A stretch of 34,228 nt of DNA, taken from positions 41,975,756 through 42,009,983 of the forward strand of contig NC_068990.1 of NCBI RefSeq assembly GCF_001194135.2, given 5' to 3'. The notes beneath the pieces were generated by a model. That model saw only the letters and a list, made by a program, of their open reading frames with translations. It did no database searches and was not told where the DNA came from. This document shows, in pieces, positions 1 to 34,228 of this stretch. Source of the stretch: Octopus bimaculoides. Lineage: Eukaryota. Both the position numbers and the translations under genes were made by a program. Numbering within the stretch: position 1 is the stretch's first letter; every line of letters starts with the position of its first letter.

Positions 1-235
1 ATATATATGTATATATATACATATATACATGTGTGTATGTGTGTGCGCACGCGCGTATGTATCTATGTATGTCTCTTTTCCCCCACCTTTGCTGTAGCTT
101 AACTCTCGCGGTTTTATTCTCTCTCCCCTTCCCTCCCTCCTTCTTTTACTTTCTCTTTCTCTCATACATGATTGTGCTACCTTATTCGTCTATCTTCTCC
201 CTTCTCTCCACGTTCCTCTCCTGACACTGACCTAA

Positions 236-267
<32 letters not shown>

Positions 268-490
268 TCACACTTACATGCACAGCATCATTCTGAACAG
301 TCTATCATCTGCTCCAGTCATTGACCATTTGACCCAGCTTCAGGCCATTTATCTCAGTACATTCTCCATAATCCAATGTTTATCATCTTACAATCATCTT
401 AGAGCACGAGGCAAGCAGGCCTTCTCCAGCAAGTCATCATTGCAACGCAGTTTCACTCCTCAGTTGACAGTTCTTTTCTTTTTACTTTAA

Positions 491-655
491 AGGTACAGAC
501 GTGGCTATGTTGTAAGCAGTTTGCTTCCTAACTACACGACTTAAGGTTCAGTCCTGCTATGTGACACCTTAGACAAGTGTTATCTGTAACCTCGGGCTGA
601 ACACAGAGGGTTAGGTAAAGAGATCGATAGAATAAGTATCAGATTTAAATAAATA
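491..655 (+). mobile_element. tRNA-derived SINE, family B (degenerate)
   Basis: A-box-like TGGCTATGTTG (~502-512) and B-box-like GGTTCAGTCC (545-554). These are followed by CACCTTAGACAAGTG, which resembles a CORE-type SINE body, and GATAGAATAAGTATCAG, which resembles the AATAAGTACCAG motif of the family A copies. Family assignment is from recall. Confidence 0.6.
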
Positions 656-869
656 CAAGGCATAAGATCATTCAAGGGAAATCAGTCCTGATTGTAAGGT
701 ATTGGCAAAACCCCATGAGTTGGTTAAAATATTGTGTATATTCAATTGTAAAATAATAAAATTAACTGTATATAAAACACATATACATGCATACGTATAT
801 ATGTATGTATATATATATAAGTACATGTATGTACATATATATATATATATATATATGTAAATATCTATA

Positions 870-1166
870 TCTATACAGCCCTGTATACATATACAAGTTT
901 CGATTAGGGAGCAAATATTTAAGAAAAAGTGGAAGTGTATTGGTAGCACAATTAGAAAAGACACACCAAATGTAGCGAAAAGTGCTTTACAGTGGAATCC
1001 GGATGTATATAGAAAGAGGGGTAGGCCTAAGAACTCTGGCATAGATCAACACAAAAGGAACTAGAGAAAGAGGGACATTCATGGCAGAGTATAACTACAG
1101 AAGCGAAAAAGTTATGCGAGATGGAATTCAATTATAAATGGCCTATACTCCGCATTGGAGGGTTAA
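870..1166 (+). mobile_element. RTE-clade non-LTR retrotransposon, 3' end of ORF (frameshifted)
   Basis: From 903 it reads IREQIFKKKWKCIGSTIRKDTPNVAKSALQWNPDVYRKRGRPKN. After frameshifts it continues WHRSTQKELEKEGHSW and RWNSIINGLYSALEG* (TAA 1164-1166). This matches the RTE C-terminal pattern RWxWIGH..ALxWNP.GKRKRGRP..W..GLC. Confidence 0.8.
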
Positions 1167-1724
1167 AGGCAAGAAAAAAAATATATGTCANNNNNNNNNN
1201 NNNNNNNNNNNNNNNNNNNNNNNNNNNNNNNNNNNNNNNNNNNNNNNNNNNNNNNNNNNNNNNNNNNNNNNNNNNNNNNNNNNNNNNNNNNNNNNNNNNN
1301 NNNNNNNNNNNNNNNNNNNNNNNNNNNNNNNNNNNNNNNNNNNNNNNNNNNNNNNNNNNNNNNNNNNNNNNNNNNNNNNNNNNNNNNNNNNNNNNNNNNN
1401 NNNNNNNNNNNNNNNNNNNNNNNNTTATATATTTGATCCTTTATATTGAACACTCAATATTTCATCTACATTCAATACTTTATTTCATGGTGCCATCCAT
1501 TTTTATTTTATTTTATATTATATATTGTATGTTATATTATATATTGTATATTCCATATTCTATACCCCACATTAGTTCTGCAGGAATATAAATAAAACAT
1601 AAAAAACAGACAGTGTTGGAACTCTTTTAAGCAAAATAATATATTCCTCTATACACAATCATACAAAAAAATCCACCTTTTTTTGTATTTATTTTTACTC
1701 GCATATATATATATATATATATAT

Positions 1725-2070
1725 ATAACAATTGAAGGGCAGGTGTCAATTTACTACGACCATTTCTAACGAGTCCTTTAACTGATTAATGAGTACATTA
1801 TATCATTATAAAGATTTTTTCTGATCTGATTAAATGTACACTGTTTTGGTAAATCCATCGAATCAAGTGAAATAGTAGCAGAATCATTGAGAATGTTTTG
1901 CACCGTGGATTTTAAAATATGTTAAATCATTTGGAATATCCTTGATTGTAAGGTTCATGTATTCATCTGAAGAAAACGGTTCCTTTATAATGATATAATA
2001 TACTTATTAATCAATTAAAGGAGTCGTTAGAAACAACGTAATGAAATGATAGCTGTCCTTCAATTGTTAT
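1725..2070. mobile_element. Non-autonomous foldback/MITE-like element with ~89-bp terminal inverted repeats
   Basis: 1725-1813 (ATAACAATTGAAGGGCAG...TATCATTATAAAG) is the reverse complement of 1983-2070, with about 14 differences by hand alignment. There is a ~170-bp spacer, and the left end abuts a (TA)n tract. Confidence 0.75.
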
Positions 2071-3300
2071 TTATTTATATTCACTTATCTCTGAACATGC
2101 CCTTCGCAATGTCTGAAGTGGATTATGGACTGTATATTTAATAAAATGTGCATGCCTGAATAGCCCAAGAGCGGATTATATACCCAGTTGGGTCAAATTG
2201 TTTGCATGCACTACAGGAATATCATTCTGTTGGTACTTCTGTACCAATGTTTGTATTTACATAATATTGTTGTGTGTGTATATTATTCCGACCTAACGTT
2301 GTCCCTCAACTTAAGTACCTAATTCAGCTGAATCTTATTTATATTATATATATATATATATGTATATATACAAAAGAATAAATAAATATAATTAAGGATA
2401 AATTGCAGAGCTTCTTAGAAATAAAAATGAAAAGATGGGATAAGACTACAATAGTATTTTAAAACTTGGAGACTAAGAATTAAGATATTAAATATAAAAT
2501 TTTCCGAAAAACCATAACGGTTAAAGAAGTAAAAAAAAAATTAAATGGATCAAACGACTGAATATCAACATTAAAAGTTAACACGGAAATTAAAAATTAG
2601 GAAATTGAAAATTAAAATAATAACGTACTGAAAATTCCAAAATCTAAATTGAAGATAAATATATAAAATTGAAATTGAAATTAAAAATTAAAGACTAAAC
2701 ACACACACACATATAAAAAGTCCTGGAGTTTCTCACTCCCAATGGATGGATGGCCGCTGACTCCATTGAATTCATCCGTCCTTTTAGAGATTTGATTTTC
2801 ATCTTGCAGGGTGTCAAACGAAAACCAACCTCTTAATCAAGTAGGCTTGCTTTAGTCACCGATGGCCTGATCATACGATAGGTTATACTGTGCTACTTAT
2901 TACTACAAATTAACACACATACACACACGTATCCTTATAGACGTATATACATACACTCTAATTGTATACATATATATCACATATGCGTATGTATATGTAT
3001 ATATAGATTCATTTATGCACACTTTATATAAGGAGCCAAACAAAGAATCTCCGTTGGGAAGTATATTCCACTTTGACTTTATTTGGATCTTTGTTTTGCT
3101 TTTCTTGAGGTATTTGCTTGTGACCTTAGCAGGCCCTCTGAAGTAGGTCAGATCGACGCAGTTATCTTTCGTCTGTAACAGATGGAAGTCGATGGCTACA
3201 CATTAAAAGATGGCTAGCGACGAATTTCAGAAGACCAATGTTCTGGGCAATACGTACTGAACGTAGAGGTTAGTATAAATCAGTGTGGTTGGACAACTGT

Positions 3301-3510
3301 AATAGTTGTTTCTACTATAAGCACAAGGCCTGAAATTTTGTGAGGACGAAGCTAGTCGATTACATTGACGCAAGTACTCAACTGGTACTTATTTTATTGA
3401 CCTAAAATGGTGAAAAGTAAAGTTGATCTCGGCAGTATCGTAAAGTGACGGAAGAAATACTGCTAAGTATTTAGTCTGACGCGCTAACGACTCCGCTAAC
3501 TCAACGCCTT
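3301..3510 (-). mobile_element. tRNA-derived SINE, family A
   Basis: Collinear with the copy at 9933-10157. Shared blocks are TTCTACTATAAGCACAAGGCCTGAAATTTT, ACTGGTACT, AAAGTTGAxCTCGGC, CTAAG and a terminal CGCCTT. Confidence 0.85.
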
Positions 3511-3544
3511 GAACTGCTGTAACAGTAGTGGAGAAAAAGAAACA

Positions 3545-4800
3545 AAATTGTATAGTGGAGGATGGGGTACATTGATAGGCGAATTCTTGCCAATCGTTTA
3601 AATGTTCTTTCTTTGCCTAAAGTATCATCTAAGTGTAGTAATAAGAGAATTTCCTGGTAAAAGTATATTGGAGTGGAATTTCTCATCACATTTTCAATCA
3701 ACGTGGGACTCGTTGATGATACAGTTCTGGCACTACTCACAAGAATGAAAAGCATCTGCATTTAACCCATGTTTACAGATGCTTGCATTTGTCAGAGAAG
3801 GATTCGCTGTCAAGGTCAAGGATACTATATCCTATGATATAACATGCGAAAATATAGCCCGATTCTCTACCGACTCGGTCACATCAATGGCTAGTCTATA
3901 AATGTATTTTGGTAAATTGATTGCATTTCAAGCATTCAAACCAAAACTCTCACAGTTCGGTCCACTTTTACGTTTCACATAATTGAAGGCGAACGGCAAC
4001 GTGACAATACATGAGCAAAATATATACAGATAAGTATGAAATGTCAATAGCAAAAGAGTTTCCAATTGATGGAGATCAATCCAGATTAATTCGGAGGAAA
4101 TTTTATAGTGTCATCTTGTTATGCTACATTAATGGCATCAAAATTCTCTCTCCATGTTACGTGTCCAATGGGGGCACATAGCCTGAGCAATCTCATTGAG
4201 CTTCGTCAGTCTTGATGCTCACATCCACCCTTTGTAAGACACTTAAGATAGCACCTACCTTTCTACTTTCGCCTTCTTCTGCAACAGAACTTGACGAAAT
4301 TGATGAAGATTTGGGACAGTAAGAGAAAGCTCTGTCCTCGACCCTTTTTAACATGTCAACCACACAAACTCCTTTACCATATGCATCAGATAGAAGAAAA
4401 CTTACTGATTTTATGTTTAACTAGAGGAAAGTGACGTTTGGATATCCATTGCAAACTCGGTTAACAGCCTGCTTTGCCCTATGTGTAGCAGCAGATGTTC
4501 AACATATACCCACAAGTCAGAAACGCACGGCTAGAAAGGATTATGTGTCTTCCATGCATCTCGGACTGGTTTGGTTATTGCCGCTGCTCTGCCTGAAGAG
4601 ATTGTTACCGACAGAAAAGCTTCCTCTGTAGCAGTGCTGGTACAACGATTTTGAAAATGTTTTATAAAGCTCAACCTGAAAGTCCTGCAGATGAAAGTGC
4701 TCAGACTGTCTGAGTTGCTACCCACAATGGTTCTTAGATCATCATCATCCATACTTTCGAAAGAATGCGTGAGTAAATTTTTCGTTCCCACAGTCGCAAT
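3545..4800 (-). mobile_element. Highly degenerate Ty3/gypsy LTR-retrotransposon internal region (gag zinc knuckle and RT)
   Basis: Minus-strand remnants occur in the correct order. A CCHC-like CYT*GKAG..RVC lies at ~4451-4492. RT motifs follow: VKRKSG, IDVTESV..AIFS, ICKHGL (3763-3778), and MLFILVSSA..LIENVMR..QEILLLLHLDD (HLDD at 3624-3635, in place of YLDD). Many stops and frameshifts; no LTR found. Confidence 0.55.
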
Positions 4801-5189
4801 ATTGTTTATGTGCAGTGAAGCTGAGAGCTAGAGAACCTTCCTCTTACGTATTCACCCACTCCTTACGCATTACCCGATGTTTGTCTCACTTCTTCTATCG
4901 CAAAAATTATGACGGCTTTCAGGGGATCCATGTTTATTTTTATTTATTTTATAGAAAAATGTTTCTTTTTTCTTAAACTCGGAACTTTAAACAATGTGAT
5001 GGCCTTCAGTAGAGTAGTCCTCAAAGGAACAAAGCCAATACGATATTGTTTTTCGGTTTTTCAATAACATTGACGTCAAAACATGAATAAATAATGTAAG
5101 CAGATCCCTGTTAAGGTGAATTCTGTAGTCATCACGGAGAAAAGTAATCAATAACAACAAAAACAATAATAGTAATATTTGGTTCAAGT

Positions 5190-5385
5190 ATAGACATAAG
5201 GAATGGAATTTTTAGGTGGATGATTTAGTAGATTAAATCAACCTTGATATTTAACTGGTTCCTTATTTTATCTATACTGGTAAAAAGAGGAGTAAAAATT
5301 ATTTCGGTCGAATTTGGATACAAAACAGAAGACAAATCTTGTATTTGAACCGAAGCTCTAACGATCTCTCCAATTAACTGCAATT
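5190..5385 (-). mobile_element. Very degenerate SINE family A copy
   Basis: Block order TAGATTAAATCAACC / TTAACTGGTTCCTTATTTTATC / CGGTCGAATTTG / CTAACGATC parallels the better preserved copies. Confidence 0.45.
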
Positions 5386-5454
5386 AACTGAGTTTTTTTA
5401 TGTCGTCAACTCCGAGTTTCTCGTTCTTGCTTTTGGAAATTGGGGTGGGAAGAA

Positions 5455-5488
5455 ACAAGAAGAGAGTGAGAGAGAAAGAGAGAGAGAA

Positions 5489-5548
<60 letters not shown>
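5455..5548. repeat. (GA)n microsatellite
   Basis: Directly visible. Confidence 0.95.
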
Positions 5549-5552
<4 letters not shown>

Positions 5553-5919
5553 TATAAAATATATTGGTTTTTATTCTATTCTATTTTATTCTATTTTATT
5601 TATTTTCAAATTTTCCGTTATTTCATAGAAAGTTGAGCAAAAGTTAATTAGACATCGTTAAAATCGCGACCGAAAAATGTCTAACTGTAAATACTGGAGT
5701 ATTTGTTTGTTTATTAGTAAACATGGTTTAATTGTTTATTTATTGCACATACGCACCCAATCCTGGTACCCATACTACCCCCCTACTTCTATTCAAATAT
5801 CTAATAACACAACAGCAAAAAATACTTGAGGACACATTGACCCGCTGCCATATTTCAATATTGTATTATTTCCTTACACTGTTCTCTATTGATTCTGTGA
5901 CTTGCTGGAGATGTCTGGT

Positions 5920-7450
5920 GATGACGCTATTTACCATTGTTGTTGTCATTATTGCTGTAGTAGCTTGTTGTTATTGTTGTTGTCGTCATCGTCATCGTCG
6001 TCGTCGTTACTGCTGTCAATGTTACTGGTGTTGCTTTTAAAATTGTTCCTGTTGCCGTCGTGTTTCTTCTTCTTCTTCTTCTTCTTCTTCTTCTTCTTCT
6101 TCTTTTTCTTCTTCTTCTTCTTCTTCTCCTCCTCCTCCTTCTTCTTCTTCTTCTTCTTCTTCTCCTCCTCCTNNNNNNNNNNNNNNNNNNNNNNNNNNNN
6201 NNNNNNNNNNNNNNNNNNNNNNNNNNNNNNNNNNNNNNNNNNNNNNNNNNNNNNNNNNNNNNNNNNNNNNNNNNNNNNNNNNNNNNNNNNNNNNNNNNNN
6301 NNNNNNNNNNNNNNNNNNNNNNNNNNNNNNNNNNNNNNNNNNNNNNNNNNNNNNNNNNNNNNNNNNNNNNNNNNNNNNNNNNNNNNNNNNNNNNNNNNNN
6401 NNNNNNNNNNNNNNNNNNNNNNNNNNNNNNNNNNNNNNNNNNNNNNNNNNNNNNNNNNNNNNNNNNNNNNNNNNNNNNNNNNNNNNNNNNNNNNNNNNNN
6501 NNNNNNNNNNNNNNNNNNNNNNNNNNNNNNNNNNNNNNNNNNNNNNNNTCTTTTTCTTCTTCTTCTTCTTCTTCTTCTTCTTCTTCTTCTTCATTTTCTT
6601 CTTTTCTTCTTCTTCTTCTTCTTCTTCTTCTTCTTCTTCTTCTTCTTCTTCTTCTTCTTCTTCTTCGTCGTCGTCGTCGTCTTCTTATTCTTCTTCTTCT
6701 TCTTCTTCTTGTCCTCCTCCTCCTCCTCCTCCTCCTTCCTAATGTCGTTGTTATTGTCATTGTTATACTACTGTTGTCGGTGATGATGATGATCATGATG
6801 ATCATGAACCTGATCATGATAAATGAACTTAATGTTATTTTCTTTGCTTTCGCTATGGACATTGCTGTAAATAAGTTGCATTCGTTGTTGTTGTTCTTGT
6901 TGTTGTCATTGTTGTTGCTATTCCTCTTGCTTTTACTGTTGGTATTCTTGTTATTTTTGTTGTTGTCATCGCATTTTTTTATTTTCATTATAGAAGATAT
7001 TTGCAGTTACTGATGTTACTATTATTTTTGTTGCTGTTGTAGTTGTTGTAGTTGTTGTTACCGTTGTTTTTGCTATTTTTGTTGCCATTTGATTGTTCTT
7101 GTAGGTGTTACCTCTGTACCCATCGCTGTTCTTACTTTTGTTGCTATTGCAGTTGTACCGGTGTCATCGGTGACATTTCGTGATTAGATGTGGTTATTGT
7201 CATTGATGCAGTATCAGTAGTAGCAGCAGCAGCAGCAGCAGCGACAGCAGCTGTAGTAGTAGTAGTAGTAGAAATAGTAGTAGTAGTAGTAACTGTAAAC
7301 CTTGTTTTTGTTGCTAGTGGTCGTGTTGTTCATCTGACAGATGACGCTGCAGCAGACATTATTGTTGTTCTTACTGTTGTTGCTGTTGATGATGTTAATG
7401 GTAATATTGTTGACGTTTCTGTTGTTTTATAGTTGTTAAATGTTGTTGCA
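5920..7450. repeat. Compound trinucleotide low-complexity tract (GTT/GTC/CTT/CCT/GAT/GTA/GCA) spanning gap 6173-6548
   Basis: Directly visible. It generates the poly-R/E/L/F pseudo-ORFs. Confidence 0.95.
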
Positions 7451-7798
7451 TTTTTCTTGTTCCATTTATTTATTTATTATTGTATGTCCTTTTATATTTC
7501 AGTCAGAGACAAATTGGAACCAATTTTGAAATTTCAAAAGAAAAGAAACAAAGTAAGTGCAAAATGAAAAGAAAATGGAAAAGAAAAAAAATTAAAATAT
7601 GCAATATATAATGAGAAAAATATTGACACAAGAATAACAATTATATAAATAACAGAAAATATAAAATATCACTTTTAATACTCACGCTGTCTCTTTCATA
7701 TATATTATATTTGTATATATTTATTTATATATACATACATACATACATATATATATATGCATGTATGCATACGTACACACACACACAGATACATAAAC

Positions 7799-7834
<36 letters not shown>

Positions 7835-8099
7835 ATGTATATATGTATATACAATTATACATATTCAGTGAGAGAGAGCCAGAAATAGAAGGAGAGAGAG
7901 AGACTCTTTTAGCCATGACCATCCCGTTGATGACAGACTGAGGAAATTTAGCTGCTGCTTCCAACAAGTCGAGAAATCATTTCAAATTTCATCAGTAATG
8001 TCTCAAGAAGACCACTTTGTACCAGTAATTGAGCCAGTTTCGCTGTCTGATTTTAAATATATGTGTGTATGCGTGTCTGAGACAGAGAGAGAGAGAGAG

Positions 8100-8173
<74 letters not shown>

Positions 8174-8259
8174 TATCTATATGTGTGTATATATGTCAAT
8201 ATATATATGTATAAATTCATGCATTTCTTTCATCTTCTCTGTCTCTGTCTGTCTCCCCC

Positions 8260-8294
<35 letters not shown>

Positions 8295-8433
8295 CGCACA
8301 TAAATACATACATATGTATCTAGTTATATATACACTTATATATCTATATATATATATATATACATATATAGTTATATATATACATACATATGCATGTATA
8401 CATATATACATACATATATATATATATATATAT

Positions 8434-8461
8434 GAGAGAAGGTGAAAGAGATCTATGAATT

Positions 8462-8505
<44 letters not shown>

Positions 8506-8579
8506 TATATATATATATATATATAAATGCGTGTGTGTGTGTGTGTGTATAAATTCATAGATCTCTTTCACCTTCTCTC
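8434..8579. repeat. Near-perfect ~146-bp palindrome centred on a (TA)n tract
   Basis: 8434-8463 (GAGAGAAGGTGAAAGAGATCTATGAATTTA) is the exact reverse complement of 8550-8579. The inner (CA)n-CACGCAT arm pairs with the ATGCGTG-(TG)n arm. Confidence 0.9.
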
Positions 8580-8608
8580 CTGCCATGTGTACATACAGAT
8601 AATCGTGC

Positions 8609-8719
<111 letters not shown>

Positions 8720-8850
8720 CATACATATATATATGTGTTTATATATATTTATATATATATACATACATTTACACATATATGTCATACCTCCATGTTTCTA
8801 TATGTCTCTATGTGCATTCCTACATGACTCTTAAACATATATATGCTCCT

Positions 8851-8897
<47 letters not shown>

Positions 8898-9379
8898 CAC
8901 ACACACACATCCACAAACATATGCAGACATCCTTTCCGTCCTTCATCTATATCTCTCCTCCATCTCTCCTGTCATCTTCTCCGTTAATCAATACAGAAAC
9001 AACATGGCTGTGTTTGCTTTCGCTTTTCTACGGGATATTTCCAGCTTGTCAAGCTTTCAAATAATTTCGCTGACACATTTGCTTGTTTCCTGCTGTAATG
9101 AGTTCTAATTGCCCGGATGATCTGTTGGGTTACACTAGTGAAACGAACGCGAAGACAGCGGGCCAAAGGTGAATGGGAAGTAGAGATGGGGTGGGGAGAA
9201 CGTAGGGAGAAGGGGAAGGCTGAGTGGGGGTTAGGAAAAGATGTAGTCATAATGAGAAGGTACGATGAGGAAAAGGTAAAAGGAATTTGACGCAGAGGTG
9301 TAAAAGGTGCGAAATGGTGGATTGCAATTAAGAGAAGAGGTAGTAGAAAAGAAATGAAAAGAACAAGCCGAAAGAAAGA

Positions 9380-9383
9380 ATGA

Positions 9384-9415
<32 letters not shown>

Positions 9416-9485
9416 CAGAAAGAAAGAAAGACAGAAAGAAAGAAAGAAAGAAAAAAGAAAGAAAGAAAGAAAGGAAGGAAGAAAA
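9380..9485. repeat. (GAAA)n tetranucleotide repeat within a purine-rich tract
   Basis: Directly visible. Confidence 0.9.
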
Positions 9486-9932
9486 GTTAAAGGGAAAGTA
9501 AAACGAAGCAATAAGAAAAACAGAAAATCGAAAATTGCATACACGTATGAGGAGAAAGAAAAGGAGAAAACAAAAGATACGAAACGAGAAAAGAAAAAGA
9601 GAAAGAAAACGAAAGGAAAAGAAAGAAGCAAAGGAGAAAGAAAACAACAAGAAAAGAAAGAATAAAGTTAATTAAATGATGATGATGACGACGACGACGA
9701 CGACAGCGGTGGTGGTAGTAATGGCGGTGGTAGAATGGGGAAGTGGTGGAGTAGGGAGGCGGTGGTTGAGGTGATGATGGTGGTGGTAGCGGAGTTGGCA
9801 GTGCTGGTGGTAGTGCTGGTAGTGGTTGTGGTGGTGATGAGGATGACGACCACGACCACGAAGAGAATGCTGGTACTGATTATTGAGTTTGTGGTGATGA
9901 TAATGATGAAGCTAGGAGGAGGAGGTTGACGG

Positions 9933-10157
9933 AATAATGATAATAATAATCTTTTCTACTATAAGCACAAGGCCTGAAATTTTTTTTGTGGGGGGGGGGG
10001 CTAGCCTGTTACGTCGATCCCAGTATTTCACTGGTACTTAAATTGTCGACCCCAAAAGATGAAAGGCAAAGTTGACCTCGGCGAAATTTGAACTCAGAAC
10101 GTAGCGACGGGCGAATACCACTAAGCATTTCGTCCAGCGCTAATGATTCACCGCCTT
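9933..10157 (-). mobile_element. tRNA-derived SINE, family A (best preserved copy)
   Basis: On the minus strand: head AAGGCGGTGAATCATTAGCG, B-box GAGTTCAAAT, central GAGGTCAACTTTGCCTTTCATCTTTTGGGGTCGACAATTTAAGTACCAG, 3' end AGGCCTTGTGCTTATAGTAGAAAAG and an (ATT)n tail. Confidence 0.9.
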
Positions 10158-10169
10158 TGTAATAAGGAT

Positions 10170-10176
10170 GATGATG

Positions 10177-10243
<67 letters not shown>

Positions 10244-10345
10244 CAGCAACAACAACAACATATATACGTACATAGGTACATACATACTTATATACACACA
10301 TAAGTATGTATGTATGTATGTATGTATGTATGTATGTATATATGT
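10170..10345. repeat. (AAT)n, (AAC)n and (TATG)n microsatellites
   Basis: Directly visible. Confidence 0.9.
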
Positions 10346-10871
10346 ATGTGTGATGTATAGTCGAATTCGGTATAAACAAAACCGCTTTATTTGTTGTGTA
10401 CGAACTCACGAATCATTTCGAAAGCATATTTCCACACCCACTCAGTTGTCCCAACTCCATATTAGCACATTTCAACGAAGCAGGATTTGAAGTTGCTACG
10501 TCACTTCAATATTCCGTGGCGATTTACACCGATTAAGATAGAGTAGAGATTCTACTCAAAGCTATAGTTTAGGTCTAGCGGAATTACTTAAGTTGGTGGA
10601 TATTGGGATGAAAATTACAGAAGATATTAGACTAGGCAAGGATTCGGACCGGATTAACATATTAATAATAGTAATCGTGACAATCGCCCATCCCACACTC
10701 TTTTCCGCCCCATTTCTTTCGGTCTCACTATACACCCTCATCCACACGCATGTATACTTATACATACACAAACATACATGTATATGTGCGTGTGAGTGTG
10801 TATGTGCATGTACATATATGTAAACACATTTGTATAGATTCAGGTATACAAATGCAGATACATACACACAT

Positions 10872-10909
<38 letters not shown>

Positions 10910-10996
10910 NNNNNNNNNNNNNNNNNNNNNNNNNNNNNNNNNNNNNNNNNNNNNNNNNNNNNNNNNNNNNNNNNNNNNNNNNNNNNNNNNNNNNNN

Positions 10997-11043
<47 letters not shown>

Positions 11044-11624
11044 TATAAAGTAAATATATATATTATAATATATATAGACAATAAACACACACACATATAT
11101 ATAAGTAAATATATATATTTAAGATATGTATGTTACTTTGTAGCTAATAATCCGCTTGTGGATGAATTACAGTAGAAATAGTAAGACTGGCTATATGACA
11201 TTTTCTTTCGTCAAGCTTTATATTTCGACCCTGAAACCAGTTCAGGTGAGGAGATAAGTACTTGAGACATAATTATTATAATGCGCGAACATTATGCATG
11301 ATGAGTGGCGTGGCGGTTTCGATTTTTATATGAAACTGGTATCATGTCTTGTAATCCATTAATGTGATGAATTTAATCCCATTAAGAACCCTAACACCCA
11401 TTGTTTTCAACGTATCTTAGAGCCTAAAAGAAATTATTAGATATTACTACTGTTGGTGTTGCTGTTGTTACTGTTATACAGCCCCAAGCAATTCCTATTG
11501 GAGTAAACCCAATGATCGAAGACAATCTGTCCATGTATTGTCTGTTTGGTTTTTTTTTTACACACTACATTTCCAATTAACCAGTTCAAAATCCGGCTTT
11601 TGTTGTGTGGTGGTTTTATGAACC

Positions 11625-12050
11625 TCAATATCCACTAGAGCTATGCCAGCGAAGCTCAAGTCCAAGGTATGACCACCTGTGATGGGCAGGTCAAAGCATA
11701 GAGGCCAAGCTAATATAGGCCACCTCTTCTCAGGGGTGGCTTATGAGCCTCAATAACCCTAAGAGTTTCGCCAGCGAAGTTCAAGTCCCAAGTAGGCGTA
11801 CCCATGGTGGATAGAGCAAAGGACAGAGTCCAAAGTAATATAGGCCATTTCTTCCCAGGGGTAAAAATGGATTTGCTTAGGGTTAATAGGCCTACATAGC
11901 AAAACAACAAAGTTACAGAAGCATCAATGACAGTTCAAAACGAAGACGTGAGAGAAGAGAGAAGCAGAAAAGAGAGCGCAGAATCGAGAACATTGGAGAA
12001 AAGTCTTGGACCGCTTATGTTCCCTAAGGAGCGAAGGGCTTAAGAAGACA
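11625..12050 (+). mobile_element. RTE-derived non-autonomous element: duplicated ~125-bp 5' unit fused to the ORF 3' end
   Basis: Two collinear units: GCCAGCGAAGYTCAAGTCC at ~11645 and ~11770, and TAATATAGGCCA..TTCxCAGGGGT at ~11711 and ~11836. These are followed by a frame ending KAEKRAQNREHWRKVLDRLCSLRSEGLKKT*, typical of an RTE C-terminus (A.DR..WR..V..LC). Confidence 0.65.
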
Positions 12051-12319
12051 TAATCAATAAATCACTTTCAAAACAGGGTAGAATGTGATTTGAGAGATAT
12101 TTGGCTATTAATCCTTGAAGGTCGAGCGATCACTTAGATGTTCTCTTGTTGGTACAAATAGATGCTATTATTTAGAAAGCGTCTAAAATGAGTGCCTTGA
12201 TATGGTTTTCATTGAAACTGCGGTTTGATAGAGTATCGAATAGTAAAATGCAAAAATGCAACATTGTGATGATTTTCATAGTTTTCTCCCAATTTTCGTT
12301 TGTTTTATAGAATTTGTTT

Positions 12320-12970
12320 CTAGTGTGATAGCATTGCGATGGTATTGCTAGTGTCCAGGGTGGTCATGGATTAAATATTTTTACGTTCGCTGAAATAAAG
12401 CTGCTGCTTTCTGATTCTGCATTTTACATCGTTTTCAGTATCTCCATCATTGCTCTCATTAATGCGAAAGAGCGTGAAACGGCTCATGTCTTCAACAGCC
12501 TGATTCAACCATAATGGTCGTGTTCCTTAGCCAATGTCTACAGTTTTCCTCTTCTCTGCGTTTATTCTCAGTCTGGTTTTCTTCTCCACTTCCTCTGGGT
12601 GTCGAGACGTCTCTTTTCTGCTATCTCTGGATTCTACCAACATTGGACCATTATCAGAGAAGATCCAGGCTGGCCAACTATTTCTGAACTTGCTCATGGA
12701 TTTCGTATTTCTTGCTTCCAAATGCAATTTTTGTGACATCCACGATTAGTAGAAAGTGGAATGGTGACAGGATACATCTCTCGTGAACTCTATCGCTGAC
12801 ATAAAAGTATCTTATGTGTTTGTTTTCTCTCTTCATACTGCAACTAGACTTAAAATAAATACTTTTAAATATTGAGACGCAATGTTCAGAGTTCCTGTAA
12901 GTTTTTGATGCTCGACAGAGACTTTTGAAGAACCATGTCGAACGCTAGTCTGAAGTCAATAAACTAAAGA
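12320..12970 (-). mobile_element. RTE-clade reverse transcriptase fragment (pseudogene)
   Basis: Minus-strand motifs in order, across frameshifts: FIDFRLAFD; C(I)LSPFHFLLIVD (cf. GVRQGCILSPFLF); LD(F)SDN (cf. LDFADD); RLRINAEK; DGDTENDVKCRIRKAAA. Confidence 0.85.
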
Positions 12971-14039
12971 ATGAGATGTTAAATTTTATACATTATGTAT
13001 CGGTAAATTTAAGCTCATATCTGTTTTCGATTCCTTTTAATAGCCTATTCACTTTATTTAAGGTGCTAATTTATTTGGTAAATGTATCAACGTCACGATG
13101 TCACCTTTTCCCTAGGTAGGAATTAAATCATTCAATATATTTCTGGTTACTTTTATGTTTTTCATGTATATTTGTATGCATGTATGTATTAGTATTTGGT
13201 TTTCAAAGTGTAACAGAGAGAGAGAGAGAGAGACTGAGAGAGTGTGAGAGAGACTGAGAGAGACTGAGAGAGACAGAGAGAGTGTGTGTGTGTGCGTGTG
13301 TGTGTGTGTGTGTGTATGTGTGTATGTACGCAGACATACGTGCATATATGTACATGCACAAATATTTACGTACACACAGAAACACATATACACACACACG
13401 CAGACACGTACGCCCATATACACACACATACATAAATATACATATATGTATATGATGTATATGTGCTTGTGTGTGTGTGTATGAAGCTTTCTAAGTGTAT
13501 AATAATCTAAAATATTGATTCATGCCTTTCATATCATTACACAATTTGAAAAGTGACATAATTTAAAACATCAGTTAATTTTAAAAGCATTTATATGCAT
13601 GGAAATTATTAATTCTATAATTTGATTGAAATAGCGCCATTCGTTTGTGAAGGCATTAAAAATCAGCCGAGGTACTAAGCTAAAATAATTATATCAAGGT
13701 GTTAATATTGAACGTAGAACAATGTAGCGGTGTATATGTATTAGGCTGTGTGTAATAGATGTGCATCTAGTCGTGAATGTATGTGCGTAAGTGCATTTTT
13801 GTTTGTATGTGTGTGCAAAAATATTCTAGCTTTACACTGAATTTCGATATATTTAATTATAATTTTCTCATATTTTGTCTAATGAATTTTTGCTATGATT
13901 TAAAAGGTATAAATTCTACTTGCTAGCACAGTATTAGAGTTCTTTGGTCCGTCACCCCTTATCTTAAACAATCGTATATTAAACCTGCTATTTAGATTTC
14001 AGAAAAGATTAAAACATTTACTGTGCTAGACATTAGTTA

Positions 14040-14069
14040 TTATTGTTGTTGTTGTTGTCGTTGTTGTTA

Positions 14070-14121
<52 letters not shown>

Positions 14122-14150
14122 CATAATTATTATTATTATTGCTTAACTAA
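14040..14150. repeat. (GTT)n-(ATT)n microsatellite
   Basis: Directly visible. Confidence 0.95.
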
Positions 14151-14509
14151 CTGGTTGTGTTTAATCCTAAATGAAAAACATGAAGAAGAGATCAGGCTTA
14201 TACATTCGTATAATGTTAAATGTAGCAACTTCGGGGACGAAAGCAAGTGGTTCACTTCGATTAAATTCAGCATTTGTGATACTCTGACTAAACTTTTTGG
14301 TAACAAATATATAAATTCGTATGTTTTCTTATATTCTAATTTATTTGACATCTTCCAGTAAAGAAGAGGGTGGCTCTAACATAGAAACAAAGCTCGTTAG
14401 ACGTCGATAACGAAAAGAAATTCACATTGTGTGTTTAAGTAAGTCTTCCATATTTTTATTGTCTCGCTTGCAGATTGTATCTGTGTGGTTAGTGTTAAGT
14501 AGTTAAATT

Positions 14510-14665
14510 TTTTCCTGCAAACCCAAGGCCTGCATCAAAGGAATCGATGATGTGGGAGGACCAGGAAGTGTCATGAACTTGAGGAACAAAACTGGTTCAG
14601 ACGCTTCAAGGGAAATGATACCAGCCACGATGACAAGCCAATGTCAGGGAGATCTGCCGTATAAG
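14510..14665 (+). mobile_element. Mariner transposase N-terminal HTH fragment
   Basis: KGIDDVGGPGSV, then after a frameshift NWFRRFKGNDTSHDDKPMSGRSAV, which matches the mariner motif WFxRFxxGDxSLEDxPRSGRP. Confidence 0.7.
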
Positions 14666-14676
14666 ATCATACTTTG

Positions 14677-14719
<43 letters not shown>

Positions 14720-14832
14720 AGATAAAGGAGGTATGTGAACTACTGTAACTGAATAAACTTTTTAAAAAGTTTAAAGTTAAACGTGAAAATCTGGAAGCTT
14801 TTTTTTTTCTTTTTGCAAATTCCTTATAAAGT

Positions 14833-15115
14833 ATCTCAAAAAATCTCAAAATGCGTTTAAAGAAAATTCTTTAGAAGTTGTAAAATCTTTCCATAAGTCT
14901 TCTACAATTCGGAAAATCTTTAAAAAATGACTCAAAATGTCTTTAAAGAATCTCAAAATCAAAAACCTTTCCAAATGATTCAGAGTTTTGTAGTTTTAAA
15001 GTGTTTTAAAAGTTTTAAAAGTTCTGAATATGTGTTTCAAAAGCTGCAGGGGTTTCAAAATGTTCATTGATGTACAAGAAAAATGGTCAGATAAACAGAG
15101 AGGTGAGTCGGTAGG

Positions 15116-15155
<40 letters not shown>

Positions 15156-15310
15156 ACCTACATGTGGTGTGTGATTTGTGGAGAGACTTGTTAGGTTTAT
15201 AGGTTTAAGATTTTTTGAGATTTTTGAATTGTTCTAGAAAAATTGAGTGTTTTTTAAACTTCTTGAAATATTTTCTTTAAACGATTGTTTTGAGATGTTT
15301 CTTTTGAGAT
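14833..15310. repeat. Degenerate inverted repeat built from AAAATCTC-like units, with a (GATA)n tract between the arms
   Basis: CGTTTAAAGAAAAT (14854-14867) is the exact reverse complement of 15270-15283. The flanking ATCTCAAAA, AGAAGTT, ACAATTC and AAAATCT blocks are also collinear. Confidence 0.6.
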
Positions 15311-15714
15311 NNNNNNNNNNNNNNNNNNNNNNNNNNNNNNNNNNNNNNNNNNNNNNNNNNNNNNNNNNNNNNNNNNNNNNNNNNNNNNNNNNNNNNNNNN
15401 NNNNNNNNNNNNNNNNNNNNNNNNNNNNNNNNNNNNNNNNNNNNNNNNNNNNNNNNNNNNNNNNNNNNNNNNNNNNNNNNNNNNNNNNNNNNNNNNNNNN
15501 NNNNNNNNNNNNNNNNNNNNNNNNNNNNNNNNNNNNNNNNNNNNNNNNNNNNNNNNNNNNNNNNNNNNNNNNNNNNNNNNNNNNNNNNNNNNNNNNNNNN
15601 NNNNNNNNNNNNNNNNNNNNNNNNNNNNNNNNNNNNNNNNNNNNNNNNNNNNNNNNNNNNNNNNNNNNNNNNNNNNNNNNNNNNNNNNNNNNNNNNNNNN
15701 NNNNNNNNNNNNNN

Positions 15715-15780
15715 GTGGAGGGAATTGTCCTATGGGTGGAGGGAATTGTCCTCGGAGGTGTGGAGGGAATTGTCTTGATT
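15715..15780. repeat. Minisatellite, core GTGGAGGGAATTGTC (21-24 bp period)
   Basis: Three copies are visible immediately after gap 15311-15714. Confidence 0.85.
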
Positions 15781-15894
15781 TCGTAGATATCATCAATGCA
15801 GATCTCTCCCGACCAATGCACATACTTAACTTCGCGAAGACTACACCAAGATTTCAGACTATCCCCCCCCCCCCACAAGACCGGTAAATAATTA

Positions 15895-16300
15895 AGCCCC
15901 GATCAATTGATAACCTTCTACAAAGCTCCGGTGTGATTTTCTCTACTGAACTCTTCCCACATGGAAAGACAGTCCTTTTCTTATTCACTGAGACATCTTA
16001 GGCCGCATCTAGTCAAAGGCCGCTCAGCTAAGTGCCGCAAGTTCTCTCACCAACCCATTCAAACGCACTGTTTCCTCTCTATTTTATCTACTACTTCAAC
16101 GATAGCCTTTGCTATTCAAAGTTTGTTGATTTAATACAGCCTCCACTCTCAGACTTCTGAGACATTCATCTTTTCTTCTTCCACAACCCATGTTTGTCTA
16201 TCATATTCAAACTCCACACTGAGCAGTATCACCAGTATTTCCTCCTCAAGAATTCAAACCTTGCTCATGTTTTTTTTTTTTTATAGCATTGGCTTCTTCA
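15895..16300 (+). mobile_element. CR1/L2/Jockey-group LINE, 3' part of ORF2 (degenerate)
   Basis: QLITFYKAPV*FSLLNSSH (cf. LxLYKAQVRPxLEYCSHIW), KRTVSSL..FY, and DLIQPPL..NP....FKLHTEQYHQYFL (cf. RTxxYxxSFxPRT). Confidence 0.65.
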
Positions 16301-16507
16301 AATTGGACGATAACTGTGGCCCTGGTTACAGTCCCTGCCTGCTGAACAAACCTGTAATATATCAGTTGAGGCTAAATGTGTCAAAGCATGCGGTTGCTTA
16401 TGGATACTTACTAATTATGATATGCAGACAGAGAAATCTTGATTTAGCAATCCCACCGCCGCTGCTGAACGGTTTTCATCTACTGCTGATACGCTTCTGT
16501 GCTGTGC

Positions 16508-16569
<62 letters not shown>

Positions 16570-16574
16570 TTGCC

Positions 16575-16985
16575 CACTATGACAGGAGAGTCATGGGAGT
16601 AGAGTCGTAAGACACCTTCTCCATAAGGTTCCTATGAGCAACAACGCTCATTACATTTAGTCGCTAGATTTCCAGACGTGACCAACTGACACTATGGATA
16701 TAATCCAAACATATCGCTCTTAGTTTACCTCTAGTATCTGCCGGTTGGCTCTGCTTGAAGAATCCTTCTGGCGATCTTATCTTGCGATATTCCAATCAGA
16801 TATCCGTAGTACGGGAATTGTGATTTCTAAATGAAGAGAAATAGTAACTCGGCTTGGAAAGATTCCATGATCTCAGATCTACGCATCCTAACGAGTAACG
16901 TAACTCCAGAGATTCTTTGGAGAAACCACATGTCGGCCAATTGTATTTGCGATTGTAACTTTTCTCCCATTTATCCATCATCCAA
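16575..16985 (-). mobile_element. RTE-clade LINE 3' end
   Basis: One minus-strand frame reads KLQSQIQLADMWFLQRISGVTLLVRMRRSEIMESFQAELLFLFI*KSQFPYYGYLIGISQDKIARRILQAEPTGRY*R. This is the RTE pattern IQAAEMxFLRRIxG..SEIRE..IERSQLRWxGH..PTGxRPRGRP. Confidence 0.85.
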
Positions 16986-17081
16986 AAACAAAGATGTGTA
17001 AAGGCACGAAACTAGAACTGAATATGCTAATTAGTGTATTCAAATTTTTTTCTTTTTACGATCGCTCTTACATATGTGTAT

Positions 17082-17112
<31 letters not shown>

Positions 17113-17330
17113 GTTAACGCCCGTTTACCATGCTGGCATGGGTTGGACGGTTTGACAGAAACTGACCAGCTGAAGGTCTGTTCAAGCTCCATGTCTGTTT
17201 TGGGACTGTTTCTACGGTTGGATGCCCTTCCTAACGCCAACTACTTTACAGAATGTATTGGGTGCTTTTACGCATCACCGGTACCGGTGCTTTCTACGTG
17301 GCACCAGCACTTATGAACCCGCAAAATTAG
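17082..17330 (-). mobile_element. SINE family C, 3' portion with (ATG)n tail
   Basis: (CAT)n tail at 17082-17112, then GTTAACGCCCGTTTACCATGCTGGCATGGGTTGGACGGTTTGAC and a central GGATGCCCTTCCTAACGCCAAC. I recall this as an abundant octopus repeat with an RTE-type tail; not verified. Confidence 0.75.
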
Positions 17331-17364
17331 CGATGCACAACTGGAGGAGGTTGCAAAGGACAAG

Positions 17365-17442
<78 letters not shown>

Positions 17443-17717
17443 TGCACATACAGATACGCGCACACAAATACACATACAGTTTAGGATAGAGTTATCTTCC
17501 GAAAAGTCGGAGATTATGCTACACTAAAGAATACAAGAAAGGAAGGAAGGAAATAGAGGAGAAAGAAAGAAAGAAATAAATAAAGAAAGAAAACTGGCAA
17601 GACATGGCTATCCTGTATAAAGAATTCAAACTGATGGTTATAGACAACGGGTAAATAGAGAAAGAGAGCAGATGAGAAAGAAAGAGGGGAAGAGAGAAGC
17701 ATACACAGAAATAGATG

Positions 17718-17719
<2 letters not shown>

Positions 17720-17773
<54 letters not shown>

Positions 17774-17820
17774 AGTAGAAAATAGGAAAATAAGAAAAAG
17801 AAGAGGAGAGATTGATTTGC

Positions 17821-17892
<72 letters not shown>

Positions 17893-17900
17893 ACAGAGAG
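17720..17900. repeat. (GA)n and (GATA)n microsatellites
   Basis: Directly visible. Confidence 0.95.
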
Positions 17901-19289
17901 AGAGAGAGAGAGATTGTTAGAAACATATATACAAATGAAAAAAGAGAATGGCGGTGAAAGCGGTAGAACGCAAATGCTAATTGAAACAGCAACAACAACA
18001 CCAGCAGTAACAATAACAACAATATATTATATAACTTTAAGTAAACAAGTGTGAGAGGTGAGACGTCTAATCCATTCTTATTCTCTCGGTGTAACATTAA
18101 CTGTCGTAGTTAATGCCAAAACCTTGGACGTAGCCAAAAACCATTTCTATTATTCCGCTATTCCGTAAATCTCTAAAAGGCACCCTTGAATACCAACAGT
18201 AGAAACACTAATTTTACTATGGCTTGCAGACAATCCATTGTAGAGCCACTTGTACAAACGACTGAATGAATGAGCGAGCGATTAAGAGAATGAGAGAATG
18301 AAAGGAATAAATGAATAAAGAATGGCGGTAAGCGATATCACTGAAATAAACGATTCTACCGTCACTTTACACTTTGTGTGGATGTGTGCGGAAGATGTAT
18401 AGGTGTGTGTGTGTGTGTGAGAATGAGGATGTATACGTAATTGTGTGTATGTGTGTGACGGTGTATCTAAGTGGGGTGTCTATATGTAAATGTGTAGGTG
18501 TATGCGTGAGTATATCTATTTGTCGGGTGTAAATGCGTGTGTCTACATTAGTGTGTGTGTGTGTACGAGCATGACAATGCGCATCTGTGCACGCAGTGTG
18601 TATGTAGGCAAGTGTGTGTGTTTGTGTGTGGATGTACCCATGCATATATGTGAGTGCGTGCGTGTGTATATGTCCGTATACATGTGAGTGTGTGTGTGTG
18701 TGTGTATGTCCGTATACATGTGTGTATGTGTGTGTATGCATGCATATGAACAAATGTGTGAATGTAGTAAATTAGGGATATATATCTGTATTTGTGCGAA
18801 TGTGTATGCGAGCATGTATATGTGTGTATGTATGTATGTAGCTGTGTATGTGTTTATATATATGTATATATATAGTCGAGCTGACGTTTATGTGTGTGTG
18901 TGCTGTAAGGTGTTTGTGTGCTGTAAGGTGTTTGTGTGCATTTGTGTCTATATGTCTGTATCATGGCCGTTGTAACAGCAAGCCGTCATTACCGCCCTTT
19001 CGTCTCCACTTGGGATATATATACGCATTCGCCTGCAGGAAAAGAAATACAAACAAAAACAAACGATGATAGCTATAACAACAGAATGAAGTAAATAAAT
19101 CGTATGATTGTGATTTGATTGGATGACAAAGCCAGAAGAATGTTGATTGGCTGTTGTTGGTCTGAGAGGAACCATATTTGTTACCAAAACGGTCAACTGT
19201 TCCCCAGACTGAATGAAAGCGGTGTGAAAACGATGGTTTAACAACACGTCTTTATTAAACGTCTACATGATTATTGGTGATAAAAGCTC

Positions 19290-19870
19290 ACCGTAGGGAG
19301 AGAGGGAGAAATGTTGAGAGGAAGAAAGAGGTAGAAATGTTGCGTGGAAGAAAGAGAGAGAGTGGGGGGAGCGAGGAGTGGAAAGAGGAAGAGAGAAAGA
19401 GGAGAGACTGAGAAGTAGGAAAGATTGTGAATGTGAAGAGAGAGATGATTGGGTGAAGCAGAGAGCAGGTAGGGAAGGTCGGGTTGAAGGTGTAAGGAGA
19501 GAGGGGAGAGAAAGACGTAAATGAGAACAGGGAAAGATGGGGAAGAAGGAGGAGAAGAGAGTAGAAGAGAAATATCGAAAGAGAAACAAAGACGATGGCG
19601 AAAGAGAGAGAGAGAGAGAGAGAGAGAAAAAGAGAGAAAATGATGTCGACGGAGACAGAATGAGAGATGGAGAGAGAGAGAGAGAAAGATGGCAACGGAG
19701 ACAGAACGAGAGCTAGCGAATGAGTGAGAGAGAGAGAGAGAAAGAGAAAGAGAAAGTAAGAGAGTAGTAAGAAGTGGTGGCAGAGAGCGGGAGAAAGATG
19801 ACTTGAAAGTGAAGCGGAATGATGAGTTGTAGGAAGAGGAAGAGAGGAATTTTGAGAAGGAAAAGGAATA
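19290..19870. repeat. Purine-rich (GA/GGA/GAA) low-complexity tract
   Basis: Directly visible. It explains the S/L/F-rich minus-strand ORFs. Confidence 0.9.
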
Positions 19871-21334
19871 TAGAGAGAACAAGATATGTTTCTTTAATAG
19901 CTACACAGGGCTCAACATAGAAGGGACAGAATACAAATGTAGAGTTTTTCTTNNNNNNNNNNNNNNNNNNNNNNNNNNNNNNNNNNNNNNNNNNNNNNNN
20001 NNNNNNNNNNNNNNNNNNNNNNNNNNNNNNNNNNNNNNNNNNNNNNNNNNNNCGTCTATTCCTATCTCTGCCCACATAGTCTAGATGCGTGTCCAAGGTA
20101 GAGCTACTTGAGAAAGGGAGAAGGAATGAGGGAGAGATTTTGCAGAGTAATAGGATAGAATAGTGGGAGAAGAGGGGGTAAGAGAATCAGAGAGAGAAAG
20201 AGAAAAAAACGAAAGAGTAAACAGATCGTATAGAGTGCGCATCAGAATTATTAAGAAATAAACTTACTTGGAAGAGGATGTGTGGCGTTCAATCATATAA
20301 TGATATAAATAATNNNNNNNNNNNNNNNNNNNNNNNNNNNNNNNNNNNNNNNNNNNNNNNNNNNNNNNNNNNNNNNNNNNNNNNNNNNNNNNNNNNNNNN
20401 NNNNNNNNNNNNNNNNNNNNNNNNNNNNNNNNNNNNNNNNNNNNNNNNNNNNNNNNNNNNNNNNNNNNNNNNNNNNNNNNNNNNNNNNNNNNNNNNNATA
20501 TATATATATATATATATACGTGTGAGTACGCATATATTCTGATGCCAGTAAGCCATTGCTGGAACATTAACCAGTTGATATAATGGCAGGTATGCCAATA
20601 AGCCAATATTACACATAAGCACTGGTTCTATATCACTTCTTTATTATTTATTTGGTAATTGGTTAACTATTTAACCAATTAACTTTTTGATTAATTATTC
20701 AGTTAGTCAATCAGCTAGGTTTTTCAAAGTCATTTGCAACTGAGAAAGCAAAGAAATGAATTAGGTTACCAGTAAGAACATATCTCCTTTGATAAGGCTG
20801 CATGTACAAACAGGAATTGTATTATGTAGAAAACAAACAAACCCTATGGTCAAATGTAAAGCGAGAAATGAAGTTCACCATTTAAAATTGTACGGGGTAG
20901 GGCGGTGAATGTAGAAACTAAAGTATCAAGAGTATAGAGGAAAGAATAGAGGCCCATTGGAACGAATACTGTGATAAGAAAATCACGTCAGTACTCTGTC
21001 AGCATACTAAAGATAAGCACAAATACATGATGAATAACATTTAATAAAATCTATACCACTACTGCCACTCACTCACTCACTTCTTCCTCTCCTCCTTCAT
21101 CATCCTCATCATCATCTTGTCTTCTTTTTTCTATTTCTTATCCTTTATCATCCTCCCATCTATTTCCTTCTCTTCTTTCTTCACTTTAATCTTACCCCTC
21201 ATCACATTCCCATCTTATTACACAGTCTCCTTTTCTCTCACACTCATTTTGTAACTTCTTTTGGCACACCTGTGTGTATTGTGCGAGTGCAGAATTATGT
21301 GATTTACATGATTGGGACTGATTGAAGTTCATCT

Positions 21335-22094
21335 ATGTCCAAACTCTTCGTCAGGGAACTCTTCGTCAAATTCTTGAATAATTTAAAGATTAGTGAGGAA
21401 AAGTGTGTTGAATTTGAACTTATTACCAGGGGACAAAAAAAAAACAGAACATGGAAAGAACAAAAGAAGGGTCGAATTACCAGTTCTAGTTTTGGTCATA
21501 TCTTTGTTCGTAAAGACATGATTCCATCGGACAACCTTGTAAAACAAGTAATGGGGTATAACAAAAAAATTCAAAATAGCCATACCTGCTGTGGTATAAG
21601 CCATGAGCCTGCTGTTCGACGATTATATAGAAAAAGGATATAAGCAGTTCACCCCAATACAAGTTTGAAGGATTGTGGATTGATAATTAATCCCTCCTAT
21701 ACATATCTTGATGCATGCCCAGATGGATTAGTTGACATACCTAACTTTCCAAATGGATCAGGATTGCTTGAAATTAAATGTCCATCAAGTGACAAATGGA
21801 AATGTTTATTCCCATATGAATGTAGAAAGGACAGTGCTTTCTTTTGTTCTGTTAAAGTTGTGCTGAAAGAGCATCACTCCTATTTTTATCAATTGCAAGG
21901 GCAGATGGCATTAACTGGAAAAAAATGGTGTGATTTTGTAGTATGTACCCTTAAACATCCATTGTCAGTGGAGAGGATCTACTTTGATGTGGTTAACAAT
22001 GGTGGAAAAACTGAAAACATTCTATCTTAGAGGTGTTCTGCCTGAAGTATTCTCCAGTCAAGTAAAGCGAGATGTCCCACTTTATGCAAGCTAG
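21335..22094 (+). pseudogene. YqaJ-like viral recombinase / lambda-exonuclease family (PD-(D/E)xK) reading frame, probably from a DNA transposon
   Basis: ORFs 21335-21643 and 21665-22030 are in the same frame, split by a single TAA. Motifs are TRGQ..N..W...K.GRITSSSF, GISHE, YLDACPDGLV, LEIKCP and YFYQLQGQMALTG..WCDFVV..VERI.FD. After one frameshift near 21990 it continues WLTMVEKLKTFYLRGVLPEVF...YAS* (TAG 22092-22094). Confidence 0.9.
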
Positions 22095-22193
22095 ATATTA
22101 TGTCCCAGTGTACCTTACATCCCAGCAGTGTAATGTGTATATTATATCCAGGCTGTGTATGCAAACAAGAACACAAGAGAGAGTACCTTAATA

Positions 22194-22985
22194 TATCAGG
22201 TCCTCCCATAAATTCTGTCCGATTTTACCTTTTAAAAAATTGAATGAAATTTAATAGTATTTTAGAATGTCTAATGTAATTTAAAATTATTTTTATGCAT
22301 TTGTGCACATTTAAACTAATTAAATTTTACAGAATAATAGAATTAAAATTTCTTTGATTAAAACCCTTTCTAATATGGAAGTATCCAAAGAGCATTTGAG
22401 ACACATAATGCTTTATGAGTACAAAAAAGCAAACTGCATCCGAAGCGACCCGAAACATACACTCAGTTTATGGGAAAGAATGCTTGAATGAAAGAACTTA
22501 CAGAAGATGGTTTGAAAAATTCAGAAGTGGAGATTTCAGCCTTGAAGATGAAGATCGAACAGGACGTTCATTTGAGTTTGATGATAAGCTCCTTGAGGTA
22601 TTACTTGAAGAAAATCCTGCGTTATCAGTTGAAGAATTAGCAATAAGGCTTAATTCAAACTATACAACTGTTCATCATCATCTTCAACAACTTTGAAAAT
22701 GGGTGCCTCAGGAATTGTCCGAAAGCAACTACAAATCCTGAGTTGACATTTGCACTTCTCTCCATTCTCGGGAACTCATTTCACCCTTTCTGGATAGACT
22801 TCTGACTGGTGACGAAAACTGGATCTATCGAAATGTTAAATGTCGGAAACAGTGGCTTGGTAAAAGGAAAAAAAGCTCAACCACAACCGAGAAGGGAGCT
22901 TCATGGGAAATAGGTTCTTCTCTCTATATGGTGGTATTGCAAAGGAGTAATTCACTTTGAATTGTTACCACCTTATCGGAACCAC
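22194..22985 (+). mobile_element. Mariner DNA transposon, 5' half (left TIR plus disrupted transposase)
   Basis: TA followed by TCAGGTCCTCCCATAAATTCTGTCCGATTTT, a mariner-like TIR. The ATG at 22375 gives MEVSKEHLRHIMLYEYKK, then ASEATRNI..VYG..RWFEKFRSGDFSLEDEDRTGR, WVPQEL (22700), TGDENW (first catalytic D at 22811) and SIWWYCKGVIHFELLP. It has stops and frameshifts, and the 3' half and right TIR are missing. Confidence 0.95.
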
Positions 22986-23354
22986 CTATTAAAAGAATAT
23001 ATTTAGAGACATACGTTCACATCAAGAATTATGCCAACCATACACAATAACCATTTGTTATTATTTCATTCAAATGGATCTGAAGAGGGGAGCACGCAAC
23101 TCGTGATGCACTCCCCCTTATCTCTCTCTCTCTTTTTTTCTCTCTCTCTCTCTCTCACACACACACTCTCTTTCCTTCTCTCCCCTTCTCACATACATTC
23201 TCTCTCACATACGAACAACATTATAAATAGAGAACATATAAACCAAGAGACAGACGGATAATAACATTATAAAGACTGGCGATAGTATCTCAACGTGTGC
23301 TACATATGTTTCAGTAGCAAGGCATTTTATTAATCATACATGCATAAAATGTTT

Positions 23355-23645
23355 CTTTCAGACTAAACAACCAACCAGTCATTTAAACGAGAAATCCAGG
23401 CATTTGAGTATACTTGCTTCAGAAGGCTGCTACTCACCACAAAATTCTGCCCAAAACCATCCTTCAGGGCACAACTAAAGAAAGACAAAGGAATTCCTGG
23501 CGTGACTACATGAAAGACTGGACAAAGCCGCGACCCTGCTCCGCAAGACAGAGAACAGAAACCAGTGGTGACGGCTGACTGTAAAATTGTCTAGAATGGC
23601 ACCAGTTAAACAACTTGATAATGATGATGATGATGATGATGATAT
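23355..23645 (+). mobile_element. RTE-clade LINE 3' end with internal deletion and (ATG)n tail
   Basis: FKREIQAFEYTCFRRLL is joined to KTILQGT..RQRNSWRDYMKDWT, then ATLLRKTENRNQW*RLTVKLSRMAP, followed by (GAT)n. Confidence 0.8.
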
Positions 23646-23829
23646 ACAGACATATATACATAGAAACATACATATCTCCCACACACACACATTATAATGA
23701 TTTCATTTTATAACTGTATAGTGATACATTATTTTTTTTATCTTCAATTTTCCCGCTGTAATCAACGTTATCGCGAAAACAAAGACGCAAGAAAGTTAGT
23801 GTCATTCTCAGTCGGTATTTGGATAACAT

Positions 23830-24000
23830 CCCCAAGGAAAACAAGATGAAGCAGCGAAACTGGAAACATTTCGGTCATCGACAACCATAAGTGATTGGGA
23901 TTGAACGTCCAAACGCACAAAAATATGAGACGAAACTTCAACAGGTGGTGTCATCAATTTAGATGCGACCGGATCGAATAATGGTCGACACCTATGCAAG
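23830..24000 (+). mobile_element. Possible degenerate RTE 3' end
   Basis: KMKQRNWKHFGH resembles the RTE motif KxRRWxWxGH. The remainder is weak. Confidence 0.35.
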
Positions 24001-24065
24001 TTTACGTATGTGTGTGTGTGCGTGTGTGTCTGCTTTTTAATGTATGTGTGTGTGTCAGTATGCAT

Positions 24066-24103
<38 letters not shown>

Positions 24104-24143
24104 TTATATTTACATACATATATATACATACATACATATATAG

Positions 24144-24174
<31 letters not shown>

Positions 24175-24604
24175 NNNNNNNNNNNNNNNNNNNNNNNNNN
24201 NNNNNNNNNNNNNNNNNNNNNNNNNNNNNNNNNNNNNNNNNNNNNNNNNNNNNNNNNNNNNNNNNNNNNNNNNNNNNNNNNNNNNNNNNNNNNNNNNNNN
24301 NNNNNNNNNNNNNNNNNNNNNNNNNNNNNNNNNNNNNNNNNNNNNNNNNNNNNNNNNNNNNNNNNNNNNNNNNNNNNNNNNNNNNNNNNNNNNNNNNNNN
24401 NNNNNNNNNNNNNNNNNNNNNNNNNNNNNNNNNNNNNNNNNNNNNNNNNNNNNNNNNNNNNNNNNNNNNNNNNNNNNNNNNNNNNNNNNNNNNNNNNNNN
24501 NNNNNNNNNNNNNNNNNNNNNNNNNNNNNNNNNNNNNNNNNNNNNNNNNNNNNNNNNNNNNNNNNNNNNNNNNNNNNNNNNNNNNNNNNNNNNNNNNNNN
24601 NNNN

Positions 24605-24687
<83 letters not shown>

Positions 24688-24852
24688 GTATACACACACA
24701 CGTATATATGAATATGTATGAATATATACACACAGGGGAACAAGGAGTGAGGAAGGTAAAGAGAGAGGGGTGATTATTTGTGCCTATGTGTTCGTGAGAC
24801 CGTATATGTATACTCATGTATGTATGTATGTATGTAGTGTATGAGTGTGTGT

Positions 24853-24889
<37 letters not shown>

Positions 24890-25884
24890 CGGACAGCCAG
24901 CCAGCCAAACAGACAAGTTTGTCGAGCGTCGCAAACAGAATGACTTGAGTTGCTCGTTCTGTCTTTTTGCACTTTTGCGTTTAGAACCTTCCTAAATCAG
25001 TTTTCATATTCATCTATTCGTTACATAGTGTGCTCAATACACGCCGCATGTCACGGAGAAGTCTCTAAGTAATATACATTACGTGCTGAGGGTCTTTGAA
25101 AGAAGGTGTGTGTGTGTGCGCGTGCGCACGTGCTTGTACAGTTTTTGAGAAGGAGAAGATTGGCTGAGGGCGAACGGGAGATTGTAAAGAAAGAAAGAAT
25201 GGACGAAAGAAAAACTGAAAGAACGAAAGAAAGAGTCGTTAGAGATGGAAGAAACAGATTAGAAAAGGACAATAGAGCCAAAGTGAAGATGAAATCTGTT
25301 TGCAAATGAGCGATCAATGAGGAATGATTGATCTTGAACGAGGACTTTTAAGCGTTATGAACTTGAAAGTAGAGAATTTTGAAGTGACCCCATTTAATTT
25401 CTGGTACATAATTTAAATTTTCTCGGAGGAGAAAATGCACCAGTTGTCTTTATGAAATCTGAACTCAAATATTTCTCTCACTTTAGTTATCAGCGAAATA
25501 GTTTTGTATGTGCCATGTACAATGTATATAGATAAAGGATCCTTTAAACAGGGGACAGATATGTGTGTATGTGTATGTGATTTTACAAAGGTACATATTA
25601 TATAGATATATGAGATATAAAATGCTTAGGTATATACTTAGGTGCATAAGTATTTTGGTAGAAATTACATAGCTATAAACTTACTAGATAATTTTAATAG
25701 ATGTATTTAGGTACATATGTACAAGGCATATAAATATATCGATATTAGTTACATTATCTTGTACATATGCAAGCAGAGTTTCCTTTGAGTCTGAATAGGT
25801 ACTTCATTCTGTGTGATTCAATCATATTGAGTAAAGATGAGGAACCTTTTTAGCATTAGGTTTCGAAGAAGATGCGCATAAGAA

Positions 25885-26085
25885 CCCTGGGTGGCATATA
25901 TACTGAGAAGGCTAACGAATCTTTCTGTTCGACTTTACGTTCTGAGTTCAAATTCCTCACGGGTCGACTTTGCCTTCCAACCTTTCGGGTTCGATAAAAT
26001 AAGTACCAGCTGAACTGGTACTGGATCCATATTATTAACTTTTTCGCCGCTCCCACCAAAATTGGCCTTGAGACAAAATTCATAG
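25885..26085 (+). mobile_element. tRNA-derived SINE, family A
   Basis: ACGTTCTGAGTTCAAATTCC (B-box), GGGTCGACTTTGCCTTCCAACCTTTCGGGTTCGATAAAATAAGTACCAG and CAAAATTGGCCTTG, all collinear with the 9933-10157 copy. Confidence 0.85.
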
Positions 26086-28266
26086 TTATATACCTTATCT
26101 ATATACATATATATTAAATACGCTTTGATATCAAGCTTAAACGAACTTTTAGAGACTCCACAAGAGGGAGCCTTTTCACTCGCAAGTGACAGATTTCTTT
26201 CCACTAACCTTGGTCTCTCTTCTGCTATAAACATTTCTTGTCTGTCTCTCTACAAACACCATTTGTTAATTTCTTTAATTGTAAATACTTCAAGTCTGCA
26301 TCTTTAGTTATTTACATAACCTGTTTGCGTTTTTAACTACATACACTTCCTGCCTATTAACTTTTACTCGTTTCAGCTAGAGACTGAACATGCTGTGGCA
26401 TTCCCATAACCATACACAATTTCTATCTTCCTTCTGAGCTTTATAGCGGTAACAAGAATCAATTTAGTGAGTACTTCGGTAGAAAACACTGTAAAAGCAG
26501 GGCATGGGCTGTTTTACGGATGTAAAAAAATTGGACTAAAAATAAAAGATAAGCCAACTGAAAATATATTAATATGAAACAAACAAACAAAAAAAATGCA
26601 CTACAAATGCAGGAAATTGATAACCCAAGATTTTGAAACAAAACATTTATAACCAGAGGTATTATTTTTTCCTCTAAAATCTCAGTCTCTGGAATAATTT
26701 ACCTGGTGGTGTTAATCTAGCACATTTGCTCAATCTTACAACAATGTACGCCGGTCTGTTTCACAGAAATATGTTCTCAAAATGAATCTGTAATAGTGTT
26801 TTGAGAATTTTGTCTCTGACTTCCTGGTTCAGTTTCATGTGTATTTAGCTTTGGAATTTTCCAATTGTTTTCAACTTAATTTACAGACATCTAACAAGTA
26901 TACACGATGATGGTCAGTAGCTCTGATTGAGTTGTCTTCAACTCAGATAAATCATCTATAACATACAATACGAAGACAATGTTGATTGCTGCACCAATAA
27001 ATAAAATCAACATTCTAAATGAATGTGACGACTTAGTATAATTCTTCAAGTAATTTAATTCTTTAGATCTTTATTGAAATGAAATTAATATAAATTTATC
27101 TCTTTCAGAGTACAGTTCTCTGTTTTGAAGGTGAGATATTGTTACGAGACGAATACCATCTGTATATACACGTTTGTCATTGAATCAGTGGAAGAGCCTC
27201 TAGGCAGTCACACGACCTGCTAAAGTAGCAGCTAAATAGCTTCCGAGCCACACCTTACAATCTTACATGATATACATGTTTTAAATAATATCTGAAAATA
27301 ATGTGTGATGGTTTTGATTGGAACTCTTTGATAATAGGTTTGCTTGATCACAATTGATCTTGGTCTAAATAGCAAGAACAGAAATACGTTTGTCGATTTA
27401 TTTTTTCTTGCTCAGTATAAATTAAACCAGTTGAACAATATACAAAGATTTACCTTGCTACAGGTAGCCGATAGATCACTGAGTCATGGCCAATATTTTG
27501 TCACTCTTCAAGTTATCTATTGTCGATGAACCATTAAGATAAATAGTAGATATAATCAAACATGGCTTTTGACTAACACCAGACTATTGATAGATCGAGG
27601 AATGACTAGTCGATATGACCTAATTTGATTATTGATTATACAGAAGTAGTGAATATCTTAAGCGGTTTTATCAAGGCTTTTACAGATTCGTGGATTATTG
27701 TGTTCAAAATGGTCTAAAATTTTCTACATGGTCCCTCGACTTCCAGGAAAAAATAGTTAGATTTTGTTCAAATCTCAGCTTACTGTTTTAAAAAGAGTAA
27801 GACACGTTGGATAATGTACTCCTATAAAGAAAATGCCATAATCACGGTTCAGATCCGTTTTTATCTTTTTTCTTCTTTTTTTTTTTTGGTCTATTGTATC
27901 GCAGCTGACCTAAATCCTAACAACAACTACATCTAGACTTAATGGAACAGCCCTACTTAACTTAAAGAATTTTTAATACATGATTACCAAATTATCAAGT
28001 AACATTTTACAGATCCTTGAGATACTTCTGCTATTGTACGGATATCACCAAAGAAAGTGTCCCAGAGTTTAACGTGTTAATACATAAGCGCTGTGGAGAA
28101 TACAAATAATATATCGACTGAGTATATAATCTGGTTTCGATCCAGTGTTAATATAATTTGAGCGAACTTACCAATTGTCTTTGAGAAAGATATGAAGGCT
28201 CTAGAAATCTAATTACTCACTCTCTTTTGAATTAGCAATTTGTGTTTAAGAAATTAATTTCCATCC

Positions 28267-28267
<1 letters not shown>

Positions 28268-28299
<32 letters not shown>

Positions 28300-28410
28300 G
28301 ATGGGGATAGTGGTGGCGGTGGTGGTGATGGTGGTGGTAGTAGTGGTGGTGGTGGTGGTGGTGGTGGTGGTGGTGGTGGTGGTATTTGGTGGTGGTGGTG
28401 GTGGTGGTGG
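28268..28410. repeat. (GTT)n-(GGT)n microsatellite
   Basis: Directly visible. It is the source of the poly-P/poly-H ORF. Confidence 0.95.
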
Positions 28411-29282
28411 TTAGTCCCTAAGACCTTTCCATTCACAACCATTTCTGCCCATGCCAGACTAAAATCTGTCTTACTCGTTGCCAGGATACAACTCGAAGGA
28501 GAATTGAACGTTATTTCTAGCAAGTCGACCGAACCCATAACGGTTTATTCCATGGCGCTACTATCGTTTACATTATGAACAGTGCAGAACAACTGGTATA
28601 ATTTCAAATTATTCAGCAAAATCTACGAACTCAAGTTCAATACTATAGTAAAATCATTTTTCCATCATTTGCAGCACCAATCTCCTTGCAAACATACAAT
28701 GGTCGCTGTGTACGTATTTTGCTTTTTCATATAAATTTCAGACCATGCGTCCATATATGAAATCGATTTTGCTTCATTTTCTTTGTTAAACTGTTGGATA
28801 TTTGTCCGATAGATCCGCTAATGACACGGTGACTAATCGATAGGAAGTGGTGTTATTGATTTAGACAATGGTCATCAGACAGATTCAGGTTTTAGTAAAT
28901 ATTCAGACTTGCCAATAGAACAAATATTAAACTTTTTCAAATTAACAATGTTGGGTTGGAGGAAATGAGAAAAAGAGGGAAAGAGAGTGGGGNNNNNNNN
29001 NNNNNNNNNNNNNNNNNNNNNNNNNNNNNNNNNNNNNNNNNNNNNNNNNNNNNNNNNNNNNNNNNNNNNNNNNNNNNNNNNNNNNNNNNNNNNNNNNNNN
29101 NNNNNNNNNNNNNNNNNNNNNNNNNNNNNNNNNNNNNNNNNNNNNNNNNNNNNNNNNNNNNNNNNNNNNNNNNNNNNNNNNNNNNNNNNNNNNNNNNNNN
29201 NNNNNNNNNNNNNNNNNNNNNNNNNNNNNNNNNNNNNNNNNNNNNNNNNNNNNNNNNNNNNNNNNNNNNNNNNNNNNNNNNN

Positions 29283-29313
<31 letters not shown>

Positions 29314-29865
29314 GTGAATATATATATAAATATATGAATATGTGTATGTATGCATATATATATATATATATAAACATACACACATACATACATACATACA
29401 TACATACATACATACATACAATATATGTGTGTTTGAATGTGCGTGCAAATATATATAAGTGTACTTATATGTGGGAATGGATAAGTGTGTAAGTGCATTA
29501 ATTTGTGTCTATACCTTCGTGTCTTTGTATGTGTGCGTATATGTGCTGTTACTCGTATGAAACAGGTTATTTCTTGTATACTAAATATCATCGTTTACTT
29601 TTTGATGGCCAAATATATTGATTTATCAAAAATAAATAAATAAATAAAATAATAATAAAAATGAAAATAAAAACATTGTTCACAATGAAGAAATTATAGG
29701 GGGAAAATCAATAATCCGCCAAACATATTACTGGTATTTTTTCCAACGTTACAAAAAGAATGGAATAAATGTTTGGCACCGATAGCATTTAAAAGCAGAA
29801 ATTATAGGACAGGAACTATTAATGTCTTACAAATTTAGGGTCCTATATGTATTCTCATACAATTC

Positions 29866-30211
29866 TTTCTAATTTAGGCACAAAGCCAGCATTTTAGTGG
29901 GATATAGGTGATGACATCTACCTCAGGATTTAACTGGCACTATATTTGATCGACTTCGAAAGAATTGATTTTTTTATAAAAGGGGTATACGCATGCAGAG
30001 GGACTCGAACCCGCGACCCCCAGATTACTTCTAAGGTTGACCTATAAAAGTCTAATGCTCTATCGACTGAGCTATACGTGTGGACATCGACTTCGAAAGA
30101 ATGTAGAGCAAGTTTGACCTAGGAATGATCTAAACGCTGAACCGTGAAGAGCTGGAAAAAATCCTGCAGGATATCTTTTTCCGACAAGCTAACAATTAAT
30201 GCCAATTACTC
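29866..30211 (-). mobile_element. Old SINE family A copy interrupted by a pre-tRNA retrocopy
   Basis: TTTCTAATTTAGGCACAAAGCC..TAACTGGCACT..ATCGACTTCGAAAGAAT [insertion] GTAGAGCAAGTTTGACCTAGG..GCTAACAATT..GCC is collinear with the other family A copies once 29966-30102 is removed. Confidence 0.75.
29990..30081 (-). pseudogene. Intron-containing tRNA-Lys(TTT) retropseudogene (unspliced precursor)
   Basis: Minus strand: ACACGTA TA GCTC AGTCGATA GAGC A TTAGA CTTTTA [TAGGTCAACCTTAGAAGTA] A TCTGG GGGTC GCGGG TTCGAGT CCCTC TGCATGC G. This is 73 nt plus a 19-nt intron (30026-30044) at position 37/38, with the anticodon at 30046-30048. Defects are two acceptor-stem mismatches, one T-stem mismatch, and GA instead of GG in the D-loop. 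Confidence 0.92.
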
Positions 30212-30382
30212 AGTCTAATATATTTTAAGCTGGATCTTCAATTATCAACTTCTGAAGTTTCAATCGCGAGCAAAACATTTTATTAAACTACTCTACTCCG
30301 TTGAGTGAGTACTTTCTTGTCCAGTTTGCTTATATTATTGTATAATACATGTATATGAATGTGTGTGTCTTTATGAATATAC

Positions 30383-30421
<39 letters not shown>

Positions 30422-30859
30422 NNNNNNNNNNNNNNNNNNNNNNNNNNNNNNNNNNNNNNNNNNNNNNNNNNNNNNNNNNNNNNNNNNNNNNNNNNNNNNN
30501 NNNNNNNNNNNNNNNNNNNNNNNNNNNNNNNNNNNNNNNNNNNNNNNNNNNNNNNNNNNNNNNNNNNNNNNNNNNNNNNNNNNNNNNNNNNNNNNNNNNN
30601 NNNNNNNNNNNNNNNNNNNNNNNNNNNNNNNNNNNNNNNNNNNNNNNNNNNNNNNNNNNNNNNNNNNNNNNNNNNNNNTATATATACATATATATATATA
30701 TATTTACACATACATATGTCTATATATTTGTTTATATATATATATATATATATATATAAGAATGAGATCAAGAGACCAATGGCATAAGTAAATTTATCTT
30801 TTATGTAGAATGTCTTACAGCTGTTTCAGGGAAAATTCGATGTATCCCTTCATCGAAGA

Positions 30860-31005
30860 CGGTAATAGTAGAAGAATGGATTATTCTGTTGAAGAGAGTA
30901 GGCTCGAAACGTCAGACATTCCCATTCTTCCCGAGCTTTAAACTAGTGCACCTGCTCGTTGCTCCTTCACCTGTCCTCGTCTTTTGTTCTCTGTAAATTT
31001 GAACT
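30860..31005 (+). mobile_element. Penelope-like element terminus (pseudo-LTR remnant) ending in a TA-rich tract
   Basis: TGAAGAGAGTAGGCTCGAAACGTCA is the typical CTGAAGA..CGAAACGT Penelope terminal motif. It is followed by a pyrimidine-rich tail running into TATATA. Confidence 0.6.
30885..30918 (+). ncRNA. Degenerate minimal type I hammerhead ribozyme motif
   Basis: TTGAAGA (30889-30895, C3 replaced by T), stem II GAG/TAGG/CTC, GAAA, palindromic ACGT stem III and C17 at 30913. TCT (30885-30887) and AGA (30914-30916) form an imperfect stem I with an unpaired G at 30888. Confidence 0.5.
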
Positions 31006-31479
31006 ATATATATGTGTGTGTGTGTGTGTGCGTGTGTGTGTGTGTGTACGCTGTACAGATATAAAGGATTAACTAATGTTTATTGTTTTTCTTACAACAT
31101 AGCTAGGTGTTTCATCTATTGTCTCCTCTTACTCATCATAAGCACTTCCACCACCGACACCTCATCAACTATCATAAACGCTTGCGCCTACACACGAACA
31201 GAAACTTTACGCGGTCGCAGGACCTCTTAGAGGCGCTCAACCTCTTTAATAACGTCTCACCATTTCAAGAAAGATTATATTGGGTAACATGCTTCTGAGT
31301 TCCTTGGCACGGTAACGGTTTGAACACCTTCCATCAAAGGTTTGTTTAAACAGGGCTGAGCTGGAGGCTAAACAAGAGCGAAATCCAATACTGTTTGCTC
31401 CAACCACCATCACCATCATTGTCACCCCCACCTTCTCCACACCCCCATCAATTGTACTAGCACCATTAACAATTCAAGC

Positions 31480-31610
31480 ATCATCTTGCATATATATTAG
31501 CAACACTGCCCCAACTAAAGCCACCACCATCATCACCATCATCATCATCACCATCATTTCTCATCGTCATCGTCGTTGTCATCATCATCATCGTCATCAT
31601 CATCATCATC

Positions 31611-31657
<47 letters not shown>

Positions 31658-31861
31658 TATCATTAACAACAACAACAACAACAACGGCAGCATCATCGTT
31701 CTCAGCATCGTCTTCACGCTACTATTGATATTGCTGCTGGTGTTGCTGCTTCTGGTATGGCTGCTGCTGCGACTGCTGCTGCTGCTGTTACAACTACTGG
31801 TGGCGCTTCTGCTGCTACAGCAACTACTACTATTATTACTACAAATTATAATAATAATAAC

Positions 31862-31906
<45 letters not shown>

Positions 31907-31927
31907 TAACTAATAATAATGATGATA

Positions 31928-32004
<77 letters not shown>

Positions 32005-32199
32005 GGTGGTGGTGATGATNNNNNNNNNNNNNNNNNNNNNNNNNNNNNNNNNNNNNNNNNNNNNNNNNNNNNNNNNNNNNNNNNNNNNNNNNNNNNNNNN
32101 NNNNNNNNNNNNNNNNNNNNNNNNNNNNNNNNNNNNNNNNNNNNNNNNNNNNNNNNNNNNNNNNNGTGGTGGTGGTGGTGGTGGTGGTGGTGGTGGTGG

Positions 32200-32254
<55 letters not shown>

Positions 32255-32290
32255 GATGATGATGATGATGATGATGACGATGATGATGAT
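31480..32290. repeat. Compound trinucleotide tract (CAT/AAC/CTG/AAT/GAT/GGT) spanning gap 32020-32165
   Basis: Directly visible. It is the source of the poly-M/H/D/I ORFs. Confidence 0.95.
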
Positions 32291-32460
32291 TTATCCGTTT
32301 CGTTTCACTGTGAGATGAAACTCTCATCGACATCACTGTCTCTACATTCCTTAAAAATGATAGCCATTCCACCACCATAAAATTACCGTCACACATTAAC
32401 AGCACACGCCACCGCCACCGCCATAACACACTACCGCACGCCGCCGTCGTCGCTACCAGT

Positions 32461-32494
<34 letters not shown>

Positions 32495-33126
32495 CTATTC
32501 TGATTATGTCATCACCATCATCACCTTTAAATAGATCGCAACCACAAGTACGAAGCACTATCTGAAACACTATTATTAGAACCCACGCCAACTACCATCA
32601 CCGCCACCATTACAAGCACCACAAACTCCATAACATACACCAACGTTACTAAGACCACCACTGCAACCACAACAACACTACCAACATAACCCCAACCACA
32701 ACTCCAACCCCAACAACATCGCGTTCTACCACATCAGCATTTCACAACACACACGCACGCACACACACATACAAACACACACACACACACAAATACACAC
32801 GCAAGCACACACACACACACACGCACGCACTCACGCATAAACACACACACACACTTAGAATAATCATTGCCATCACTATCATGGCCACCTCGAACACAAA
32901 CACCAGAGACAACACCACATCGTCTCCTACACCAGCATCATCACCATCACTAGCGTCCACCGCCACCACCTCCGCCACCACCAGCACCACCACCAGCACC
33001 ACCAACGCTATTCTATCATCGATATTATGGAGGACGCCAAGCTGTTGTTTGCTAATGTCAATACAAAGAGTGTATAATGTTCACTATACAGTGAATCTAC
33101 ATAATTTAGCGCATTAGACTACGTGA

Positions 33127-33181
<55 letters not shown>

Positions 33182-33564
33182 TATGTGTGCGTGCGTGTGT
33201 GTATGTATATATATATATATATATGTATACACACACTAATATATACAAATATATATTATACTTATACAAACAAATATAAATATATATACATATANNNNNN
33301 NNNNNNNNNNNNNNNNNNNNNNNNNNNNNNNNNNNNNNNNNNNNNNNNNNNNNNNNNNNNNNNNNNNNNNNNNNNNNNNNNNNNNNNNNNNNNNNNNNNN
33401 NNNNNNNNNNNNNNNNNNNNNNNNNNNNNNNNNNNNNNNNNNNNNNNNNNNNNNNNNNNNNNNNNNNNNNNNNNNNNNNNNNNNNNNNNNNNNNNNNNNN
33501 NNNNNNNNNNNNNNNNNNNNNNNNNNNNNNNNNNNNNNNNNNNNNNNNNNNNNNNNNNNNNNNN

Positions 33565-33625
<61 letters not shown>

Positions 33626-34228
33626 GTAGGTATGTATGTATACGTACTCAGACACACACACGCACGCATACACACTGACACTGACACATATATAGGTATG
33701 TATAAACGCATTCATGTTTGTATATTCACGTGTATGCGTATATATGTAAATGTATATACAGTAATACGTAGAAATATATATGAGTGATTGTCCGTGCCTG
33801 TGTTCGTCTGTATGTGTGTGCGCGCGCGTGTGTGTATGCATGCGTGTATGCATGTGTGTGTGTGTGCATGTATGTTTATGTCTGTCAGTTTGTACGCCTG
33901 TATGTATGTATGGTGTTATTTCTGAAAGTTACATCTCCCCCACTTAGTCATGAACACCGCGCCACCAGTCCCCCTTGATCACGAACACTACCGTGCTAAG
34001 TGAAAGCCGAAAACCTTTCTATAGACACAGCTTCATAATTAAAAATATCATGATTTTTATCCATTACACAAGTGGCGAGAATTTCTTAAGGTACTTATCC
34101 CTTACAATACAGGTCATTAGGTGCACAATATGCTGGCTTTGTTATATTCCTGCTCTGGTGTGTATACACAAATATATGCATATATATACATACACACACA
34201 CACATATATATATATATCTATATATATA

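What the first reader, a model, noticed from the sequence alone, without database searches (positions are those of the whole stretch)
29949..30102. Retroposed primary Pol III transcript: unspliced pre-tRNA-Lys(UUU) with leader, intron, trailer, terminator, A-tail and exact 17-bp TSD
Seen: ATCGACTTCGAAAGAAT occurs exactly twice (29949-29965 and 30086-30102) and brackets a 120-bp insert. On the minus strand the insert is a 4-nt leader GTCC, the tRNA with its intron, trailer TATACCCC, TTTT, then ATAAAAAAA and TCA. There is no CCA end. Established: TSD plus A-tail is the signature of LINE-mediated target-primed reverse transcription, and TTTT is the Pol III terminator. Inference: a completely unprocessed nuclear pre-tRNA was captured before RNase P, RNase Z or TSEN acted. 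It is either a one-off retropseudogene or a member of a minimal tRNA-only SINE family.
Basis: partly seen in the sequence, partly recalled or inferred. Interest (0 to 1): 0.72.

Follow-up and report, generated by a model that had tools for sequence, protein, structure and literature searches.

The report
Retrocopied unspliced tRNA-Lys-like transcript, octopus
A 120-base copy of an unprocessed, intron-containing lysine-tRNA-like transcript has been pasted into an octopus-type genome between two exact 17-base target duplications; it is a tidy but fairly ordinary case of LINE-style retrocopying of a small RNA.

Summary
ATCGACTTCGAAAGAAT occurs exactly twice (29949-29965, 30086-30102) and brackets a 120-bp insert. 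On the minus strand the insert reads GTCC, a 92-nt tRNA-like body with a 19-nt intron at 37/38, TATACCCC, TTTT, ATAAAAAAA, TCA. There is no CCA.

Controls support an insertion. 91 genuine intron-bearing tRNA-Lys(UUU) genes from metagenomes have flanking repeats of 9 nt or less. An A7 run follows an isolated T4 only once in 318 cases in the window, and that case is this element.

The window is octopus-type DNA. The intron is not exotic: animal-type Lys(UUU) genes with introns of 10-24 nt and G at intron position -3 are common in these metagenome contigs, and this intron fits them.

The body is not a canonical tRNA-Lys. Nine of 14 acceptor positions differ, three pairs changed compensatorily, two are broken, G19 is A, and it scores 37.6 bits against 52-63.

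Best reading: a target-primed retrocopy of an unprocessed Pol III transcript from a divergent tRNA-Lys-like source. Copy number, parent locus and empty site could not be tested, because no cephalopod genome was searchable. Retrocopies of unprocessed tRNAs are already known in mammals, so interest is moderate.

The parts
29949..29965 (.). Target-site duplication, copy next to the element's 3' end (ATCGACTTCGAAAGAAT on the + strand)
   Evidence: Exact 17-mer, 2 copies only, chance 0.03. Among 91 genuine Lys(UUU) genes the longest flanking repeat is 9 nt.
29966..29968 (-). TCA, three unexplained bases between the A tract and the duplication
   Evidence: Read directly. Possibly the RNA's last bases, untemplated bases, or the end of a LINE RNA used before a template switch (inference).
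29969..29977 (-). A-rich tail ATAAAAAAA
   Evidence: An A7 run within 14 nt after an isolated T4 occurs 1/318 times in the window (this case) and 0/79 times after the terminators of real genes.
29978..29981 (-). TTTT, Pol III terminator
   Evidence: Read directly. In 91 genuine genes a T4+ run lies 0-9 nt after the discriminator, mode 5; here it is 8 nt.
29982..29989 (-). 3' trailer TATACCCC (no CCA)
   Evidence: Read directly.
29990..30081 (-). tRNA-Lys(UUU)-like body, 92 nt including the intron. Anticodon UUU at 30048-30046, B box GGTTCGAGTCC at 30011-30001, A box TAGCTCAGTCGA at 30074-30063.
   Evidence: Rfam tRNA 37.6 bits against 52-63 for genuine genes. 18/21 cloverleaf pairs, with mismatches at 1:72, 4:69 and 50:64. 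G19A is absent from all 91 comparison genes although the search pattern allowed it.
30026..30044 (-). 19-nt intron TAGGTCAACCTTAGAAGTA at canonical position 37/38
   Evidence: Its length sits at the mode (19-20) of 91 genuine genes, and G at intron -3 matches 91/91. Its 3' part UAGAAGU pairs with ACUUUUA of the anticodon loop in the predicted fold.
30082..30085 (-). 5' leader GTCC; the first base is a purine
   Evidence: Read directly. Consistent with a Pol III start a few nt upstream of the mature 5' end (established knowledge).
30086..30102 (.). Target-site duplication, copy next to the element's 5' end

Best explanation
This is an RNA-mediated insertion. A Pol III primary transcript of an intron-bearing tRNA-Lys(UUU)-like gene carried its 4-nt leader, unspliced 19-nt intron, 8-nt trailer and U4 terminator. 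It acquired or carried a short A-rich 3' end. The reverse transcriptase of a resident LINE then copied it into a staggered chromosomal break by target-primed reverse transcription, and filling the 17-nt stagger produced the duplication.

The host is an octopus-type genome. The source was not the canonical tRNA-Lys(UUU) gene but a divergent paralogue, possibly itself an earlier retrocopy, whose acceptor stem had been remodelled while staying largely paired. The present copy is not a working tRNA, although its A box, B box and terminator are intact, so it could still be transcribed.

- **Shown:** the duplication, the anatomy, the divergence from genuine genes, and the non-random A tract.
- **Inferred:** the RNA intermediate, the LINE enzyme, how the A tract was added, and the nature of the source.
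For: - The 17-bp duplication is exact, sharply bounded and unique. All 91 genuine intron-bearing Lys(UUU) genes have flanking repeats of 9 nt or less.
- The insert edges coincide with a Pol III unit: a purine start at -4, and T4 8 nt after the discriminator, within the 0-9 nt range of real genes.
- The A7 run after T4 is non-random: 1/318 in the window, 0/79 in real genes.
- The intron is at 37/38 with the modal length and the invariant G at -3, so the transcript had not met the splicing endonuclease. No CCA is present and both leader and trailer remain, so neither end was processed.
- To my knowledge, 17 bp exceeds the duplications of DNA transposons (2-11 bp). LTR elements give 4-6 bp.
- The host lineage has LINEs and SINEs. 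The window's YqaJ-type element is 75-81% identical in protein and 89.6% in DNA to Octopus bimaculoides. In O. vulgaris, LINEs are 12.9% and SINEs 11.6% of the genome, with recently active L1-Tx1, CR1, RTE and Dong-R4 (PMC13282606).
- Unprocessed tRNAs are known retrocopy templates in mammals (PMC5322556).
- Divergent source: 9 of 14 acceptor positions differ against about 3 of 58 in the core. Pairs 3:70, 6:67 and 7:66 changed on both sides yet still pair. Both broken pairs (1:72, 4:69) are explicable as CpG-to-CpA changes.
Against: - No parent locus, second copy or empty site could be examined. The only other octopus DNA reached (24 kb) has no copy and no tRNA.
- The A tract is short, interrupted by a T, and separated from the duplication by TCA.
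- The primer strand ends ...AAGAAT, which is not the T-rich L1 consensus.
- A Pol III transcript that stops at T4 has no encoded A tail, so an extra, unobserved step is needed.
- A perfect duplication alongside a defective tRNA body cannot date the defects. If all 5 defects arose after insertion, two intact 17-mers would still be expected with probability about 0.15.
- The element lies in a 1.1-kb contig between assembly gaps.
Confidence: 0.72

Rival explanations
1. Same insertion mechanism, but the element is one member of a self-propagating, multi-copy 'tRNA-only' SINE family. Each copy would carry its own internal promoter and terminator, be re-transcribed, gain a fresh A-rich end and be retrocopied again.
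For: - The A box, B box and terminator are all inside the insert.
- The acceptor stem is heavily remodelled while the promoter-bearing core is conserved (9/14 against about 3/58). That is the selection pattern expected for a Pol III-driven retroposon.
- Cephalopod genomes hold very many tRNA-derived loci: about 17,000 in giant squid, 'many likely SINEs' (PMC6962438).
- O. vulgaris has 900 recently active SINE families, 893 of them unclassified.
Against: - There is no second copy in the 34-kb window or in 24 kb of O. bimaculoides.
- There is no tRNA-unrelated body or LINE-derived tail, as typical SINEs have.
- The A tract lies after the terminator, so it would not be inherited by the next transcript.
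- Three acceptor pairs kept pairing through double changes, which a pure promoter-only constraint does not predict.
Confidence: 0.25
2. A chimeric retrocopy of the U6/L1 type. Reverse transcription began on the 3' end of a LINE RNA, here only about 12 nt (ATAAAAAAATCA). It then switched template to the 3' U-tract of the nuclear pre-tRNA-like transcript.
For: - It accounts for an A-rich piece plus TCA lying after a complete T4 terminator without invoking polyadenylation of a Pol III transcript.
- A LINE-like 3' fragment in the same window ends ...AAGAAAAAAAATATATGTCA just before an N gap, which is a similar A-run-then-TCA ending.
- Chimeric LINE-1 insertions with non-coding RNAs, including U6/LINE-1 chimeras, are described in mammals (abstract of bioRxiv 10.1101/2025.02.02.635956).
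Against: Twelve bases are too few to assign to any LINE. The resemblance to the fragment at 1166-1190 is weak and its true end is hidden by an N gap. No LINE consensus from this genome was available.
Confidence: 0.1
3. DNA-level event. A resident or copied tRNA-like gene was inserted as filler DNA during repair of a staggered double-strand break, or by an unknown DNA transposon, with no RNA intermediate.
For: A staggered break plus fill-in would also give a duplication. Retention of intron, leader and trailer is what a DNA copy would show by default.
Against: A DNA copy has no reason to begin 4 nt before the tRNA and end right after its terminator plus an A run. To my knowledge, 17 bp is outside known DNA-transposon duplications. 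Apart from the tRNA's own acceptor arms, I saw no terminal inverted repeats when reading the insert; the inverted-repeat listing shows only its 25 longest pairs.
Confidence: 0.07
4. An ordinary resident tRNA gene or pseudogene that happens to be flanked by a chance or slippage-made 17-bp repeat, or an assembly artefact.
For: The tRNA-like body has an intact promoter and terminator like a normal gene. The locus is in a short contig between gaps of a microsatellite-rich scaffold.
Against: Chance expectation for the 17-mer pair is 0.03 per window, and it brackets the only tRNA in the window. 0 of 91 real genes have a repeat longer than 9 nt. The 17-mer is complex sequence, not a microsatellite. 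Two copies 137 bp apart lie within the span of a single read or read pair, so a collapse or expansion artefact is unlikely.
Confidence: 0.05
5. Solo LTR of a Helenus-type miniature LTR retrotransposon, whose LTRs carry a tRNA-Lys-TTT-like sequence in molluscs.
For: Helenus LTRs of about 120 bp exist, and molluscan ones resemble tRNA-Lys-TTT (PMC10886601). If the boundary is shifted by one base, the insert reads TG...CA.
Against: Animal Helenus makes 4-bp duplications, and in molluscs it is reported only from pteriomorph bivalves. Here the repeat is 16-17 bp, and the 4 bp flanking a TG...CA reading (TCGA / ATTC) do not match. No second LTR was found: BLAST of the insert against the window returns no second copy. 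I did not search for a primer-binding site or polypurine tract.
Confidence: 0.01

Closest known systems
Tailless tRNA retropseudogenes of mammals (Schmitz et al. 2004; Noll et al. 2015, PMC5322556)
   Same: Both are LINE-dependent retrocopies of tRNAs flanked by target-site duplications, and templates explicitly include unprocessed nuclear pre-tRNAs. Priming there uses short complementarity between target and RNA end rather than a long poly(A).
   Different: Those copies are 3'-truncated in loops and lack any oligo(A). This one is full length through trailer and terminator, keeps an intron, has an A-rich tract, and is in a cephalopod.
Simple tRNA-derived SINEs (for example rodent ID elements; octopus OK/OR1/OR2 and squid SK families of Ohshima and Okada)
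   Same: tRNA-derived head with internal A and B boxes, short length, A-rich end and target-site duplications. Octopus and squid are known to harbour tRNA-derived SINEs (PMC9223172).
   Different: There is no tRNA-unrelated body or LINE-matching tail. The terminator lies inside the element, upstream of the A tract. An intron is retained. Family membership (many copies) could not be tested.
Genuine intron-containing tRNA-Lys(UUU) genes of marine invertebrates (91 genes on 88 metagenome contigs, L002-L089)
   Same: D arm, anticodon arm, anticodon loop CUUUUA, variable loop and T arm are nearly identical. L053, L067, L068 and L072 share the very T arm GCGGGTTCGAGTCCCTC. The intron is at 37/38 with modal length and G at -3, and a T4 terminator follows a few nt downstream.
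   Different: The real genes have the acceptor stem GCCCGG(T/C/A) (89/91) and G18G19, score 52-63 bits, and have no flanking repeat longer than 9 nt and no A run longer than 5 after the terminator.
U6/L1 chimeric retrocopies
   Same: A full-length nuclear Pol III transcript ending in its U tract, joined to an A-rich 3' piece, with the whole flanked by a duplication.
   Different: The 3' piece here is only 12 nt and cannot be assigned to a LINE. The mechanism is not demonstrated outside mammals.

Membership tests
Target-primed (LINE-mediated) retrocopy | Flanking target-site duplication of variable length (about 5-20+ bp) | tested here: met
   Exact 17-bp repeat abutting both ends; control genes reach 9 nt at most.
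Target-primed (LINE-mediated) retrocopy | A-rich or LINE-derived 3' tail abutting the 3' duplication | tested here: inconclusive
   ATAAAAAAA is non-random after T4 (1/318; 0/79). It is short, interrupted, and separated from the duplication by TCA.
Target-primed (LINE-mediated) retrocopy | Insert boundaries equal the boundaries of an RNA | tested here: met
   It starts at a purine 4 nt upstream of position 1 and ends after T4 plus the tail. The trailer length is within the range of real genes. The transcript itself was not observed.
Target-primed (LINE-mediated) retrocopy | Empty site in an orthologue or allele, and a parent locus elsewhere | not testable with these tools
   No cephalopod genome is searchable by DNA. 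Protein-based look-ups gave only one 24-kb octopus locus.
Target-primed (LINE-mediated) retrocopy | L1-type target TT/AAAA (applies only if the enzyme is L1-like) | tested here: not met
   The inferred nick site is ...GAAAGAAT^GTAGAG on the + strand, and the duplication starts with a single A in element sense.
tRNA-derived SINE | Internal Pol III promoter (A and B boxes) | tested here: met
   A box TAGCTCAGTCGA and B box GGTTCGAGTCC.
tRNA-derived SINE | Many dispersed copies forming a family | not testable with these tools
   No second copy in the window or L001, but 58 kb is far too little to judge.
tRNA-derived SINE | tRNA-unrelated body and/or tail shared with a partner LINE | tested here: not met
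   Only 24 nt follow the tRNA-like body. They show no similarity to the LINE-like fragments in the window.
Functional tRNA-Lys(UUU) gene | Fully paired cloverleaf and the conserved G18-G19 | tested here: not met
   A1:C72 and C4:A69 are mismatched and G19 is A. The cloverleaf is not the minimum-energy fold. G19A occurs in 0 of 91 comparison genes.
Functional tRNA-Lys(UUU) gene | Canonical metazoan acceptor stem GCCCGG.../...CGGGC | tested here: not met
   ACACGTA/TGCATGC here, against GCCCGG in 89 of 91 genes although the search pattern left the stem free.
Functional tRNA-Lys(UUU) gene | Covariance-model score like that of genuine genes | tested here: not met
   37.6 bits against 52.4-62.7 for 15 genuine Lys(UUU) genes.
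Functional tRNA-Lys(UUU) gene | Intron at 37/38 with an anticodon-intron pair (C32 with G at intron -3) | tested here: met
   19-nt intron with G at -3, as in 91/91 real genes. The A-I pair concept is from PMC4090602.
Tailless retropseudogene (mammalian type) | 3' truncation in a loop and absence of oligo(A) | tested here: not met
   The copy is full length through the terminator and has an A7 tract. The definition is from PMC5322556.
Helenus solo LTR | 4-bp duplication (animals) | tested here: not met
   The repeat is 16-17 bp, and the 4-bp flanks of a TG...CA reading do not match. The definition is from PMC10886601.

The most novel reading that the evidence does not exclude
Octopus genomes may harbour a self-renewing family of minimal, intron-bearing 'pre-tRNA SINEs'. 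These would be complete Pol III units (leader, tRNA-like body with intron, trailer, terminator) whose nuclear primary transcripts receive a short post-transcriptional A-rich tail. That tail could be the oligoadenylation mark that nuclear surveillance places on misfolded pre-tRNAs. The transcripts would then be captured by a LINE reverse transcriptase inside the nucleus, before RNase P, RNase Z or the splicing endonuclease act.
Probability: 0.15. Interest if true: 0.65.

Novelty: new variant of a known kind. Interest (0 to 1): 0.38.

Why it matters
If the reading holds, this locus is a clean molecular fossil of a complete Pol III primary transcript. It shows that in a cephalopod, reverse-transcriptase machinery can reach strictly nuclear, unprocessed pre-tRNA-like RNA, and it records that RNA's leader, trailer and termination point.

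It also offers a possible first step by which a tRNA gene becomes a SINE: a retrocopy that carries its own promoter and terminator. That bears on why cephalopod genomes hold thousands of tRNA-derived loci.

As a by-product, the survey shows that introns in tRNA-Lys(UUU) are common in the eukaryotic (probably invertebrate) contigs of these mostly marine metagenomes. They share an invariant G at intron position -3. I did not find this described in the papers searched.

The limits are plain. This is one locus with no genome-wide support, and the principle that unprocessed tRNAs can be retrocopied is already established in mammals.

Tried and rejected
- **Protein trick.** I searched the open frame across the element (29933-30118, minus strand) as a 'protein' to catch other copies. 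No candidate was found.
- **Exact look-ups of window ORFs.** These were meant to find the source record or other individuals' contigs. None is on record.
- **Exact intron strings in collections.** No match in the metagenome, viral or prokaryote-genome collections.
- **Third protein search.** I used the window's mariner and LINE-like pieces to harvest more octopus loci. It gave only 6 hits, none on long octopus contigs, and the look-ups gave 1.3-1.6-kb read contigs. P0001 and P0002 are not on record. A genome sample large enough to judge copy number was therefore not obtainable.
- **Rfam at E-value threshold.** It returned about 150 microRNA and snoRNA 'hits' that all sit on TA/TG microsatellites. 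I rejected them as artefacts; no second tRNA-like sequence was found.
- **Long 'inverted repeats' around the element (I1-I7).** I reject them as mostly N-against-N artefacts: the paired arms largely coincide with the two assembly gaps, flanked by TA/TG-rich sequence.
- **Homology of this intron to a particular real intron (best L010).** Not significant: 34 of 500 shuffles score as well.
- **The T-stem C50:U64 'mismatch' as evidence of decay.** Rejected, because several genuine genes share the identical T arm.
- **Dating the defects from the perfect duplication.** Inconclusive (probability about 0.15).
- **Helenus solo LTR and DNA-transposon origins.** Rejected on duplication length (and general knowledge).
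- **Papers not held.** The octopus OK/OR SINE paper, the squid SK paper and the octopus genome paper are not in the library.

Full report
**1.
- Reading both strands shows ATCGACTTCGAAAGAAT at 29949-29965 and again at 30086-30102. There is no third copy even at 3 mismatches. The chance expectation is 0.03 per window, and none of 100 shuffles reaches two matches.
- The identity stops sharply at 17 nt on both sides.
- In the whole window only six non-low-complexity direct repeats of at least 14 nt are spaced 30-600 nt apart. Two of the other five lie in tandem arrays and three are near-simple sequence.
No CCA follows the discriminator.
- Rfam's tRNA model matches 30081-29990 at 37.6 bits (gathering score 29). 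It shows the anticodon loop CUUUUA and a 20-nt insertion after position 37.
- ARAGORN finds the same gene but labels it 'Stop (tta)', because it places the intron differently. The covariance alignment supports Lys(UUU).

**2. Where the window comes from.**
- The window is 27-40% G+C in 2-kb windows, is extremely rich in microsatellites (99 TRF rows), and carries 11 runs of N.
- It contains a mariner remnant and a YqaJ/alkaline-exonuclease pseudogene.
- The best protein matches of that pseudogene are Octopus bimaculoides at 75-81% identity. The next best are bivalves and unnamed metagenome or read-assembly proteins at about 45%.
- Its DNA is 89.6% identical over 724 bp to an O. bimaculoides chromosome.
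- The window is therefore from an octopus or a close relative; the exact species is not established.
- The element lies in a 1,139-bp contig (29283-30421) between two gaps. The long 'inverted repeats' that the repeat finder reported around it are largely N paired with N, with TA/TG-rich sequence at their edges.

**3. The intron is normal for this kind of gene.**
- Introns in tRNA-Lys(UUU) are not a feature of the model animals I know, so I scanned the metagenome collection. The pattern fixed only the D arm, the anticodon loop and the T arm, and required 10-24 extra bases after position 37.
- It returned 88 contigs with 91 genes (71 distinct). They come mostly from marine and invertebrate-associated samples.
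- All are animal-type Lys(UUU) genes with an intron at 37/38.
- Intron lengths run 10-24 nt with a mode of 19-20. The nucleotide at intron position -3 is G in 91/91, which is the partner of C32 in the eukaryotic anticodon-intron pair (concept in PMC4090602).
- A T4+ terminator follows 0-9 nt after the discriminator, with a mode of 5.
- The octopus element fits all of these: a 19-nt intron, G at -3, and T4 after 8 nt.
- Its intron 3' part UAGAAGU pairs with ACUUUUA of the anticodon loop around a small hairpin in the predicted fold.
- The intron therefore looks like a real, splice-competent intron that was never removed.
- Its sequence is not significantly similar to any particular intron in the set (34/500 shuffles).

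**4. The same genes serve as controls for the insertion signature.**
- Among the 91 genuine genes, the longest exact repeat shared between 60 nt upstream and 80 nt downstream is 9 nt. Here it is 17 nt, placed 4 nt before and 24 nt after the tRNA-like body.
- Among 79 distinct terminators, the longest A run in the next 14 nt is 5. Here it is 7.
- Within the AT-rich window itself, an A7 run follows an isolated T4 in 1 of 318 cases, and that case is this element.
- The duplication and the A tract are each non-random, and together they frame precisely one Pol III transcription unit.

**5. The body is not a working tRNA-Lys and is not a copy of the canonical gene.**
- 89 of the 91 genes carry the acceptor stem GCCCGG(T/C/A), although the pattern left the stem free. 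The other two, on roughly 90-kb contigs, carry GCCTTAC or GCCTTGC. The element has ACACGTA/TGCATGC.
- Nine of 14 acceptor positions differ, against about three of 58 in the rest of the body.
- Three pairs (3:70, 6:67, 7:66) changed on both sides and still pair.
- Two pairs (1:72 A-C and 4:69 C-A) are broken by single changes that are each explicable as CpG-to-CpA.
- G19, which is universally conserved, is A here and in none of the 91 genes, even though the pattern allowed it.
- The element scores 37.6 bits against 52.4-62.7 for 15 genuine genes.
- The C50:U64 'mismatch' is shared with genuine genes (L053, L067, L068, L072), so it is not decay.
- The pattern is a conserved promoter-bearing core plus a remodelled but still mostly paired acceptor stem. 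This points to a divergent tRNA-like paralogue, or an earlier retrocopy lineage, as the source.
- Whether the two breaks and G19A arose before or after insertion cannot be decided. If all five defects were post-insertion, the two 17-mers would still be expected to stay identical with probability about 0.15.

**6. Mechanism.**
- The only mechanism I know that gives a 17-bp duplication around an insert whose ends match an RNA is target-primed reverse transcription by a non-LTR retrotransposon.
- DNA transposons make duplications of 2-11 bp and LTR elements 4-6 bp. Animal Helenus miniature LTR elements, which carry tRNA-Lys-TTT-like sequence in molluscs, make 4 bp (PMC10886601).
- Octopus genomes carry the machinery. 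In O. vulgaris, LINEs are 12.9% and SINEs 11.6% of the genome, and recently active families include L1-Tx1, CR1, RTE and Dong-R4 (PMC13282606).
- The window itself holds two LINE-like 3' fragments. One ends in an A8 run and the other in (ATG)n.
- The leader, intron, trailer and U-tract are all present and CCA is absent. The template had therefore not been cut by RNase P, RNase Z or the splicing endonuclease, and was a nuclear primary transcript.

**7. Weak points.**
- A Pol III transcript that ends at T4 encodes no A tail, so the ATAAAAAAA-TCA piece needs its own explanation. Three options remain open:
  - post-transcriptional tailing;
  - reverse transcription that started on the last about 12 nt of a LINE RNA and then switched to the pre-tRNA, as in U6/L1 chimeras;
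  - untemplated addition.
- The inferred nick site (...GAAAGAAT^GTAGAG) is not the T-rich L1 consensus.
- No parent locus, further copy or empty site could be examined.

**8. What could not be done.**
- No cephalopod genome is searchable by DNA with these tools.
- Indirect routes all failed. These were the element's open frame used as a protein query, exact look-ups of window ORFs and exact intron strings in three collections.
- A transposase and LINE query to harvest octopus loci also failed.
- The single octopus locus obtained (24 kb) has neither a copy nor any tRNA.
- The choice between a one-off retrocopy and a minimal SINE family therefore remains open. I put the family reading at about 0.25.

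**9. Comparison with what is known.**
- The closest described class is the tRNA-derived 'tailless retropseudogenes' of mammals. They are L1-dependent and flanked by duplications, and their templates include unprocessed nuclear tRNAs (PMC5322556). They differ in being 3'-truncated and having no A tract.
- Simple tRNA-derived SINEs share the internal promoter, short length and A-rich end. They normally have a tRNA-unrelated body or a LINE-matching tail, and their terminator is not upstream of the A tract.
- Octopus and squid are long known to carry tRNA-derived SINEs (PMC9223172), and giant squid has about 17,000 tRNA-derived loci (PMC6962438).
- The element works like these, but it fails defining features of each class. 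It is best filed as a new variant of a known kind: a full-length, intron-retaining, terminator-containing pre-tRNA-like retrocopy with a short A-rich end.

**10. Verdict.**
An RNA-mediated insertion of an unprocessed Pol III transcript is the best explanation (about 0.72).
- The template was a divergent tRNA-like RNA rather than genuine pre-tRNA-Lys. The intron is ordinary for the lineage. LINE involvement and the origin of the tail are inferred, and the principle is already known from mammals.
- Interest is moderate (0.38). It would rise if a genome-wide search showed a family of such units.

Noticed in passing
L002-L089 (88 metagenome contigs, 91 genes): Animal-type tRNA-Lys(UUU) genes with an intron at 37/38 are widespread in marine and invertebrate-associated metagenomes. 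Introns are 10-24 nt, G is invariant at intron -3, and the acceptor is GCCCGG in 89/91. I found no description of this in the papers searched.
   Followed up: partly
L011 and L029 (contigs of 97.6 and 87.9 kb): Two intron-bearing Lys(UUU)-like genes have a different acceptor stem (GCCTTAC/GCCTTGC) and very AT-rich introns, on long contigs. The source organism is unknown; a protist or a large virus is possible.
   Followed up: no
L036 278-2170: Eight tRNA genes are packed into about 2 kb on one metagenome contig, including the intron-bearing Lys(UUU) gene.
   Followed up: no
window 21326-22027 (+): A YqaJ / viral alkaline-exonuclease-type gene remnant with one in-frame stop at 21641-21643. It is 75-81% identical in protein and 89.6% in DNA to Octopus bimaculoides copies, and is probably part of a mobile element.
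   Followed up: partly
window 22324-22957 (+): A decayed mariner/Mos1-type transposase (HTH_48 domain) with frameshifts. The best matches are read-assembly contigs and Limulus SETMAR-like proteins.
   Followed up: partly
window 861-1190 (+) and 23366-23645 (+): Two LINE-like C-terminal fragments carry motifs such as ...WNP..KRGRPKN... and ...RNSWRDYMKDWT.... The first ends in an A8 run followed by TATATGTCA just before an N gap. The second ends in an (ATG)n tail.
   Followed up: partly
window 11616-11862: Two tandem copies of a 125-bp unit (76% matches) whose reverse strand contains a tRNA-like A-box string (GTAGCTCTAGTGGTTA). It may be a SINE-derived duplication.
   Followed up: no
window 28993-29282 and 30422-30678 (and nine other N runs): Assembly gaps. 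The repeat finder reports arms spanning them as 93-98% complementary 300-nt inverted repeats, which is mostly N against N, with TA/TG-rich sequence at the arm edges.
   Followed up: yes
whole window: Microsatellite density is extreme (99 TRF rows in 34 kb). At a relaxed threshold, Rfam gives about 150 spurious mir-297, mir-3149, mir-466 and snoRNA hits on TA/TG arrays.
   Followed up: yes
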